A stretch of 64,000 bases of DNA from positions 11,109 to 75,108 of the forward strand of contig NZ_JAAWWD010000008.1 in NCBI RefSeq assembly GCF_021404545.1, in the 5' to 3' direction. Every line of letters begins with the position of its first letter. Position 1 is the stretch's first letter. A program made the translations under genes and the position numbers. The DNA comes from Aestuariivita sp. (lineage in GTDB: Bacteria > Pseudomonadota > Alphaproteobacteria > Rhodobacterales > Rhodobacteraceae). The notes beneath the pieces are model-generated. The model was not told the origin of the DNA. It did not search any database and saw only the letters and a program-made list of their open reading frames with translations. Shown one piece after another: positions 1-64,000 of the stretch.

Positions 1-470
1 AGCACATCGGCACTGATGGAGTGCGCGACCGTCACCCGGCGGGTGCGCTCAGGCCCGATGGCTGTCTCCCGCGTCGGATAGACGATATCGAAACTGTAGC
101 TGAGTACACCGTCGACCGGCTCATCCTCCAGGGTGGCGGGGGTGAGTTGCACGTCATAGGGGCCTTGGCGCGCGGCGATCCCTTCGACCAGAATGATCGC
201 ACCGGTGCGGGTGCGCTCGATCCGCAGATCCGTGATTTGATCGATCGGAATGCCGGCATAGACCTCGTCGGGGCGGCTGAAAATCCCCGAACGCTCGCGC
301 GGGACCAGGGGATTGGCTTCTTCGTCGGGCGTTGTGGCCACTTCGCGGCTGCCACCGAACCAGTTGAACGGGTTCAGGCGCGACTCCCGAACCGTGCCGC
401 ATCCCACCAGCACAAAGCTTGTGAGGATCAGTGCAAGGACCGGTTTTTTGGCGATCGTGGTCTTGGTCAT
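1..470 (-). CDS. Conserved hypothetical lipoprotein, 3' end runs off window
   Basis: Manual translation from ATG 470: MTKTTIAKKPVLALILTSFVLVGCGTVRESRLNPFNWFGG...; lipobox LVG-C; frame open to window edge; absent from ORF track because it has no stop. Confidence 0.65.
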   Translation of the reverse strand, partial: MTKTTIAKKPVLALILTSFVLVGCGTVRESRLNPFNWFGGSREVATTPDEEANPLVPRERSGIFSRPDEVYAGIPIDQITDLRIERTRTGAIILVEGIAARQGPYDVQLTPATLEDEPVDGVLSYSFDIVYPTRETAIGPERTRRVTVAHSISADV

Positions 471-606
471 GAAATCCTGCCCTGGCATGTCTTTACCCAA
501 GGGGTTAGCGCATCGCGCGCGCGTTGAAAAGCATCAAGAGCGGACTGGACAGAGCGGATCGACCGACATAGGTCAGGCTCGACACAGCGACAGACGGGAA
601 ACGCCG

Positions 607-1020
607 ATGGCCCAGGACGCCTTTGAGGAACTTGTCGAGGATTTCGAATTTCTGGATGAATGGGAAGACCGTTACCGGTATGTGATCGAGCAGGGCAAGG
701 CGATGCGCCCGCTCGAAGACGCGCTCAAGGTGCCTGCCACCAAGGTGACGGGATGCGCCAGTCAGGTCTGGTTGCATCCGGTGATCAATGACGGACGGTT
801 GCATTTCGATGGCGAAAGCGATGCGATGATCGTAAATGGATTGATCGCGGTTCTCCGCAGGCTCTATAACGGGTTGGCGCTTGCCGAGGTGCTGGAGGTT
901 GATGCACGCGCCGAAATGGGCCGTTTGGGGTTGAACGATCATCTCTCGGCGCAGCGCTCAAATGGGCTGAAGTCGATGATAGCGCGGATCCGCGAGGTGG
1001 CAGCGGCCGAGTTGGCCTGA
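607..1020 (+). CDS. sufE: SufE family Fe-S cluster assembly sulfur acceptor
   Basis: FEFLDEWEDRYRYVIEQG, KVTGCASQVWL and SAQRSNGL motifs; ATG 607 after GGGA. Confidence 0.9.
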   Translation: MAQDAFEELVEDFEFLDEWEDRYRYVIEQGKAMRPLEDALKVPATKVTGCASQVWLHPVINDGRLHFDGESDAMIVNGLIAVLRRLYNGLALAEVLEVDARAEMGRLGLNDHLSAQRSNGLKSMIARIREVAAAELA

Positions 1021-1028
1021 GCCGGTTT

Positions 1029-1082
1029 CGAATTTTCCTGCGAAAAATCCGACCGGCCAAAATCCTTATCTAAGGATTTTGG
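1029..1082. repeat. Tandem hairpin doublet between convergent sufE and DUF1638 genes (REP-like or terminator)
   Basis: Imperfect CGAATTTTC-ctgc-GAAAAATCCG then perfect CCAAAATCCTTA-tc-TAAGGATTTTGG (1057-1082). Confidence 0.6.
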
Positions 1083-1720
1083 TCCGCCCAGCGATCCAGC
1101 GTCCGCTCCAGATCGCCATAGCCTGTCGGACGCCGTTCAAAGTCGAGATCCAGCCGCCTGGCGCAGTCCTGGGCGCGGGCAGTGAGATCCGGATCGTCCG
1201 TTTGGGCCTGATACACCAGCTTGGTGTAATGCGCGAAATAGGTCGCGCGCAGATCGGGATGCCGGTCGAGCCCAAGCGGTTTCCAGACAAAGGCATCGAA
1301 CTGGCGCACCAGAAAATCTGTCAGATAGAACGCCGTGATCTCGTCCTCATGCGCGCCAAAGGCGGCATTGCCTTCAAAGAAGCTATAGCAATGCGGCCCC
1401 GCGATCATCTCTACCCCCAACCTGTCGCAGGCCGCCTGGAGGTGTCCGCCGGTGCCGCAATCAGCGTAGGCCACGTAAATCGCGCGATATGCCTTACGGT
1501 GTCTCAGCACCGCCTCTTCGACGGCGCCGGTGATCCGTTCGGGGTGGTTGTGCAGGATCGCAGGCAGACAGGTCAGGTCGATATGGTCCCACCCGTTGGC
1601 CGATTTCAGATCGAGGATTTCCCGTGCCAGGGCGCCGCAGGCGATCAACAGGATTTGTCCTGCGCCATCGGCTCTTAACCCGTCGCGGGTGAGGGTGGCA
1701 TCATCGGGCACCTTGTCCAT
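1070..1720 (-). CDS. DUF1638 domain protein (cobalamin reactivation partner)
   Basis: LIACGALAREI, LHNHPERI, YADCGTGG, GPHCYSFF and FYLTDFL motifs; downstream of a corrinoid protein gene. Confidence 0.8.
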   Translation of the reverse strand: MDKVPDDATLTRDGLRADGAGQILLIACGALAREILDLKSANGWDHIDLTCLPAILHNHPERITGAVEEAVLRHRKAYRAIYVAYADCGTGGHLQAACDRLGVEMIAGPHCYSFFEGNAAFGAHEDEITAFYLTDFLVRQFDAFVWKPLGLDRHPDLRATYFAHYTKLVYQAQTDDPDLTARAQDCARRLDLDFERRPTGYGDLERTLDRWADQNP

Positions 1721-1791
1721 ATCGGTTGCCTTCGCCGTGTGGGACGGGCCTTACCGGCGCGGGGTGAGCCGTGCCGCGGGCGCTTGGGTGG

Positions 1792-2490
<699 letters not shown>

Positions 2491-2680
2491 GTCGCGTGTT
2501 CCTTCTGTTGCGGCGCACCGGCGCATACAAGCATTGCAAGCTTGTCTTTCTTTTTTGCTACTTCGGCACCTATCGACTGCGACAATTGCGACATGGTCCG
2601 CTTCGCCACCGACCAATACGGTGTTTTGATCGTGTTTGGTAATGAAGATTGCACATGAGAATTATGGGTTTATTGCATAT

Positions 2681-2695
2681 GTTCCCTATTTGTTC
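2681..2695 (+). promoter_or_regulatory. Alphaproteobacterial LexA (SOS) box
   Basis: GTTC-cctattt-GTTC, a perfect GTTC-N7-GTTC, 9 bp before the radical SAM start. Confidence 0.75.
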
Positions 2696-2704
2696 TAAAA
2701 CACG

Positions 2705-3811
2705 ATGACCATGCCTGTCCCGCCTGCCAAAATAAACGATCATCCGACGATCGCGCCCGAACGCAGACGGGCGCGCGGCGCGCGGCAGAACATCTCCGGC
2801 CGGTTCGATCTGGAACGGGTGGAGGAGGCAGACGGGTGGGACATGCCCGAAGAGCGTCCGGCCTTTCGCACCCAGATCAGTTTCGAGCGTCCGCGCAGCC
2901 TGATCAGCTATAACCGTTCACCCGATCTGCCATTCGACCGGTCGATCAATCCCTACCGCGGCTGCGAGCATGGGTGCATCTATTGCTTTGCCCGCCCCAG
3001 TCATGCCTATCTCGGCCTTTCTCCGGGCCTGGATTTCGAGACACGGCTGATTGCCCGGCCCGATGCCCCTAACGTGCTCGGCCGCGAGCTGTCCGCAAAA
3101 CGCTACCGCGTCGCACCGATTGCCATTGGCACCAATACCGATCCCTATCAGCCTTGCGAGGCGGATCTGTCGATCACGCGCGCCTGTCTTGAGGTGCTGT
3201 CCGCCTTCCGACATCCGGTGGCGATCGTGACCAAAGGCACATTGATCGAGCGGGATATAGATATCCTGGCGCCAATGGCGGCGCAGGGGCTGGCACGGGT
3301 GGGTGTCTCGCTGACCAGCCTTGATCCTGATCTGTCGCGTCGGATGGAACCGCGCGCGCCGACCCCCAAGCGCCGTCTCGCGACGATCCGCGCGCTCAGC
3401 CAGGCGGGGATCCCGGTGCGGGTCATGACCTCGCCTGTGGTGCCTGGATTGACGGATCATGAGATCGAGGCGCTGCTCAAGGCCGGGGCGGAGGCAGGCG
3501 CGTCTACCGCCAGCTGGATCATGTTGCGCCTGCCACGGGACGTGTCAGGTCTGTGGCAGGACTGGCTGGCCGAACACTACCCGGACCGCGCGGGCAAGGT
3601 CATGGCGCGTCTGCGCGAGATGCATGGCGGGCGCGATTATGATCCGCGCTGGGGCCACCGGATGCGGGGGGAGGGCAAGTATGCCGAACTGATCGCGCAG
3701 AGGTTCAAGGTGCATGCGCGCAAGCTGGGTCTGGATGACACTGCCGAACCGCTGCGGACGGATCTTTTTGCGATCCCGCCGCGCAAGGGCGATCAACTCA
3801 GCCTCTTTTAG
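2705..3811 (+). CDS. PA0069/SplB-like radical SAM protein
   Basis: SINPYRGCEHGCIYCFARPSH (CxxxCxxC), GTNTDPYQP and TKG motifs. Confidence 0.9.
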   Translation: MTMPVPPAKINDHPTIAPERRRARGARQNISGRFDLERVEEADGWDMPEERPAFRTQISFERPRSLISYNRSPDLPFDRSINPYRGCEHGCIYCFARPSHAYLGLSPGLDFETRLIARPDAPNVLGRELSAKRYRVAPIAIGTNTDPYQPCEADLSITRACLEVLSAFRHPVAIVTKGTLIERDIDILAPMAAQGLARVGVSLTSLDPDLSRRMEPRAPTPKRRLATIRALSQAGIPVRVMTSPVVPGLTDHEIEALLKAGAEAGASTASWIMLRLPRDVSGLWQDWLAEHYPDRAGKVMARLREMHGGRDYDPRWGHRMRGEGKYAELIAQRFKVHARKLGLDDTAEPLRTDLFAIPPRKGDQLSLF

Positions 3812-4044
3812 CTGCTGATGCCCTTGCGTTGTCGGTGCTGGCGACACCTTGGGTCTCTGAGCGGGCGCGGCGGACGGGACTTCCCGCGTTTTTGGCGGGC
3901 GCTCTGACTGTATCAGGGCCCCATGCACCGTTGCGATGACCCTGCGGGCGGAGTTGGCGCTGGTGTGTCCCTGTTCGAAAGATGCTGCCAAAATCCACTT
4001 GCCGTGCCGCAACTTGCCTGCAATAACGCGATCACCCTTCATGG

Positions 4045-4130
4045 GCCCAAGTGGCGGAATGGTAGACGCAGGGGATTCAAAATCCCCCGCCTTTGCGGGC
4101 GTGCCGGTTCGAGTCCGGCCTTGGGTACCA
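4045..4130 (+). tRNA. tRNA-Leu(CAA)
   Basis: Acceptor stem GCCCAAG/CTTGGGT; anticodon arm GGGGA-TTCAAAA-TCCCC; long variable arm; GGTTCGAGTCC T-arm; encoded CCA. Confidence 0.95.
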
Positions 4131-4167
4131 ATGGCTTAGCGGGTATTGGCTTGGCCCGAAGACCCCG

Positions 4168-4190
4168 CACTCCCATAGGCCACTCCCATA
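4168..4190 (+). repeat. Direct repeat CACTCCCATA x2, putative integrase arm-type sites
   Basis: Identical 10-mers at 4168-4177 and 4181-4190 between the tRNA end and the integrase stop. Confidence 0.5.
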
Positions 4191-4219
4191 CTCACGTTTC
4201 GTTTTCGTTCTGTTCCGAT

Positions 4220-5275
4220 TCAGGTTTCGCGCTTTCTCTGCCCGCTACGGGACAGTTTCTTACGGTTCGCCACCTTTCGATAGTACGCGATCATTTCCAC
4301 ACTTTGGTTGGTGATCGCCTGAATTTGGGCGTCGGTGCACCCCCCCTCGGCCAATTGCACTATCGCCAGTTTGCGCAACCCGTGCAGGACATACTTTGAA
4401 GCCTTGGCTTCGAGGGAGGCCCGCCACTTACGGAAAGCCTTTTCGACCGCATCATAGCCAACCGGTTCAGTCAAATTCTTTGCAATCACGAACGCGCCGG
4501 ACTTCCCGCGGTTGGCCAAGTAGCCACGCAAGCGATCCGGGCAATAGACCTCGAATTTCTCGGTACCTTTTTCGTCCAGGACCCACATCCACTCGCCTGA
4601 GAAATCGTCCTGCCGCATTGTGATCGCGGCGTTTGGGCGCTGTCCGGTGCCAAGGATTAACTCTGCGGCGCATTGGACCACCTCTGGCGCTGTCGGGAGC
4701 TTTTCAATCATCCAGTCAGGCCACGGCTCCCATTCTTTTTGCCGTCCGTAGAGGTCGATCTTTGCCGCCGGGTTCTTCTTGCCCTGCATTGGCCAGTCTT
4801 GCTTGTGTTCCGCGTAGTTCCACAACATGCGAACGGTGGTGATCAGCTTGTCAGCCTTGCGGGGCCTGTCGGCGTATTTGGAGTGCATGGCGCGAACCTG
4901 GGCGCGCGTCGTCGTGCGAACGTCCTTGTCTTTGTTCTTCGCCAGGATGAAATCCATGTCGCGGGCGTAGGACAATTTGCTTGATGGTTTCAGCTTCGAC
5001 TGAACGCGGGGATCTGTGCGCCAGAGCTTGACCAACTCGCCCCATGTGTATTTTGCCGGAGCCTTCTGCTTGAGGTGTTGCCCAGCCTCACACAGCCAAT
5101 ACTCATCATCGAGCTTCTTTCTGTCGCCTTCCCACCGCAAAAGGATTGCCCGCTCCTTCGTCTTACCGCCCTGGGTCCATGTGATCCGATGGTAGGGCTC
5201 CCAGACACTTCGGTACCGGTTCCACTTCCATGTGAGGTGAGGTTTGGTAATTCTGGGCTTCGGCTGGCGCTTCAT
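4220..5275 (-). CDS. Phage-type tyrosine integrase
   Basis: LGTGQR (catalytic R), LHGLRK (HxxR) and MIAYY (Y); transcribed toward the tRNA. Confidence 0.9.
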   Translation of the reverse strand: MKRQPKPRITKPHLTWKWNRYRSVWEPYHRITWTQGGKTKERAILLRWEGDRKKLDDEYWLCEAGQHLKQKAPAKYTWGELVKLWRTDPRVQSKLKPSSKLSYARDMDFILAKNKDKDVRTTTRAQVRAMHSKYADRPRKADKLITTVRMLWNYAEHKQDWPMQGKKNPAAKIDLYGRQKEWEPWPDWMIEKLPTAPEVVQCAAELILGTGQRPNAAITMRQDDFSGEWMWVLDEKGTEKFEVYCPDRLRGYLANRGKSGAFVIAKNLTEPVGYDAVEKAFRKWRASLEAKASKYVLHGLRKLAIVQLAEGGCTDAQIQAITNQSVEMIAYYRKVANRKKLSRSGQRKRET

Positions 5276-5481
5276 AGCTCAAAGGGTGCTTCTTGAGGGC
5301 GTGCGGCATCGCCCCTGACGATTGCACGCAAGTCGTCAACAATCCAGCGATCGTGCCCGCCAATGAGTACCGGACCCGGAAGGGAGCCGACCGACACCAA
5401 GCGCAGAAATTCAGCCGTAGGCATGTCCAGCATCCTGGCTGCGTTCCTATCGGATACTGCGATTGGCGTCAGGTCAGCCAT
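5272..5481 (-). CDS. Putative excisionase / AlpA-like HTH protein
   Basis: 69 aa, AARMLDM..GSLPGP...RW pattern; ATGA overlap with the integrase start. Confidence 0.65.
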   Translation of the reverse strand: MADLTPIAVSDRNAARMLDMPTAEFLRLVSVGSLPGPVLIGGHDRWIVDDLRAIVRGDAARPQEAPFEL

Positions 5482-5675
5482 CAGTTGTCCTTTTGCAATT
5501 CCAGCAGTATCGCCAGCGCCGCCTGGTAGTAATCCAAGAAGTTCGGGTGATCGGGTTCAACGGCAATGGTGATCCGGCAATTTTTGTCGCCTTCCACGCG
5601 AACACGATAGCGCGCCGATCCGTTGCGATTTGGGTCTGTTATGAATCCGGGAAGGTCCGCTTTCACTGGCGTCAC
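5481..5675 (-). pseudogene. Truncated N-terminus of a second phage integrase
   Basis: LPGFITDPNRNGSARYRVRVEGDK..ITIAVEPDHPNFLDYYQAA resembles the N-termini of alphaproteobacterial phage integrases (recalled, not searched); ends after 64 aa. Confidence 0.55.
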
Positions 5676-5929
5676 TTCGTTACCCAGTTCTTGGGGTGCA
5701 ACATTGCGGCAGGCGGACGGCCAATGTGCAGTGATTCGTTCCCGTCGCCATTGGGTGTGCCATCACCGGCGTCATCAACCGGATCGATGCCCTTTGTCAC
5801 AAAGGGCACGGTTTCAACGCGGACCGATCCGTCCTTTCTGACTGTTACCGCGCTTGGCGACAGACCGGCAGCCTGTGTCGCTTCGATCGCGCGTTGGATC
5901 GCGGCCTTGGTGACGTTCGGCGCGGGCAT
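5672..5929 (-). CDS. Small phage protein of the type preceding integrases (xis-like)
   Basis: MPAPNVTKAAIQRAIEATQAAGL..VTVRKDGSVRVE; stop overlaps the next start. Confidence 0.55.
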   Translation of the reverse strand: MPAPNVTKAAIQRAIEATQAAGLSPSAVTVRKDGSVRVETVPFVTKGIDPVDDAGDGTPNGDGNESLHIGRPPAAMLHPKNWVTK

Positions 5930-5930
5930 C

Positions 5931-6077
5931 CTAGCCGGTCACGCTCAGGAACTGGATGTCCTTCGCCGGATATGCCCTGCGGATACGGGCTATGGCCGCG
6001 TCGACGGACTCAGCTTTGGTGATATGTTGAACCAAGCCTTCATCGGCCAAATTGATAACGAGCGTGAAGCGTTTCAT
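5931..6077 (-). CDS. 48-aa phage hypothetical protein (not in ORF track)
   Basis: MKRFTLVINLADEGLVQHITKAESVDAAIARIRRAYPAKDIQFLSVTG; AAGGAAG RBS; ATGA overlap with the upstream gene. Confidence 0.55.
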   Translation of the reverse strand: MKRFTLVINLADEGLVQHITKAESVDAAIARIRRAYPAKDIQFLSVTG

Positions 6078-6301
6078 GCGTCTTCCTTTGTCTTCGGTTT
6101 CCAATAGAACGGCGCGGCCTCTGCCACATGGTCGGCGATAATGTCTTTTGTCTTTCGGGCAATCCGGCCATCACCATGGCAGGAATTGCATTTGTGTTTC
6201 TTAGGGTTGCGTGCGCCCCAAAAGAAATCGCGATCGGCGTCGCGGCGCAGCTGGCAGGCGGGGCAATCAAGGCCGTTTCCGCACAGGTACTTATCAGGCA
6301 C
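6074..6301 (-). CDS. Phage hypothetical protein with two CxxC motifs
   Basis: GTG start overlapping the upstream stop; CPAC and CNSCHGDG (DnaJ zinc-finger-like). Confidence 0.55.
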   Translation of the reverse strand: MPDKYLCGNGLDCPACQLRRDADRDFFWGARNPKKHKCNSCHGDGRIARKTKDIIADHVAEAAPFYWKPKTKEDA

Positions 6302-6632
6302 CGCCCCGGTCCTTCCGTGCCCACATATCGATCGTGGCGCTGATGCGGGAAAACACGCCCGCGCCGGGCGTGCCCTTGCGACCACGGTGCATGCGCCACA
6401 CGGTCAGATGGTGGTAGAGTTGCGCGCCGCGATTGCGGGCCATCTTCCACCAGTCCGTCCGACAGGTGCTGTTGCAGAACCGCATGCCGGGCCGGTATGC
6501 CGTAGGATCGATGCGTTCCCGGCAATAGTCACAGTATCCCACGCGCAGCGGGCGAAGCGGCTCTACGTCACCGTGGTCCTTCAATCGGCCACGTGCTGGC
6601 GTTTGAGCCGTTTCTGGGGGCGCATGAGTCAT
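6294..6632 (-). CDS. Phage hypothetical zinc-finger protein
   Basis: CDYC...FCNSTCR motif; ATGA overlap at 6629-6632. Confidence 0.6.
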   Translation of the reverse strand: MTHAPPETAQTPARGRLKDHGDVEPLRPLRVGYCDYCRERIDPTAYRPGMRFCNSTCRTDWWKMARNRGAQLYHHLTVWRMHRGRKGTPGAGVFSRISATIDMWARKDRGGA

Positions 6633-6841
6633 GCGCTTGACGTCTTGCCGGGGCAACCGGGCTGCACGGTCCCGCGCGGACATCCGCAGTCGGGCCATTT
6701 CGGACACTCAAAAACGGGCAAGCAATCATCCGCCCCTTTGGGCGCACGGGGGCCGATCACGGCCCGATTGGTGATACCCCCGCGCTCCCCGGTTCGGGCT
6801 GGCCTGAACAGCCCTCGGATACGCGGCATCACGCGGAGCAT
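6629..6841 (-). CDS. Small Cys-rich phage hypothetical protein
   Basis: CPKWPDCGCPRGTVQPGCPG; fits a coupled gene chain. Confidence 0.4.
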   Translation of the reverse strand: MLRVMPRIRGLFRPARTGERGGITNRAVIGPRAPKGADDCLPVFECPKWPDCGCPRGTVQPGCPGKTSSA

Positions 6842-7101
6842 TGCGCCGCCTCAGCGTCATTTGCTTCCAGGATGTTGAGAGCCGCTTTCAACCAGTTCTT
6901 GGGCAAGTCTTTGGCATCGTCAGCAAAGCAGGACACTTGCCACAGCGATATCTCAAAGAGCACTGGATTGTATTGCCGGGGATCATCCGGCACGGTCCAG
7001 ACACCGTTGTTCTGGCACAGGTTTTTGATCTGTAGGAACTGGGTGTCCGTGGACATGGCTTCGAGCCATTCGACGGTTGTGCGGATCCTGTCGATGTCCA
7101 T
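6829..7101 (-). CDS. Phage hypothetical protein
   Basis: 90-aa ORF with GGGA-type RBS, globular composition, in a coupled chain. Confidence 0.6.
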   Translation of the reverse strand: MDIDRIRTTVEWLEAMSTDTQFLQIKNLCQNNGVWTVPDDPRQYNPVLFEISLWQVSCFADDAKDLPKNWLKAALNILEANDAEAAQCSA

Positions 7102-7113
7102 AAGAACGGTCCC

Positions 7114-7443
7114 TTATTGTGCCCTAAAATTGATCCCGCCATAACCGGCATGATCGGAGTTGTTTCGGATCGTGTTTGCAGGCGGATTCTTCGCCCACCT
7201 TTTTTCGTCGTGTCTGGCCATGGCGCGCCGCTCTTCTGGCGTGGCGTGTTCACAGGTGATCGCGTGGTTTTCGCCTGCCGACAGGATGAACCCAAGCTGC
7301 CCAGACCCGTGCCTGTTGTAGACGCGCCAGTACCGACCGCAGAAAGGACATTGGGCCTCTGTGTTCGACAGCTTGCTTATCCTGCGCTCATTTCGAAACT
7401 CAGCCTTCGCAGCACGATCTTTCGCCCGTTCGCGCCGCTGTCG
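7114..7443 (-). pseudogene. 5'-truncated phage ORF (CPFCG motif)
   Basis: Open frame RQRRERAKDRAAKAEFRNERR...QCPFCGRYWRVY...INFRAQ*; no upstream start before an in-frame stop; begins at the junction with the tail-fibre fragment. Confidence 0.4.
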
Positions 7444-7466
7444 ACCTCTATAACGCCCGTCGCGAT

Positions 7467-8360
7467 TTGGGGGAGGCCATCGCCATCTCGGCCCAGGACA
7501 TGCGGGCGCTGGTCGTCGAGGATCGGGTGGCGATTGCCAGCCTCGAAACCTTACTCGCAGCCGCGATCAACAACACCGCCGCATCGCTCAAGTCCGAGCA
7601 GCTGGTGCGATCCGAGGCCGACGATGCCCTTGCCCAGGATATCGTGACCGTAAAGGCCAGTTTGGAAAGCGCGGAGGGCGATATCGCCGCGAACGCCACG
7701 GCGACCAGCGACCTCGCTGTTCGGACAACGGCGGCCGAGGGCGCGATCACCAGTCAGGGCCAGAGCATCGATACGCTTCAGGCCGGGCTGACCACCGCGC
7801 AAGGCAACATTGCTGCGAACGCCACGGCCACCAACAACCTCGCTGTTCGGACAACGGCGGCCGAGGGCGCGATCACCAGCCAGGGCCAGAGCATCGATAC
7901 GCTTCAGGCCGGGCTGACCACCGCGCAAGGCAACATTGCTGCGAACGCTACGGCCACCAGCGACCTCGCTGTTCGGACAACGGCGGCCGAGGGCGCGATC
8001 ACCAGCCAGGGCCAGAGCATCGATACGCTTCAGGCCGGGCTGACCACCGCGCAAGGCAACATTGCTGCGAACGCCACGGCCACCAGCGGATTGACGGTCC
8101 GCACCACGGACGCCGAGAATCAGTTGGCGAGCCAGGCAACGCAGCTTACCAGCCTCACCTCGACCGTGGGCGCGCAATCCACGACGATCCAGTCGCAGCA
8201 GACCTCGATCGATGGCATCGAGGCGGAATACGCCCTGCGTATCGACAATAACGGTGTCGTCTCCGGCGTCGTGGTCCGCTCCGATCTGGACAACGCAGGT
8301 GTGCCCACAACGGCTGCGGTCTATCAGGTCGACAAGTTCTCGATCATCGCGCCGGGCGAT
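7467..8360 (+). pseudogene. Internal fragment of phage central tail fibre / host-specificity protein (gpJ-like, DUF1983-like C-terminal part)
   Basis: Ala/Thr-rich heptad repeats followed by GIEAEYALRIDNNGVVSG...VYQVDKFSIIAPG; lacks a proper N-terminus; C-terminus runs out of frame into methylase DNA. Confidence 0.7.
7689..8088 (+). repeat. Three near-identical 126-bp (42-aa) tandem repeats plus a partial fourth
   Basis: GCGAACGC[C/T]ACGGC units start at 7689, 7815, 7941 and 8067. Confidence 0.97.
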
Positions 8361-8833
8361 CCATCCGCCTCCTCTATCTGCAACGCCTGGCCTTCGGGGG
8401 GAGGGCGGACGGGGTCTTTGGTGTGGCAACCGGAAGGACGCTCTTCTCGCTGTCGCGATTGGAGCCTCTTTTGGATGCCGCGCATGCGCGGCTGGATGGT
8501 GTGGTCCTCGAAAACCTGGACTGGTCCGAGCTGGTGCGGCGCTATGACAGTTCCGGTTCTCTGTTCTACCTCGATCCACCTTATTGGGGCGGGGAAGACG
8601 ATTACGGCAAGGATCTCTTCCAAAGACCCGATTACGCCAGGATGGCTGCCCAATTGGCCGACATCGAGGGCGCGTTCGTGCTCTCCATCAATGACCGGCC
8701 CGAAACGCGCGCTCTGTTTGCGTCATTTGAGATCGAGGCTGTGTCGCTGAAATACAGCGTGTCCCGGGGGGACGCGACCGACGCGGCCGAGTTGCTTATC
8801 TCCAACCGCAAACCCGACGACCTGCTGCTGTGA
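8357..8833 (+). pseudogene. C-terminal half of a Dam-like (D12 class) DNA adenine methyltransferase
   Basis: Continuous frame RSIRLLYLQRLAFGG...VVLENLDW...LFYLDPPYW (motif IV)...FVLSIND...ELLISN; N-terminal SAM-binding motif absent. Confidence 0.85.
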
Positions 8834-8876
8834 TCGGGGTGTTTTCTAGTTGGTGGTGTCAGTGCCATGATGGGGC

Positions 8877-9203
8877 ATGTCCGAATTCACAATGCGCCCA
8901 TGCCGGATCGGCGGCCGAACAGCGCCGAATGACTACCTTGTCTCGTACCAGGGCAGCCCAATTGGCCGCATCTTTCATCAAGAACTCGGCTTTGCGCGGT
9001 GGTGGATTTGGGCGATCCAGACCTTTCCGGCAGCAGATGGCCGATCAGACACGCTTGAACAGGCGCAGGCGCAGCTCAAGGCGGCTGTGCTTGCTTTGCC
9101 CGACGGTAGGAGGATCAAGGCGGAGGGGAGGGTGGCCACCCTCGCGTGTCCGCTTAGCGCAGAAACTGGACTTTGCAAAGTCAAGATCACTCGGCCCCTC
9201 TGA
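8877..9203 (+). CDS. Small phage-associated hypothetical protein; C-terminus probably altered
   Basis: IGGRTAPNDYLV..G.PIGRIF....WWIW...G.SDTLEQAQAQLKAA; last ~20 codons run through palindrome cluster 1. Confidence 0.5.
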   Translation: MSEFTMRPCRIGGRTAPNDYLVSYQGSPIGRIFHQELGFARWWIWAIQTFPAADGRSDTLEQAQAQLKAAVLALPDGRRIKAEGRVATLACPLSAETGLCKVKITRPL

Positions 9204-9382
9204 AGGCAAGGACGGTTCATTCCTGCCGTACACCTGGTATGTAAGACGCTGCAGTGCGGCCCGTCATCCCGACATTCGCTGCGATCGCAAAATGCGCAGT
9301 TGTTCGAACTCACAGTCTGCGGGACTTAGCCGCCGTCCGTCGACCCCCTTCGAATGGCCGGGTTCGACGCACCCGCGTGTTC
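9148..9382. repeat. Cluster 1 of degenerate ~24-30-bp palindromes (4-5 units), putative recombination sites
   Basis: GTCCGCTTAGCGCAGAAACTGGAC (9148-9171); GCTGCAGTGCGGCCCGTCATCCCGACATT (9248-9276); CACAGTCTGCGGGACTTAGCCGCC (9311-9334); GGCCGGGTTCGACGCACCCGCGTG (9356-9379). Confidence 0.55.
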
Positions 9383-9386
9383 GCTG

Positions 9387-10325
9387 TCATGTGTGCACAA
9401 CATGTCGATCACTGCTTTTCGCTCCGCCATAGGCCACAAGTATCGCACCGGTGACGTAGATAATCAGGCCGGTCATCGTTGCGGGGGCATAATCAACGCG
9501 ACCTTCGATGAGCTGGAATAGAAAGACGAAAAGCGGGCCGAGAGCGGTAATCGCGGCGAGGGTCAAGGTAGACATCAGCGAGATTGCCTTCTGCATCGCA
9601 AAGACCGGGAACGCCATGATGACAAATCCGATCAGAACCACGATCATCAAACCGCTCGGATCGACGGGGCCTTTCTCATCGAAACCGAGCGAGGCCCCTG
9701 CGAGTGCGACCGCCACATAGAGCGGAAACCGCAGTCCATATTGCGCGACGGGAGAGACACCCAGACGGTTGAGCCGCTGACTATAGATCATCATGGCAGC
9801 GAGGCTTGCCCCTGAGATACAGGTCAGCAGCAATCCAGTCAGTGCAACTGTCCAGTCTCCTCTCACAAAGCCAGACCTGCCGAGGATGGTGATCGCCGCG
9901 AGATAACCGACACCGATCACAATGATGAGCAAGCCCGCGCCTTCAGTGCGGTTTCGCAGCGGCGATGCTCCCGGAACGCCAAGGGCCCAGGCGATCAGAA
10001 TAGCGACCGGGATCAGACCCGAGAAGATCGTGAACACGACCGCCGGTTCGATCATCTGAAGCGCGAAGAAATAGGCGATCCATACAAAGGCAGTCGACAG
10101 GTTCAGGCCAAAGAGAGCAGCGCCGTTACCCCATGCGATACGCAGTTCATCTGCGGCACGGATACCTGTCCATGTAAGAGCGCCCAAGGCGGTGAAGCCA
10201 AAGACGGCTGCTCCGATCAGAAAGGAATCGTAGCCCTGAAACACACCCCCGAAGAACACGGCCTGCGCCGCTTCCAGAATGACAAAGGAGAAGGCCCAGA
10301 TAAGGCCGAGGGTTGTGTTGCTCAT
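9387..10325 (-). CDS. EamA/DMT-family membrane transporter
   Basis: 312 aa with about 10 hydrophobic segments in a two-repeat pattern; divergent from an Lrp regulator. Confidence 0.8.
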   Translation of the reverse strand: MSNTTLGLIWAFSFVILEAAQAVFFGGVFQGYDSFLIGAAVFGFTALGALTWTGIRAADELRIAWGNGAALFGLNLSTAFVWIAYFFALQMIEPAVVFTIFSGLIPVAILIAWALGVPGASPLRNRTEGAGLLIIVIGVGYLAAITILGRSGFVRGDWTVALTGLLLTCISGASLAAMMIYSQRLNRLGVSPVAQYGLRFPLYVAVALAGASLGFDEKGPVDPSGLMIVVLIGFVIMAFPVFAMQKAISLMSTLTLAAITALGPLFVFLFQLIEGRVDYAPATMTGLIIYVTGAILVAYGGAKSSDRHVVHT

Positions 10326-10425
10326 GTCGAGGTTCCGTCGCTTTTTCGTAGACTTACGACAAAAGCAATGGAAAGTGTGGTCAAAATCTTCGATATTTTG
10401 GAGTTATGAACCACGGGAGGCGGAC

Positions 10426-10896
10426 ATGACCATGGATGCTCTGGATCTTCGGATCGTCGCTGCTCTTCAAGCGAACGGCTCCCTGACGAAGGCAGAACTG
10501 GCGGAGGCGGTCGGGTCAACACCATCGACCTGTCTGCGGCGCGTCGCCGAGCTACGCCACGCCGGGGTGCTCATAAACTGTGTCTATTTGGCCGATCCTG
10601 CCAAACTCGGGCGGGGCATCCGGGCCATCATCACGGTCACGACCCGGAATCACACTAAGGACCTGCGCACCTCTTTCTCATCCCGCATCTCAGAAGAACC
10701 AGCAATCACGCAAGCCTATGGCGTGACAGGTGAGCTTGACGCGGTTCTGATCGGCCATTTCAACGATATGGAAGAGTATCAGGGACTTTGTGATCGGCTT
10801 TTTGATAGCGACCCAGACGTGGTGCGCTACACGACGCTGTTTGCAGTTGAGACCTATAAGGAGACAACCACTGTTGAACCGGCCGTCATCGGGTAA
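10426..10896 (+). CDS. Lrp/AsnC family transcriptional regulator
   Basis: MDALDLRIVAALQANG..ELAEAVG.TPSTCLRRV HTH plus RAM domain (YGVTGELD); GGGAGG RBS. Confidence 0.9.
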   Translation: MTMDALDLRIVAALQANGSLTKAELAEAVGSTPSTCLRRVAELRHAGVLINCVYLADPAKLGRGIRAIITVTTRNHTKDLRTSFSSRISEEPAITQAYGVTGELDAVLIGHFNDMEEYQGLCDRLFDSDPDVVRYTTLFAVETYKETTTVEPAVIG

Positions 10897-10950
10897 GCAG
10901 TCATTAGAACATCTCGCAGCGTTCAGCACTTTGGGCTCGGAGCCGACCTC
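10879..10950. repeat. Cluster 2 of degenerate palindromes
   Basis: ...GGGTAAGCAGTCATT (contains the Lrp stop codon) and CAGCACTTTGGGCTCGGAGCCGAC (10924-10947). Confidence 0.5.
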
Positions 10951-11036
10951 AGATGCGACGCAGCATGTTGTGATACACTGCCTCGTCAACGTCGGGTTGG
11001 CGTTGCGGCGGGGCGTGGTGGATTGGAGGACCCACC

Positions 11037-11669
11037 ATGCGCATCCCGAATTTACCCGCCATTCGCGCCTGTCGCCCTGCTTGGAACAAAGGGCGCATCG
11101 TCGGCCAGAAAAGGCCCTTGCTGCCGAAACACGTCTGGGCGATCCGTGTTCGATTAGATATCGCGGACAATTTCCGTGACCTAGCGCTCTTCAACCTTGC
11201 CATCGACAGCAAGCTGCGCGGTTGTGATCTGGTCAAACTTGTGGTGGCCGACGTTTATGCCGCTGGTCAGGTAAAAGAACGAACATCAATCATCCAAAGC
11301 AAAACGCAAAAGCCGGTGCGTTTCGAGATTACGGAAGGAACTCGAAAATCACTCCTGAGGTGGATGGAGGAACCATTGATGGTCGGTTCGGAATACCTCT
11401 GGCCCGGGCGTTTTCACGAGCGCCTTCACATCTCGACACGGCAATACGCACGACTGGTCCGCGAATGGGTCAAGTCGATTGGGCTGGAGCCAAGTGCGTA
11501 TGGCACCCACTCGATGCGCCGAACCAAGGTTTCGCAGATTTACAAGAAGACCGGTAATCTGCGGGCGGTTCAACTGTTGCTGGGGCAAACAAAGATGGAC
11601 AGCACGGTCCGATATCTTGGAGTCGAATTGGAAGATGCCTTAACAATCTCGGAATCCGTTGAAATCTGA
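11037..11669 (+). CDS. Compact tyrosine recombinase (essentially catalytic domain only)
   Basis: PAWNKGRIVGQKRPL N-terminus, SKLRGCDLV (R), HSMRRTK (HxxR), LLGQTKMDSTVRYLG (Y); GGAGG RBS. Confidence 0.9.
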   Translation: MRIPNLPAIRACRPAWNKGRIVGQKRPLLPKHVWAIRVRLDIADNFRDLALFNLAIDSKLRGCDLVKLVVADVYAAGQVKERTSIIQSKTQKPVRFEITEGTRKSLLRWMEEPLMVGSEYLWPGRFHERLHISTRQYARLVREWVKSIGLEPSAYGTHSMRRTKVSQIYKKTGNLRAVQLLLGQTKMDSTVRYLGVELEDALTISESVEI

Positions 11670-11675
11670 AAATCA

Positions 11676-11697
11676 GGGCCGCCTTCGCGGGCGGCCC
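11676..11697 (+). terminator. GC hairpin directly after the recombinase stop
   Basis: GGGCCGCC-ttcgcg-GGCGGCCC; no clear U-tract. Confidence 0.45.
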
Positions 11698-11756
11698 ATA
11701 GCTGCCTTTGGCTAATACATCTCAATGCTGCGGTCGCAGCCCGCATCTCGGACATT
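11683..11756. repeat. Cluster 3 of degenerate palindromes
   Basis: ...CCCATAGCTGCCTTT (to 11709) and GCTGCGGTCGCAGCCCGCATCTCGGACATT (11727-11756), a close match to 9248-9276. Confidence 0.6.
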
Positions 11757-11761
11757 AGTCA

Positions 11762-12409
11762 TCATGCAGCCATATAGGTTTTTAGTTGAACCTGGTTATC
11801 CAAAGCGTCCCCAAACATTCGCATCAAAGCGATGGTTGTGTTTGTGACTTCATCTAAGTCGTCTTTCGCAATGAAGGTGTCTTCACCATGGGCAATCGCA
11901 TTGCGCCGTTTCAGAAGCATTGCATCAATAAAGGCCTCATGTTCAATGAATTCTTGGTAAGAAATGTCGCAAACCAAACATATCTCTCGTAGCACCTCAG
12001 AATTTAAGTTCGATTTGGTGTTGATCAGATCATCGTTCACTCGACTGAACTGCTTGTTTGAGGACGTAAGGATTTCATCTAGAAGGTTACACCTCGACTC
12101 GATACTGCCCTTGCTCTTCGATAGCGCCGTCAGCCGCGGCAAAAAGTAGTTCTTCAAAAACTGACTGTTGAGACTTGTGTATGGATGCTTACGCAAAGCG
12201 ACATGTATCAAATACAGTTTTGCAGAATTTCTCACATGACCCTCCCAATGAGCATATGAGATTGTAACTAGTGCCCTTAGCAGGACTTTCCCCAAGTTCT
12301 GATCTGCCCTTCGAATCGCGGTCTTTAGATCCGATATCTCGCGGATACGCCAAGTCCTGTCCGCGGTTACAAGACTCGAGAAGTCGTCCGCGGTATATGG
12401 CTTGCTCAT
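11762..12409 (-). CDS. HEPN-domain nuclease (MAE_28990/MAE_18760-like)
   Basis: YAHWEG N-terminal motif, NTKSNL, and RNAIAHGE (RxxxxH) motif; ATGA overlap with the DUF262 gene. Confidence 0.8.
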   Translation of the reverse strand: MSKPYTADDFSSLVTADRTWRIREISDLKTAIRRADQNLGKVLLRALVTISYAHWEGHVRNSAKLYLIHVALRKHPYTSLNSQFLKNYFLPRLTALSKSKGSIESRCNLLDEILTSSNKQFSRVNDDLINTKSNLNSEVLREICLVCDISYQEFIEHEAFIDAMLLKRRNAIAHGEDTFIAKDDLDEVTNTTIALMRMFGDALDNQVQLKTYMAA

Positions 12410-13515
12410 GGCTTGAACCACTCGCTACCAAAAGGCACTGTTTTCTGAATCCGCGTTGTTCCGCGCATGCCGGGTGACACGAAACTTTCAACGTCTGGCT
12501 GCTCCCAAAATGCCTGAGACTTGTCCCGCACAAAATTTGCCGGGTCTGCCTGCTGCTGTATTGCCGTAAGGTTCTTTGCGACTCCTACTGCGATCGCTTC
12601 TAAGCCCACCAGTCCTACCCTTCCAGAGTAGTTTCCATCTTGGAAACGCCGGAGAGCATTCCCGCCCGCGGCTTGATGCAGAAGGTCTATAGTGCTGTTG
12701 ATAGTCGTGGAGGCTCCGGCAATATCAGCGTCCATCGCCAATTTTACGATACCGTCGTCTATGTATTCGCCAACGTCTAGGGTTCCATCGTAATTTACCA
12801 AAGTGTGAACCAGCAATCTTACCGCCATCTCAATGTGTCGTTGCTTTTCTGTTTGACCGTCGCTCAGGCCCGTTACCGAAAGAAATTTGTCACTCTCAGC
12901 CGCGGCTTTAATCGCCCTAAAGTAGTCAGCATTGACCATCAAAATTATGCAATTTCGTATCTCTTGGGCGTTCGCGGCCGTCCCCCCAGCATTTAGTCGT
13001 TGAAACAGGTCAAACTTCGTCATGCTATCGCTCGGACGCTTGAGGATTTCTACTCCAATGCGAGACCTCTTGATGGCTAGCTGAAGGCTTCGATCAAGTT
13101 CGAGTTGTTCATTCTCTTCCACGTCAGCAATTGCTGCGCCTTTTTCCCAAACTGTATTGCGGAGCGACGGCAGGTATTTTGTTGCTTCCAAGATGGATGG
13201 TGGGCAGGCCGCGCCATTTTCGTTTTTCAATTTACCCATGAACTCAAGGATTGATGAAACCCTCTGCAGCCCGTCTACGAGCTCCCACTGCCCGTTTTCT
13301 AGCTCGTAGACGAAGATAGATGGCAGAGGAATGCCCAGCAGCAGAGACTCGATCAATTTTGATTTCTGGCCTATTTCCCATCTAAACAGTCGTTGGAATT
13401 CCGGAGCAATTATTATGTCGCCGTCATCGTAGAGATTCACAAGCTCACCAATAGACATCTGAAAGGCGTCTGTACGAACATTCCGTTGTGCGGTTTCGAT
13501 TTCTTCAAGTAGCAT
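12406..13515 (-). CDS. DUF262 (ParB/Srx-like, GmrSD N-terminal) domain protein
   Basis: PEFQRLFRW, LIESLLLGIPLPSIF, VDGLQR and FQRLNAGG motifs; start at MLLEEI. Confidence 0.88.
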   Translation of the reverse strand: MLLEEIETAQRNVRTDAFQMSIGELVNLYDDGDIIIAPEFQRLFRWEIGQKSKLIESLLLGIPLPSIFVYELENGQWELVDGLQRVSSILEFMGKLKNENGAACPPSILEATKYLPSLRNTVWEKGAAIADVEENEQLELDRSLQLAIKRSRIGVEILKRPSDSMTKFDLFQRLNAGGTAANAQEIRNCIILMVNADYFRAIKAAAESDKFLSVTGLSDGQTEKQRHIEMAVRLLVHTLVNYDGTLDVGEYIDDGIVKLAMDADIAGASTTINSTIDLLHQAAGGNALRRFQDGNYSGRVGLVGLEAIAVGVAKNLTAIQQQADPANFVRDKSQAFWEQPDVESFVSPGMRGTTRIQKTVPFGSEWFKP

Positions 13516-13732
13516 TCGTTTCCCAGCTTCCTTGGTGTTGCATGTAAAAGAGAAGCGTCGCCGCATCTCAATGAGGAAGTACCCGCCAGACATGTCTTCT
13601 GTCACGTTCAGCCATTATGACCACATAAACCGCTGCCGCAATATCTGCACTCCCAAACGGTATTTTTAGCATCGCTTAAGCGAGCGTCTGGTTTCACAGA
13701 ATGACCAAGATCACTCCGCAGCCGCAGCAAAC

Positions 13733-13897
13733 GACCGCTACCCGCCGCGACCTGCATGTGCCCGTTGGCCAACTGATCACTCGGTTTGGGTCTGCTTCGG
13801 GCTGGCTGCGGACACCTGCCCACGCACAGTAAGGGCGTGAATGGCGCTCGCAGTTCAAAATCCGCGCGCTGCGTTGCCGCAAGGCGGCAGAGAGCCC
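13733..13897. repeat. Cluster 4 of degenerate palindromes
   Basis: GACCGCTACCCGCCGCGACCTGCA (13733-13756); GTCTGCTTCGGGCTGGCTGCGGAC (13790-13813); half unit GGCGGCAGAGAGCCC (13883-13897) abutting an IS end. Confidence 0.55.
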
Positions 13898-14450
13898 ATT
13901 TTGTTGAAGAAGTCGCCGAGATTTGAGGTTTTGCCTGCTTGGCGACTTCAATCGCAAGCTTCTTGATCCGCCCGTTGCATTGGGCGGCTTGTTGGTCTGT
14001 CGTTTTGCCGTTTCAGATCATATCGCGATCCTCGTTTCGTGCGTCTTGGGTCTTAGTTTTGCAAGTTTTCGGAGGTTCTGAGCGATTGCTGCGAGCGTAA
14101 ATTCGTCCTGTACACCACATGGCCCTCGAAGTCTGAGCCGCCCGAGGCCGAGAATGCGTTTGAGGTGAGCGAAGAGCATCTCAACCTTTTTGCGTTTGGC
14201 CTGGGCCTTGGGGTTGAAGGGAGACTTTGCAGCCAGTCGGGCGAAGTCGCGTGCGTCCTCGTGTTCCTCACGACCGATAAAGCGCGTATTTGTGTTTGGA
14301 CAGCATTTTGGTTTCGACGGGCAGGCATCGCATATGGCTTTGGTGGCGCGGTATCTACGGCGACCTGTTTTGGGTTCTTTTCTGCGCGGGTCGGCATCAA
14401 AACCGACCTTTCTTGGTGGGTTTGTTGTGCAAGTGGATGACCAGGGCGGG
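13898..14450 (-). mobile_element. IS1182-like remnant: transposase C-terminal fragment plus probable terminal IR
   Basis: CDACPSKPKCCP...RKKVEMLFAHLKRILGLGRLRLRG...FTLAAIAQNLRKLAK; IR-like GACTTCTTCAACAAAAT on the minus strand at 13898-13914; 5' part missing. Confidence 0.75.
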
Positions 14451-14630
14451 ACCTTCCCGTCGCTCTCTATGTCTACAGACTCCAATATGCTATAGTTGAT
14501 GTAATTGGCCCGTTCGTGCCGGGACGACCGATGGCGCGGGTTGAAATCTGAACAAAGCGATTGGTGCATAGGGTTCTCAAACACACCAGATGCTCAGCTA
14601 GAAATCTTGAAGACTTTAGGATTAGTTGCG

Positions 14631-14957
14631 TTGTCGAAGAAGATTTTATTTTGCATTGCCGCAATAATCGCAGTGTTTACTTCTGCCCTTAAGGCGGAAA
14701 CGGTAGTCGAGTTTGGGTGCATACTTCTCGACACAGATCACCCGGACGTGGATCGAGACTGGACGGAAGCATTTGTTCCATTCTGTGATATCAGACCGGA
14801 CCAATCGGTAGTCCAATGCTATGCTCTAACGTTCGAAGGGGAATGGGAAGCGACTGATGCTTTTGCGCCAGACCTAGTTCTGGACAGACAAGAGGGTGGC
14901 AAAAGACTTTGCCCTGCAGGGACGGACGATGGAAAACTCCCAACCATCCGTGGATGA
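14631..14957 (+). CDS. Small secreted Cys-containing hypothetical protein
   Basis: TTG start; signal peptide SKKILFCIAAIIAVFTSALKA; four Cys in the mature part. Confidence 0.55.
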   Translation: MSKKILFCIAAIIAVFTSALKAETVVEFGCILLDTDHPDVDRDWTEAFVPFCDIRPDQSVVQCYALTFEGEWEATDAFAPDLVLDRQEGGKRLCPAGTDDGKLPTIRG

Positions 14958-15783
14958 CCCGAAGCCCGAGATTGGCGGGTCGGAGGATGCAGTAGCCATC
15001 CCCAAGATCGAAGTCAGACTGACGTCCGATCCATCCCCGCCGTCATTCGCTTCGCGCCTGACTTCTGCCATCGCCCCCATTCTTCTAGTCGGGGGGTACA
15101 TCGGCGCGTTGCTGCTGAGCCTTGGATGGAGCTTTGCTTGGCATTGGTTCGCGACTTGGAACGTGCCTTTCACAAGCCTTGGCGTAGGTCCTGATGTACT
15201 TCTGGAATACGGACGTATCGTTGTTCTACATCACTGGTGGCAATTTCTAGTATGGGTCGCCCTTGGCGTTGCGGGGATGTGGGCGATCATTTACCTCAAT
15301 CTTGGCAAAGGGTTCCTTACTCTATTTTGTCTCTCTACATTTCTGGTTCCGTGGCTTGCCAGTCATTCTTTTGGCAAGCGGTTGGCCGACGCCGAGGTCC
15401 AGCAGATACAGCGGGAACGGTTTGTTGGACTGCCCGTCGTGAACCTATACCTCGAACCTGGGCTTGATGAGGCGCTGAACGAACGAGCGCGAGCTGCTCT
15501 CGTCACGGGTCCCAACTTGTGTCACCGGTTGCTGTACAAGGCACTAGATGGGCTTTGGCTTTTGCGATTGCCCCGGTATCGGCCGACCCTTCGGCGTGTC
15601 AGCCCAATACAATCACTTCCTTCGCACGCTCTTTCAGGATCGCGCAGATCTGGGCGGCCAGTTCCCGAAACTCGGCCTCGCGCGCGGTGCCCTTTCGCCA
15701 GATCATTCCAATGGTTCGCGACGGCGGAGAGCCGCGAAACTGGCGCGCGACGACGATGTCCTGATGCGCCACCTCGGATTTGA
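14929..15783 (+). CDS. Hypothetical multi-pass membrane protein; C-terminus overlaps the lysR 3' end (probably truncated near 15.6 kb)
   Basis: About three hydrophobic helices (LLVGGYIGALLLSLGW..., WWQFLVWVALGVAGMW..., LTLFCLSTFLVPWL); alternative GTG start at 14950. Confidence 0.55.
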   Translation: MENSQPSVDDPKPEIGGSEDAVAIPKIEVRLTSDPSPPSFASRLTSAIAPILLVGGYIGALLLSLGWSFAWHWFATWNVPFTSLGVGPDVLLEYGRIVVLHHWWQFLVWVALGVAGMWAIIYLNLGKGFLTLFCLSTFLVPWLASHSFGKRLADAEVQQIQRERFVGLPVVNLYLEPGLDEALNERARAALVTGPNLCHRLLYKALDGLWLLRLPRYRPTLRRVSPIQSLPSHALSGSRRSGRPVPETRPRARCPFARSFQWFATAESRETGARRRCPDAPPRI

Positions 15784-16519
15784 CATAGAGCGCGGGCATC
15801 AGCGACAGGCCCATGCCCATCGCCACCATCTGGCGCAGCGTATCCAGGGATGTGCCTTCATAGTCGCGCGACAGGTCCGCGCCGTATTGCTCGCAGATGC
15901 GCCGCACCTGTTCATAGAGCTTGTGGCCAGGTTCCAGCGACAAAATCGTCTCGCCCCGCAGCATCGCCGGCGCGATCTCACGTTCGGCTGCGTAAGGATG
16001 ATCGCAAGGCAGGACGATCTCGATGGGTTCGCGGAAGATCGACAGGCTTTCAAAGTCGGCCCGCCGCACGGGCAGCGGGAAAAACAGCAGATCCACCGTG
16101 CCGTCCGACAGGCTTTGCAGCAGATAGTCGGGCAGCCCTTCGCGCATATAGAGTTTCAGGGCAGGGTGGCTTTGATGCAGGCCAGGCACGATCAGCGGCA
16201 ACAGGTACGAGCCCAGCGACTGCACCACGCCAACACGGATCGTGCTTTGCAGATGGCTGTGGCTTTGCGCGGCCAATGTGTGGATTTCGTCCACTTCGCG
16301 CAGCGCGCGGCGGGCCCGATCGACCACGGCCTGACCCAGCGGTGTGATGATCACATGGGATCGGCTGCGCTCGACCAGTTCTGCGCCCAGTTTCAGCTCC
16401 AGACCTTTGAGCTGTGCGCTGAGCGTTGGCTGGGTGACATGGCACATTTCGGCCGCGCGCCGGAAATGCAGGGTGTCGGCCAGGGCAATGAGGTACCTGA
16501 GTTGCTGTAAAGTCGGCAA
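15599..16519 (-). CDS. OxyR-like LysR regulator lacking the peroxidatic Cys
   Basis: TLQQLRY..HFRRAAE.C.VTQPTLSAQ HTH; GTSLDTLRQMVAMG; LEPGHKLYEQVRRIC where OxyR has GHCLRDQ....C. Confidence 0.85.
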   Translation of the reverse strand: MPTLQQLRYLIALADTLHFRRAAEMCHVTQPTLSAQLKGLELKLGAELVERSRSHVIITPLGQAVVDRARRALREVDEIHTLAAQSHSHLQSTIRVGVVQSLGSYLLPLIVPGLHQSHPALKLYMREGLPDYLLQSLSDGTVDLLFFPLPVRRADFESLSIFREPIEIVLPCDHPYAAEREIAPAMLRGETILSLEPGHKLYEQVRRICEQYGADLSRDYEGTSLDTLRQMVAMGMGLSLMPALYVKSEVAHQDIVVARQFRGSPPSRTIGMIWRKGTAREAEFRELAAQICAILKERAKEVIVLG

Positions 16520-16530
16520 ATGATCGCCTC

Positions 16531-16549
16531 TGATAGATACTTTCTATCA
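16531..16549. promoter_or_regulatory. LysR/OxyR-type operator
   Basis: TGATAG-atacttt-CTATCA (ATAG-N7-CTAT) in the lysR/usp divergent region. Confidence 0.75.
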
Positions 16550-16630
16550 AACTAATGCCCCGTTTCGATTTGATCAATCAGGCAAAGCCGCCTATGTGAC
16601 CTCCATCAGCGAATAGGGGGCCGCCGATCC

Positions 16631-17590
16631 ATGCAGCGATTCAAAAAGATTCTGGTTGTGGTGGATGAGGCCAGCGTATCGGACGCGGTGTTCGAGCGCG
16701 CGACCTGGCTGGCTCAGGCCAACGCGGCCGAGCTGACGCTGGTCGACATCATCGACGGAGAACCCGGTGAGCTTTCGCGGCTTTTCGCGGCGTTGCCGGG
16801 GCGGCGCGCCACGGAAGTCGAAGAGCAGGTGATCGCGTTTCACCGCACGCGTGTTGAGGATCTCGCACAGCCCTTGAGGGAAAAGGGCATCGCCGTCGAG
16901 ACGGAGGTTCTGAACGGAGCCAGCTTCATCCAGATCATCCGCCGGGTCTTGCGTCATGGTCATGACCTGGTGCTCAAGGGCGCCCATCGCGGGCCCGACC
17001 GCCCGTTCCTGCGCGCTCCGGATCTGCATTTGTTGCGCAAGGCGCCCTGTCCGGTCTGGATCCTGAATGGCGAGACGCGCGCAAAATCGGAGCGTATCAT
17101 GGCCGCGGTCGATCCTGACCCCGAGGATACCGTACGCGATGCGCTCAACCGGATGGTCATGGAACTGGCGACATCGCTGGCGCAGCAGGACGCAGCCAAG
17201 CTGGATGTGATGAATGCCTGGCATGTGCAGGAGGAATCGACCCTGCGGCACGGGCTGGTGAAAATGCCCGAAGACGAGATTCAGGCCATCCTCAGCAATG
17301 AAGAGCGCAAGAGCACCCAGCGCCTTGATCAACTGATGAGCGGCTTCATCGAATTCTCCGATCTGATGCGCGTTTTGCACATAAAAGGCATTGCCGCCGA
17401 CGTGATCCCGGAACATGTAGACAGCGAAGGGATCGATACGCTGGTAATGGGCACGCTGGGCCGTACCGGAATTTCCGGTTTTTTCATCGGTAACACGGCC
17501 GAGACCATTCTGAACCGGGTCAGCTGCTCGGTTCTGGCGATCAAACCGATGGGCTTTGTCTCGCCGGTGCGGCTGGAAGACGAGGACTGA
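16631..17590 (+). CDS. Tandem-domain universal stress protein
   Basis: Two USP domains: KKILVVVD..., DLVLKG, LHLLRKAPCPVW, LVMGTLGRTGISGFFIGNTAETIL. Confidence 0.9.
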   Translation: MQRFKKILVVVDEASVSDAVFERATWLAQANAAELTLVDIIDGEPGELSRLFAALPGRRATEVEEQVIAFHRTRVEDLAQPLREKGIAVETEVLNGASFIQIIRRVLRHGHDLVLKGAHRGPDRPFLRAPDLHLLRKAPCPVWILNGETRAKSERIMAAVDPDPEDTVRDALNRMVMELATSLAQQDAAKLDVMNAWHVQEESTLRHGLVKMPEDEIQAILSNEERKSTQRLDQLMSGFIEFSDLMRVLHIKGIAADVIPEHVDSEGIDTLVMGTLGRTGISGFFIGNTAETILNRVSCSVLAIKPMGFVSPVRLEDED

Positions 17591-17595
17591 ACACA

Positions 17596-19872
17596 TTGAG
17601 CACATCCGCTGATCCGACTGGCGTGCCGCGCGGCAACGGCCTATCCGGGCTGTTGTGCACCGGTTTGTCCGCGCTGTTGTTCGTCTGGTTTCTCACCCTT
17701 GCCCCCCAGATCGCCGACGGGGCAAGCCTGCGCTATGTAATCGAATGGGTTCCCAGCCTTGGCATTTCGCTGTCGTTTCTGCTCGACGGGCTGTCTTTGA
17801 CCTTTGCCTTGCTGATTTCGGGCATTGGCGCGTTGGTGTTTCTCTATTCCAACACATATCTGGCGGGACATCCGCAATTTGACCGGTTCATGCTGTTCCT
17901 GTTCAGCTTCATGCTGTCGATGCTGGGCCTGGTTCTGGCCGACAACCTGATCGCGCTGTTTGTGTTTTGGGAGCTGACGACGATCACCTCCTATCTGCTG
18001 ATCGGGTTCGGACACGAGACGGCCAAGGGACGCCGGTCCGCGCTTCAGGCGCTCTTTGTGACCGGGGCAGGGGCGCTTGCCCTTTTGGCCGGGTTCATCC
18101 TGTTGGGCATGACGATGGGCACGTTCGAGCTGTCGGAGATCCTGGCCCGCGGCGATGAACTGAAGGCGCATGCCTATTACATACCGATCCTGCTTCTGAT
18201 CCTGGCGGGCACCTTTACCAAATCGGCGCAGTTCCCGTTCCATTTCTGGCTGCCCAATGCGATGGCCGCCCCGACGCCGGTATCGGCCTTCTTGCATTCG
18301 GCCACCATGGTCAAGGCGGGCGTCTATCTGATGGCCCGGCTGCACCCGGGCATGTCGGGCACCGATATGTGGATGTGGACGCTGACGATCTTCGGTGCGG
18401 TCACGGCCGTTGCGGCCAGCATATTCGCGCTGCGCCAAACCGACTTGAAACAGGCATTGGCCTATACCACGCTGATGGCGCTGGGCACGCTGATGCTGTT
18501 CCTGGGCCAGCAGTCAAGCTATGCCATTACCGCGTTTGCCACCTTTCTGATCGTGCATTCGCTTTACAAGGCGGCCCTCTTTCTTGTGGTGGGCTGTATT
18601 GATCATGCCACCGGCACACGTGAGGCCGACGTGCTGGGCGGTCTGGGCCGTGTCATGCCGTTTACCGCGATTGCTGCGGCCCTGGCGGCGCTGTCCATGG
18701 CGGGCTTTCCACCGTTTCTGGGCTTTATCGGCAAGGAGTTGAAATACGCCGGTGCTCTGGGTGTCGCGTCCGAACCCCTGTTCGTGGTCGGTGCGGTGCT
18801 ATTGGCCAACGCGCTGATGTTTGCCGTGGCAGGGGTCGTGGCGTTCCGTCCGTTCTGGCGCAAGGCGGGTGGCGCGCTGCCCAAGACCCCGCATGAGGCG
18901 CCCTGGCCAATGCTCGCGGGTCCGGTGATCCTGGCGGTGCTGGGCACGGTTTTCGGGATCTATCCCGATCTTCTGGAGCGGTCGCTGGTGGCGCCCACGG
19001 TGGCCAGCCTGCTGGGCGAAATCGAAGATGCGAAAGAGCTCAAGCTCTGGGCCGGGGTGAACATGCCGCTGCTGTTGTCGATCGTGACGGTGGTCTCGGG
19101 CGCGATCATTTACGCGGTGCATCGGCAGGCGCGGACCATGCTGGAGCGGATGGATGCGGCCACGCCGTCCTTTGACGCGGGCTGGGATCGGTTTTTGGAT
19201 GGCTTCAAAGCGCTGGCCGCCTGGCAGACCGGCGTGATCCAGTCCGGTGTGCTGCGCAAATACATGTTCGTGACCTTCGTGACCGTGCTGGTGGGTATGG
19301 GTGGCACCATGATGGCGCGCGGCCTGGGCCTGACGGTGCCCGACTTTTCGGATGCCACAGGGCAGAGCGTGGCGCTGGTGTTGATGATCCTGGGCGGCGC
19401 GCTGCTGGCGACGCTGACCTCCTCGCGCATCGCGGCGATGGCGGCGCTGGGCGTTGTGGGGATCGCGGTCGCGATGGTCTTTATCGTCTTTTCGGCACCG
19501 GATGTCGCCATTACCCAGCTCTTGGTCGAGACGCTGGTTGTCGTTCTTGTCGCGGTGGCCCTGCTGCGCCTGCCGACACTCGATTCCGGCGGGCGCCACT
19601 GGCGGCCCTGGGATGCGCTTTTGGCATTGGGCGTCGGTACGGTGGTGACCTTGACCTTGCTGGCCGTTTTGGCAACCCCGCTGGATCGGCGCCTGACCGA
19701 CTATTTCGAGATCACCAGCTGGCCCGAGGCCTTCGGGCGCAACATCGTCAACGTGATCCTGGTGGATTTCCGCGCGCTCGACACATTTGGCGAGATCGCC
19801 GTGGTGGTGATCGCGGCGCTGTCGGCCTATGCGCTGTTGCGCACAACAACGACAAAGGGGCAGGGCAAATGA
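17596..19872 (+). CDS. mrpA: Mrp Na+/H+ antiporter subunit A
   Basis: [59 protein letters not shown]. Confidence 0.93.
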
Positions 19873-20288
19873 ACTCGGTCATCCTGCGGGCGGGCACCCG
19901 GTACCTGACGGGTCTTCTGCTGATCTTTTCGGTCTATATGCTGCTGCGTGGTCATAACGAGCCGGGCGGTGGGTTTATCGGCGGTCTCATCGGATCGACA
20001 GGGTTCGTTTTGTTTGCGGTGGCCTGCGGCACCGCCGATGCGCGGCGCGCCTTGCGGGTGGATCCGCAAAGCATCGCGATGGTGGGGCTCGGACTTGCTT
20101 TGTTGTCGGGTCTTTTCGCGGCCTTTTTCGGCGATGATCTCTTTACTGGCCAATGGCTGTTTCTGGGTGCGACCGAGACCGAAAAGGGCTTGCCGATCTC
20201 AACCGTGCTGGCCTTTGACATTGGGGTCTACCTGGTGGTTTTCGGATCTGTTCTGACCCTCGTCTTTGCGATGGAAGAGGAGATCTGA
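19869..20288 (+). CDS. mrpB: Mrp subunit B
   Basis: [25 protein letters not shown]. Confidence 0.92.
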
Positions 20289-20292
20289 GGCT

Positions 20293-20658
20293 ATGGAAGC
20301 CCTTCTTGCCATCGCTATCGGCGTGCTTGTTGCCGCGTCGGTCTATCTGATGCTGGCGCGCAATGTGCTGCGGTTTATCTTTGGTCTCGTGCTGATCTCG
20401 AACGCGGCGAACCTGACGATCTTTGTTGCGGGCCGTCTGACCACAGGTGCGCCGCCGTTGATCGCCGAAGGGGCCGAGGCGCCCGCAGGTCTTGTGGCCA
20501 ACGCGCTGCCGCAGGCCCTGGTTCTGACGGCCATTGTGATCGGCTTTGGCCTTTTTGCCTTTGCGCTGGTCTTGATGTTTCGGGCCTATACCACGCTGGG
20601 CACGCTTTATTCCGACGAGATGCGCGTCGCCGAACCGCGCCCGGAGGATGAGCGATGA
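20293..20658 (+). CDS. mrpC: Mrp subunit C
   Basis: LISNAANL, LPQALVLTAIVIGF. Confidence 0.92.
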   Translation: MEALLAIAIGVLVAASVYLMLARNVLRFIFGLVLISNAANLTIFVAGRLTTGAPPLIAEGAEAPAGLVANALPQALVLTAIVIGFGLFAFALVLMFRAYTTLGTLYSDEMRVAEPRPEDER

Positions 20659-22154
20659 GCTGGTATCTCGCCGCACCTCTGGCGCTTCCGTTCTTGACGG
20701 CGGTGGTGGCCTTCCTGCTGCGCAATTCCGGCGCGGGGCGCTGGGTCAGCCTTTTGGGCAATGTCGCCCTTTTGATCCTTGCCGCCCTTTTGATGGGGCA
20801 GGTTCTGGACCAAGGCGTGATCGCCGGGCAGATGGGCGGCTGGCAGGGGCCGTTCGGGATCACCCTTGTGGCCGATTACCTGGGCGGGGTGATGGTCGTC
20901 ATCACCGCGATTACCGCGCTTGCGGTTTCGATCTATGCGCTGGGTGATATTGACGAACGCAAGGAACATCTGGGCTATCATGCGCTCTTTAATGTGCTGA
21001 TCGGCGGGGTCACCGGCGCGTTTCTGACCGGAGACCTTTTCAACCTCTATGTCTGGTTCGAGGTGATGCTGATTTCCTCCTTTGGCCTTTTGGTCCTGGG
21101 CGGCAGCAAGGAGCAGATCGACGGCGGTGTGAAATACGTCACGCTCAACCTCGTCTCGACGATCCTGTTTCTGGCGGGCATCGGGCTGGTCTATGGGATG
21201 ACCGGGACGCTGAACATGGCCGATCTGGCGCGCACCATGCCCGAGGTCGAGAACCAGGGGCTGGTGACGGTCGTGGCGGTGATGTTCATGATCGCCTTTG
21301 GGGTGAAGGCTGCGGTGTTTCCGTTGTTCTTCTGGCTGCCCGCGTCCTATCACACGCCCGCGTTTTCGGTTTCGGCGGTGTTTGCTGGACTTTTGACCAA
21401 GGTTGGGGTCTATGCCCTGATCCGCATGTTCACGCTGGTCTTTGACGGGGATGTGGCCTTTACCCACACAATCTTGCTGTGGGTGGCGGGGTTTACCATG
21501 GTGACCGGGGTTCTGGGGGCCGCGGCACAAAACGACATCCGCAAGATCCTGTCGTTCCACATCGTCAGCCAGATCGGGTACATGATCCTGGGTCTGGCCC
21601 TGCTGACCCCCTTGGCGGTCGCGGGTGCGGTGTTCTATCTGGTCCACCATATCATAGTGAAGGCCAACCTCTTCCTGATCGGCGGGGTGGTCGAACGTGC
21701 GGCGGGATCGACCGACCTCAAGAAGATTGGCGGGCTTTACAAATCCGCGCCTCTCTTGGCGGTGCTGTTCCTGATCCCGGCCTTTTCGCTCGCTGGCTTT
21801 CCGCCGCTCTCAGGCTTCTGGGCGAAATACATCCTGGTCGCCGCCTCGCTGGAGATCGAGGCCTGGGTCATCGCCGGCGTTGCCTTGCTGGTCGGTTTGT
21901 TGACCATCTACTCGATGACCAAGATCTGGGCCGAAGCCTTCTGGAAGGCCCATCCCGAGGGCCTTCAGCCAGAGCTGTCGCGCATCGAGCCGCGTGTGCG
22001 TCGCGCCATGCTGCTGCCCATCGCGGGGCTGGCGGCGCTGACCTTGGTGATCGGGTTCTTCCCCGAACCGTTTGTGGTCTTTGCTGAAACGGCTGCCCTG
22101 CAACTTCTCGATCCAACGGCCTATATTATGACCGTGTTGGGAGAGGGCGCATGA
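20655..22154 (+). CDS. mrpD: Mrp subunit D
   Basis: TGDLFNLYVWFEVML, KAAVFPLFFWLPASY, GFPPLSGFWAK. Confidence 0.93.
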   Translation: MSWYLAAPLALPFLTAVVAFLLRNSGAGRWVSLLGNVALLILAALLMGQVLDQGVIAGQMGGWQGPFGITLVADYLGGVMVVITAITALAVSIYALGDIDERKEHLGYHALFNVLIGGVTGAFLTGDLFNLYVWFEVMLISSFGLLVLGGSKEQIDGGVKYVTLNLVSTILFLAGIGLVYGMTGTLNMADLARTMPEVENQGLVTVVAVMFMIAFGVKAAVFPLFFWLPASYHTPAFSVSAVFAGLLTKVGVYALIRMFTLVFDGDVAFTHTILLWVAGFTMVTGVLGAAAQNDIRKILSFHIVSQIGYMILGLALLTPLAVAGAVFYLVHHIIVKANLFLIGGVVERAAGSTDLKKIGGLYKSAPLLAVLFLIPAFSLAGFPPLSGFWAKYILVAASLEIEAWVIAGVALLVGLLTIYSMTKIWAEAFWKAHPEGLQPELSRIEPRVRRAMLLPIAGLAALTLVIGFFPEPFVVFAETAALQLLDPTAYIMTVLGEGA

Positions 22155-22633
22155 ACAATCTGGTCGTCAATCTGCTCTTTGCGCTGGTCTGGGCGTTCTT
22201 CTTTGGGGACTTCTCGCTGCTGACGCTTAGCTCTGGCCTGGTGCTCGGCTATGGAGTGCTGTGGCTGCTGCAACCTTTGACCGGGGGTCCATCGGGCTAT
22301 TTCCTGCGGGTGTGGTACTGGTTCAAGCTGATCGTGATGTTCCATTACGAGCTTGTGGTCTCCAGCCTTGAGGTTTTGTGGGATATCCTGACCCCCACCC
22401 ATCGGGCGCGGCCCGCGATCATTGAAATGCCGCTGGATGTCAAAAGCGATGCGGGCATCCTGCTGGTGACCAACCTGATCTCGTTGACGCCGGGGACCTT
22501 GTCACTGGATGTGTCTGCAGATCGCAAGACACTGAGTCTTCATGCGATGTTTGCCGATGACCCGGACGCGGTGTGTCGGCAGCTCAAGCAGGGCATGGAA
22601 AAATGGGTGATTGACGCGGTGGAGAGATCATGA
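22151..22633 (+). CDS. mrpE: Mrp subunit E
   Basis: NLISLTPGTLSLDVS. Confidence 0.9.
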   Translation: MNNLVVNLLFALVWAFFFGDFSLLTLSSGLVLGYGVLWLLQPLTGGPSGYFLRVWYWFKLIVMFHYELVVSSLEVLWDILTPTHRARPAIIEMPLDVKSDAGILLVTNLISLTPGTLSLDVSADRKTLSLHAMFADDPDAVCRQLKQGMEKWVIDAVERS

Positions 22634-22935
22634 ACGCCGAGTGGCTTTTGCAAACCAGTGTCAGCTTCGGATTTGTCATGGTCTTTGCGACCGTGTTCCT
22701 GGCGTTCTGGCGGCTGATGCGTGGACCCAGCCTGCCGGACCGGGTCGTGGCGCTGGATATGATGACCGTGGCGATTGTCGCCTTTTGCGGTCTTGCTGCG
22801 GTGCGGTCGGGCGATTCCGCGTTTCTGGATGTCGCGCTTGCGCTTGCGTTGGTGGGCTTTCTGGCCACGGTCGCGCTGGCCCGGTTCGCGGAACGGCAGG
22901 TTCTGCGCAAGGAACAGCAGGAGGACGAGACATGA
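22630..22935 (+). CDS. mrpF: Mrp subunit F
   Basis: RGPSLPDRVVALD. Confidence 0.9.
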   Translation: MNAEWLLQTSVSFGFVMVFATVFLAFWRLMRGPSLPDRVVALDMMTVAIVAFCGLAAVRSGDSAFLDVALALALVGFLATVALARFAERQVLRKEQQEDET

Positions 22936-23267
22936 GCACCGTCATCGCGGCCATCTTCCTGTTTCTGGGCGGCGCCTTTACCCTGGTAGCCGGGATCGGG
23001 ATTTTTCGAATGCCGGATGTGTTTATCCGCATGCATGCCTCGACCAAGGTCGGCACGCTGGGCTCGGGGCTCATTCTGGGGGGGGTCGCGATCCATTTCT
23101 GGGAGCCGCAGGTGGTCTTCAAAGTGGTGCTGGTGGTCCTGTTTCTGGTGCTGACGGCACCGATCGGCGCGCATATGATCGGCCGCGCGGCGTTGCGGAT
23201 CGGGATCAAACCCTGGGGTCTGAAATCCGACGAGCTCTCCTCTGAACCCGGCGACAAGTCGCCATAG
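22932..23267 (+). CDS. mrpG: Mrp subunit G
   Basis: RMPDVFIRMHASTKVGTLG, LTAPIGAHMIGRAA. Confidence 0.9.
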   Translation: MSTVIAAIFLFLGGAFTLVAGIGIFRMPDVFIRMHASTKVGTLGSGLILGGVAIHFWEPQVVFKVVLVVLFLVLTAPIGAHMIGRAALRIGIKPWGLKSDELSSEPGDKSP

Positions 23268-23989
23268 GCCGATTTTTGCCCTATTTCGATGCAGCAGGCA
23301 TTGGCAGGGCGTTCGTCAACGGAATAAGGCTTCTTGGTGTCATCATCGGGTTTCGAATCACCGGTGACGGGGTTTTCTGTGCATAGTTGAGCGAAGAGCC
23401 GCTCATTGGTTCCAAAAGTTGAACGACCCTAATGGCCGACCCTCCTTCGCACCGCCACATTTCGGACGTGGTTAAGGTCGGCACCTATTGTTTCTGTTTT
23501 TTGAACGTAACCCGCCTATTTCCGCGTATTCACACTGCATCATGCAGTTTTTTTGTAAAATTAGCCCTGATTTGGAAACAAATGCGCCAAGAGTCAGTGC
23601 CGATTTCGCCTTAATCTGACCTCGATCAGCCACATTTGCCCATCTTGGGTGCGGATTTCGTCACATTTTGCTTTGTCTGCCGCAATCTCGCCGGTATCTC
23701 TATCCCTGCCCACTGGGGGGCGATGTCTGTTGGTCACGGGGGCGACCACGCAGAGCTTGCATCTTGAGATGCGAGAGAGATGTGTTCGCAAGCTGTCGCA
23801 CGATACCGCGCACAGCAGGAAGGCACCGACCAAGGCGGTAACGTCTTGGACGCTGTTGGCTGCATCCTTTCCATTCTCAAGCGTCTGCGAAGGTGTGTTT
23901 GACCTTCGCTGCGGCGGCCGAGCTTTGTGGTTGTGAAATATTTGGTCCGCCCGGGGCGGTTGGCAACAGTGAGTGCCACTAAGGAGAGT

Positions 23990-26598
23990 ATGATGACTAA
24001 CACTTTTGACAATCCCCATGCGGCAAACCTGGTTGGTTTGTGGGATTTCCTGGCAGGTGGCGAATCCGACGACACCGGCCTGGACGATGGTTTCGCACAA
24101 AATGGCGCGTTTGTTGGCGGGGCAACAGCCTCGGGTGGTCAACTGCAACTGAACGGCGACCCGGACCGGTTCGACGTGGGCGGCAATGACGACCCCTTCG
24201 ATCTGGCCGAAGGCACGCTCATCACGGAATTCACGCAGGAAGATAACTCACGCGGGATCTTTCAGGCGGTCGTGAACCGGGGGGAATTCTTTGACAGCGC
24301 CTCCGAAGGGTTCTTTGAGATCCAGGTGGGACAGGACGGCGCGGTGCAGGTCATGCACGTCTCCAATGGTGTGACCATTGTGGAAAGCACCGGCGCGGGC
24401 TTTGCCCCTGTCGGCGACACCATCCGCGCCACCTATGAGTGGTCCGAAACCGAGGGCGGCCGTTTCCTGGTCGAGAATCTGACAGCCAGCACCTCCTTTG
24501 AGGTCGACACACCGGCGGGGGTGAATTTCGACATCGGCGACAATGACGGCACCAGCTTTATCTTCGGTGTGCGCGAGAACGTGGATGAGATCCAGGAATT
24601 CAACGTCATCAGCATTTCGACGGCTCGATCGATTATGTCGCCGTCTATGACGGCAAAATCGGCGTTCCCCCGACAACCTCGGATGGTGTGATCACCAACG
24701 ATGACGATGGCGATCTGATCGACACCTCCTATACCGGCGATCCGGATGGGGACGTCGTGGATGGCGGCGACTCGATCTTTCCGCCGGTTGGGTCCGACGA
24801 TGACATCATCGATGCGAACGGTGGCGACGACACAATCGAAGCCGGGGAAGGCAGCGATTCTGTCGATGGCGGTGCCGGTGACGATCTGATCAATACCGAC
24901 GGCGCGGGGACACCGGCGCTTCCCGATGACGGCATTCCGCCCTTCAACGGTCAGCCCGGCGTGGCGGCCGACCCTGATCCAAGTGACGATCTGGACACCG
25001 TGAATGGCGGCGCGGGCGACGACACAATCAGCACTGGCGACGACAATGACGTTGTCCAGGGCGGTCAGGGCGATGATGTCATCGACGGCGGACTGGATGA
25101 CGACGAACTGCGCGGCGGCGCCGATGACGACGATCTGACCGGCGGTCAGGGCGACGACACGCTTGTTGGCGGCAGCGGTGACGACACAATCGATGGCGGT
25201 GACGGCAGCGATTCGGTCTTTGGCGGCGAAGGCGACGATCTGATCGAGACCGGCGGCGGCACGCTGAACGGTCTGCCCGATCTGGGCTTTCCCTCCTATA
25301 ACGGCCTGCCCGAAGTGCCCGCGGATTCGATCCCGGACAACGATCTCGACACTGTGTTCGGTGGTGCGGGCGACGACACGATCAGCACCGGCGACGATGC
25401 GGATCTGATCTCCGGCGATGAGGGTAATGACGTTATCGACGGCGGCCTCGATGCCGATACGATCGATGGCGGCGTGGGTGATGACAACATCATCGGTGGC
25501 GAAGGCTCGGATTCGATCCTGGGTGGCGATGGCGCCGACACCATTTACGGCGGTCTGGGCCCGAGCTTTCCCGATGCCACGAACATCCCCGACGATTTGC
25601 CGGGTGCTCTGGCCGATCCGCGTCCCGATAACGGGCAGGATGTCATCGACGGCGGTGCCGGAGACGATCTGATCTTCGGTGAAGATGACGACGACACCAT
25701 CGAAGGTGGGGCCGGGAATGACACCATTGACGGTGGCATTGACGAAGACGACATGTCCGGTGGCGATGATCGCGATACATTCGTCAACATCAACGGCGGC
25801 GACCGTGTGGATGGCGGTGAAGGCTTCACCGCAGCGCCCGAAGACGACTTTGACACGCTGGATCTGCGTGGGTCTGTCGACAATACGGTTCCGGGCGGGC
25901 GTCTTCAGGTGACCCTGGACGGTGGCAACCCCGAGAACGGTGTCGTCACCTATTTCGACGCCGATGACAACGTGACCGACACGGTCGAGTTCTTCAATAT
26001 CGAGCGGGTCATTCCCTGTTTCACACCGGGCACCATGATCGCCACCCCGCGCGGCGAGCGTGCGGTGGAAACGCTGGAGGTCGGCGACCGGATCATCACC
26101 CGGGATAACGGCATTCAGGAAATCCGCTGGTTGGGAACACGCAACCTGGACCGTCACGAGATGATGCAGGCCACGCATATGCAGCCCGTGTTGATCCGTG
26201 AAGGCGCTCTGGGCAAGGGTCTGCCCGAGCGTGACATGATGGTCAGCCCGAACCACCGGGTTCTGGTCGCAAACGACAAGACCTCGCTTTACTTTGACGA
26301 AAGCGAAGTGCTGGTCGCGGCCAAGCATCTGACCGGTCTGGATGGCGTGGATTTCGTCGAAGTGTCCTCGGTGACCTACATCCACTTTATGTTCGACCAG
26401 CATGAGGTGGTCCTGTCGGACGGCACATGGACCGAAAGCTTCCAGCCGGGCGATCAGACCCTCGCCGGGATCGGTAACGCCCAGCGTCAGGAGATCTTTG
26501 AGCTCTTTCCCGAGCTGAACACTCCCGAAGGGGTCGAGGCCTACCAGGCCGCGCGCCGGTCGCTGAAAAAGCACGAGGCCTTCCTCGTCGTGAATTAA
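23990..26598 (+). pseudogene. LamG-like + RTX Ca-binding repeats + C-terminal Hint domain protein, split by a 1-bp frameshift near 24600
   Basis: AAGGAG RBS at 23981; frame 1 to ...EIQEFN continues in the shifted frame as RHQHFDGSIDYVAVYD into ORF 24688-26598; GGxGxD nonamers; Hint CFTPGT at 26017 and HEVVLSDGTWTES. Confidence 0.85.
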
Positions 26599-26644
26599 GG
26601 TTGCAGCCTCCGCGCGAAGGGGGGGCTGTTCGTTGCGGAAAACG

Positions 26645-26675
26645 AAAAGCGGGGCAGGTGACTGCCCCGTTTTTT
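26645..26675. terminator. Bidirectional rho-independent terminator
   Basis: AAAAG-CGGGGCAG-gtga-CTGCCCCG-TTTTTT between convergent genes. Confidence 0.85.
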
Positions 26676-26684
26676 CCGTTCGGG

Positions 26685-27290
26685 TCAGGACCGTTCCGGG
26701 TTTTCGGTGCGCCAGCGGTCCCAGTCCCGGGGCGTGTCAAGATCGGCGCGCGCGCGGGTGCCGGGCAGGGCTATCAGGGTGATCCGGCCCTGCGCGGCCG
26801 CGACAACGCTCTGCCCGCCGCTATCTCCGGTCAGCTCTGCAAACCTTGGAAAGAGCGTGTTGCGAAAGACCACAGGATGACCTGGTTTGCCATCCTGGGT
26901 CATACCTCGCCAAATCAGCGTTTCAGACGTGAGATCAACCGCTTCAAGAACGGTGTTCAGGTCCTCTTCAGTGACATCCGGCAAATCGCCCAGCAACAGC
27001 ATCGCTGCGCTCGCCGTGTCTGGCAGCGCTGCAAATGCGGCCCTCAACGAAGCATTCATACCCTCGCTCGCATCCGTGACTTCGATACGTGTCACATCCG
27101 CATCCTCAAGCACCGCATAGCGCGGGTGCGGTCGCGGCGGCAGCGCCACGAGCACCTCATCCGCAACCGCACGCGCCATGTCGACCTGTCGGCGTACGAG
27201 CGGTCGCCCGTCCACCTGTTGCAAAAGCTTGTCGATGCCGCCCATGCGCGATGACGCGCCAGCAGCCAGAACGATGACGGGGCAGTTCAT
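26685..27290 (-). CDS. MocA/MobA-like nucleotidyltransferase
   Basis: VIVLAAGASSRMGGIDKLL, LLGDLP, GHPV, GDSGG, DLDTP motifs. Confidence 0.88.
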   Translation of the reverse strand: MNCPVIVLAAGASSRMGGIDKLLQQVDGRPLVRRQVDMARAVADEVLVALPPRPHPRYAVLEDADVTRIEVTDASEGMNASLRAAFAALPDTASAAMLLLGDLPDVTEEDLNTVLEAVDLTSETLIWRGMTQDGKPGHPVVFRNTLFPRFAELTGDSGGQSVVAAAQGRITLIALPGTRARADLDTPRDWDRWRTENPERS

Positions 27291-27322
27291 GCCTGCGATG
27301 CTAACCCAGATCGCGCTACAGT

Positions 27323-29740
27323 CTAGCCCCGCATGCGTGCGCCATCCGCATCGAAAAGCGGCTGGGCGATGACCCGCGCGGGGCGCATCTGACCCAGGAT
27401 CTCGATCTCGACCTCCAGCCCTTCGGCCACCCGATCCGTGGGTAGGAACCCTTGCGCGATGGATTTGCCCGCCCAGTGCGAATACCCGCCCGAGGTACAG
27501 AACCCCATGACCGCGCCATCCAGCCAGATCGGCTCATAGGCCTGCACATCGGCATCCTCGGCTTCCACCTCAAAGGCGCAGAGACGCCGCATAGGGCCAC
27601 TGGTCCGTTCGGCTTCTGCCGCCGCGCGCCCGATGAAATCGCTGTTCTTTTTGAACGAGATAAACCGGTCCAAACCGGTTTCAGCCGCCGTATAGTCCGG
27701 CGAAAACTCCGACATCCACGAGCCAAAGAACTTGTCGAGCCGCAGCGACATCATCGCGCGCATGCCAAAGGGCACCATCTTATGGGGTTCTCCGGCGGCC
27801 CAAAGCGTCCACCAAAGCTGACGCTGCGCCATGGGATCGCAATAGATCTCGAAGCCCAGATCGCCGGTATAGCTGACCCGCTGCACGATGCAATCGGTCT
27901 GTCCCACGGTGATCCGGCGCACATCCAGAAACCGCATGTCGCCGATATTCGCGCGCGTGCACGCCGCCAGCACATCGCGCGCCTTGGGTCCTGCTATCTG
28001 GAACCCGTTTCGTTTATCGCTGATATTCTCGATGGTTACGCCATCTTCTGCATGTTGCAGGAACCAGCGCATGTGAAAGGCCTGACTGCCGTAGGAGGCG
28101 GTCAGCTGAAACAGCCCGTCCGAGAGGCAGGACATGGTGAAATCCCCGATCAGCTTGCCCTTGGCGCTCAGCATCGGGGTCAGTGACAACCGCCCTGGCT
28201 GCGGCACACGGCCCGCCATGATCCGGTCCAGCCAGGCCCGGGCCTTTGGACCGCTCACAAGATATTTGCCGAAGTTATGCACCTCGTTGATACCGACGCC
28301 TTCGCGCACGCCGCGCACCTCACGGCCCGTGGCCCCAAACGCGTCCGAGCGGCGGAAAGACGGCGTCTCATATCCCGGCTCATCACCTTGGGCGAAATAG
28401 TTCACGACTTCCAGCCCATATTGCTGACCCCAGACCGCGCCCATATCCGAGAAGATGTCATACATCGGCGTGGTGCGATGGGGCCGTGCGGCAGGCAGCT
28501 CTTCGTTCGGATAGGCGACCGAGAAGCGTTTCTGGTAGTTCTCGATCACCTTGGGCAGGGTATAGCCGGGACTGATCCAGTCGCCGAACCGCGCCACATC
28601 CATGGCAAATGTGTCGCGCTCGGGCTCGCCCTCGATCATCCACTGGGCCAGCATCAGGCCAACGCCGCCGCCCTGGGAAAACCCGGCCATCACACCGCAG
28701 GCCGACCAGTAATTGCGCACGCCCGGGACCGGCCCCACCAGAGGGTTGCCGTCGGGGGCAAAGGTAAACGGCCCGTGGATCACGTTTTTCACGCCAGCCC
28801 GTTCCAGATCGGGAAAGCGCCGATAGGCAAACGCGATGCTGTCCTCGATCTTGTCGAAATCATTGTCGAGCAGATCTTGGCCGAAGGACCAGCTTGTCCC
28901 ATCGACCGCCCAGGGGCGGCAGGGCTGTTCATAAAATCCGATGCAGAGGCCACGCCCTTCCTGCCGAAGATAGCTTTCGCCGGCCGGATCCATCACATGC
29001 GGATGCTCTTTGCCGTCGGCCATCATCTGGGCGATCAGCGGCACCTCTTCGGTCACAAGGTACTGATGCTCCATCGGGTGCAGCGGAAAATAGATCCCCG
29101 CCATGGCCCCCACTTCCCGCGCCCAGAGGCCGCCCGCATTGACCACATGTTCAGCGTGGATCGTGCCCGTGCCGGTGACCACATCCCAGGTTCCATCGGG
29201 CCGCTGATTGGTCTCGTGCACCATGCACTGCGTCTTGATCGTGGCCCCACCCATCTTGGCGGCCCTGGCATAGGCATGGGTGGTGCCCGAGGGGTCCAGA
29301 TGCCCGTCAAGCGGATCCCACAGCGCCCCGATGATCCCATCAGTATTGGTCACCGGCGCCAGCTTGGAGATCTCCTCCGGCCCCACGATTTCCGTCTCCA
29401 GCCCCATGAAGCGATGCTTGGCGCGTTCGGCCAGAAGCATGTCGAACCGATCCTGATTGTCGGCCAGCGTCACACCCCCCACATGGTGCAACCCGCAGGA
29501 CATGCCGGTGATTTCCTCCAGCTCCTTGTAAAGCCGGATGGTGTACCCCTGAAGGGCCGCCATGTTCGTGTCGCCATTGAGCGTGTGAAACCCGCCCGCC
29601 GCATGCCAGGTCGAACCTGAGGTCAGTTCTGATCGCTCGATCAGCATCACATCCGACCAGCCCAGCTTGGTCAGGTGATACAGAACAGAACATCCAACAA
29701 CGCCGCCGCCGATCACGGCCACTCTTGTGGTGGTTTGCAT
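27323..29740 (-). CDS. GcvT-family FAD-dependent oxidoreductase (dimethylglycine dehydrogenase-like)
   Basis: VIGGGVVG, LTSGSTWHAAG; C-terminal THF-binding GcvT domains (RVSYTGDLGFEI, SLRLDK). Confidence 0.92.
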   Translation of the reverse strand: MQTTTRVAVIGGGVVGCSVLYHLTKLGWSDVMLIERSELTSGSTWHAAGGFHTLNGDTNMAALQGYTIRLYKELEEITGMSCGLHHVGGVTLADNQDRFDMLLAERAKHRFMGLETEIVGPEEISKLAPVTNTDGIIGALWDPLDGHLDPSGTTHAYARAAKMGGATIKTQCMVHETNQRPDGTWDVVTGTGTIHAEHVVNAGGLWAREVGAMAGIYFPLHPMEHQYLVTEEVPLIAQMMADGKEHPHVMDPAGESYLRQEGRGLCIGFYEQPCRPWAVDGTSWSFGQDLLDNDFDKIEDSIAFAYRRFPDLERAGVKNVIHGPFTFAPDGNPLVGPVPGVRNYWSACGVMAGFSQGGGVGLMLAQWMIEGEPERDTFAMDVARFGDWISPGYTLPKVIENYQKRFSVAYPNEELPAARPHRTTPMYDIFSDMGAVWGQQYGLEVVNYFAQGDEPGYETPSFRRSDAFGATGREVRGVREGVGINEVHNFGKYLVSGPKARAWLDRIMAGRVPQPGRLSLTPMLSAKGKLIGDFTMSCLSDGLFQLTASYGSQAFHMRWFLQHAEDGVTIENISDKRNGFQIAGPKARDVLAACTRANIGDMRFLDVRRITVGQTDCIVQRVSYTGDLGFEIYCDPMAQRQLWWTLWAAGEPHKMVPFGMRAMMSLRLDKFFGSWMSEFSPDYTAAETGLDRFISFKKNSDFIGRAAAEAERTSGPMRRLCAFEVEAEDADVQAYEPIWLDGAVMGFCTSGGYSHWAGKSIAQGFLPTDRVAEGLEVEIEILGQMRPARVIAQPLFDADGARMRG

Positions 29741-29824
29741 GAGATCCTCCGCAATTGCTGCCCCAGACCTACCCCAGAGCCCGCCGCCTCAGGAGGGATG
29801 AAAACGACAGATCATGTCGCATGT

Positions 29825-29870
29825 CTTCTTCTGGCCAGAAATATTCCCAGGGTTTGGGACAGCGTCCCAA
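29825..29870 (+). repeat. Intergenic repeat copy 1 (CTTCTTCTGGCC-N2-AAATATTCCC plus hairpin)
   Basis: 22/24 match to 45252-45275; hairpin TTGGGAC-agc-GTCCCAA. Confidence 0.7.
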
Positions 29871-30034
29871 GGCCCGCGCGGCCCCGCGCAAATAGGATAA
29901 AATGCGGCGCAGCCGCCCCTGTCGAGATGGGGCCAAGGGTGCCCCAGCGACAGAACATGTCGCCAGCGCACAAGTGGGCCTGCGGCAATCGCGCCAGTCT
30001 GCTGGTCAGCATAGCGAAGAAAAAGGCAAATCCC

Positions 30035-32449
30035 ATGCGCACCCACGCTCAGGCCGTCGTGATTGGCGGCGGCGTTATCGGATGTTCGATCCTCTACCAT
30101 TTGACAAAACTGGGCTGGACAGATGTGGTTCTTCTGGAACGCGACGAGCTGACCTCCGGCTCCACCTGGCACGCGGCCGCAGGCATTCACGGGCTGCACG
30201 ACAGCGCCAATATCAGCCGCCTTCAGCATTATACCATGAACCTCTATAACAGCCTGGAGGCGGAGACCGGCCAGTCCTGTGGCGTTTTCCAGCCCGGCAG
30301 CCTCTATCTCGCCCAGACCGAAGAGCGCGAACACCAGCTGCGCCTCCAGGCCGCCAAGGCGCGGCTCTACGATATGGAGTTTTACGAAATCGACCGCAAC
30401 GAGGCCGAACGCCTGCACCCGCTGGCCGATTTCGATGGCATCCGCTGCATCATGTGGGAACCCTCGGGCGGCAATGTCGATCCCTCCGGCGTGACCAACG
30501 CCTATGCCGTGGGTGCCAAGCAAAAAGGCGCCGAGATCCACCGCTTTACCCCCGTCACAGCCACCCGCCCTCAACCCGATGGCAGCTGGATCGTCGAGAC
30601 GCCGAAGGGTGCGATCCACACCGGCTGGGTGATCAACGCCGCCGGTCTCTGGGGGCGGGAGGTGGCGGCGCTGGCAGGCATCGACCTGCCGCTCCAGCCC
30701 ACCGAACACCAGTATTTCGTCACCGAAACGATTGACGAGATCGCCGCCATCGGGCGCCGTTTGCCCTCGGTCGCCGACCGGGACGGCGAATACTACATGC
30801 GGCAAGAGGGGCAGGGCCTGCTCATCGGCGCCTATGAGAAAGACATGCGCTTGTGGGCCGAAGAGGGCACACCGCTCGATTTCGCGCATGATCTTTTTCC
30901 CGACGACCTCGACCGGATCGAGGAGAACGTGATGCGCGCCATCGATCGGGTGCCGGTGGCCGCCAGCGCAGGCATCAAACGGGTGATCAACGGTCCGATG
31001 ATCTGGTCACCCGACAGCAATGTCCTGCTGGGTCCAGTGCCGGAGCTTTCGGGCTATTTCTGCTGCAACGGCATCATCCCGGGGTTCAGCCAGTCGGCGG
31101 GCATGGGGCTGATGGTGGCGCAGTGGATCATCGAAGGCGAGATGGAATACGACATGTTCGCTTGGGACATGGCGCGCTTTGGCGCCTGGGCGGGCAAGGC
31201 CTTTACCAAAGAGCGGGTGCGCGATGTCTATGCCCACCGCTTCAAGATCCATTTTCCGGGCGAGGAACGCGATGCGGGCCGTCCCGTGCGCACCCGTCCT
31301 GCATATCAGATGCAAAAGGATCTTGGTGCGCAGTTTGGCCTGAACTATGGCTGGGAACATCCGCTCTACTTTTCCGCTGAGGTGCAGGAGAGCGCGGGGT
31401 TCACCCGCCAGCCCTGGTGGGAGGTCGTGGGTGCCGAATGCCGGATGCTGCGCGACCGCGCGGGCATTATCGACATCTCGAACTTTGCCAAGTATCGCTG
31501 CGCAGGGCCCGGGGCCGAAGCCTGGCTGAATGCGGTATTTGCCAACCGGATGCCCGTGCAGACTGGCAAATCCTGCCTCACGCAGCTGATTGGCAAGCGC
31601 GGCGGGATCGCGGGCGATTTCACCGTCACCCGCCTGGCCGAGGAGGAGTTCTGGATCATCGGATCGGGCATCGCGGAACGCTATCACCAGCGCTATTTCA
31701 ACGAGGTCCCTCTGCCAGATGGCACCATTTTCGAGAGCCTGACGCAGACGGTCTGCGGGTTCAACGTGGCGGGTCCGCACTCGCGCGCGCTCCTGCAGCG
31801 GCTCACCAATGCCGCGCTCGAGACGGCCGATTTCCCCTTCATGACCTCGCGCCGGATCGAGTTGGCGGGGATCGACGTGATGGCACTGCGCGTCTCGTTC
31901 ACCGGCGATCTGGGCTGGGAGCTGCATTGCCGCGAGGCGGATCAGGCCGCGCTCTATGCCGCATTGATCGAGGCGGGCAAGGATATCGGCGCAGGCCCGG
32001 TCGGCGGGCGCGCGCTGATGAGCCTGCGGATTGAAAAGGGGTATGGCTCCTGGAGCCGGGAATACTCGCCCGAGTACCGGCTCCAGGAGGCAGGGCTTGC
32101 GCGGCTTTGCAAGCTGGACAAGGATTTCCTGAACAGATCCGCAGTGGCCGCCGTGATGCAGAACCCTCCCCGCGAAACGCTGGTGCTGTTGGAGCTGAAC
32201 GAGGCGGATGTGACCGCCTCGGACGCCGACGCCAGCGGGGGCGAGCCGATATTCAAGGATGGTGTGGGCATCGGTCGGGTCACCTCGGGCGCCTATGGTT
32301 ATAGCGTTGGGATGAGCCTGGCGCTGGGCTATGTCAAAGGCGCGGGTCCGGGGGACACGGTCGAGGTGATGGTGTTGGGCAAACCCCACCGGGCGCGTAT
32401 CCTGCATGCGCCACCCTTCGATCCCGAAGGAGATCGTTTGCGCGCCTGA
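30035..32449 (+). CDS. GcvT-family FAD-dependent oxidoreductase (dimethylglycine dehydrogenase-like), paralogue
   Basis: MRTHAQAVVIGGGVIG, LTSGSTWHAAAG, RVSFTGDLGWEL, SLRIEKGY. Confidence 0.92.
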   Translation: MRTHAQAVVIGGGVIGCSILYHLTKLGWTDVVLLERDELTSGSTWHAAAGIHGLHDSANISRLQHYTMNLYNSLEAETGQSCGVFQPGSLYLAQTEEREHQLRLQAAKARLYDMEFYEIDRNEAERLHPLADFDGIRCIMWEPSGGNVDPSGVTNAYAVGAKQKGAEIHRFTPVTATRPQPDGSWIVETPKGAIHTGWVINAAGLWGREVAALAGIDLPLQPTEHQYFVTETIDEIAAIGRRLPSVADRDGEYYMRQEGQGLLIGAYEKDMRLWAEEGTPLDFAHDLFPDDLDRIEENVMRAIDRVPVAASAGIKRVINGPMIWSPDSNVLLGPVPELSGYFCCNGIIPGFSQSAGMGLMVAQWIIEGEMEYDMFAWDMARFGAWAGKAFTKERVRDVYAHRFKIHFPGEERDAGRPVRTRPAYQMQKDLGAQFGLNYGWEHPLYFSAEVQESAGFTRQPWWEVVGAECRMLRDRAGIIDISNFAKYRCAGPGAEAWLNAVFANRMPVQTGKSCLTQLIGKRGGIAGDFTVTRLAEEEFWIIGSGIAERYHQRYFNEVPLPDGTIFESLTQTVCGFNVAGPHSRALLQRLTNAALETADFPFMTSRRIELAGIDVMALRVSFTGDLGWELHCREADQAALYAALIEAGKDIGAGPVGGRALMSLRIEKGYGSWSREYSPEYRLQEAGLARLCKLDKDFLNRSAVAAVMQNPPRETLVLLELNEADVTASDADASGGEPIFKDGVGIGRVTSGAYGYSVGMSLALGYVKGAGPGDTVEVMVLGKPHRARILHAPPFDPEGDRLRA

Positions 32450-32469
32450 TCTTACGAGATACCAACGGG

Positions 32470-34095
32470 TTATTCGTCCGTCTTAAAGCGGGAACGCTGA
32501 ACCATCCAGATCGCGATCAGGGGTGCCGCCACGGTGACCAACGCGACGCTGATCAAGAGCCACCCCAACTGTGTGTAATCGGCGGCCGTCATTATGGCCC
32601 CGGTGGCGGGGTCGGTGACCTGGCGCGTGACCACGAAGATTTCGTTCAGGTAGCGCGTGCTGAGGCTGGAGGCGGACAACGCGAGATTGGTGAAGGACGC
32701 CATCACGGCAAAGAACGTGGCTTTGAGGTTGTCGGGCGCGTTTCGCGCGATCCAGGCCAGCATCGGGATCATCGCGATCTGGCCCAGCGGCGATTCCACG
32801 GCCGTATCCATCACCGCGATGAACCGGGCATCCACCACACCGCCTGTCATCGCCGCGGTCCAGTGATGCAGGCCGTAATAGAGGCCCAGGTTGGGCATCG
32901 AAAGAACACCGGCGGCCAGCGTCAGCAGGATCACGATATAGACGATGCTGCGGCGCGCCATCAGCGGACGCAGGATCACCAGCCCCGCCAATGTCAGTAC
33001 GGCGGTGATCAGCGACAGGACCGACAGGAACTGTTGGTCAAAGCCCAGCGCGTCGATCTCGAACCAGGTCAAACCGGCGCCGGGCAGAGGGACGGCCCGA
33101 AACACGAAAATGATGATCGCGGTCCCTACCAGAACCTGCGCCTGGGCCGGATCCAGTGCGCGGATCAACTGGCGCATCAGGATCAGTACGATGGTCATGG
33201 ATCCTGCAAACACGATCTCCTGCGCGAACGGCACCTCTCCCAGACCAACCGTCAGAGACACCGCGACAAAGGCCGCCCCGCCGGTGAAATACCAGTGGTT
33301 GAGCTGCACTGCCTCGGGGCTGCGAAAGACCCGGGCCGTCGCGTCGGCCCGTCCCACACCTGCCGCCAGCAGGGCCCGGAGCCGCATCCGCGCCTGAACC
33401 GTCGCCAGAACAACCCCTGAGACCGACAGGCACGGCAGGATCAGCGCCAGCAGGTAGATCCGTCCATAGATCGCCTCCTTGGCCTCTCGGGGCAGATCCT
33501 CGATCCCGGCAAAGAGGAAAATGTTGACCGCGGCCACCAGGCTCAGCCCGCTGATCAGCGCAAACCGGCCCAGCGTCTGCATGGTTGTATGCATCGTGCG
33601 GGTTTGATCCTCGGGCAGGGGGAGGCCGTTTTCGTCGACCTCCGGCACCGCCTCGACCGACATCGCATCGGCCACGGCGTCCTGAATGACATATCCGCAA
33701 GGGGCCAGCAGAACCGCCAGCACATACCAGGCCGTCGCGCTGATGATCTCGGTCATCCAGGGGACGCGCGTTGCCAGACCGAACATGATTGCAAAGGAGG
33801 CGGCCATCAGCGCCGCTCCCAGCCAGACCAATCCGGCCTTCCAGCGCCAGATCAGGTCGACCAGATGCCCCAACGGCATCTTGAGCGCCCAGGGCAGGCC
33901 CGCCCAGAACGCAAGCCCCGCCAGAAACGCGGCCGACAGATCGAGGTACTCCTTGACGAAGAACGTGCCGACGATGGCGGTGATGCCCGATGCGCCGAAG
34001 GCGAAATAGACCATCAGGGGCGGCAGAAAGGACCAGCGCATCTGGCGTGCCAGATCCAGAAAGATATCGTCGAACCAGCCCGCGATCCGCGTCAT
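32470..34095 (-). CDS. BT1-family (folate/biopterin transporter-like) MFS protein
   Basis: LPWALKMPLGHLVD, QDAVADAMSVE, ATFFAVMASFTNL; many TM segments. Confidence 0.75.
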   Translation of the reverse strand: MTRIAGWFDDIFLDLARQMRWSFLPPLMVYFAFGASGITAIVGTFFVKEYLDLSAAFLAGLAFWAGLPWALKMPLGHLVDLIWRWKAGLVWLGAALMAASFAIMFGLATRVPWMTEIISATAWYVLAVLLAPCGYVIQDAVADAMSVEAVPEVDENGLPLPEDQTRTMHTTMQTLGRFALISGLSLVAAVNIFLFAGIEDLPREAKEAIYGRIYLLALILPCLSVSGVVLATVQARMRLRALLAAGVGRADATARVFRSPEAVQLNHWYFTGGAAFVAVSLTVGLGEVPFAQEIVFAGSMTIVLILMRQLIRALDPAQAQVLVGTAIIIFVFRAVPLPGAGLTWFEIDALGFDQQFLSVLSLITAVLTLAGLVILRPLMARRSIVYIVILLTLAAGVLSMPNLGLYYGLHHWTAAMTGGVVDARFIAVMDTAVESPLGQIAMIPMLAWIARNAPDNLKATFFAVMASFTNLALSASSLSTRYLNEIFVVTRQVTDPATGAIMTAADYTQLGWLLISVALVTVAAPLIAIWMVQRSRFKTDE

Positions 34096-34099
34096 CGTG

Positions 34100-35434
34100 T
34101 CAGAGCGGTCTGATTTTCAACTGTGTGATCCGGTTGCCCTCGCGGGCCAGCACTTCGAACCGGAAGTTGTGAAACGAAAAGACCTGACCCTTGGTCGGGA
34201 TCATCTGGGCCTCATGGATGACCAGACCGGCGACGGTGTTGGCCTCGTCATCGGGCAGGTTCCAGTCAGTGGCGCGGTTCAGATCGCGGATCGTCATTGC
34301 GCCGTCAACGACGTAATTGTCGTCTTCTCCCTTGAGGACCGGGTGATCGGCATCGGGGTCGAACTCATCCGTGATCTCGCCCACGATCTCTTCGAGAATG
34401 TCTTCCAGTGTGATCAACCCTTGCAACGATCCATACTCGTCCACCACCAGAGCGAAATGGCTGCGCATGCGCAGAAACTGCCGCATCTGGTCGTCCAGAT
34501 TGGTGGTCTCGGGGATAAAATATGGCGGCATCGCCACATCCGTGATCTTGAAATTCTTCAGCGCACTGGCATCGCCGTCCGCTCCGCCGATCAGCTTGTT
34601 GATCGCGCGCAACAGATCCTTGGCATGGATCAAACCGATGATGTTCTCGGGATCGTCCTTGAAGACGGGCAGGCGGGTGTGGTTGCTCTCCAGACATTGT
34701 TGCAGGATTGCGTCCGGCGGGTCGTCGGCATTGATCATCTCGATACCGGACCGATGCAACATGATTTCTTCGACCAGCCGTTCCGACAGATCCAGCGCGC
34801 CCAGGATGCGGTCGCGGTCCTCTTTCTCGACCACCCCTTCGGAATGACCTAAGGTCAGCGCGCCGGCGATCTCTTCGCGCACGGCCATGATGTGACTGTC
34901 GGGATCGGCCTGCACACCGAACAAGCGCAGCACGCCGCGCACGAAGAACCGCACCGCAGACACCACGGGCGCAAACAGCGTGACCACCACGCCGATCGGG
35001 CCTGAGACGGCAGAGGCGGCTTTTTCGGCATTGGTAATGGCATAGGTTTTGGGCAGTACCTCAGCAAAGATCAGCACCAGCAGCGTCATCACCAATGTGG
35101 CCAGTGCCACGCCGCTTTCGCCAAAGGCGCGGGTGAAGATCGCGGTAGCCAGAGAGGCTGCGAGGATATTCACCAGATTGTTGCCCAACAAGACCGAGCC
35201 GATCAGACGTTCGTTGTCCTCGGTGATCTTGAGGGCGCGTTCCGCCCCGCGGGAGCCTTTATCGGCACGGGTGCGCAGCTTGCCGCGCGAAGCCGCTGTC
35301 AGCGCGGTTTCAGAGCCGGAAAAGAACCCCGACAGCACCAGAAGAAACAGGATCACGCCAGAGGTGATCCAGAATGCGCTGTCCAGAGCGCCCGTCGTCT
35401 GTGCCGCGGCAAGCGACGCTGTTGCAGGTTCCAT
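34100..35434 (-). CDS. HlyC/CorC (CNNM) family transporter: DUF21 + CBS pair + CorC domain
   Basis: FFSGSETALT, FAEVLPK, VVDEYG, TLEDILEEIVGEI; alternative start at 35443. Confidence 0.92.
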   Translation of the reverse strand: MEPATASLAAAQTTGALDSAFWITSGVILFLLVLSGFFSGSETALTAASRGKLRTRADKGSRGAERALKITEDNERLIGSVLLGNNLVNILAASLATAIFTRAFGESGVALATLVMTLLVLIFAEVLPKTYAITNAEKAASAVSGPIGVVVTLFAPVVSAVRFFVRGVLRLFGVQADPDSHIMAVREEIAGALTLGHSEGVVEKEDRDRILGALDLSERLVEEIMLHRSGIEMINADDPPDAILQQCLESNHTRLPVFKDDPENIIGLIHAKDLLRAINKLIGGADGDASALKNFKITDVAMPPYFIPETTNLDDQMRQFLRMRSHFALVVDEYGSLQGLITLEDILEEIVGEITDEFDPDADHPVLKGEDDNYVVDGAMTIRDLNRATDWNLPDDEANTVAGLVIHEAQMIPTKGQVFSFHNFRFEVLAREGNRITQLKIRPL

Positions 35435-35540
35435 CTTACCCATATTCCGTTACTGTTGCAGGTGGTTATGGGCGCGACCGGCGCATCGTTCAAGGGCTGC
35501 GTCGCATTTGGCGGCCCGAGCGTTGCGGTCACACGCCGCG

Positions 35541-36488
35541 TCAGTCGCGGTTGCGGTCGGCCTCGGTGGCCAGCGGATGGTGATCCATGACCAGCTGCTG
35601 CAACCGCTCTTCCAGAACATGTGTGTAAATCTCGGTCGTGGCGACATCGGCGTGACCCAGCAAAGTCTGGATCGAGCGCAGATCGGCGCCATTGGCCAAC
35701 AGGTGGGTGGCAAAAGCATGGCGCAGGGTGTGGGGTGTGACCAGATCCGGGCTGACCCCGCCCGCGACGGCCAACTCCTTGATCAGGAGATAAAAGCGGT
35801 GCCGCGTCAGATGCCCGGACTTGCCGCGCGATGGAAACAGAAAACGCGAGCGCGGCAGGCCACGGGCCACGGCGGCGTCCTCGGCGGCATCGCGGGCCTT
35901 GAGCCATGCGATGAGGGCGGTCCGCGCCGGGGGAGAGAGCGGCACCATTCGCTCCTTGCCGCCCTTGCCCAGGATCAACAGCATCCGGGGATCGCCGCGC
36001 GCGGCCGAAACCGGCAGGCCCACCAGTTCGCTCACCCGCATGCCAGTGGCATAGAGCAGCTCCATCAGGCAGGTGTTGCGCTGGCGGTCGGCCACTGCGC
36101 GGCCATGGGACCGCGCGGCCTCCAGCAGCCGGTCCACCTGCGCGATATCCAGCGTCTTGGGCAGGCGTTTGTCGCGGCCCGGTCCCCGGATCTGAATGGC
36201 TGGGTTGTCGCTGCGCCAGCCTTCGTCAAAGGCAAAGCGATAGATTTGGCGGATCGCCGAGAGGCGCCGTGCCCGGGTGGATTTGGCCAGACCCTGATCC
36301 GCGCAATGGATCAGATAGGCCTCGATCCGCGCGCGGCTGGCGGTCCCGAATGCCTCGCCACCGCTCTCCAGCCAATGAGCGAAATCCTTCAGATCGCGGC
36401 CATAGGCCAGCTGTGTGTTGGTGGCCGCCCCCAGCTCGGCTGCCTGTGCGTCCAGAAAGGTTGATATCCAACGGGCCGAAGACGGCAT
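35541..36488 (-). CDS. xerD: Site-specific tyrosine recombinase XerD
   Basis: ELLYATGMRVSELV, GKGGKERMVP, TPHTLRHAFATHLL, LLGHADVATTEIYTHV; next to aroKB. Confidence 0.9.
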   Translation of the reverse strand: MPSSARWISTFLDAQAAELGAATNTQLAYGRDLKDFAHWLESGGEAFGTASRARIEAYLIHCADQGLAKSTRARRLSAIRQIYRFAFDEGWRSDNPAIQIRGPGRDKRLPKTLDIAQVDRLLEAARSHGRAVADRQRNTCLMELLYATGMRVSELVGLPVSAARGDPRMLLILGKGGKERMVPLSPPARTALIAWLKARDAAEDAAVARGLPRSRFLFPSRGKSGHLTRHRFYLLIKELAVAGGVSPDLVTPHTLRHAFATHLLANGADLRSIQTLLGHADVATTEIYTHVLEERLQQLVMDHHPLATEADRNRD

Positions 36489-36491
36489 GGT

Positions 36492-38015
36492 TTACCCTTC
36501 CTCCCGGATCATCAGGTGCAGGGATGCGCGCCGCGCCACGTCTTCCAGACCCAGCGCGCGAAAGACGCCGATGGCATCGCGCAGATCGCGCAAGTTGCCT
36601 TCGGCGCCGCGATTGAAAAGAACCATCGCACGCAGGATCGTTTCGCCCAAACGGTCGGCACTCAGGCCGCGCGGCAGGTCGGGCGGGGCGGAAAACCCCG
36701 CAACAATCGTTTCGGCAAGGGCCGATGGTGCGGGGGCCGCTTCCGGTGTGCCTTGCGCCAGGGCGACAAGGAAGCGGTCCAGCGGGGCCTGCGGGGTGTA
36801 GCGCCGTGAGAGTGCCTCGTACTCCGGCGACAGCAGCGCCATTTCCAATGCGCGGCGTTGCGGCTCCCCTTGTGTCAACCCGATCTCGGCCAGTTGTGTG
36901 GCGAAAAGATCGGCTAAGGGCACCAATAGGCCCGCGCGCTCCATATGATCCCAGGCTTCGGTCAAGGTCTTGGTAACCGCATCAGCGCTGCGGGTTTGCA
37001 AGGCTGTCTCGAACCGCTGAATGGCCGCCACCCGTTCCCAAACGCCGCCCGACGCCGCAGGCAGGCGTTCGGTGTAAAGCCCAAGCAGGGTGTTCGACGG
37101 AATCGCCCCGGTGCGGGCCAGCCGTTCGGCGGCCTCCAACTGGGCCTTCCAGCCTGCCACATCCCGCAGATCGGCCACCGCGAAACGACGGGGAAGGGAG
37201 GCGGTCGGCACCCGTTCCCCGATGGCCTCAAAGAGGCGAAAGGTCAGCGGACGTGGCGCGCGCGGCTGGCTGAGCGGGGCGGCGTCCTCAAAGAGCTCGG
37301 GATGCAGGAATCGATCGAGCGCGGGCGCGATGCGCGGATCAAGATCGTCAAGCACCAGGCTGATGTCAAAAAGCAGTGTCGCCGCGTTCAGATCGCCCCG
37401 ACGTGCGGTGCAGAAAATCAGCGTTTCGCGGTCCGGTGCCAGATGCGGCCTTTGCGCCAGCGTCGCGCAAACCTCGCCCTCGCTTCCACTCAGAAAGGCC
37501 ATGTCCGCCCAGCGGGTCATCAGGGCGGGGCTGCGTGTGGGGCCCGCCTGTTCGATCAGCGCCTTGGCCGGATCAATCGCGCCCAGATCCAGAAGCCGGT
37601 CGATCCGGGCGAGAGTAAGCGCCTGGGCACCCTCGGGCCCACCAGGCGGGATCGCTTCGGTCAGGAGCATGGAGTAAAGCAGGGATTGCAGGGGGGCATG
37701 CCCGGTCACAGGGGCGGTCTCGATCAGCCGCGTCAGCATCTCGGGCATGCTGTTTTGCCACAGCGTGACCGGCAGACCCGTGACCGAGGGCGGGACCAAT
37801 CCGATCGGCGGAGCCGACCGGTCGAGCGGCTGAACCTCGATTTGGGGTTGTACGGCCGTTTCGGTGACGGGGGGGGCAGATTGCGGGCCCGATCTCTCTT
37901 CGGTGCCAAGCCAGTCGATGATCGACAGCGGCGCTTCGGCACGGGCCGATCCGCCCCAGATGAGGCAGGTGACCGCAAGGCCGATGGCTGGCATCGGATG
38001 CCGCATGCGCGTCAA
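36492..38015 (-). CDS. Conserved exported alpha-helical hypothetical protein
   Basis: Signal peptide (LAVTCLIWGGSARA); 507 aa; 3-bp gap to xerD. Confidence 0.75.
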   Translation of the reverse strand: MTRMRHPMPAIGLAVTCLIWGGSARAEAPLSIIDWLGTEERSGPQSAPPVTETAVQPQIEVQPLDRSAPPIGLVPPSVTGLPVTLWQNSMPEMLTRLIETAPVTGHAPLQSLLYSMLLTEAIPPGGPEGAQALTLARIDRLLDLGAIDPAKALIEQAGPTRSPALMTRWADMAFLSGSEGEVCATLAQRPHLAPDRETLIFCTARRGDLNAATLLFDISLVLDDLDPRIAPALDRFLHPELFEDAAPLSQPRAPRPLTFRLFEAIGERVPTASLPRRFAVADLRDVAGWKAQLEAAERLARTGAIPSNTLLGLYTERLPAASGGVWERVAAIQRFETALQTRSADAVTKTLTEAWDHMERAGLLVPLADLFATQLAEIGLTQGEPQRRALEMALLSPEYEALSRRYTPQAPLDRFLVALAQGTPEAAPAPSALAETIVAGFSAPPDLPRGLSADRLGETILRAMVLFNRGAEGNLRDLRDAIGVFRALGLEDVARRASLHLMIREEG

Positions 38016-38161
38016 CTCCCGTCCAATGTCACGGGCTCGCGGATTTCGGTTTGGGGGGCTGAGAAATCAGCACCGAAAAACGGACCCAGATAGGCATAGC
38101 CGACAAGGCCGATACCACCCAGAATAGTCATAAAAATCAATACTTTGAGCAATCGCCACAT
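38012..38161 (-). CDS. 49-aa single-TM small protein (not in ORF track)
   Basis: MWRLLKVLIFMTILGGIGLVGYAYLGPFFGADFSAPQTEIREPVTLDGS; stop overlaps the next start. Confidence 0.7.
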   Translation of the reverse strand: MWRLLKVLIFMTILGGIGLVGYAYLGPFFGADFSAPQTEIREPVTLDGS

Positions 38162-38267
38162 AAGGGGTCCCCGATTTGCCTGCCTGACGCCTTTTGGCGC
38201 TGTTTATATATGGCCTTTTTGCCAAGTTCACGTCATTCAGAGAAGAATGAGCGGAATTGAGCACAGC

Positions 38268-38837
38268 ATGGCCCAAAATAACGGCCCTTCAAGTGGAGGG
38301 CTGTTGAAAAAGACCGTCGTGATGGTCGGAATGATGGGGGCGGGCAAGACGGCCGTGGGCCGCGCGCTGGCGGCACGGCTGGGGGTGCCGTTTCTCGACA
38401 GCGATGCCGAGATCGTGAGGGCCGCCAATATGTCGATCCCGGAGATTTTCGAGCGCGACGGAGAGGCGTTTTTTCGCGACAAGGAGGCCCGGGTGATCGC
38501 GCGGTTGCTGGAGGCCGAACCGGGGGTGCTGTCGACCGGCGGTGGGGCGTTTTTGGCGGACCGCAACCGGCAGGCCATCTCCGATAAGGGGGTATCGGTC
38601 TGTCTGGTGGCCGAGCTTGATGTGTTGTGGATGCGGGTCCGGCACAAAGATACCCGCCCCTTGCTGCGCAGCGCTGACCCCTACGCCACGCTGAGCGGGC
38701 TTTACAGTGACCGGATGCCGATTTACGCGCTGGCAGATCTCAAGGTCGTGTCGGATGGCGAGACCTCGATCGAGGCGATGGTGGACAGGGTCTTGGCCGC
38801 GCTGGCCACGCGACCCGATGTATTGGCGGAGGCATGA
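38268..38837 (+). CDS. aroK: Shikimate kinase
   Basis: GMMGAGKT P-loop, FLDSD, STGGG, RPLL. Confidence 0.93.
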   Translation: MAQNNGPSSGGLLKKTVVMVGMMGAGKTAVGRALAARLGVPFLDSDAEIVRAANMSIPEIFERDGEAFFRDKEARVIARLLEAEPGVLSTGGGAFLADRNRQAISDKGVSVCLVAELDVLWMRVRHKDTRPLLRSADPYATLSGLYSDRMPIYALADLKVVSDGETSIEAMVDRVLAALATRPDVLAEA

Positions 38838-39949
38838 TGCGCGAAACGGTGCATGTAAAGCTGGGCGCGCGTTCCTATGACGTGGAAATTGGCCCCGGCC
38901 TGATTGACGAGGCAGGCGCGCGCATCGCGCCGCTGTTGCCGCGCCCGCGTGTGGCGGTCCTGACGGATGAAACGGTTGCGGCGTTGCATCTGGAGCGGTT
39001 GCGCGCCGGGTTGGCCCGCGCCGGGATTGAAATGGTGGCATTGGCATTGCCGCCCGGAGAGGCCACCAAGGGCTGGACGCAATTCTCGCGCGCGGTCGAG
39101 TGGCTCTTGGATCAGAGGATCGAGCGCCGCGATCTGGTCGTGGCCTTTGGGGGGGGTGTGATCGGCGATCTGGCCGGTTTTGCGGCGGCGGTCCTGCGCC
39201 GTGGCGTGCGGTTCGTGCAAATCCCCACATCGCTTCTGGCGCAGGTCGACAGTTCGGTGGGGGGCAAGACGGGTATCAACACCGCGCAGGGCAAGAACCT
39301 TGTAGGCGCCTTTCACCAACCCGCGCTGGTTCTGGCCGATACCGAGGTTCTGAGTTCTCTCGGCCCGCGCGACTTTCTGGCGGGCTACGGTGAGGTTGTG
39401 AAGTACGGTCTTCTGGGCGATGCCGGTTTTTTCGGTTGGCTGGAGACGCATGGTTCGTCTTTGGCATCGGGCGATTTGGCAGGGCGGGTTCACGCGGTCA
39501 CCCGATCGGTCGAGATGAAGGCCCGTATCGTGGAGCGGGACGAAACCGAAGAAGGGGATCGTGCGCTTCTGAACCTGGGGCACACGTTTTGCCATGCGCT
39601 GGAGGCGGCAACAGGGTACTCGGATCGCTTGCTGCATGGCGAAGGCGTCGCCATCGGCTGTGCGCTTGCCTTTGAATTGTCGGCCCGATTGGGGCTGTGC
39701 AGTCAGGAAGCGCCCAGTCGGGTGCGGGCGCATCTTAAAGCGATGGGGATGAAGACCGATCTGTCGGATATCCCCGGGGATTTGCCGGATGCCGCAAGCC
39801 TGTTGGGCCTGATGCAGCAGGACAAAAAGGTCGTTGACGGTCAGTTGCGGTTCATCCTGGCGCACGATATCGGCGATGCGTTCGTGACCGGCGACGTCGG
39901 GTCCGAGGCTGTTCTGGATCTGATCGGCGACGCGCTCGCCAGAAACTGA
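38834..39949 (+). CDS. aroB: 3-dehydroquinate synthase
   Basis: GGGVIGDLAG, PTSLLAQVDSSVGGKTG, LNLGHTF, LLHGEGV. Confidence 0.96.
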   Translation: MMRETVHVKLGARSYDVEIGPGLIDEAGARIAPLLPRPRVAVLTDETVAALHLERLRAGLARAGIEMVALALPPGEATKGWTQFSRAVEWLLDQRIERRDLVVAFGGGVIGDLAGFAAAVLRRGVRFVQIPTSLLAQVDSSVGGKTGINTAQGKNLVGAFHQPALVLADTEVLSSLGPRDFLAGYGEVVKYGLLGDAGFFGWLETHGSSLASGDLAGRVHAVTRSVEMKARIVERDETEEGDRALLNLGHTFCHALEAATGYSDRLLHGEGVAIGCALAFELSARLGLCSQEAPSRVRAHLKAMGMKTDLSDIPGDLPDAASLLGLMQQDKKVVDGQLRFILAHDIGDAFVTGDVGSEAVLDLIGDALARN

Positions 39950-39984
39950 CACAGTTTCTGGCCATTTTCTGTCTCAGAAAATGG
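39939..39984. repeat. Two back-to-back perfect 10-bp hairpins between convergent aroB and ssb
   Basis: CCAGAAACTG-aca-CAGTTTCTGG immediately followed by CCATTTTCTG-tct-CAGAAAATGG. Confidence 0.85.
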
Positions 39985-40039
39985 TGCGGCCCGGACGTGC
40001 GCGGTTTGCTTCGGGCAGGCGCAGGCCGGGCGCTGTCAC

Positions 40040-40525
40040 TCAGAACGGAATCTCGTCATCCATATCGCGGGACGAAGCCGGTCCGCCGCCACCCATATCG
40101 GATGGTCCGCTCTCATAGCCGCCATATCCGCCGCCCGAGCTGCCACCGGTCTGGCCACCGCCACCGCTACCTTCACGGCTGTCGAGAAAGGTCAATTCGC
40201 CCGCGTAGGGGCGCAAGACAACCTCGGTCGAGTATCTGTCTTGACCTGACTGGTCCTGCCATTTGCGGGTCTCCAGCTTGCCTTCGATATACACTTTCGA
40301 GCCCTTGCGCAGGTATTGCTCGGCCAGACGCGCCAGATTCTCGTTGAAAATCGCGACGCTGTGCCATTCTGTGCGCTCTCTGCGTTCTCCGCTGCTGCGG
40401 TCTTTCCAGGTTTCGGACGTGGCGATACGCAGGTTGCACACCTTGCCGCCGTTTTGAAATGTGCGCACTTCGGGATCGCGCCCGAGATTTCCGATTAGGA
40501 TTACTTTATTGACCGAGCCAGCCAT
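40040..40525 (-). CDS. ssb: Single-stranded DNA-binding protein
   Basis: [19 protein letters not shown] ... DDEIPF. Confidence 0.97.
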
Positions 40526-40736
40526 CTTGCCCCCAGGTTACTACTGTCTGTGTTCGTGGCCCGATCTCGAATCCGTCCGGGCGTTTCGCGACAGCCTACA
40601 CTCACCCCGAGCCGGTTGAAACATGGTTAACACCAGCGAATCGGGGGATGATCGGTCCTAGGTCACCTCACCCCTGGCAAATTGAGGCAAACTGAGTATA
40701 TTTCCGCAACGGGAAATTCTTGGGGCACGTGGTGAC

Positions 40737-41321
40737 ATGCGGGTATCTCTGACGGCGCTGCTGATCGTGGCCCTGACCATGCCGGTCGCGGCATCGGCAG
40801 ATATCTTTTCTTCAAAGAGCCGCACACAGCTTTTCAGTTCGCAGAAGCGGGTGCTTGATACCCGGGCGGCCAGCCAGTATGCCTCGTCGGTTCGGCTCAG
40901 GCCGCAGACGATCCACACGCCGTCAAAATGGGATTCTCCGGGGTATTCCGGAGCGTACCGGGGGGAATTCCTGCCGATCGCGCGCGACGCGGCGCGGCGC
41001 CACGGGGTGCCAGAGGATCTGTTCTTGCGTCTGGTGCAACAGGAATCAGGTTGGAATCCCAATGCCAGATCGCACAAAGGGGCCATCGGTCTGGCCCAAT
41101 TGATGCCGGGCACTGCGCGTGACCTGCGCGTCGATGCGCTCGACCCTCACGAGAACCTCGACGGAGGCGCCCGTTATCTGGCCGAGCAATACCGCCGCTT
41201 TGGCTCGTGGCGCCTTGCCCTGGCGGCCTACAACGCGGGGCCCGAGGCCGTGCGCAAGCACAAGGGTGTCCCGCCATTCCGCGAGACCCGCGACTACGTG
41301 CGCATTATCTGGGGCAGCTAG
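40737..41321 (+). CDS. Exported lytic transglycosylase (SLT domain)
   Basis: Signal peptide; [26 protein letters not shown]. Confidence 0.92.
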
Positions 41322-41403
41322 GGGCGCGACCGGGAAAGGCGCGTCTATTTACCGCCGCTTCACCAATGCGCTGTATCTCCTGATCTTCAGGCAACCCTGA
41401 CGG

Positions 41404-42876
41404 ATGGAGAATCCACCCATGAGCGCTTTGGCCAGCCATGCCGCAACGTCCTTTCCGCTTCGTCGGGAAGGGGCGGTCGAGACCCGCGTTTCCGATCTGA
41501 TGGCGCAAGGCGCCTATGCCGAGGCGTTAAAGCTACTGCTCCCCCGGCTCAAGTCGGGAAAGCTTGATGTCGCAACGCTGGATCTGGCCGCAAGTTGCTA
41601 TTGGTATCTTGATGATTCGGACACTGCACTGTCGCTGGTTCAGGTGATCGTCGATCAGTGGCCGGATCGTTGTGCGGGCTGGACCAAGCTGGCCGCGATG
41701 GCGACCAGCGTCGGCCAGACCGAACGGGCGCGGGCCGCGCTGGATCAGGCACTGAAACGGGGGCCGAAATCGGCAAATGGGTTGGCTTTGCTGAACCGGC
41801 TCGATCCAATTCGCCGCGACAGCGCCTCGGCGCGCAGGCTCAAGGCTTTGGCCACGGCAACGCAGACCCCGGCGCGTGACAAGGCCACGGCGATGAACAC
41901 ATTGGGCCGGATCGAGGATCGCGCGGGCCGCCCTCGGGCGGCCTTTCGCTGGTTTGCGTCAGCCAAACGCGCCTATGGAGAGGAATATCGCCCCCGTGAG
42001 GTGACCGCGATGGTTGCCGCCCAGATTGTGCGATTTGACCCGACCGGCCTGCCTGACATGGCTGAGCAAACCCCGCGCATGCTTTTTGTGGTGGGCATGC
42101 CCAGATCCGGGACCACACTGGTCGAAACCATCCTGGCCCGGCATTCCGATGTGCGTCCGCTGGGCGAAAGCCAGGCTCTGACGCGCACAGTGATGGCGAT
42201 GCGCCAGCATGTGGCGCAGACGGCAAACACCACCTCCGCCTGGGACTGGTTCGAGGAACTCTCCCCGCAGGAGGTGGGTGCCTTTCGCCGTCTCTACCTG
42301 TCATACCTGCCGCCCGGTGCGGCTCAGGGCAGACAGATGCTGGTCAGCAAGATGCCATTGGATTGTTTTGATCTCGGTGCTGCGCGCGTCTTGCTACCGC
42401 AGGCGCGGTTCCTCCTTATGAACAGGCATCCGCTGGATGTGGGGCTGTCGAATTTCACGACTAATTTCCACGAAGGGAATGCGTTTTCCCGCAGGCTGGA
42501 CTGGACGGGTCACATGATCCGCTCGGTGGCGCGGTCCGCAGATGACTACGAACGCAAACTTGGTGCCCGGTTCCGCCGCCAATCCTATCGCGGCCTGATT
42601 GAGAAGCCAAAGCGTCAGGTACGCGCGATCCTCGACCATATCGGGCTGCCCTGGCAAGAGCCATGCCTGTCCCCCGAAAAAGGTCACCACATCGTGCGCA
42701 CCGCCTCGCTGAACCAGGTACGCGAAGCGATCAATCGCAAGGGGCTGGACAGATGGAAACCGTATCAGGACCAGTTGAGCCCGCTGGTCGGAGCCTTGGG
42801 CGGCTGGGATTGGATCCAGGCCTGGGAGGAGGCGGACGCAGCGCTGGCGATGGCGCCTACGGGCGCGCGCGACTGA
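41404..42876 (+). CDS. TPR-containing sulfotransferase
   Basis: N-terminal TPR-like helices; FVVGMPRSGTTL (5'-PSB loop), RHPLD, VRTAS..QVR. Confidence 0.85.
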   Translation: MENPPMSALASHAATSFPLRREGAVETRVSDLMAQGAYAEALKLLLPRLKSGKLDVATLDLAASCYWYLDDSDTALSLVQVIVDQWPDRCAGWTKLAAMATSVGQTERARAALDQALKRGPKSANGLALLNRLDPIRRDSASARRLKALATATQTPARDKATAMNTLGRIEDRAGRPRAAFRWFASAKRAYGEEYRPREVTAMVAAQIVRFDPTGLPDMAEQTPRMLFVVGMPRSGTTLVETILARHSDVRPLGESQALTRTVMAMRQHVAQTANTTSAWDWFEELSPQEVGAFRRLYLSYLPPGAAQGRQMLVSKMPLDCFDLGAARVLLPQARFLLMNRHPLDVGLSNFTTNFHEGNAFSRRLDWTGHMIRSVARSADDYERKLGARFRRQSYRGLIEKPKRQVRAILDHIGLPWQEPCLSPEKGHHIVRTASLNQVREAINRKGLDRWKPYQDQLSPLVGALGGWDWIQAWEEADAALAMAPTGARD

Positions 42877-43128
42877 GGCTACCCGGGTCCAGCTGCAGGC
42901 GAAACGCGAGACTGACTTCATTCGGTGCAGACGATGCCGGACATCCATCGGTTCTTGAATGGAGACGCTGACGATCAGTCTGCCACATCGCGGAGAGATG
43001 CTCGCCCGTCAACGCCAATCCACACAGCACGGAGGGTGGGGTCCGCGCGTGCAGGGGGCGCGCGTCCGGTTCAGCCTGCATCGGACAAAGCATCAGCCCC
43101 CGCCATTGTCCGAGATATCGCGTGATTT

Positions 43129-45216
43129 TCACTCGGCGGCGATCTTGATCACTGGCTCCATCTGCGCCAGTTTCTCATCGCTCAGATGGCATTTGAGCTG
43201 ATGCGCGCCCTCCAGCATGCGCACGGGCGGAACTTCGGTCTCACACAGATTGTCCGGAACTTCGGATTTCCATTTGCACCGCGTCTGGAATGGACAGCCC
43301 GAGGGCGGGTTCATGGCTGACGGGATGTCGCCTTCGAGAACGATGTGCTTTTTTTTGACCGACGTGTCGGCGATCGGCACCGCGGACAAAAGCGCCTCGG
43401 TATAGGGGTGATAGGGCGGGGCAAAGACTTGCTCGGTCGTGCCCAGCTCCACCACATGGCCCAGATACATCACCATAACCCGGTCGCTGAGATACCGCAC
43501 AATCGACAGATCATGCGAGATGAAAAGCAGCGTGGTCTTTTCCTTGCGCTGGATTTCCATCAAAAGATCGGTCACCGCCGCCTGCACCGACACATCGAGG
43601 GCCGAGACAGGCTCATCCGCGACCACGATCCGTGCGCCGCCCGCAAAGGCGCGGGCAATCCCGACACGCTGCTTTTGCCCACCCGACAGCTGACGTGGCA
43701 TCCTTTCGGCAAAGGCGCGAGGCAGCTTGACCAGATCGAGCAATTCCAGCATCCGCTGTTTGCGCTCGCGGTCATTGTCGCCGATACCGAAGATCTCAAG
43801 CGCCCGCATGATCTGGCGGCCCACCGACATCGATGGGTTGAGCGTATCGAACGGGTTCTGGAACACCATCTGGATTTCGCCAACCGTCTTGGCATCGCGC
43901 GCCTCGATCGGGATATCCTCGATATTGCGGTTATCGAGCAGGATCTGGCCTTCGGTTGCTGTCTCCAGCCCCATCAGCACCTTGGCAAAGGTGGATTTGC
44001 CGCAACCGGATTCGCCCACGATGGCCAATGTCTCGGATTCGCGTGCCTCGAATGACAGCGTTTCATTGGCCTTGACCACCTTCTTGTCGCCGCCGCCAAA
44101 AAGCGCATTGGCCGCCACCTCATAGTATTTCTTGAGGTTATCCATTTTCAGAACGACATCGCCGATCTCGCCTTTTTCCTTTGTGTCGGCCAGGGTGATA
44201 GGCGCATGCCAGTCGATCTCCTGAAACCGCAGGCAGCGGGTGGCATGACGGTCATTGCCGGGCACATCGAACATCTGAATATCGCCCGCATCGCAGCGCC
44301 CGGCCTCGAAATAGTCGCAGCGCGGGCCAAAGTTGCAGCCATTGGGCCGCTCATGGGGCAGCGGGAAGTTCCCTGGAATGGCCACAAGCGGGCGCGAGTT
44401 CTTGTCGGCGCCGGGCAGCGGGATCGACCGGAAAAGCGCCTGTGTATAAGGGTGCTGCATTTCGTCGAACACATCCTTGATCGACCCGCGCTCCACCGCC
44501 TCGCCCGAATACATCACGCAAAGCCGGTCGCAGGTTTCCAGCACCAACCCCAGATTGTGCGAGATAAAGAGCATCGACGTGCCGTATTTCTTGCCCAGAT
44601 CCTTGACCAGTTCGACCACCGCCGCCTCCACCGTCACGTCAAGCGCGGTTGTGGGCTCGTCCAGGATCAGCAGCGCGGGCTTGGACATCAGCGCCATCGC
44701 AATCACGATCCGCTGCTGCTGCCCGCCCGAAAGCTGGTGGGGATAGGATTTCAGCATCCGTTCGGGATCGGGCAGCTTCACGTCTGTGACCACTTCCAGC
44801 GCGCGTTGATAGGCTTCCTCTTCGGATACGCCCTCGTGGATCATCGGCACTTCCATCAGCTGTTTGCCGATACGCATCGCTGGGTTGAGCGAGGCCATCG
44901 GCTCCTGATAGATCATCGCGATCTCATTGCCGCGAATATCGCGCAGCTCTTCGGCGCTCATCTCGGCCAGATCGCGGCCCTTGAACTTGATCGTGCCGCC
45001 GACGACCCGGCCATTCTTGCCCAGATCCTGCATCACCCCCAATGCCACGGTGGATTTACCACACCCCGATTCCCCGACCAGGCCCACCGCCTCGCCCGGC
45101 TGCACGGCCACGGAAAAGTCCATCACCGCCGGGATTTCCCGCAGGCGCGTGAAAAACGAGATCGAAAGTTTGTCGATCTCCAGGATCGGGCCTTCATAAT
45201 CGTCGAGTTTGTTCAT
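43129..45216 (-). CDS. Peptide/nickel-type ABC transporter, fused double ATPase
   Basis: Two GESGCGKS Walker A, two LSGGQ signatures and oligopeptide C-terminal Cys motifs. Confidence 0.94.
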   Translation of the reverse strand: MNKLDDYEGPILEIDKLSISFFTRLREIPAVMDFSVAVQPGEAVGLVGESGCGKSTVALGVMQDLGKNGRVVGGTIKFKGRDLAEMSAEELRDIRGNEIAMIYQEPMASLNPAMRIGKQLMEVPMIHEGVSEEEAYQRALEVVTDVKLPDPERMLKSYPHQLSGGQQQRIVIAMALMSKPALLILDEPTTALDVTVEAAVVELVKDLGKKYGTSMLFISHNLGLVLETCDRLCVMYSGEAVERGSIKDVFDEMQHPYTQALFRSIPLPGADKNSRPLVAIPGNFPLPHERPNGCNFGPRCDYFEAGRCDAGDIQMFDVPGNDRHATRCLRFQEIDWHAPITLADTKEKGEIGDVVLKMDNLKKYYEVAANALFGGGDKKVVKANETLSFEARESETLAIVGESGCGKSTFAKVLMGLETATEGQILLDNRNIEDIPIEARDAKTVGEIQMVFQNPFDTLNPSMSVGRQIMRALEIFGIGDNDRERKQRMLELLDLVKLPRAFAERMPRQLSGGQKQRVGIARAFAGGARIVVADEPVSALDVSVQAAVTDLLMEIQRKEKTTLLFISHDLSIVRYLSDRVMVMYLGHVVELGTTEQVFAPPYHPYTEALLSAVPIADTSVKKKHIVLEGDIPSAMNPPSGCPFQTRCKWKSEVPDNLCETEVPPVRMLEGAHQLKCHLSDEKLAQMEPVIKIAAE

Positions 45217-45251
45217 CTCTGTCTCCCTCTCGGGCCAGCGCGCGGCCTGCG

Positions 45252-45299
45252 CTTCTTCTGGCCGAAAATATTCCCGGGGGTCCGGGGGCTGGCCCCCGG
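45252..45299 (+). repeat. Intergenic repeat copy 2
   Basis: CTTCTTCTGGCCGAAAATATTCCC plus hairpin CCGGGGG-ctgg-CCCCCGG; further AACAGT...ACTGTT unit at about 45343-45368. Confidence 0.7.
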
Positions 45300-45389
45300 T
45301 CCGCCGTCGATGTCATGCCGCGCGCCGATCCGGGGGCGGGCAACAGTCTTCGCCCAAAACTGTTCCCCCCGAGCTGGACCAGGCCCGCC

Positions 45390-46583
45390 CTAATCCTTCA
45401 GGCTCTCTTCCCGCAGACCGTCGGCCAGCAGGTTCAGACCCAGCACCAGCGACAAAAGCGCGAATGCCGGTGGCAGGGCCGGGTGCAGATAGATCGACAA
45501 GAGCTTGCGCCCCTCATTGATGGTCGACCCCCAATCCGGGCTCTCCGGCGGCAGGCCCAGGCCGAAAAAGCCCAGCGTGCCCAAAAGGATGGTGGTATAG
45601 CCGATCCGCAAGCAGAAATCGACGATCAGCGGGCCGCGCGCATTGGGCAGGATCTCCCACAGCATGATATACCACGGGCCCTCGCCGCGCGTCTGGGCCG
45701 CGGCCACATAGTCGCGCGTCTTGATATCCATCGCCAGGCCGCGAACGATCCGGAACACGGTGGGGGAGTTCACGAACACCACCGACACGAACACCACCAG
45801 GATCCCACCCGGGATATCGAAGAGATCGACAATGCCCGGCAGCACCGACACCGGCGAGCCGACCTCGGAAATCAGCGACAGATAAATCCACAGCATCACG
45901 CCCAGAACCCCGATCAACAGCGGCGTGCGGAACTTGGGCTGCGTGTAATAGCGCGAGTTCAACAGCACGCCCACAAAGATGATCGGGAAGATAAAGAGAA
46001 CGGTTGCCATATAATTGGGCACACCCGTCTCCACGATCTCCGGTGTGACCAGCAGGTAAAACAGCAAGATCACCGGGAAGGCCAGGATCAGGTTCGCCAG
46101 AAACGACAAGAGCGTGTCGAGCTTTCCGCCATAATACCCCGCAGGCAGCCCCAGCGTGATGCCCACCATAAAGGCAAAGAGCGTGGCCAGCGGCGCGATC
46201 TGCACCACCACCCAGGCGCCATCCACCATTCGGCTGAACACGTCACGCGCCAGATTGTCGCCGCCCAAAAGGTAGTACGCATATTCACCCTCGCCCGGAT
46301 TGCGCATCGCCGTGCCGGGAGGTTCGTTCTTCATCCCCGAGACCTGTGAGAGCGGGTCGTGGGTCATGATCAGGTCGAGCTGGCCGAAAATGCCGGTAAA
46401 CACCCAGAACATCACAAGGCCAAACCCGATCAGGCCGATGGGGCTGTCGTAAAGCTTGCCATAAAGGCCCAGTTTGCGTTTGAAGGCCGCCGAGACCGCG
46501 AACAGCACGATCAGCGCGATCCAAACCGGCATGAACTGCCAGAACATCCGACCGATGATATCGGCCCAGGTCAATGGTTCCAT
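45390..46583 (-). CDS. ABC transporter permease (DppC-like)
   Basis: LGGDNLARDVFSR, DYVAAAQTRGE, EILPNARGP. Confidence 0.92.
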   Translation of the reverse strand: MEPLTWADIIGRMFWQFMPVWIALIVLFAVSAAFKRKLGLYGKLYDSPIGLIGFGLVMFWVFTGIFGQLDLIMTHDPLSQVSGMKNEPPGTAMRNPGEGEYAYYLLGGDNLARDVFSRMVDGAWVVVQIAPLATLFAFMVGITLGLPAGYYGGKLDTLLSFLANLILAFPVILLFYLLVTPEIVETGVPNYMATVLFIFPIIFVGVLLNSRYYTQPKFRTPLLIGVLGVMLWIYLSLISEVGSPVSVLPGIVDLFDIPGGILVVFVSVVFVNSPTVFRIVRGLAMDIKTRDYVAAAQTRGEGPWYIMLWEILPNARGPLIVDFCLRIGYTTILLGTLGFFGLGLPPESPDWGSTINEGRKLLSIYLHPALPPAFALLSLVLGLNLLADGLREESLKD

Positions 46584-46596
46584 CTTAACCGCCCCC

Positions 46597-47649
46597 TCAA
46601 GAAATACGGATGCGTGGGTTCAGGAACACATAGCCGATATCCGATATCAGCTGTGTCACCAGGACCACGATCACCGAGACGACCGAAACCGCCAGCAACA
46701 GTTCGATGTCATTATTACCGGCCGCCTGAACCAAGAGCCATCCAAAGCCCTTGTAGTTGAAGAGCGTCTCGACGATGACAACCCCGTTCAGAAGCCAGGG
46801 GAATTGAAGCATGATCACCGTAAACGGCGCGATCAGCGCATTGCGCAATGCGTGCTTCATCACGATATTGGGAAACGACACGCCTTTCAGACGGGCGGTT
46901 CGGATGTATTGCGCGGTCATTACCTCGGTCATCGAGGCGCGCGTCATCCGCGCGATATACCCCATCCCATAAAGCGAGATTGTCAGCACCGGCAGGAAGA
47001 AATTCTCGAACGTGGCGTTTTCCATCGCAGCCGTCGCGGTGCCCTTGAACCATCTCAGCCCGACGGCTGAAGACGCAAAGACCGCGATAAAGATCACGCC
47101 CGAGACATATTCCGGCGTTGCCGTGGTCGCGATCGAAAAGGTCGACAGCGACCGGTCGGTCACCGACCCCTCGCGCATGCCCGCAAGAACCCCAACGATC
47201 AGCGCCATGGGCACCATCAGGATCAGCACAAAGAACATCAGCTTGCCGGTCAAACCCAATCGGAGCGAGACGAGAGAGCCCACATCATCCTTAAACACCG
47301 TGGAATACCCCCAGTTGCCCTGCAGGATGCCACAGAAGCGCGGCGCATCGGCCATCTCCTCGGCGCTCACGGTCCCCCGGACACAGCGTCCGCGCAAGCC
47401 ATCGTCAGCCTCGCGCACCCATCCCGGTGCGACACCCAGCCACTGGGCATATTTGATGGCGACAGGTTGCAGATAGCCGTTGCTTTCCAGAAAGCTTGCC
47501 ACCGCTTCGTCGGACATCCGGAAATTGCCCTGGGTCTTGGCGAGCTTTTCCAGGTTTGGATATAGATTTGTCATAAAGAACACGACGAATGTCAGGCACA
47601 GGGCCGTCAATATCATCACGCCTGTTCTTCGTAGGATAAACAGTCCCAT
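46597..47649 (-). CDS. ABC transporter permease (DppB-like)
   Basis: YIRTARLKG, KHALRNAL, VIVETLFNYKGFG. Confidence 0.92.
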   Translation of the reverse strand: MGLFILRRTGVMILTALCLTFVVFFMTNLYPNLEKLAKTQGNFRMSDEAVASFLESNGYLQPVAIKYAQWLGVAPGWVREADDGLRGRCVRGTVSAEEMADAPRFCGILQGNWGYSTVFKDDVGSLVSLRLGLTGKLMFFVLILMVPMALIVGVLAGMREGSVTDRSLSTFSIATTATPEYVSGVIFIAVFASSAVGLRWFKGTATAAMENATFENFFLPVLTISLYGMGYIARMTRASMTEVMTAQYIRTARLKGVSFPNIVMKHALRNALIAPFTVIMLQFPWLLNGVVIVETLFNYKGFGWLLVQAAGNNDIELLLAVSVVSVIVVLVTQLISDIGYVFLNPRIRIS

Positions 47650-47725
47650 AAGATCCCCTGTTGGTCAGGTCTCGATCACGCCGCGATCCGGCGTTTTGTG
47701 TCATTCTTGCCGGGTCATCCCGGAA

Positions 47726-47757
47726 GGCCGGGCCGCGCTGTGTCGCGCGGCCCGGCC
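47726..47757. terminator. Perfect 13-bp stem-loop after the substrate-binding protein gene (intra-operon attenuating or stabilising hairpin)
   Basis: GGCCGGGCCGCGC-tgtgtc-GCGCGGCCCGGCC. Confidence 0.65.
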
Positions 47758-47772
47758 CCAGTCATTGTATCG

Positions 47773-49440
47773 TCAGGCCGCAAAGCCCCATTTATAGTGG
47801 TGATGCTCGAACGCGATATGCATGTCGGCCCCCACGATCCCCGGTTTGTGATGACGATAAAGCGAGCGCCAGTAAGGTTGGCACGTCACGCCTTCTTCCT
47901 GGATCAGGGCCATGCCGCGCGCGGCCACTTCGGAGCGTTTCTCGGCATCCGCGATCGACAGGGCCTCTGCCAGGATCGCATCGAACTCGGCATTTTCCCA
48001 GCCAAACTCGTTCCAGGCCTGGCCCGAGCGATAGGCCAGCGCCCAGATCTGCACGCCCAGCGGCCGGTGGTTCCAGTTGGTGGAGCTATAGGGGTATTTC
48101 ACCCAATCGTTCCAGAAGGTGGACCCGGGCAGAACCGTCCGCCTGACTTTGAAACCCGCATCGCGCAGCTGGGCGGCCACCGCGTCGGTGGTGTTTTTGC
48201 GCCAGTCATCGTCAATCGACAGGATCTCATGCTCGAAATCCATCATGCCGGCTTCTTCCATCAGCGCACGCGCGCCTTCGGGATCCACGGATTGTTTCGG
48301 CAGTTCGGTGTATTCCGGATGCGCCGGTCCCACGTGGTGGTTTTCGGCCGCAATGCCACGACCGCCGGCCCCGATCTCCAGGCAGATCTCATTGTCGATG
48401 GCCATTTGCAGTGCTTTGCGGACGCGTTTGTCGGCATAGGGCTGCATGCCGTCGATCTCGGCCAGCTGGTTGGGCCGGATCACGATGGTGCCCATGGTGA
48501 CCACTTCGGACTTCTCGAATTCCAGCGCGTCGAGCACGTCGATGAATTCGCCCACGGATTCGTGGAGCATGTCGACCTCATCAGACTCGATCGCCGCCAC
48601 CCAGGCCGACGGATCGGTGCCGAAATCGACATACTCGATCCGGTCCAGATAGGGCCCGCCATAAACCTCGGTCCCCCACCATGTGTGGTCGGGGTTGCGC
48701 ACCAGGGTGCATTTCACACCGACCTCAAGCTCTTCCATCACGTAAGGACCGGTGCCGATATTGGCGGTAAAGTCGTCGTTCTGGTAGCTTGAATGGGTGA
48801 TGCAGGCCGGATAGTCCGACATGCCCGCGATCAGTGAGATATCGGGCGTGGGCAGATTGAGGCGCACGGTGTGTGTATCGATCATCTCAATGCCGCCCTC
48901 GATGGCGGCGTTGGTGTCAGGATCCACCAGGGAGGCGAACCGACCAGTCATCGAGTTGCCCTCAATCGACCCGTCGCACCATTTGACCAGATTGCGCACC
49001 ACGTCTTCGGCGGTGAAATCGTCTCCATTGCTCCATTTGACGCCTTGGCGCAGGTTCAGCGTGTAGACGGTGGCGTCATCGTTGATCTCCCAGCCGTCCA
49101 GCAGCATACCGCGGAAGGTCCCGTCTGAGTTGTACTCGACCAGATATTCCATGGTGCCGCGGGTCTGGTTGCCAAGCTCGGACCAGTCATAGGTGACCGG
49201 GTCTTTCAAGGCCCGCACGCTCATCTGCACGCGCAGCGTGCCCCCGGCTTGGGCATGGCCCGCGGCCTGAACGGGAGCGGACAGGCCGATCATCCCATAG
49301 GCGGCCATTGCCGTCACACCCAAAGCGGTCGCCCGGGTGAGGAATTCGCGGCGGCTCAGCTTGCCGTCAAGACATTCCTGAGCGTGCATTTTCGCCGCCC
49401 AATGAACAGGCTTTCCGTTAATGGTTTCGGTTGACATCAT
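47773..49440 (-). CDS. ABC transporter substrate-binding protein (family 5), Tat-exported
   Basis: LSRREFL twin-arginine signal; [18 protein letters not shown]; GTGPY. Confidence 0.92.
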
Positions 49441-49685
49441 ATCTCCCTTTTTTTGAACGGTGAGGATGGCTCGCCATGTGGCGTCCATTCGCTCCGCCAT
49501 GAGCGGCACACACCTTGTTGATCACGCGGATCTTGTTTTACAGCGATCCTTGGGCCCCATTCGGCACAAGTTTACCGGGCAGGTCAACGGCTGCATTCGC
49601 CTTTTCATGTACCATATGCGACATACGGCTGGGCTGAAAGCGACATCTTCAAAAATGTGAAGAGGTCCGCTTTAGGTTGAGGAGG

Positions 49686-50597
49686 TCATCCTGGGCTTAC
49701 GCGATGCCAGCTCAGCATGCGTTTGCGAAACCAAGTCCGCTGCCGCTTGGCGAATTGACGGGTCGCGACAGAGGCGCGGATGCGGGCCTCTTCCAGCGAT
49801 ATTTCGCCGGTGATATGGGCCATCAGTTCAGGCACTCCAATCGGTTTGAACGCGGGCATGGCCGGGTCGTAGTGAGGCGCCATTGCGGCCACTTCCTCCA
49901 GCGCGCCCAGATCCAGCATGTGCTCGAACCGCGCAAAGATACGCGCATTCAGCCATTCCTTGGATATGTCGAACACAATCGGCGTCGCCGCCTGAAGGGG
50001 CAACAGCGGGGCGGGGGTGTCGTCCTGCCAGGCCGCCAGGCTCCGCCCGGTGGCCGATTGAACCTCCCAGGCGCGCTGCACGCGGGCGCGGTTGACCTGG
50101 TCGATCCGTTGCCGCGTCCGGGGATCGAGATCCGCAAGCATCTCCTCGCGATCAAGGGTGTCGGCTTGGGCCCGCAGCTCCGCAGGTGTCGGCGGGATCT
50201 GCGCCAGCCCTTCGGTAAGCGCCATGAAATAGAGCCCGGTACCCCCGACGATGATCGGACGCTGCGGCCCGCTCAGCAGCGGCGCCACCTCACGCAGCCA
50301 GTGCCCGGCGGAATAGGTCGCGTCCCATGGCACGTGCCCATAAAGCCGGTGGGGCTGGCGGGCCTCGTCCTGGAGGGTGGGGCGTGCGGTGACCACGCGC
50401 CAGCAGTCATAGACCTGGCTGGCATCCGCGTTCACGATCACCCCGCCGTGACGCGCGGCGATCTCCATCGCAAGCGCGGATTTGCCCGAGGCCGTGGGCC
50501 CCGCGATCAGCACCGGCAGATCAGATGGAATGGGGGGCAATTGCATGATGGGCGCGAGGTCCTGCGGCAAGGGCGGGCTGATCTGCGCGGCACGCAT
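49686..50597 (-). CDS. miaA: tRNA dimethylallyltransferase (start uncertain; alternative 50546)
   Basis: [35 protein letters not shown]. Confidence 0.92.
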
Positions 50598-50661
50598 TGA
50601 AACCCGGGCGGAATTGGGACATTTTGCGCTCAAATAATCCGGTGCCAAGGCGGAGCGCAAC

Positions 50662-51399
50662 ATGACCGACACCCCATCAGACCTTCCCGATACCAAATTC
50701 AAGCGCGTGATGCTTAAGATCTCGGGGGAAGCTTTGATGGGAGATCAGGGGTTCGGGCTGCACCCGCCCACGGTCGAACGCATCGCCGATGAGGTCAAGT
50801 CGGTCCATGATCTGGGCGTCGAGATCTGCATGGTGATCGGTGGCGGCAATATCTTTCGCGGGCTGCAGGGCAGCGCGCAGGGGATGGAGCGCACGACCGC
50901 TGACTACATGGGGATGCTGGCCACGGTGATGAACGCGTTGGCGATGCAGTCGGCGCTGGAGGCGCGCGGCGTCTTTACCCGGGTGATCAGCGCCATCACC
51001 ATGAACGAGGTGGCCGAACCCTATATCCGCCGCCGCGCCGTGCGGCACCTGGAAAAACAACGGGTGTGTATCTTCGCAGCGGGCACCGGCAACCCCTATT
51101 TCACCACCGATACCGCCGCCACCCTGCGCGCCAACGAGATGTCGTGCGAGGCGATCTTCAAGGGCACCAAGGTGGACGGGGTCTATGACAAGGACCCCAA
51201 CAAGTTCGACGATGCCAAACGCTATGACGAGGTCAGCTATGACGATTGCCTGACCAAACGTCTGGGCGTGATGGATGCGTCGGCCATTGCCCTTGCGCGC
51301 GACAACAATCTGCCGATCATCGTCTTTTCGCTGGATGAGCCGGGCGGCTTCCGGGGGATCCTCGCGGGGCGGGGCACCTATACCAAGGTACACGGCTAA
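50662..51399 (+). CDS. pyrH: UMP kinase
   Basis: [26 protein letters not shown]. Confidence 0.97.
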
Positions 51400-51461
51400 A
51401 CCTATACAACGCCGCTGCAAAGCGGCTATAGCAATGCAAACCCTAAAGACAGAGCAGGCCC

Positions 51462-52025
51462 ATGTCAGACGATTTCATGCTTGATACCGACGATCTGGAG
51501 CGCCGTATGGACGGCGCCATCGCGTCTTTGAGAACCGAGTTCGCCTCGCTGCGCACGGGCCGGGCCAGCGCGTCGATGCTGGAGCCGGTGATGGTGGATG
51601 CCTATGGCGCATCCACCCCGATCAACCAGGTCGGCACCGTGAACGTCCCCGAGCCACGCATGGTTACCGTGAACGTGTGGGACAAGGGGCTGGTCGGCAA
51701 GGTCGAAAAAGCCATTCGCGAAAGCGGGCTGGGGATCAATCCCCAGACCAACGGCACCATCATCATGCTGCCGATCCCCGAGCTGAACGAAGAGCGGCGG
51801 CGTGAGTTGGGCAAGGTTGCCGGCCAATATGCCGAAGGCGCGCGGGTCTCGATCCGCAATATCCGCCGCGACGGGATGGACCAGATCAAGAAAGCCAAGG
51901 CCGACGGGCTGTCGGAGGATGACCAGAAATTCTGGGAGACCGAGGTGCAGGATCTGACCGACAAGATGATTGCCGCCGTCGACAAGGCGCTGGAAAACAA
52001 GCAATCCGAAATCATGCAGGTCTGA
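51462..52025 (+). CDS. frr: Ribosome recycling factor
   Basis: [24 protein letters not shown]. Confidence 0.97.
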
Positions 52026-52033
52026 GCCAGCCC

Positions 52034-52792
52034 ATGCCCAAGGACCCGGCCCATGACCTTGCCGACGACACCCCGACGCTTGCGGGGTTTGACGGCCCGG
52101 CCCATGTGGCGATCATCATGGACGGCAACGGCCGCTGGGCACAGGCGCGCGGGCGGCCGCGGCTTTTCGGCCACCATGCCGGTGCGCGGCGGGTGCGCGA
52201 GGTCGTCGAATGCTGTCCGCGTCTGGGCATCAAATATCTGACGATCTTTGCCTTTTCGACCGAGAACTGGAAGCGGACCCAGGTCGAGGTTGCAGGTCTG
52301 ATGAGCCTCTTTCGACGTTATATCTCGCGGGAGCTGCGGGCGCTGAACGCCGAAAACGTGCGGGTGCGGTTCATCGGTGATCGGGTGCGGCTGGATGCCA
52401 AACTGGTTCAGCTGATGGACGAGGTCGAAGAAATCACCCGCTGCAATGATCGTGTGCATTTGACGGTCGCGCTGAATTACGGGTCGCGGGACGAAGTTGC
52501 GCGCGCGACCAAACGGCTGGCCCAGGATGTGGCCGATGGCCATCTCAAGCCCGCGGATGTCGATGAAGAGACGCTGCCGCGCTATCTCGATACGCGGGTG
52601 TTGCCGGATCCCGACCTGGTTATCCGCACCAGCGGCGAGGCGCGGATTTCGAATTTTCTTCTGTGGCAATCGGCCTATGCGGAGTACGAGTTCATCGACA
52701 CGCTTTGGCCCGATTTCTCGGCCGCCGAGTTGGAGCGCCTCTGCCGGTCTTTCGGAACGAGGGACCGCCGCTTTGGCGCGGTTGCCAAATGA
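52034..52792 (+). CDS. uppS: Undecaprenyl diphosphate synthase
   Basis: HVAIIMDGNGRWA, FSTENWKR, RTSGEARISNFLLWQ. Confidence 0.97.
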   Translation: MPKDPAHDLADDTPTLAGFDGPAHVAIIMDGNGRWAQARGRPRLFGHHAGARRVREVVECCPRLGIKYLTIFAFSTENWKRTQVEVAGLMSLFRRYISRELRALNAENVRVRFIGDRVRLDAKLVQLMDEVEEITRCNDRVHLTVALNYGSRDEVARATKRLAQDVADGHLKPADVDEETLPRYLDTRVLPDPDLVIRTSGEARISNFLLWQSAYAEYEFIDTLWPDFSAAELERLCRSFGTRDRRFGAVAK

Positions 52793-53580
52793 ACACGGCC
52801 GCGCAATGGCACGATCTGATCGTCCGTATGGGATCGGGCGCGGTTATGCTGGCGATCGGTCTGGCGGCTGTCGCGGCGGGCGGCGATATCTTTCATGGCT
52901 TCGTGGCGTTGATCTGCGGCGCGATGGTATGGGAACTGGTGCGGATGCTGGCCCCGGGCGTGCCCAATGTGGCCTGGCAACTGGGTCTGATGGCGGGCAT
53001 CGCGTCGATGGTTGCGATCTATCTGCCCGCGGGCGTGGCGCTGCCGCTCCTGATGGCGCCCGCGATTGTCGGCCTGGCCTGGCTGGACCAGCATCGCCGC
53101 CTTTATATGATCTTTGTCATCCTGGTGCTGCTTGCCGGGTTTGGCATGATGTCGGTGCGCGACGATTTCGGCTTTGTCTGGATGCTGTGGCTGGCGCTTG
53201 TCGTGGTGTCGACCGATGTGGCTGGATATTTCGCGGGCCGGATGCTGGGCGGTCCCCGGTTCTGGCCCCGGGTCAGCCCGAAAAAGACCTGGTCTGGCAC
53301 CGTGGCGGGCTGGATCGCAGCCGCGCTGGTGGGGCTTGTCTTTGCGCTGACCACCAAGGTTGGGCTTGAGCTGATCGGGATTTCCGCCGCTGTTTCCATG
53401 GCATCGCAAATGGGCGACATTTCGGAGAGTGCCGTCAAACGCAAGATGGGGGTCAAGGACAGCAGTTCGCTCATCCCCGGACATGGAGGCCTCTTGGATC
53501 GCTTCGACGGGATGCTGGGCGCGTCGGTCTTTCTGCTGATCGTAGGGCAGATCATCGGTTTTCCTCCGGGGCTGGCATAA
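52789..53580 (+). CDS. cdsA: Phosphatidate cytidylyltransferase
   Basis: SPKKTWSG, GDISESAVKRKMGVKDS, GHGGLLDRFD. Confidence 0.95.
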   Translation: MNTAAQWHDLIVRMGSGAVMLAIGLAAVAAGGDIFHGFVALICGAMVWELVRMLAPGVPNVAWQLGLMAGIASMVAIYLPAGVALPLLMAPAIVGLAWLDQHRRLYMIFVILVLLAGFGMMSVRDDFGFVWMLWLALVVVSTDVAGYFAGRMLGGPRFWPRVSPKKTWSGTVAGWIAAALVGLVFALTTKVGLELIGISAAVSMASQMGDISESAVKRKMGVKDSSSLIPGHGGLLDRFDGMLGASVFLLIVGQIIGFPPGLA

Positions 53581-54755
53581 TGGTGCGGCGGGTGTCGATC
53601 CTGGGGGCGACAGGATCTGTAGGGCAGAACACGATTGATCTGATTGCGCGCGCACCGGGCGAGTACGAGGTGGTGGCCCTGACAGGGGCCAGCAATATCG
53701 CCCAGCTGGCCGAGGATGCGCGGCGGCTGAACGCCCAGGTGGCGGTGACGGCGGATGCGGCGCGGCTGGAGGATCTGCGCGCCGCACTGGCCGGATCCGG
53801 CGTACAGGCCGCAGCCGGGCAGGCGGCTTTGGAAGAGGCCGCGTCGCGCCCCGCCGATTGGGTGATGTCGGCCATAGTCGGGGCCGCAGGGCTGAAGCCG
53901 GGTCTTTGCGCGCTTGAGCAGGGTGCCGTGCTGGCGTTGGCCAACAAGGAATCGCTCGTGTGCGCGGGCGCGCTGATTTTGAGCACCGCGCGGCGTCACG
54001 ATACGCATCTTTTGCCTGTCGACAGCGAGCATTCGGCGGTCTTTCAGGGTCTCGTGGGCGAGGATATGGCCACGGTTGAACGGATCATCATCACCGCCAG
54101 CGGTGGCGCCTTTCGCGACTGGCCGCTTGAGGCGTTGGAACACGCGACGCTGGCCGAAGCGTCCTCGCATCCCAATTGGGATATGGGACAGCGCATCACC
54201 ATCGATTCTGCCTCGATGTTTAACAAGGCGCTGGAGCTGATTGAAACCAAAGAGTATTTTGGCGTCCGACCAGATCAGATCGAGACCGTCATTCACCCTG
54301 AAAGCCTGATCCACGCCATCGTCGGATTTGTCGATGGCGGGCTCATGGCCCATGTCGGCCCGCCCGATATGCGACATGCGATCGGCTATGCCCTGCATTA
54401 CCCCGAACGGCGGGATCTGCCGGTGGCACGGCTCGATCTGCCGCAGATTGCCCAGCTGACCTTTCGGGAGCCGGATCTGCGTCGTTATCCGGCGCTGCGT
54501 CTGGCGCGGGCGGTGATGGAACGGGGTGGCCTCTCGGGTGCGGTCTTCAACGCCGCCAAAGAGCGGGCCCTTGATGCCTTCATCGCTGGGCACATCGGAT
54601 TTCTGGAGATGGCGGAGATCGTGGAAGAGGTTTTGACCCGGTTCGATGCGGAAACGGGTCGAATTGACGCCGAAATGACCCTTGATAACGTTATGCAGAC
54701 GGACCATTTGGCCAGAGAGCGGGCCGATCAGGTCATGGCAGAGCGAGCAGGATAG
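53580..54755 (+). CDS. dxr: 1-deoxy-D-xylulose-5-phosphate reductoisomerase
   Basis: LGATGSVG, LANKESLV, PVDSEHSA, HPNWDMG. Confidence 0.97.
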   Translation: MVRRVSILGATGSVGQNTIDLIARAPGEYEVVALTGASNIAQLAEDARRLNAQVAVTADAARLEDLRAALAGSGVQAAAGQAALEEAASRPADWVMSAIVGAAGLKPGLCALEQGAVLALANKESLVCAGALILSTARRHDTHLLPVDSEHSAVFQGLVGEDMATVERIIITASGGAFRDWPLEALEHATLAEASSHPNWDMGQRITIDSASMFNKALELIETKEYFGVRPDQIETVIHPESLIHAIVGFVDGGLMAHVGPPDMRHAIGYALHYPERRDLPVARLDLPQIAQLTFREPDLRRYPALRLARAVMERGGLSGAVFNAAKERALDAFIAGHIGFLEMAEIVEEVLTRFDAETGRIDAEMTLDNVMQTDHLARERADQVMAERAG

Positions 54756-54758
54756 AAT

Positions 54759-56111
54759 TTGGATATCATTGGACTTCTTCCCCAGTTCGGCGGTTTTGCC
54801 CTGACCATATTGGCCTTTGTCGTGGCGCTCTCGGTGATTGTGGCCGTGCATGAGTATGGCCATTACATCGTGGGCCGCTGGTCGGGGATCCATGCGGATG
54901 TGTTCTCGCTCGGGTTCGGGCCGATCCTGTATTCCCGGGTGGACAAGCGCGGCACGCGCTGGCAGATCGCGGCCCTGCCATTTGGCGGTTTCGTGAAATT
55001 CGCGGGCGACGCCAATGCCGCCTCGGGCAAGGATGCCGAGGCGATGGAGGAGGTGGCGCAGGATCCCGCCGCACTCAGGCGCACGATGCATGGTGCCCCG
55101 CTCTGGGCCCGGACGCTGACGGTGGCGGCTGGCCCTGCGTTCAATTTTATCATGTCTATTCTGGTCTTTGCCGGGATGTTCATGGTTCAGGGTCAACCGC
55201 GCGATCCGCTGACAGTGGGCGAGGTTCTGACCCTGCCCGGCGGCGCGCAGGAGTTGCAGCCCGGCGATGAGATCGTGGCGGTCGCGGGCGTGCCTGCGCC
55301 TGCATTCGATGATGTGGAGGCGTGGGATCCGTTTCGCGACGCGATGCCCGAGAGGCGCACGCTGGATTACACGGTGCGGCGCGATGGGGGCGAAACAATC
55401 GTGGCGGGGCCGTTCCTGTTGCCCCCATATATCCAAAGGGTCGCTCCGCGCAGTGCGGCGGATGACATTGACCTCAGACCCGGCGATGTGATCACGGCAA
55501 TTGATGGCGAACCGATTTTCGCCTTCGATCAGCTCAAACGCAGCGTTGAGGGGTCGAATGGCCGTGTGCTGTTGCTGGATGTCTGGCGCGAGGGGCAGAC
55601 CCTGCAATTTGCGCTGGCCCCCAAACGGGTGGACGAGCCCCAGCCCGAGGGCGGTTTCAGCACCGAATGGCGTATCGGTATCGTCGGTGGCATGGCGATC
55701 GAACCCGCGACCGAGGCGACCGGCATCGGCGCGGCCTTGGGCGGCGGCGTATCCCAGACCTGGTCGGTGATCGAAAGCTCGCTGTCTGGCATCTATCATA
55801 TGATCACCGGCGCGATCAGCACCTGCAACATGTCCGGTGTGATCGGTATCGCCGAAACCTCGGGGTCGCTGGCCAGCCAGGGCGCCGAGAGTTTCATCTG
55901 GTTCATCGCGGTTCTGTCGGTGGCGGTGGGGCTGTTGAATCTGTTTCCGATTCCCGCGCTCGACGGGGGACATCTTGTGTTTTATGCCTATGAGGCTGTC
56001 TCGGGGCGCCCCCCCAGTGACAGGGCGTTGCAGGTTCTGATGGCCACCGGCATCGCGCTGATCCTGACGTTGATGCTGTTTGCGATTGGCAACGATATCT
56101 TCTGCCCCTGA
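54759..56111 (+). CDS. rseP: RIP metalloprotease RseP
   Basis: VHEYGHY, PDZ domains, NLFPIPALDGGH. Confidence 0.96.
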   Translation: MDIIGLLPQFGGFALTILAFVVALSVIVAVHEYGHYIVGRWSGIHADVFSLGFGPILYSRVDKRGTRWQIAALPFGGFVKFAGDANAASGKDAEAMEEVAQDPAALRRTMHGAPLWARTLTVAAGPAFNFIMSILVFAGMFMVQGQPRDPLTVGEVLTLPGGAQELQPGDEIVAVAGVPAPAFDDVEAWDPFRDAMPERRTLDYTVRRDGGETIVAGPFLLPPYIQRVAPRSAADDIDLRPGDVITAIDGEPIFAFDQLKRSVEGSNGRVLLLDVWREGQTLQFALAPKRVDEPQPEGGFSTEWRIGIVGGMAIEPATEATGIGAALGGGVSQTWSVIESSLSGIYHMITGAISTCNMSGVIGIAETSGSLASQGAESFIWFIAVLSVAVGLLNLFPIPALDGGHLVFYAYEAVSGRPPSDRALQVLMATGIALILTLMLFAIGNDIFCP

Positions 56112-56237
56112 TCCGCGGATCGGGGGTGATGATCACGCGGATCGGCGGGAAAAGGCCGGGCGCTCTCGCTCAGACAAAATTCTGCCATATTGAGCAGCTA
56201 CGCTCCCGCGTATCACAGTGAGCTTAATAGGTGCGCC

Positions 56238-56363
56238 ATGACTATGCTGATGAAATCCTACCGGGGGCTGGGCCTGATGGTCGAGTTGAACTGGGACAGG
56301 ATCATCTATGTCTTTGCGATCTCTGTATCGCTTTTGGCAGGGCTCTATATCGGCTCTTTGTGA
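56238..56363 (+). CDS. 41-aa putative single-TM small protein (not in ORF track)
   Basis: MTMLMKSYRGLGLMVELNWDRIIYVFAISVSLLAGLYIGSL; AGGTG before ATG. Confidence 0.5.
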   Translation: MTMLMKSYRGLGLMVELNWDRIIYVFAISVSLLAGLYIGSL

Positions 56364-56493
56364 GCCACTTTCCCACAGACGGCCCAAGATGCGCCAAAGT
56401 CCCTGATTTTGATCGCATTCTTGCTTTTGACAAGGCTCTGTAATCCCGGTACTCACGTTCCCAATCAGGTGCAAAAAAACGGGTCGTGCTGCT

Positions 56494-58854
56494 ATGGGAT
56501 TGGGGACGAAAGCGCATACATGCTGCGCATCGAGGTCAGGTCAACTCCACATCTTGTATCGTTGGGCGACCCTGTTTTTCCTTGCGATTGCAACGGCCTT
56601 GGCCGTTTCCGCAAGTGCCGCGCAGGCTCAGGATTTCCGGTTCAGTTCGGTCCAGGTAGAGGGCAATCAGCGCATCGATACGGCCACGATCACGACATTC
56701 GCGGGAATCGCCTCGGGTCAGGCGGTCACCGGCGGTGAGTTGAACGACGCCTACCAGCGCATTCTCGACAGCGGTCTTTTCGAGACCGTGGAGTTGGAAC
56801 CCCGAGGCGGGACGCTGGTGATCCGCGTGGTCGAGTTCCCGACGATCAACCGCGTGAATTTCGAGGGCAATCGCCGGATCGACGATGAGGATCTGGCAGG
56901 CTTCATCGAAAGCACCCCGCGCCAGGTCTTCAACCCCGCGCAGGCCGAGCGTGACGCGAACACCATTGCCGAGGCCTATTCGCAACAGGGCAGGATCGCG
57001 GTCACGGTGAGCCCGCGCATTATCCGGCGCAGCGACAATCGGGTCGATCTGATCTTTGAGATCGGTGAGGGCGGCGCGATCGAGGTTGAACGTGTCAGCT
57101 TTGTCGGAAACCGTGTCTATTCGGACCGGCGTCTGCGCCGCGTGTTGCAGACCAAACAGGCCAATTTCTTGCGGGCCTTCATTCGGGCCGATACGCTGAT
57201 CGAGGACCGGATCGATTTTGACCGGCAGGTGCTGCGCGACTTTTACCTCTCGCGCGGCTATGTCGATTTCCGGGTGAATTCGGCCAATGCCGAACTGACC
57301 GAGGAGCGTGATGCGTTCTTCCTGGTGGTCAACATTCAGGAAGGGCAGCAGTTCAAATTCGGTGAGATCACCACCGTCAGCGATTATAATGGGGTCGATG
57401 CCGAGGTCTACCAGGACTCCCTGCGTATTCGCCCCGGCGTGGTCTATTCACCGCTGCTGATCGAGACCTCGATCGCGCGAATGGAGCGTCTGGCGCTGCG
57501 CAACGGGGTTGATTTCCTGCGGGTTGAGCCGCGCGTCACCCGCAACGATCGCGACCTTACCCTGGATGTTGAATTCGTCCTGACCCGTGGACCCCGCGTG
57601 TTTGTGGAGCGCATCGATATCGAAGGGAACACCACAACGCTGGATCAGGTGATCCGGCGCCAGTTCCGCGTGGTGGAGGGCGATCCCTTCAACCCCCGCG
57701 AGATCCGCGAGAGCGCCGAACGCATTCGCGCCTTGGGCTTTTTCGCCGATGCCTCGGTCGAAGCGCGTGAAGGCTCGACCTCGGATCAGGTCGTGATCGA
57801 TGTCGATGTGGATGAACAACCTACCGGGTCCCTGAATATCGGGGGATCGTTTTCGCGCAACGACGGGTTTGGTGTTGCACTGGGTATTCAGGAAAGCAAT
57901 TTCCTGGGCCGCGGTCAGAGCCTGTCTCTGAACTGGTCGACCGCCGAAGACTCCGAGATCTATACCTTTGGATTTGCCGAACCCAGTCTGTTGGGGCGCA
58001 ACCTGCGCTTTGACCTTGGGATCGGCTATACCGAAGAGGATTCCAGCTTTGCCAGTTACGATTCCGAGCGGATCTTTTTTCGCCCGGCATTGACGTTCCC
58101 ACTTGGTGAACGCTCGAACCTGTCCATCCGCTATTTTTTCGATGAAACCGAGATGCTGACCCGGACCAACGCGACGACCGGGGCCGTGATCGCCAACGAG
58201 ATTGCGCAAGGCGCGCGGTCGAGCAACGGGCTGGGCTATACGTTCAGCTTTGACAGCCGGTTGAGCGGGCTGAACCCCAATGCGGGTATCCTCTTTGAAT
58301 TCGGACAGGATTTCGCCGGGATCGGCGGTGACAACGAGTTTATCAAGACCACCGCCAAAATGACCGCCCAGACCCGCGTGTTTAACGAAGAGGTGACATT
58401 GCGTGCCTCGCTTGAAGGGGGCGCATTGGCCTGGAGCGGAACCGGGTCGAGCCGCATCACCGACCGCTTCATTCTCGGCCCGTCGATCATGCGCGGGTTC
58501 GAGCCCGCAGGCATCGGGCCGCGCGACCAATCCGGTGGCGCTGACGATGCGCTGGGCGGCAACCTCTATGCCGTTGCCAGGTTCGAGGCCGAATTCCCAC
58601 TGGGATTGCCCGAGGAACTCGGGATCCGCGGGGGCCTGTTCTACGACATCGGGAACCTGTGGGATCTGAGCGATGTGAACACGACCGGGGCCACAATCGT
58701 CGGCGCGGACGGCTCGGCGCGGCAAGTGATTGGCCTGTCGGTGTTTTGGGATACGGCAATCGGCCCATTGCGGTTCAACTTCTCTCACGCGTTCCAGAAA
58801 GAGAGCTTTGACCAGGAGCAATCTTTCGACTTCACGCTGTCGACGCAGTTCTGA
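56494..58854 (+). CDS. bamA: Outer membrane protein assembly factor BamA
   Basis: POTRA repeats (VQVEGNQRID), MRGF motif, terminal F. Confidence 0.97.
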   Translation: MGLGTKAHTCCASRSGQLHILYRWATLFFLAIATALAVSASAAQAQDFRFSSVQVEGNQRIDTATITTFAGIASGQAVTGGELNDAYQRILDSGLFETVELEPRGGTLVIRVVEFPTINRVNFEGNRRIDDEDLAGFIESTPRQVFNPAQAERDANTIAEAYSQQGRIAVTVSPRIIRRSDNRVDLIFEIGEGGAIEVERVSFVGNRVYSDRRLRRVLQTKQANFLRAFIRADTLIEDRIDFDRQVLRDFYLSRGYVDFRVNSANAELTEERDAFFLVVNIQEGQQFKFGEITTVSDYNGVDAEVYQDSLRIRPGVVYSPLLIETSIARMERLALRNGVDFLRVEPRVTRNDRDLTLDVEFVLTRGPRVFVERIDIEGNTTTLDQVIRRQFRVVEGDPFNPREIRESAERIRALGFFADASVEAREGSTSDQVVIDVDVDEQPTGSLNIGGSFSRNDGFGVALGIQESNFLGRGQSLSLNWSTAEDSEIYTFGFAEPSLLGRNLRFDLGIGYTEEDSSFASYDSERIFFRPALTFPLGERSNLSIRYFFDETEMLTRTNATTGAVIANEIAQGARSSNGLGYTFSFDSRLSGLNPNAGILFEFGQDFAGIGGDNEFIKTTAKMTAQTRVFNEEVTLRASLEGGALAWSGTGSSRITDRFILGPSIMRGFEPAGIGPRDQSGGADDALGGNLYAVARFEAEFPLGLPEELGIRGGLFYDIGNLWDLSDVNTTGATIVGADGSARQVIGLSVFWDTAIGPLRFNFSHAFQKESFDQEQSFDFTLSTQF

Positions 58855-58862
58855 GGCGGGGC

Positions 58863-59438
58863 ATGATCCGGCGGGCCACCTTTCTCGCCTTTGTACAAAG
58901 CGTGGGTCTTGTCTATGCGCTGGGTCTGGTGGGCATTACGCCGGGCGCGGCGCAGCAACTGGGGACGGTCCAGAGCCCTATTCTGACCGTCGAATCCGAA
59001 CGGCTGTTCACGCAATCGGCCTTTGGCACGCGGATCGCCCAGGAAGTCGAGGCAGAAAGCGCCGTTCTGGCGGCCGAAAACCGGCGGATCGAGGCCGAGT
59101 TGATGGAAGAGGAGCGGCTGCTGACCGAGCGGCGGGCCACGATGGACCCGGACGCGTTCCGGGCGCTGGCGGATGCGTTCGACGAAAAGGTCCAAGAGAT
59201 CCGGCGCACGCAAGATGGCAAGGCGCGCACTCTGGCGCAACGCCGCGATAATGACCGCGTCGTGTTCCTGCAAGCTATTGCCCCGGTTCTGGAACAACTG
59301 ATGCGCGACGCGGGTGCCGCCGTCATTCTTGAGCGTGGCAGCGTCTTTCTCAGCCTCAATGCCACCGATATCACCGAACAGGCGATCGAGCGCATTGACC
59401 AGGCAATCGGCGATGGTGCGGCCCTGCGTCCCGAATGA
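58863..59438 (+). CDS. skp: OmpH/Skp-family periplasmic chaperone
   Basis: Signal peptide, coiled coil, [11 protein letters not shown]; position between bamA and fabZ. Confidence 0.85.
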
Positions 59439-59502
59439 CAGCGCGGCTTGCTCTGTCACCAGCGGCTTGCTAGTCACGCAGAACACTCAAAGACCAAGGC
59501 AG

Positions 59503-59976
59503 ATGTACGACATGAACACCGAGCTCAAACGCGCTGATATCGGCCTGATCCAGCGCATCCTTCCGCATCGCTATCCATTCCTTCTGGTGGACAAGGTCGT
59601 CGAGATCGACGGGACCCAGTCCGCGCTGGGCATCAAGAATGTCACCATGAACGAACCGCATTTCCAGGGTCATTTTCCGGGCAATCCCATTATGCCCGGC
59701 GTGACCATCATCGAAGCGATGGCCCAGACCGCTGCCGTGATGGTGGGCGTTGCGCTTGAGGTTGTCGACCGTGATCTCAAAGTGTATTTCATGGCCATCG
59801 ACAAGTGCAAGTTTCGCCGCATGGTCGTGCCCGGCGACGTGCTCCAGATGCGCCTGACCACGATACGGGGCAGGCCCGGCGGCAAGGTCTGGCGGTTTGC
59901 CGGTGTCGCGACGGTTGATGGAGATATGGCGGCAGAGGCCGAGTTTACCGCGATGATGGACATGCCCTCCGAATGA
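59503..59976 (+). CDS. fabZ: 3-hydroxyacyl-ACP dehydratase
   Basis: [25 protein letters not shown]. Confidence 0.97.
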
Positions 59977-60764
59977 GCGTTCCCGCCCAGATACACGCCA
60001 GCGCGGTGGTCGAGCCGGGCGCACAGGTGGGCCAGGGCTGTGTCATCGGTCCGTTCTGCGTGGTGGGGGCGGATGTTGTGCTGGCCGATCGGGTGGAACT
60101 GAAAAGCCATGTGGTCGTGACCGGCGATACCGTGATTGGCGAGGATACGGTCGTGTTCCCGTTTTCGGTAATTGGTGAAATTCCCCAGGACATGAAATTC
60201 AAGGGGGAGAAGAGCCGCCTGAGGATCGGGGCGCGCAACCGCATCCGCGAGCATGTGACGATGAACGCGGGCACTGAGAACGGCGGGGGCGTGACGCGGA
60301 TCGGAGAGGACGGGCTTTTCATGGCAGGGTGCCACATCGCCCATGACGCGCAGGTGGGCGATCGGGTGATCGTCGTGAACTCCGCCGCGATCGCGGGCCA
60401 TTGCGTGCTGGAGGACGATGTGATCGTCGGCGGGCTCAGCGGGATACATCAGTTTGTCCGCATCGGGCGCGGGGCGATCATCGGGGCTGTGACGATGGTG
60501 ACCCATGACGTGATCCCCTACGGTCTGGTGCAGGCCCCCCGCGGCGTGCTGGATGGGTTGAACCTGGTTGGGCTCAAGCGGCGGGGGGTCAGCCGGGCAG
60601 ATATCACCGCTCTGCGCGCTGCGTTCCAGATGCTGGCGCAGGGGGACGGAACCTTCCAGGACCGGGCGCGCCGACTGGGGGATGAAAACGACAGCGATTA
60701 TGTTCAGGATATCGTCCGCTTTGTCCTTGGCGACACTGAGCGGTCTTTCCTGACGCCCGGATAG
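59973..60764 (+). CDS. lpxA: UDP-N-acetylglucosamine acyltransferase
   Basis: Hexapeptide repeats; CHIAHD, GIHQF. Confidence 0.97.
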
Positions 60765-60772
60765 GCCGGGCC

Positions 60773-61684
60773 ATGAGAGGACAGGCCCTTATCGCAGGCC
60801 GGGGCAGGCTCCCCGCCGCTGTTGCCGCCGAAATGGATCGGCCGCTGATTTGTAGCCTGCGGGGCAATGACCCTGACGGGCTTGAGCCGGAGATCACCTT
60901 CCGTCTGGAACATCTCGGAACCCTCTTGCAGACGCTGAGCGCGCGGGGTGTGACCGAGGTCTGTTTTTGCGGCGCGGTGCGCAGGCCCGAGGTGGATCTG
61001 GCGGCCATAGATGCCGCGACACTGCCACTGGTGCCTATCTTGCAACGCGCATTGCAGCCAGGCGACGATGCCGCCCTGCGCGCGATCATCGCGGTGTTCG
61101 AGGAGGCGGGCCTGACCGTCCGCGCGGCCCATGACATCGCGCCTGGCCTGTTGCCGCCCACCGGAACGCTCAGCCAGGCCCCGGCCGATGACGCGGTGCG
61201 TGCGGATATCGCGGCGGCCCGTGAGGCATTGGCGGAAATGGCCCGCATCGACGAGGGGCAGGCTTGCGTGATCCGGGACGGCCTCGTTCTGGCGCGTGAG
61301 GATGCGCGGGGGACCGATGCGATGCTGACCGATCTGGCGGCCCCGGGATCCCGGCCCGTGCCGCCCGCCGATGATCCGTTCAATTGGCTGATGGACAGTG
61401 TTGGCGACGTTCTGGATGACGCCGCCGACTGGCTTTCTGGCGAGGAGGCCGAGCGCGCGCGGCTCAAGGGCGCGCGGGGGCTTCTTTACAAGGCCCCCAA
61501 GCCGGGTCAGGACCGGCGGGCGGATCTGCCCACCATTGGCCCCGGCACTGTGCACGGGGCGGCCCGCGCGGGGTTGCGCGGGATTGCCCTTGAGGCCGGG
61601 GGCGTCATCGTTCTTGAACGCGCCGAGGTGATCCGGCTCTGTGATCGGGCGGGCCTCTTCCTGACGGTCAGAGAGATGCCTTGA
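60773..61684 (+). CDS. lpxI: UDP-2,3-diacylglucosamine diphosphatase LpxI, with internal insertion
   Basis: LIAGRGRLP, DEGQ, GTDAML, KAPKPGQDRRADLPTIG. Confidence 0.92.
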   Translation: MRGQALIAGRGRLPAAVAAEMDRPLICSLRGNDPDGLEPEITFRLEHLGTLLQTLSARGVTEVCFCGAVRRPEVDLAAIDAATLPLVPILQRALQPGDDAALRAIIAVFEEAGLTVRAAHDIAPGLLPPTGTLSQAPADDAVRADIAAAREALAEMARIDEGQACVIRDGLVLAREDARGTDAMLTDLAAPGSRPVPPADDPFNWLMDSVGDVLDDAADWLSGEEAERARLKGARGLLYKAPKPGQDRRADLPTIGPGTVHGAARAGLRGIALEAGGVIVLERAEVIRLCDRAGLFLTVREMP

Positions 61685-62847
61685 TGCGTGTCTTTATCCT
61701 GGCCGGAGAGCCATCGGGAGACCGGCTGGGCGGGGCGCTGATGGCCGGGCTGCGTCACCTGGTGCCGGAGGTCGGGTTTGAAGGGGTCGGCGGCACCGAA
61801 ATGGCGGCGCAAGGTCTTGAAAGCCTTTTTCCGATGGAAGAGCTCAGCGTGATGGGATTGGCTGAGATCCTGCCGAAATACGCCCATCTCAAACGCCGGA
61901 TCCGCCAGACCGCCGAGGCCGCGCTGACCGCGCAGCCGGATGTGATGATCACCATCGACAGCCCTGATTTTTCGCTCCGTGTGGCCAAATTGGTCAAGGC
62001 GCGCTCGGAGATCCGTACGGTCCATTATGTCGCTCCCACTGTCTGGGCGTGGCGCCCGGGGCGCGCGCAAAAGATGGCCCGGGTGATCGATCAGGTTCTG
62101 GCGCTTTTCCCGTTCGAGCCGCCTTACATGGAAGCCGCGGGAATGCGCAGCGATTTCGTGGGCCACCCGGTTGTGGCAGAGCCCGAACCGACCCAGGCCG
62201 ATGCGACCCGGTTTCGCGATGCCTATGACCTGGGAAAGCGGCCCATTTTGCTTGTTCTCCCCGGGTCGCGTCGGGGCGAAGTGGGACGGCTCGCCCAACC
62301 CTTTGGCGCGGCGCTGAGGCTTTTTCTTCGGAATGGACCGGACTGGCAGGTGGTCATTCCCGCAGCCGGTCCGGTGGCGGATCTGGTGAAGGACGTCACG
62401 CAGGACTGGCCGGGCGCTCCGATCATTCTGGACCCCCGCGAAGAGCAGCCCGAACAAGCGGCCATGAGCAAACGCGGCGCCTTTGCCGCGGCCAATCTGG
62501 CGCTTGCCGCGTCCGGAACGGTCTCGCTGGAGCTGGCCGCAGCCCGCACGCCGATGGTGATCGCCTATCGATTCAACACCCTGACCTGGATCCTGATCAA
62601 ACGCATGATGCGTATCGACACTGTGACACTGGTGAACCTGGTCTCGAGCAGCCGGGTCGTGCCCGAATGCCTCGGACCTGATTGCCGCGGTGATCTGATC
62701 GCAAAGACCCTGCAGCGCACTTACGATGATCCGGGCACGCAAGAGCGGGCAATGGCCCTGACGATGGAACGTTTGGGGCAGGGCGGAGAGCCGCCGGGCC
62801 TGCGCGCGGCGCGCGCCGTTCTGGACGGTCTCCAAGCTTCAACTTGA
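61681..62847 (+). CDS. lpxB: Lipid A disaccharide synthase
   Basis: AGEPSGD, IDSPDF, HYVAPTVWAWR, LPGSR, ASGTVSLE. Confidence 0.96.
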   Translation: MMRVFILAGEPSGDRLGGALMAGLRHLVPEVGFEGVGGTEMAAQGLESLFPMEELSVMGLAEILPKYAHLKRRIRQTAEAALTAQPDVMITIDSPDFSLRVAKLVKARSEIRTVHYVAPTVWAWRPGRAQKMARVIDQVLALFPFEPPYMEAAGMRSDFVGHPVVAEPEPTQADATRFRDAYDLGKRPILLVLPGSRRGEVGRLAQPFGAALRLFLRNGPDWQVVIPAAGPVADLVKDVTQDWPGAPIILDPREEQPEQAAMSKRGAFAAANLALAASGTVSLELAAARTPMVIAYRFNTLTWILIKRMMRIDTVTLVNLVSSSRVVPECLGPDCRGDLIAKTLQRTYDDPGTQERAMALTMERLGQGGEPPGLRAARAVLDGLQAST

Positions 62848-62902
62848 TCGAGATGAGCGCCTCCGGCGCACAGTCATGTTTTCAGGGGCGCTGACGCGCC
62901 GA

Positions 62903-62936
62903 TGCCTCCGGCGGTCGTATTTGTAAGCAAGAAGAA
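62903..62936 (-). repeat. Diverged relative of the intergenic repeat
   Basis: Minus strand TTCTTCTTGCTTACAAATACGACCGCCGGAGGCA. Confidence 0.4.
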
Positions 62937-63398
62937 CAAGGGCGCATATCTGCCGCTTGTGACCTGCCGATGTGTTGTCCAACGCGTCCCGGCCGAGGCC
63001 AGAAAGTCCGCGCTTTGATCACGATGACGGGCTGGATGCGCCATTGGGGACATGCATGGCAATCGGGGCGCTGTCTCTGACCCATTTCGCTGATGTGTCC
63101 GGCGTCTGAGGGTAGCATGGTTTCCAAGGGGGGTGGCAGACGGTGAAGAGAGGTGCCTCAGCGAAGGGCGGATCATGCGCTGCCCGGCAGGCGCATGCAA
63201 AGCATGCTGCCGAGAGGGGACGTTCTGGAGGAACATCAGGCTGGGCTATCCGGCGTCCGGGATGCCTTGATAGAGCTGCCCGGACCAGCTCTGCCATCAA
63301 GAAAGGATCTCTTCCATAGCGAACACAAGGGACGCGCAATGGCGGCCCTCACCGTCCCAAAGACGAGATCCGAAATCCCAAGCAGAAAATCTGAACAC

Positions 63399-64000
63399 TA
63401 AAGCGTCCGGCCGAAAACCTGAATCGTTGGGATTCCCATGAATGCTGATTTGTGATTCATCCTTATTGGGAAGATGGATCATGTCAGCACCTTTGCCTTC
63501 GGCGCTATGAACGCGGTTTCAGAAGTATATTGAAGAAGGGTTAAGCGGTTGTGCGGCGGCTTTGCGTCTGAAGGTGTCACCTGCCACGGGGGCAAGGTGG
63601 GCGCGTCGGGTTCGGACCATAGGTCATGCTGAACCGGCGCCCCAGGGACCACCATGTGGCCGGGGAAAGCTGGCCCCGCATCGGGCATTTTTAGAGGAAC
63701 TGATCGCACAAGACCCCGACATCACGCTGTTCGAGTTGCGCGACGCCTTGGCTGCGGCAGAGGGAGTGCAAGTCCATCACTCTTCCATCGCCAGTCTGCT
63801 GTCTCGGCTTGGGTTCACGCACAAAAAAAGTCGCTGGTCGCGGTCGAGCGCCGTCGCGCCAAGGTAAGGCAGCAGCGGGCCGATTGGTTCAAGCATCGGC
63901 TTCCGGCCATCGGGGCTATGCCAGAGCGCGTTGTCTTTATCGACGAAACGGCGGAGAAGACAAACCTGATCCGCTTGCGCGGCTGGGCCAAACGGGGTGA
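63399..64000 (+). mobile_element. IS630-family element, partial; ORF A carries a premature stop
   Basis: TA then AAGCGTCCGG left end; MSAPLPSAL*TRFQKYIEEG (TGA 63508-63510); DPDITLFEL HTH; A7G slippery site at 63823-63830; second frame VVFIDET (DDE). Confidence 0.88.

Follow-up and report, generated by a model that had tools for sequence, protein, structure and literature searches.

Positions 9203-13750 of the window, by which we mean the whole 64-kb stretch of Aestuariivita sp. DNA that was analysed, probably form an array of three cassettes, part of a site-specific cassette system found widely across the family. The array is no integron, although it would operate in the same way, the difference being that the recombinase gene is one of the cassettes. 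Sequence comparison establishes site specificity and orientation, as well as sharp recurrent unit boundaries at short conserved boxes. On the same basis, all three modules recur in other genera as discrete units, with homology ending at the boxes, and have different neighbours there. We infer that the small recombinase is the catalyst of cassette exchange, and likewise the exact crossover point and the circular intermediates. A search of the literature returned no description of this cassette system.

The island and its cargo cassettes

A tRNA-Leu(CAA) gene, identified by ARAGORN at 4045-4130 (+ strand), forms the left edge of the variable island in which the array lies. In a genome of the same genus (G003), the tRNA-Leu(CAA) lies only 287 bp from the homologue of window position 15601 onward. 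Thus, positions 4131-15600 correspond to an insertion, an 11.5-kb tRNA-Leu island. A tRNA-derived att repeat was sought at the right border of the island, and none of at least 11 nt was found. The array is closed on the right by a DDE transposase gene remnant (14018-14584, - strand; PF13751 DDE_Tnp_1_6, 1.2e-14), an IS fragment with an ORF of only 188 amino acids whose weak similarity elsewhere is limited to 134-137 bp. A generic repeat finder run on 8800-14100 gave nothing above noise-level repeats, and an Rfam scan of 8800-14200 at E≤1 gave no match.

Cassette A (9320-10949) carries the genes for an EamA/DMT transporter (9387-10325, - strand) and an Lrp/AsnC regulator (10426-10896, + strand), as assigned with Pfam; its left border is box 3 of site S1 and its right border the box GGGCTCGGAGCCGACCT. 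Its relatives were traced via a protein database search; a search for eamA in 401 genomes of the family returned just two distant homologues and was uninformative. A copy in Boseongicola sp. H5 (L111), where the context is ICE-like, shares 94% identity over window positions 9319-10945, and one in a TARA contig (L112) shares 83% over 9328-10949; the flanks in both are unrelated to the window. In Boseongicola H5 no site is detectable on either side of the cassette, which has boxes only. The box centres differ between the two ends (GACTTAG vs CTCGGAG), and a circle that simply integrated through identical overlap regions would not be expected to leave such unlike central bases.

Cassette C (11698-13732, - strand), whose right border is approximate (13732-13750), carries a HEPN RiboL-PSP gene (11762-12421) and a DUF262/GmrSD_N gene (12406-13515, with the longest ORF extending to 13605). 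The DUF262 protein matched the PADLOC models NsnA (1.5e-52) and PD-T4-2_A (6.1e-33); its partner matched Pfam HEPN_RiboL-PSP (1.4e-36) and no PADLOC model. By these matches, the cassette is a candidate two-gene anti-phage module. It is 86.6% identical over window positions 11701-13732 in Tateyamaria sp. ANG-S1 (L103, 5783-7815), where it sits inside another site array and is inverted relative to the site orientation of that array. Its GC content is 49-52%, against ∼61% for the genome.

The initial annotation had placed the stop codons of eamA (9387), HEPN (11762) and lrp (10894-10896) against or within clusters of degenerate palindromes; these gene ends lie where it had put them.

The composite site and its link to recombinase loci

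As a composite element of ∼150 bp, the site contains three ∼20-bp boxes in direct repeat, in which the hexamer GG(C/G)(C/A)(C/T)C is followed by AnAGCnG(A/C)C nTTCG. A dyad, GCTGC-N3-GCAGC (also GCTGC-N3-GCRGC), lies between boxes 1 and 2, and a weak inverted repeat, (G)ACGG...CCGAC, surrounds a ∼7-bp spacer at the proposed crossover region. Tyrosine recombinases usually bind clean inverted repeats, which the box is not. RNAalifold predicted no consensus base pairs on 55 sites, and the GCTGC-N3-GCAGC dyad showed no covariation (70.8% of cells paired vs 70.3% in shuffles). An attC-like folded-strand site was therefore rejected.

With nhmmer and a profile of 57 sites, a full composite site, S1, was detected at 9203-9356 (+ strand; 154 bp; E 1.4e-27, model positions 5-159). 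S1 contains box 1, CGGTTCATTCCTGCCGTACAC (9213-9233), the dyad GCTGCAGTGCGGC (9248-9260), box 2 (9256-9278, with the 3′ end CATTCG), a type-A segment, GAACTCACAGTCTG, and box 3, CGGGACTTAGCCGCCGTCCGT (9320-9340), after which an inverted box, CGAATGGCCGGG, is found at 9351-9362; matches to the box PWM in S1 start at 9213 and 9320. A second site, S3 (11680-11756, + strand; E 9e-12, model positions 3-79), is the first (left) half of the element. Its box, CGGCCCATAGCTGCCTTTGGC (11692-11712), has the top PWM score of the window (25.3 bits), its dyad is GCTGCGGTCGCAGC (11727-11740), and it ends in CATTAG (11753-11758). S1 and S3 coincide with clusters 1 and 3 of the four that the initial annotation took for sites, and the two segments that it had noticed as close copies (9248-9276 and 11727-11756) are indeed the same part of the site, from the dyad GCTGC-N3-GCRGC to the CATTCG box.

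The other two clusters fared less well. Cluster 2 (10879-10950) has no significant match to the profile, but within it lies the junction box GGGCTCGGAGCCGACCT (10933-10949), at which related loci start or cease to be homologous. It also overlaps a degenerate partial site (10873-10932, + strand; CGGCCGTCATCGGGTAAGCAGTCATTAG...CGCAGCGTT) that covers the lrp stop codon. Taken alone, this partial site reaches no HMM significance, but it travels with cassette A: the identical string comes after lrp in three related loci (L111, L112 and L113). Cluster 4 (13733-13897) is no demonstrable site: the residual spacer 13733-13913 holds box-like strings, GGCTGCGGACACCTGCCCACG (13803-13823) and GCGCTGCGTTGCCGC...CCCATTTTG (13866-13905), with no significant similarity to the site (HMM E ∼1 or worse), and nothing related to the spacer occurs elsewhere in the genome or among the loci retrieved. 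A further string singled out at the outset, GATCACTC[GC]G, is unusually frequent here, with three copies vs 33 in 4.8 Mb (0.03 expected). The other 30 copies are in unrelated contexts, and the motif was picked after viewing the sequence.

The genome searched (4.8 Mb) contains only six significant sites. The two recombinase loci, in the window and on contig C24, account for four of them; of the other two, one is partial and one lies at the end of a contig. This is not the REP/BIME-type pattern of many copies scattered in core intergenic DNA. Around 82 homologous recombinase loci, we found 152 sites in 856 kb; 139 have the orientation of the recombinase and 13 the opposite one. In 51 of 76 recombinase copies elsewhere, the site begins ∼12 bp past the stop codon, which is the position of S3, and 22 of those 51 sites are also cut near model position 80, as S3 is. 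In a survey of the family, the site was present in 110 of 151 sampled genera (∼70%), and a survey of the class detected it in just six of ∼200 other families. Almost all family genomes carrying the recombinase also carry the site (45/47). Sites are nevertheless present in 65 of the 104 genomes without the recombinase at E≤1e-40, some with 15-28 or more copies, hence the link between enzyme and site is statistical and not absolute. Arrays without an intact recombinase retain recombinase remnants.

The arrays elsewhere carry varied accessory genes, among them LysR and AraC regulators, oxidoreductases, an MFS transporter and hydrolases, in cassettes whose length reaches ∼6.5 kb. Many modules bring their own LysR or AraC regulators, and cargo ORFs lie in both orientations (36 with the sites, 25 against). 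In Paracoccus onubensis (L009), five co-oriented sites separate DUF6880, GNAT, recombinase, VWA+HXXEE and DUF6880 modules. Recent whole-cassette duplications were observed in this locus (99% identical over 1,700 bp) and in L068 (98% identical over 1,016 bp), in both cases with both ends at CGG|CCC of box 1. Junctions split the box so that one cassette keeps the hexamer and its neighbour AnAGCnGAC. Among 38 right-end breakpoints, 18 fall at model positions 20-34 and nine at 80-89; overall, breakpoints occur at several positions of the site (∼15-20, ∼57, ∼80 and ∼125), and the clusters at ∼80 and ∼125 may reflect several crossover points or homologous exchange within the site. The initial annotation had proposed that loci of recombinase homologues would show variable cargo with breakpoints inside its palindrome. 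Variable cargo with defined borders was observed, but the borders are at the ∼20-bp boxes and not at 24-bp palindromes.

The recombinase unit

Cassette B (10933-11697, + strand; ∼768 bp), delimited by comparison of unit borders, consists of a box and 104-nt leader (10933-11036), an ORF of 210 amino acids (11037-11669) and, at the 3′ end, the 8-6-8 palindrome GGGCCGCC-TTCGCG-GGCGGCCC (11676-11697). It has sites on both flanks, its position within arrays varies, and the flanking boxes are direct repeats on the plus strand (10933-10949 and 11692-11712). The unit is 96.9% identical to one of Roseovarius albus, and across genera the recombinase is 83-97% identical. Among 20 pairs of units at least 92% identical and from different genomes, 11 left ends lie at -104 to -107 from the ATG and 18 right ends at +25 to +43 past the stop codon. 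At position 7 of the palindrome, 64 of 76 copies keep a Watson-Crick pair, either T:A or C:G. The palindrome may be a terminator, a reading that we keep as an alternative only, because no U tract follows it.

The PF00589 match (9.7e-14) covers residues 44-195 only. The Pfam search found no N-terminal DNA-binding domain, the catalytic domain alone being detectable. Tyrosine recombinases have all been classed as CB+CAT or AB+CB+CAT (PMC8138268). A search of PDB sequences gave no match at 1e-3, and the AlphaFold2 model, from a shallow alignment of 30 sequences, was unusable (pLDDT 47). Residue 184, which is the catalytic-pocket His in 117 of 120 homologues, is Gln in the window copy, and the second copy, on contig C24, has His. 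As judged from this nearly invariant position, H184Q is probably damaging, and the local recombinase may be inactive or rely on the C24 copy. The recombinase was not found in a scan of viral contigs, and its identity as a phage integrase was rejected on these grounds. More distant homologues (∼55% identical) are present on plasmids of Enterobacteriaceae, Pseudomonas, Cupriavidus and rhizobia. It is common for such genes to be labelled only ‘tyrosine-type recombinase/integrase’ or ‘XerC’.

Mechanism, alternatives and related systems

In the mechanism that we propose, cassettes would be joined at boxes, with the crossover falling within a few bases between the hexamer and AnAGC. Integration would occur when a circular cassette with one box recombines with a box of the array, and excision when recombination of two directly repeated boxes removes the segment between them. 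The recombinase gene would itself be such a mobile ∼768-bp cassette.

The ∼150-bp element could instead be a lineage-specific intergenic repeat that merely provides portable homology, so that modules are swapped by RecA-dependent recombination and the recombinase is a passenger or resolves something unrelated. We regard this as unlikely. It would account for the sites being common where the recombinase is missing (65/104 genomes, up to 28 or more copies), for breakpoints spread from ∼15-20 through ∼57 and ∼80 to ∼125 of the site, and for the different central bases in the boxes of one cassette. However, the breakpoints pile up at the box hexamers (18/38 right ends at 20-34, nine at 80-89), 11 of 20 left ends of the recombinase unit fall within 4 bp of each other, and cassette A in Boseongicola H5 is flanked by boxes with no detectable site; the 139:13 orientation bias and the site right after the gene in 51/76 copies are left unexplained. 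Another, rather improbable, explanation is that the recombinase mobilizes nothing but its own unit, a selfish IS-like element of 768 bp that targets the box, the repeat being just a favoured landing pad and the other modules having arrived by unrelated routes. Its unit is the one most often repeated and the one with the sharpest borders, it is carried by many metagenomic contigs of just 0.8-1.4 kb, several genomes have multiple copies, and miniature and truncated derivatives exist. Yet cargo cassettes without a recombinase have the same type of border at the same boxes and recur as units in other genera, and no other mobility gene travels with them.

The initial annotation had also read the locus as a non-IntI cassette system, in which about 11 stacked ∼24-bp imperfect palindromes were the core sites and scars of earlier insertions. 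The cassette system itself is supported by independent comparisons, through the co-oriented sites specific to recombinase loci and the recurring modules, but the palindrome as its site is very hard to credit. Its right half, GCNG[AC]C, equals the GCnG(A/C)C of the conserved box, and one of the examples given (10924-10947) covers the true junction box; the full 24-bp palindrome was not upheld. The consensus, G[GTA]CNGCT-N8-12-GCNG[AC]C (originally with N∼10), has one exact match in 64 kb, at 13790-13813, itself one of the examples given, and allowing up to two substitutions gives 189 matches in 64 kb, only six of them in 9100-13950, so that the region is not enriched. Palindrome density is ordinary: short inverted repeats (5-bp stem, 8-14-nt loop) number three in the 546 bp of the four clusters vs 4.8 ± 2.8 in random segments of the window. 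The count of about 11 units could not be reproduced; the profile of 57 sites found nothing significant in clusters 2 and 4. In none of the 82 related loci is there a conserved equivalent of the examples at 9148-9171 and 13790-13813. That stacked sites are scars is a conjecture.

Integrons are the main described system by which bacteria stock and shuffle gene cassettes, with roles in adaptation, resistance and, as recently recognized, phage defence. Their platform has attI next to intI and a Pc promoter reading into mostly promoterless, co-oriented cassettes; attC sites are imperfect palindromes (R″-L″...L′-R′) that fold as single strands, and CALINs are attC clusters without an integrase. The cassette array described here resembles them in combining a tyrosine recombinase with arrays of small gene modules, separated by a conserved 60-150 bp recombination element in one orientation, in the presence of the same cassette in different arrays, in arrays that often persist without an intact recombinase, and in cargo that includes small (here candidate) anti-phage systems. 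In contrast to integrons, the recombinase is not IntI (16.1 bits against TIGR02249 integrase_gron, whose cut-off is 265) and, at 210 amino acids, is ∼110 shorter than the 315 positions of that model. Its gene lies inside the array as a cassette and not in a fixed platform alongside attI and Pc. No attC-like folded palindrome is seen in the sites, and the cassettes reach ∼6.5 kb with cargo in both orientations (36 vs 25), often with its own regulators. The pdif modules of Acinetobacter plasmids are likewise discrete accessory modules bounded by tyrosine-recombinase sites, in varied contexts and without a transposase; they rely on the host XerCD and on 28-bp XerC-6-XerD sites whose orientation alternates, whereas here ∼150-bp composites with ∼20-bp boxes are in direct orientation (139 vs 13) and a dedicated recombinase adjoins them. 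FimB and FimE, which invert one promoter segment between 9-bp inverted repeats in the E. coli fimS switch, are also tyrosine recombinases of ∼200 residues without the usual N-terminal SAM-like core-binding domain. Unlike theirs, the flanking boxes here are direct repeats, and the outcome would be gene gain, loss and exchange.

More tentatively, marine Rhodobacteraceae may possess a second cassette platform, independent of integrons, in which a tyrosine recombinase consisting of the catalytic domain only, and encoded by a 768-bp cassette of its own, acts at ∼20-bp boxes within a ∼150-bp site to capture, release and swap modules of 0.8-6.5 kb. Its arrays, on plasmids as well as chromosomes and amounting in some genomes to dozens of sites, would distribute defence, transport and catabolic genes across genera, and the ∼55% identical homologues may run related systems with other sites. 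If true, this would provide a new minimal pair of recombinase and site for study and possibly engineering, and a means of mining cassette arrays for adaptive genes, small defence systems among them. If mechanistically distinct, the system would bear on how the large flexible genome is assembled in an ecologically dominant marine group.

Genomic setting and gene content of the array

The array (9203-13750; eamA-lrp cassette, recombinase unit and HEPN-DUF262 cassette) lies inside an 11.5-kb insertion adjoining tRNA-Leu(CAA) (4045-4130). In a genome of the same genus, the tRNA-Leu and the gene found here at 15601 are just 287 bp apart. No tRNA-derived att repeat was found at the right border of the insertion. 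Its left part (4131-8833) is phage-like; a minus-strand ORF of 351 aa (4220-5275) directly follows the tRNA-Leu, a repeat-rich ORF of 427 aa contains a 126-bp unit repeated three times in tandem (7634-8136), and the D12 methyltransferase gene at 8423-8833 is a truncated fragment. From 10 to 15 kb the GC content is only 49-56%, compared with ∼61% elsewhere.

Genes in the region were called from an ORF listing and Pfam. An unassigned 108-aa ORF (8877-9203) precedes an EamA/DMT transporter (9387-10325, minus strand) and an Lrp/AsnC regulator (10426-10896). The 210-aa tyrosine recombinase (11037-11669), whose sole Pfam match is the catalytic domain PF00589 (residues 44-195), is followed by a HEPN RiboL-PSP protein (11762-12421) and a DUF262/GmrSD_N protein (12406-13515), both on the minus strand, and by a DDE transposase remnant (14018-14584). 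In PADLOC, the DUF262 protein matched NsnA (1.5e-52) and PD-T4-2_A (6e-33). Its longest ORF, of 399 aa with a GTG start (12406-13605), is probably overlong; homologues almost always have 369 aa, and the start was therefore placed at 13515.

A composite site around the recombinase gene

When 66 recombinase loci were aligned with 400-bp flanks, conservation spanned ∼10927 to ∼11706 and then decayed, and downstream of the recombinase a more extended conserved element was present in many of the loci. An iterated nhmmer profile seeded with 9240-9345 retrieved ∼100 copies of the element around recombinase loci. A profile of 160 positions that covers the full element, a site of ∼150 bp, matched 152 times in 856 kb from 82 loci, and 139 of these copies run in the same direction as the recombinase gene. 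The 4.8-Mb genome of the window has 6 copies in all. Each element contains three direct-repeat boxes, GG(C/G)(C/A)(C/T)C-AnAGCnG(A/C)C-nTTCG. A dyad, GCTGC-N3-GCAGC, separates the first two boxes, and the right half of the site exists in two or more variants. The copies showed neither a consensus fold nor covariation, and the site region had no match in Rfam. The assembly of this genome breaks at sites: the end of contig C24 falls inside a site, 104 bp past a second recombinase copy, and contig C22 has a minus-strand site (978-1060) at its start.

The initial annotation had proposed an integron-like system in which ∼24-bp degenerate palindromes, in four intergenic clusters, delimit the cassettes. 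The palindromic motif, as written, is not a real feature. Its consensus, G[GTA]CNGCT-N8-12-GCNG[AC]C, is matched exactly only once in the window, by one of the annotation's own examples, and with two substitutions allowed it matches 189 times in 64 kb, 6 of these in the region. The density of short palindromes in the four clusters was not above that of random segments, and a generic repeat finder run on the region returned only chance-level pairs. Two of the clusters nevertheless coincide with the composite site: the first (9148-9382) contains a full site (9203-9356, E 1e-27), and the third (11683-11756) corresponds to a partial one (11680-11756, model positions 3-79, E 9e-12), but the second (10879-10950) and the fourth (13733-13897) gave no significant match to the profile. 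The reported GATCACTC[GC]G repeat was recovered as three plus-strand copies, at 9185, 13709 and 13775, and is over-represented in the region (3 copies, against 33 genome-wide). The copies at 9185 and 13709 have CAAGATCACTC in common; the remaining copies in the genome share no common context.

Unit borders and mobility of the modules

Comparison with other genomes indicates that the modules in the window are themselves mobile units. The eamA-lrp unit (9319-10945) is 94% identical in Boseongicola sp. H5, where it adjoins a relaxase and other transfer genes, and 83% identical (9328-10949) in a TARA contig with box fragments at its flanks; two further contigs share the genes only (78% identity). 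At the left junctions the sequences are unrelated up to the hexamer (CGGGAC, CGGGAG or CGAACG), and at the right junctions TGGGCTC is constant and is followed by AnAGCCGAC-like bases specific to the context. The aligned junctions suggest that crossover would occur between the box hexamer and AnAGC. The boxes at the two ends of this cassette differ in their central bases. The HEPN-DUF262 unit (11701-13732) is 86.6% identical in Tateyamaria sp. ANG-S1, where it belongs to an array whose sites lie at 1075, 1709, 3396 and 5728; the window's cassette is inverted relative to that array. On the left, the cassette in the window begins exactly where the recombinase palindrome ends; on the right, its border is approximate. 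Distant copies (72%) are found between core genes, with site fragments alongside.

Arrays in relatives have similar borders. In Paracoccus onubensis, co-oriented sites at 3354, 5053, 6690, 8776 and 10480 separate DUF6880, GNAT, recombinase, VWA+HXXEE and DUF6880 modules. The two DUF6880 modules are 99% identical across 1,700 bp, a stretch bounded by the CGG|CCC of successive sites, and a module pair in Roseovarius aestuarii (98% identity across 1,016 bp) has the same borders. Where site-containing segments share at least 88% identity, their left ends pile up at model position 15. Their right ends concentrate at positions 20-34 and, in smaller numbers, near 80 and 125. On the complete 226-kb Phaeobacter inhibens plasmid pP92_b (locus 7237-15765), a TniQ-family gene precedes the first of three sites (7237, 13873 and 15645), which bracket a 6.5-kb block (phosphoesterase, four ABC-transporter genes and LysR), an alpha/beta hydrolase and the recombinase.

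Between pairs of recombinase units at least 92% identical from different genomes, the left ends of the unit fell at -104 to -107 from the ATG in 11 of 20 pairs and the right ends at +25 to +43 after the stop in 18 of 20. These recurrent ends define a unit of ∼768 bp, and the window's unit shares 96.9% identity with the one in Roseovarius albus. A terminal 8-6-8 palindrome, the right arm of which is the box hexamer, closes the unit. Of 76 copies, 38 have T:A and 26 have C:G at position 7 of this palindrome, and the remaining 12 are unpaired there; no U tract follows the palindrome. In Roseovarius aestuarii, a segment (7594-7680) joins a junction box, together with the initial ∼40 nt of the leader, to a palindrome-like terminal end, without the ORF; it looks like a miniature recombinase cassette, a MITE-style deletion derivative.

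Distribution of the recombinase and the composite site

The recombinase, equal in size to FimB/FimE, is 83-97% identical in over 500 genomes that represent many genera of Rhodobacterales; the copy on contig C24 is 82% identical to that of the window. Codon 184 of the window copy (11586-11588) specifies Gln (LLGQTK), and His is present in 117 of 120 database homologues, in 82 of 84 locus copies and in the C24 copy. We take this residue to be the conserved His/Trp of the family's catalytic pocket, and because Gln replaces it, the local recombinase may be impaired.

More distant homologues (∼55% identical proteins), annotated only as integrase, occur on 366 plasmid records, including those of Enterobacteriaceae, Pseudomonas, Cupriavidus and rhizobia; none was found in viral contigs. 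The E. coli IncY plasmid pEco-CTX-M-15 encodes a ∼200-aa "site-specific integrase" (locus positions 6992-7594) that is 55.8% identical to the recombinase, and similar proteins are present on Shigella, Klebsiella, Salmonella and Pantoea plasmids.

In a survey of the family with one genome per genus (n = 151), the site was present in 110 genomes and the recombinase (E≤1e-40) in 47, 45 of which also had the site. Sites were still present in 65 of the 104 genomes lacking the recombinase at this threshold, with up to 28 or more copies. There they form same-orientation arrays of low-GC3 ORFs, and one array retains the first 40 codons of the recombinase; such arrays resemble the CALINs of integrons. 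Of ∼200 other families surveyed across the class, only six yielded the site. The cargo of 38 cassettes comprises diverse accessory metabolism and regulators, with 36 ORFs oriented with the site and 25 against it.

A full-text literature search returned no description of this cassette system, nor is it described in the tyrosine-recombinase classification paper PMC8138268. Its proposed mode of working is like that of an integron, but every membership test that we ran placed it outside the integrons. As in pdif modules, the modules are bounded by sites; unlike them, the system carries a recombinase of its own, and its composite sites are in direct orientation.

Follow-up and report, generated by a model that had tools for sequence, protein, structure and literature searches.

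In the 64,000-nucleotide stretch of DNA analysed here (the window), two intact minus-strand genes encoding a DUF262 protein (gene A, 369 aa) and a HEPN protein (gene B, 215 aa) probably constitute an anti-phage module of the PD-T4-2 class that is self-contained and horizontally mobile. An earlier note on this DNA had read the pair as an anti-phage system with a DUF262 NTPase as sensor and a HEPN RNase as effector, and this remained the best-supported reading, on the strength of the match to PD-T4-2, the conserved pairing and the mobile cassette. Judged from its sequence, the locus is a divergent representative of a kind of defence system that is already known.

Organization of the locus and its protein domains

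The features of the cassette and its immediate edges are as follows.

12406..13515, minus strand: gene A, DUF262 protein, 369 aa; ParB/Srx-like NTPase domain (about residues 23-191) and helical C-terminal domain (about 192-369)
11762..12409, minus strand: gene B, HEPN protein of 215 aa, RNase-like and stand-alone, from the RiboL-PSP / MAE_28990 clade; Rx4H at R169..H174
12406..12409, minus strand: ATGA stop/start overlap, predicted translational coupling of A and B, read from the sequence
13516..13732, minus strand: upstream leader of 217 nt with putative promoter, co-transferred with the genes; blastn homology to Tateyamaria sp. ANG-S1 (86.6%) stops at 13732
11701..11761, minus strand: 3' tail of the cassette with palindrome GCTGCGGTCGCAGC (11727-11740); cassette homology begins at 11701, aligned with other copies
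11676..11697, no strand assigned: GC-rich hairpin GGGCCGCC-N6-GGCGGCCC in the gap between the HEPN gene and the recombinase gene that converges on it; resembles a terminator when read on the minus strand

The open reading frames, the junction and the GC windows bore out the earlier description of an intact, ATGA-coupled operon that is AT-richer than its neighbours. The plus-strand letters 'tcat' at 12406-12409 read ATGA on the coding strand, so that the stop codon of the DUF262 gene overlaps the start codon of the HEPN gene, and this 4-nt overlap was the most frequent A/B junction among related loci. GC content was 0.48-0.51 over 11501-13500, compared with 0.56-0.65 in most flanking windows. 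The gene A frame is open up to a GTG at 13605; its homologues begin at the ATG at 13515.

Gene A matched the Pfam family GmrSD_N (5.6e-25) and gene B matched both HEPN_RiboL-PSP (PF18735, 1.3e-36) and HEPN_MAE_28990 (PF18737, 1.7e-28), all far beyond chance. By these profiles, gene B encodes a canonical HEPN protein of the PF18735/PF18737 type. Two PADLOC models, NsnA (2e-52) and PD-T4-2_A (4.7e-33), also matched gene A, both over the full length. The QR, DGxQR and FxRLN motifs that had been recognized in gene A (F40-Q41-R42, D81-G82-L83-Q84-R85 and F171-Q172-R173-L174-N175) were invariant in 23 homologues, as was the RxxxxH motif of gene B (R169-N-A-I-A-H174, Rx4H; family pattern RNxIAHG), together with Y52-A-H-W-E-G57, in 20. 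A Pfam scan of gene A at E<=1 found no DUF1524 or HNH domain, in agreement with the earlier observation that the DUF262 protein has no C-terminal HNH; residues 192-369 form an all-helical domain in the AF2 model.

The best PDB fold matches of the gene A model (AF2, pLDDT 88) were ParB-N, BrxU, ParB-CTP, PadC and Noc, and the C-terminal helical domain is probably DNA-binding. The gene B model (AF2, pLDDT 91.8) was all-alpha with eight helices. Its top match in BFVD was a phage MAE_28990-like HEPN protein (TM 0.69, probability 1.00), and Foldseek against the PDB returned unspecific helical bundles only (best E 0.29). Sequence searches of the PDB found no relatives of either A or B.

Pairing and selection

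A DUF262 gene lay directly upstream in 22 of the 23 loci with a homologue of the gene B protein and in all seven loci with its distant homologues; at every related locus examined, the gene directly downstream of the DUF262 gene encoded a RiboL-PSP-type HEPN protein with Rx4H. Other DUF262 genes within the same NsnA-HMM score band had an adjacent downstream Rx4H protein in 15 of 16 cases, with the 16th partner truncated where its contig ends, and all 10 partners scanned against Pfam matched PF18735 or PF18737. Divergence of A and B was tightly matched (r = 0.95, 253 pairs). Relative to the Tateyamaria copy, dN/dS was 0.11 for A and 0.05 for B, values indicating that both genes are under purifying selection.

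These ratios, taken against the closest copy, speak against the view that the pair is a non-functional passenger, decaying on a degraded island beside an IS remnant and a short gene for a recombinase. A transposase fragment and the short recombinase gene do flank the pair, and one related locus (L023) holds a degraded pair, but both reading frames here are full-length relative to their homologues and every invariant residue is retained, so that we consider a passenger extremely improbable.

The mean pairwise distance was 0.40 for A versus 0.51 for B, making A the better conserved partner. This is one of three points in favour of the DUF262 protein as the effector, that is, a ParB-like nuclease or NTP-depleting enzyme directed at phage DNA or nucleotides and providing direct rather than abortive immunity, with the HEPN protein as a regulatory or RNA-binding accessory. 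The others are that ParB-like domains have been classed as DNases ('ParB nuclease'; PMC3710099) and that the DUF262 domains of BrxU and SspE hydrolyse NTP (PMC10952713). GmrSD, BrxU and SspE, however, cleave through a fused DUF1524 domain that is missing here. Moreover, the HEPN Rx4H motif was invariant in the close family and present in 15 of the 16 divergent partners (the 16th cut by the contig end), and this argues for catalysis by B. An effector role for the DUF262 protein is accordingly given little weight.

Spread of the cassette

Tateyamaria shares positions 11701-13732 alone, with different flanks on either side. On this comparison, the pair moves as one 2-kb unit between unrelated contexts and was horizontally acquired. 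No DNA match to the cassette was found in 30 relatives, nor any homologue of more than 33% identity in any other of 400 sampled genomes of the phylum. The two-gene design itself was more widespread: about 6% of the sampled Pseudomonadota genomes (n=400) had such a pair, compared with 0.5% detected by the PADLOC PD-T4-2_B model. It occurred twice in this genome and was also present on plasmids of Actinomycetota, Bacillota and Spirochaetota.

The neighbourhoods of homologous pairs were varied. One locus had a STAND NTPase, a methyltransferase and an integrase as neighbours; other pairs lay in a P4-like AlpA/VapE/integrase element with an AAA_15 ATPase, in a DUF3987/integrase element, on a Corynebacterium plasmid near PaeR7I restriction-modification genes and an SNF2 protein, and on a 5.7-kb mobilisable Enterobacter plasmid. 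Some homologues were flanked by housekeeping genes, with neither a defence gene nor a mobile element as neighbour.

Carriage on integrative elements and on plasmids such as the small Enterobacter one is what might be expected of a toxin-antitoxin or addiction module, in which the HEPN toxin would be neutralized by the DUF262 protein encoded upstream, the pair would stabilize its carrier and phage defence would be incidental. The translational coupling of the genes, with the putative neutralizer first, fits such a module, and there are well-known precedents for a HEPN toxin with a cognate partner, such as HEPN-MNT and the proposed MAE_18760-ParA dyads (PMC3710099). Nevertheless, the 'antitoxin' would be a protein of 369 aa with invariant NTP-binding motifs, better conserved than its toxin (0.40 vs 0.51) and unlike the labile antitoxins of type II systems. 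Many copies are also chromosomal, with no element remaining to stabilize, and the distant relative PD-T4-2 is anti-phage in its native strain. We therefore judge an addiction module unlikely, though somewhat less so than an effector role for the DUF262 protein, and favour the anti-phage module.

Cassette ends

Conservation of the leader was limited to the closest copy in the leader alignment. A sigma-70 scan of the upstream region gave no consensus match, a scan that is uninformative for an alphaproteobacterium. The leader region had no Rfam match and no tandem repeats, which rules out an RNA antitoxin or a repeat like those of type III TA systems.

At the 3' end, the palindrome GCTGCGGTCGCAGC is probably the terminator hairpin of the operon; palindromes of this type occurred at the frequency expected by chance. 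In the second copy of the recombinase element, the hairpin GGGCCGCC-N6-GGCGGCCC is likewise present at the 3' end. The short inverted repeats close to the operon were unremarkable. The cassette had been described as lying between palindrome clusters, a view that neither these repeats nor the chance rate of the 3'-end palindrome supports.

Genomic surroundings

The following features were annotated around the cassette.

4045-4130, plus strand: tRNA-Leu(CAA) (ARAGORN)
4220-5275, minus strand: integrase after the tRNA-Leu (PF00589; phrog_1, 1.5e-26)
11037..11669, plus strand: tyrosine recombinase, 210 aa, of a repeated mobile element (about 10930-11745) (PF00589, 9.7e-14; phrog_216 integrase, 6.4e-24)
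14018..14584, minus strand: DDE transposase remnant (IS fragment), C-terminal part only (PF13751 DDE_Tnp_1_6, 1.2e-14)

The tRNA-Leu and the integrase next to it (4045..5275) are the probable left end of a genomic island that holds the cassette. On the right, a LysR gene (15599-16519) is conserved in genomes of the same genus, in which the island is not conserved. The end of the DDE transposase remnant is multi-copy in relatives. The recombinase element has a second intact copy at the end of another contig of the same genome (C24) and several copies in relatives; the genome holds two recombinase copies only.

The island had been called prophage-derived, an origin for which we found no support: it has a tRNA-Leu, an integrase, a small recombinase and a transposase remnant, and no phage structural module was found in the surroundings. 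The sole phage hint was a PHROG tail-protein match on short internal stretches of the ORF at 7467-8750. Searching the INPHARED phage genomes with the HEPN protein (tblastn) gave no match. Separately, PHROG families exist for A and B, and B has a structural homologue in a metagenomic phage.

An integron-like cassette system was also considered and found unsupported, as there is a single cassette, the palindrome pattern is as frequent as expected by chance and only two recombinase copies are present. The Tateyamaria copy likewise counts against it, since for about 8 kb in both directions it has no homologous recombinase.

Proposed mechanism and significance

In the anti-phage module that we propose, A and B would form a complex that holds B inactive. 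During infection, A may use its ParB-like and C-terminal domains to sense phage DNA or an intermediate of replication. The sensing of modified DNA in particular, as suggested in the earlier note, has no specific support at the locus. An NTP-dependent conformational or oligomeric switch in A would then license the composite HEPN active site, for which a dimer is normally required, and the resulting cleavage of RNA (tRNA, mRNA or rRNA) would stop translation and lead to abortive infection.

A broader reading, which we put forward tentatively and consider doubtful, is that DUF262(+ParBDB)-RiboL-PSP-HEPN pairs belong to a single large superfamily of minimal sensor-effector defence modules, deeply diverged and for the most part un-annotated. 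PD-T4-2 would be a single compact branch of such a superfamily. In an unrooted tree the NsnA clade stands beside or within the HEPN-paired lineages, and the sensor of the three-gene Menshen system may be derived from the DUF262-HEPN radiation. The ParB-like NTP-gated switch might then assemble or license the HEPN RNase dimer directly on phage DNA; if true, ParB-type clamp chemistry would be coupled in a new way to RNA degradation.

The locus exposes a gap in annotation: the PADLOC models leave the system uncalled and match component A alone, and the same two-gene design occurs in roughly one in 16 sampled genomes of the phylum. As a highly conserved, compact subfamily with high-confidence models, it would be a good object for studying signalling from a ParB-like NTPase to an RNase without the ATPase transducer of Menshen. 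The pair is also an additional candidate phage-resistance determinant for marine roseobacters, located on a tRNA-linked island.

Comparison with known systems

PD-T4-2, from E. coli ECOR65 (Vassallo et al. 2022; PMC9519451), is a DUF262 and HEPN pair that protects against T4 when cloned and whose deletion in the native strain increases plaquing by T4. Its genes are arranged as in the present locus: co-oriented, with a DUF262 gene without DUF1524 first and a small stand-alone Rx4H HEPN gene second. Both systems occur on mobile elements, and gene B directly matches the two families, PF18735 (97.8%) and PF18737 (96.9%), that head the published HHpred result for PD-T4-2B (PMC9519451). Gene A aligned over its full length with a genuine PD-T4-2_A-type protein (BLASTP, 25% identity, E 2e-20), and its residues 21-355 aligned with positions 39-349 of 363 of the PADLOC PD-T4-2_A model. 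Checking PADLOC for an existing name, as the earlier note had advised, gave matches for component A (PD-T4-2_A, NsnA) and none for component B.

For B, the narrow PADLOC PD-T4-2_B model, which does recover true members elsewhere, matched neither gene B (E<=1) nor any protein of the whole genome (E<=10), and BLASTP gave no significant alignment between gene B and PD-T4-2_B. Alignment of the two HEPN family alignments by hhalign gave a probability of 0.5%, or 1.6% with seven distant homologues added, when the Rx4H region alone was aligned. A profile of compact RiboL-PSP partners matched the PD-T4-2_B family (probability 77%, E 2e-5), with Rx4H among the 103 aligned columns. The homology of the B components is thus drawn from this bridging profile and the published HHpred result, the direct comparisons being negative. 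The systems differ further in the size of B (215 aa here versus about 169 aa), in the position of gene A on a deep branch of the DUF262 tree separate from PD-T4-2_A, and in the host, here a Roseobacteraceae-like alphaproteobacterium. In the literature searched, neither PD-T4-2 nor the RiboL-PSP/MAE_28990 HEPN proteins were found to have been studied mechanistically.

The operon association has been in print since 2013, when Anantharaman et al. (PMC3710099) listed operons in which RiboL-PSP and MAE_28990 HEPN genes are combined with ParB-like ones. Gene B matches both Pfam models from that work and gene A is the ParB-like partner; the association appears there as a table entry only, with no experiment, system name or analysis of the partner's C-terminal domain. 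Because the kind is thus published, and has been named and experimentally validated as PD-T4-2, the novelty implied by the first reading of the locus was overstated.

With GmrSD, BrxU and SspE, gene A shares an N-terminal DUF262 domain with the QR, DGxQR and FxRLN motifs, and BrxU was among its best fold matches. In contrast to these proteins, no DUF1524 His-Me nuclease is fused to it and the RNase-type effector is a separate protein; membership was rejected on the absence of DUF1524. AbiF/AbiD systems likewise use a HEPN RNase-type effector, and RiboL-PSP HEPN has been called their distant relative (PMC3710099). They differ from the present pair, which has no RNA-antitoxin repeats or structured RNA upstream and in which the regulator is presumably the DUF262 partner.

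Menshen (NsnABC; Millman et al. 2022; Li et al. 2025, PMC12065111) resembles the locus in its sensor, as gene A has the NsnA architecture of ParB-DUF262 plus ParBDB, for which Li et al. proposed a sensor role; the NsnA HMM aligned over residues 10-357. Its score for gene A was 176.7 bits versus 367-481 bits for true NsnA, and the NsnA clade (100/98 support) leaves out the gene A protein. The neighbours are the recombinase gene and the IS remnant, with no adjacent NsnB (ABC ATPase + DUF3696) or NsnC; matches to the NsnB model, which also matches 14 of 14 control genomes, lie on other contigs only. Membership in Menshen was rejected on the score band, the tree position and the missing NsnB and NsnC. 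Unlike in Menshen, the sensor here is coupled directly to its effector, a HEPN protein.

The DUF262-HEPN gene pair and its products

Two minus-strand open reading frames (ORFs), here called A and B, occupy 11762-13515:

12406-13515, minus strand: gene A, 369 aa, DUF262 protein, start at the ATG at 13515
11762-12409, minus strand: gene B, 215 aa, HEPN protein (P0002), start at the ATG at 12409

Gene A is also readable from a GTG at 13605; the alignment of all 22 intact homologues begins at the ATG at 13515, giving 369 aa. Both ORFs are full length and the TGA of A overlaps the start of B as ATGA (plus-strand tcat at 12406-12409), which confirms the intact, translationally coupled pair described in an earlier note. 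The pair was also correctly described as AT-richer than its neighbours, with a GC content of 0.48-0.51 across 11501-13500 versus approximately 0.56-0.65 in the surroundings.

Protein A matched Pfam GmrSD_N (DUF262; 5.6e-25) at residues 23-191 and no second domain at E<=1, in agreement with the earlier statement that it lacks a C-terminal HNH domain. Protein B matched HEPN_RiboL-PSP (1.3e-36) and HEPN_MAE_28990 (1.7e-28), both end to end; no NCBIfam model was found for either protein. The DUF262 and RxxxxH motifs named previously are real and invariant among homologues: FQR (residues 40-42), DGLQR (81-85) and FQRLN (171-175) in A, and RNAIAH (169-174) as well as YAHWEG (52-57) in B. A carries a ParB-like NTP-binding domain whose motifs are intact, and the catalytic dyad of the HEPN protein B is invariant.

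Confident AlphaFold2 models of both proteins were built with family alignments. The B model is an eight-helix bundle (pLDDT 91.8) for which no significant neighbour was found among PDB structures; its top match in a viral structure library was to a phage protein whose annotation reads MAE_28990/MAE_18760-like HEPN (TM 0.69, probability 1.00). The A model (pLDDT 88) begins with an alpha/beta domain and continues as a helical domain, and its best PDB folds, all with weak E-values, were of ParB type (pNOB8 ParB-N, BrxU, CTP-bound ParB, PadC, Noc and KorB). PDB sequence searches with A and with B returned nothing.

Conservation of the pair

When one genome per species was scanned for relatives of B, 23 loci were found in Alpha-, Beta-, Gamma- and Deltaproteobacteria and Gemmatimonas. 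A full-length A homologue lay directly upstream in 22 of the 23, and the 4-nt overlap seen in the window was the commonest junction among them. The 23rd locus (L023, 5048-6348, in an alphaproteobacterial MAG) has the pair in decayed form, with both the DUF262 and the HEPN gene fragmented. Distant B homologues (26-33% identity) occurred in 7 of 400 sampled genomes of the phylum, each with an A homologue directly upstream. As pairwise distances of A and B were correlated (r = 0.95 across 23 pairs), the two genes are co-inherited and not shuffled.

The closest copy is that of Tateyamaria sp. ANG-S1, with amino-acid identities of 90% (A) and 93% (B). Relative to this copy, A has a dN/dS of 0.11 and B one of 0.05, and both genes are therefore under purifying selection; these values contradict the idea that the pair is in decay, which is very improbable. 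The B family is large: one database lists 1,244 of its clusters (90% identity) and a second lists 1,511 representatives (50% identity; 828 with E<=1e-10), and nearly all of these representatives are stand-alone proteins of approximately 215 aa.

Mobility and genomic surroundings

DNA similarity to the Tateyamaria copy (86.6%) coincides exactly with 11701-13732, comprising both genes, a 217-nt leader and a 61-nt tail, and the flanks are unrelated. A and B move as a 2-kb cassette. No DNA match to it was found in 30 relatives, including three same-genus genomes, which have the LysR and Usp genes to the right of the cassette in common with the window.

Neighbours and locations of other copies
Tateyamaria: STAND NTPase, H-NS, methyltransferase, integrase
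Mesorhizobium: AlpA/VapE/integrase element with a resolvase and an AAA_15 ATPase
Pseudomonas: DUF3987/integrase element
Asticcacaulis and Methylosinus: plain housekeeping genes
Corynebacterium atrinae plasmid: PaeR7I restriction-modification system, SNF2 protein
Other plasmids: Corynebacterium callunae, Bacillus, Enterobacter, Psychrobacter, Leptospira

Among these other plasmids, the region was read for the one from Enterobacter. On this Enterobacter cloacae plasmid, CP056768.1 (5.7 kb, mobilisable, Col-type), the HEPN homologue at 46-717 is annotated as hypothetical and neighbours mobilisation genes and a RelE/ParE pair.

In the window, the cassette probably lies inside an island that runs from a tRNA-Leu (4045-4130) and an integrase gene (4220-5275) and ends before LysR at 15599. 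The arrangement at 4045-5275, with a 351-aa integrase encoded on the opposite strand immediately after tRNA-Leu(CAA), is that of a classic island junction; no Pfam family was found for the ORFs downstream of the integrase (5463-9203). The cassette is bordered by a gene for a 210-aa tyrosine recombinase on one side and an IS remnant on the other. Since no phage structural module was found around it in the window and palindromes around the operon do not exceed the frequency expected by chance, its earlier description as part of a prophage-derived island between palindrome clusters is unsupported.

A 427-aa ORF at 7467-8750 (plus strand), without a Pfam family, matched PHROG 'tail protein' families (7e-25) over short internal stretches only, and the gene call is uncertain because an antisense ORF (7551-8579) overlaps it. 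The IS remnant (14018-14584, minus strand) is the C-terminal part of a DDE_Tnp_1_6 transposase, and its terminal ~135 nt (14058-14194) are multi-copy in the same genome and in relatives. Between this remnant and LysR, a 295-aa ORF without a Pfam family (14896-15783, plus strand) may not be a real gene, because its 3' part overlaps LysR on the other strand.

The recombinase gene, which is intact, belongs to a repeated element of ~820 bp (10930-11745) whose 3' hairpin is conserved. The same genome has a second copy (82% amino-acid identity) at the very end of contig C24, and relatives carry several copies per genome, many at contig ends. The final ~45 nt of the element's homology (11701-11745), including the palindrome GCTGCGGTCGCAGC, are also part of the cassette's homology with Tateyamaria; no homologous recombinase was found within ~8 kb on either side of the Tateyamaria copy. 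The overlap is explained either by a common terminator hairpin or by former travel of the cassette with the recombinase element.

Relation to Menshen and other HEPN-paired DUF262 proteins

The PADLOC HMM for NsnA, the DUF262 sensor of Menshen (NsnABC), was used to survey 401 sampled genomes of the phylum. Scores were bimodal, with true NsnA at 367-481 bits and a second band at ~175-242 bits that included A of the window (176.7), PD-T4-2_A proteins (174.8 and 196.7) and many others. In a maximum-likelihood tree of 45 DUF262 proteins, NsnA formed a single clade (support 100/98), PD-T4-2_A its own deep lineage, and A grouped with every partner of a P0002-like HEPN in a separate clade that was well supported. 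Neither NsnB nor NsnC is encoded next to the pair. Membership of Menshen was rejected because of this score band, the tree position outside the NsnA clade and the lack of adjacent NsnB/NsnC.

The partner genes of 16 further lower-band DUF262 proteins were examined. Each of the 16 was directly followed by a gene encoding 145-360 aa, and an RNxIAH-like R-x4-H motif was present in the C-terminal third of 15 products, the sixteenth being cut by a contig end. PF18735 or PF18737 was matched by 10 of 10 partners scanned against Pfam. The PADLOC PD-T4-2_B model matched none of eight; seven had no match to any model and one had a weak Cas13a match (1e-4). The lower band consists of DUF262 proteins with an adjacent RiboL-PSP HEPN, not of Menshen. 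DUF262 proteins paired with a HEPN make up a broad radiation: about 24-26 of the 400 genomes sampled (~6%) encode one, and only two of these genomes are recognised by the PD-T4-2_B model. For these proteins PADLOC has an annotation gap, with a risk of partial 'NsnA' calls.

A second DUF262-HEPN pair, of a different subfamily, is present on contig C68 of the same genome (locus L082, 3164-5087, minus strand), beside an IS30-like transposase, an SNase-domain protein and a HerA/TrwB-like ATPase:

3900-5087, minus strand: DUF262 gene; PADLOC NsnA 2.4e-58, PD-T4-2_A 1.4e-27
3164-3889, minus strand: HEPN gene, 241 aa; RNAIAH at residue 197; PF18735 6.8e-10

Proposed function

Homology to PD-T4-2, an anti-phage DUF262-HEPN pair of E. 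coli, and genomic context support the earlier interpretation of the pair as an anti-phage defence system. In BrxU and SspE, NTP hydrolysis by the DUF262 domain drives a conformational or oligomeric switch (PMC10952713). HEPN domains dimerise to build composite RNase sites and are used as effectors in abortive infection and in CRISPR ancillary systems (PMC3710099; DARNA preprint). A and B show obligate co-occurrence, coupling and co-divergence. We propose that A would keep B inactive, that sensing of DNA and NTP by A during infection would license B, and that licensed B would cleave RNA and so arrest translation. Sensing of modified DNA had also been suggested; the data give no specific indication of it.

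That A itself might be the nuclease effector is improbable, and disfavoured because Rx4H is conserved in B, even across the most divergent partners. Somewhat less improbable, though still unlikely, is an addiction module with B as the toxin and A as the 'antitoxin'; A is a poor fit for that role, being large, enzyme-like and more conserved than B. The pair is of value both for the annotation gap and as a well-conserved model for studying the mechanism of PD-T4-2.

Relation to PD-T4-2

This operon type was described in 2013 (Anantharaman et al., PMC3710099). PD-T4-2, found in E. coli ECOR65 and annotated 'DUF262, HEPN', spans 1,540 bp with two ORFs (Vassallo et al. 2022, PMC9519451). It protects K-12 from T4, its deletion from ECOR65 resulted in more T4 plaquing, and the top HHpred matches of PD-T4-2B were PF18735 (97.8%) and PF18737 (96.9%) (PMC9519451). 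In reviews, PD-T4-2, Menshen and Dazbog are classed together as DUF262 systems that lack DUF1524. The literature search yielded no study of the mechanism of PD-T4-2 or of the HEPN clade of B.

Whether PADLOC already names the pair, a check raised in the earlier note, received a divided answer: A was matched (NsnA 2e-52, PD-T4-2_A 4.7e-33), whereas B was matched by no model, and the PD-T4-2_B model had zero matches in the whole genome. Two genuine PD-T4-2-type loci retrieved with that model (L024 and L025) each encode an A protein of ~360 aa and a 169-aa B protein that carries HRDNAAH. A of the window aligned over its full length with A of L024 (25% identity, E 2e-20), and it has a C-terminal helical domain in common with NsnA and PD-T4-2_A. 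No significant pairwise similarity was found between B (215 aa) and the genuine PD-T4-2-type B (169 aa). Profile-profile comparison of the two B families was likewise negative, at 0.5% probability, or 1.6% with distant homologues added, where only the Rx4H region aligned. A bridging profile of compact (161-208 aa) DUF262-partner proteins (seven members, six shown to match PF18735) aligned with the PD-T4-2_B family at 77% probability (E 2e-5) over 103 columns, including the helix-2 motif and Rx4H. On the basis of this alignment and the published HHpred matches, we place B and PD-T4-2_B in one HEPN clade, as remote relatives. The pair, missed by current PADLOC models, is a new, divergent member of the kind whose distant branch, PD-T4-2, was validated in 2022.
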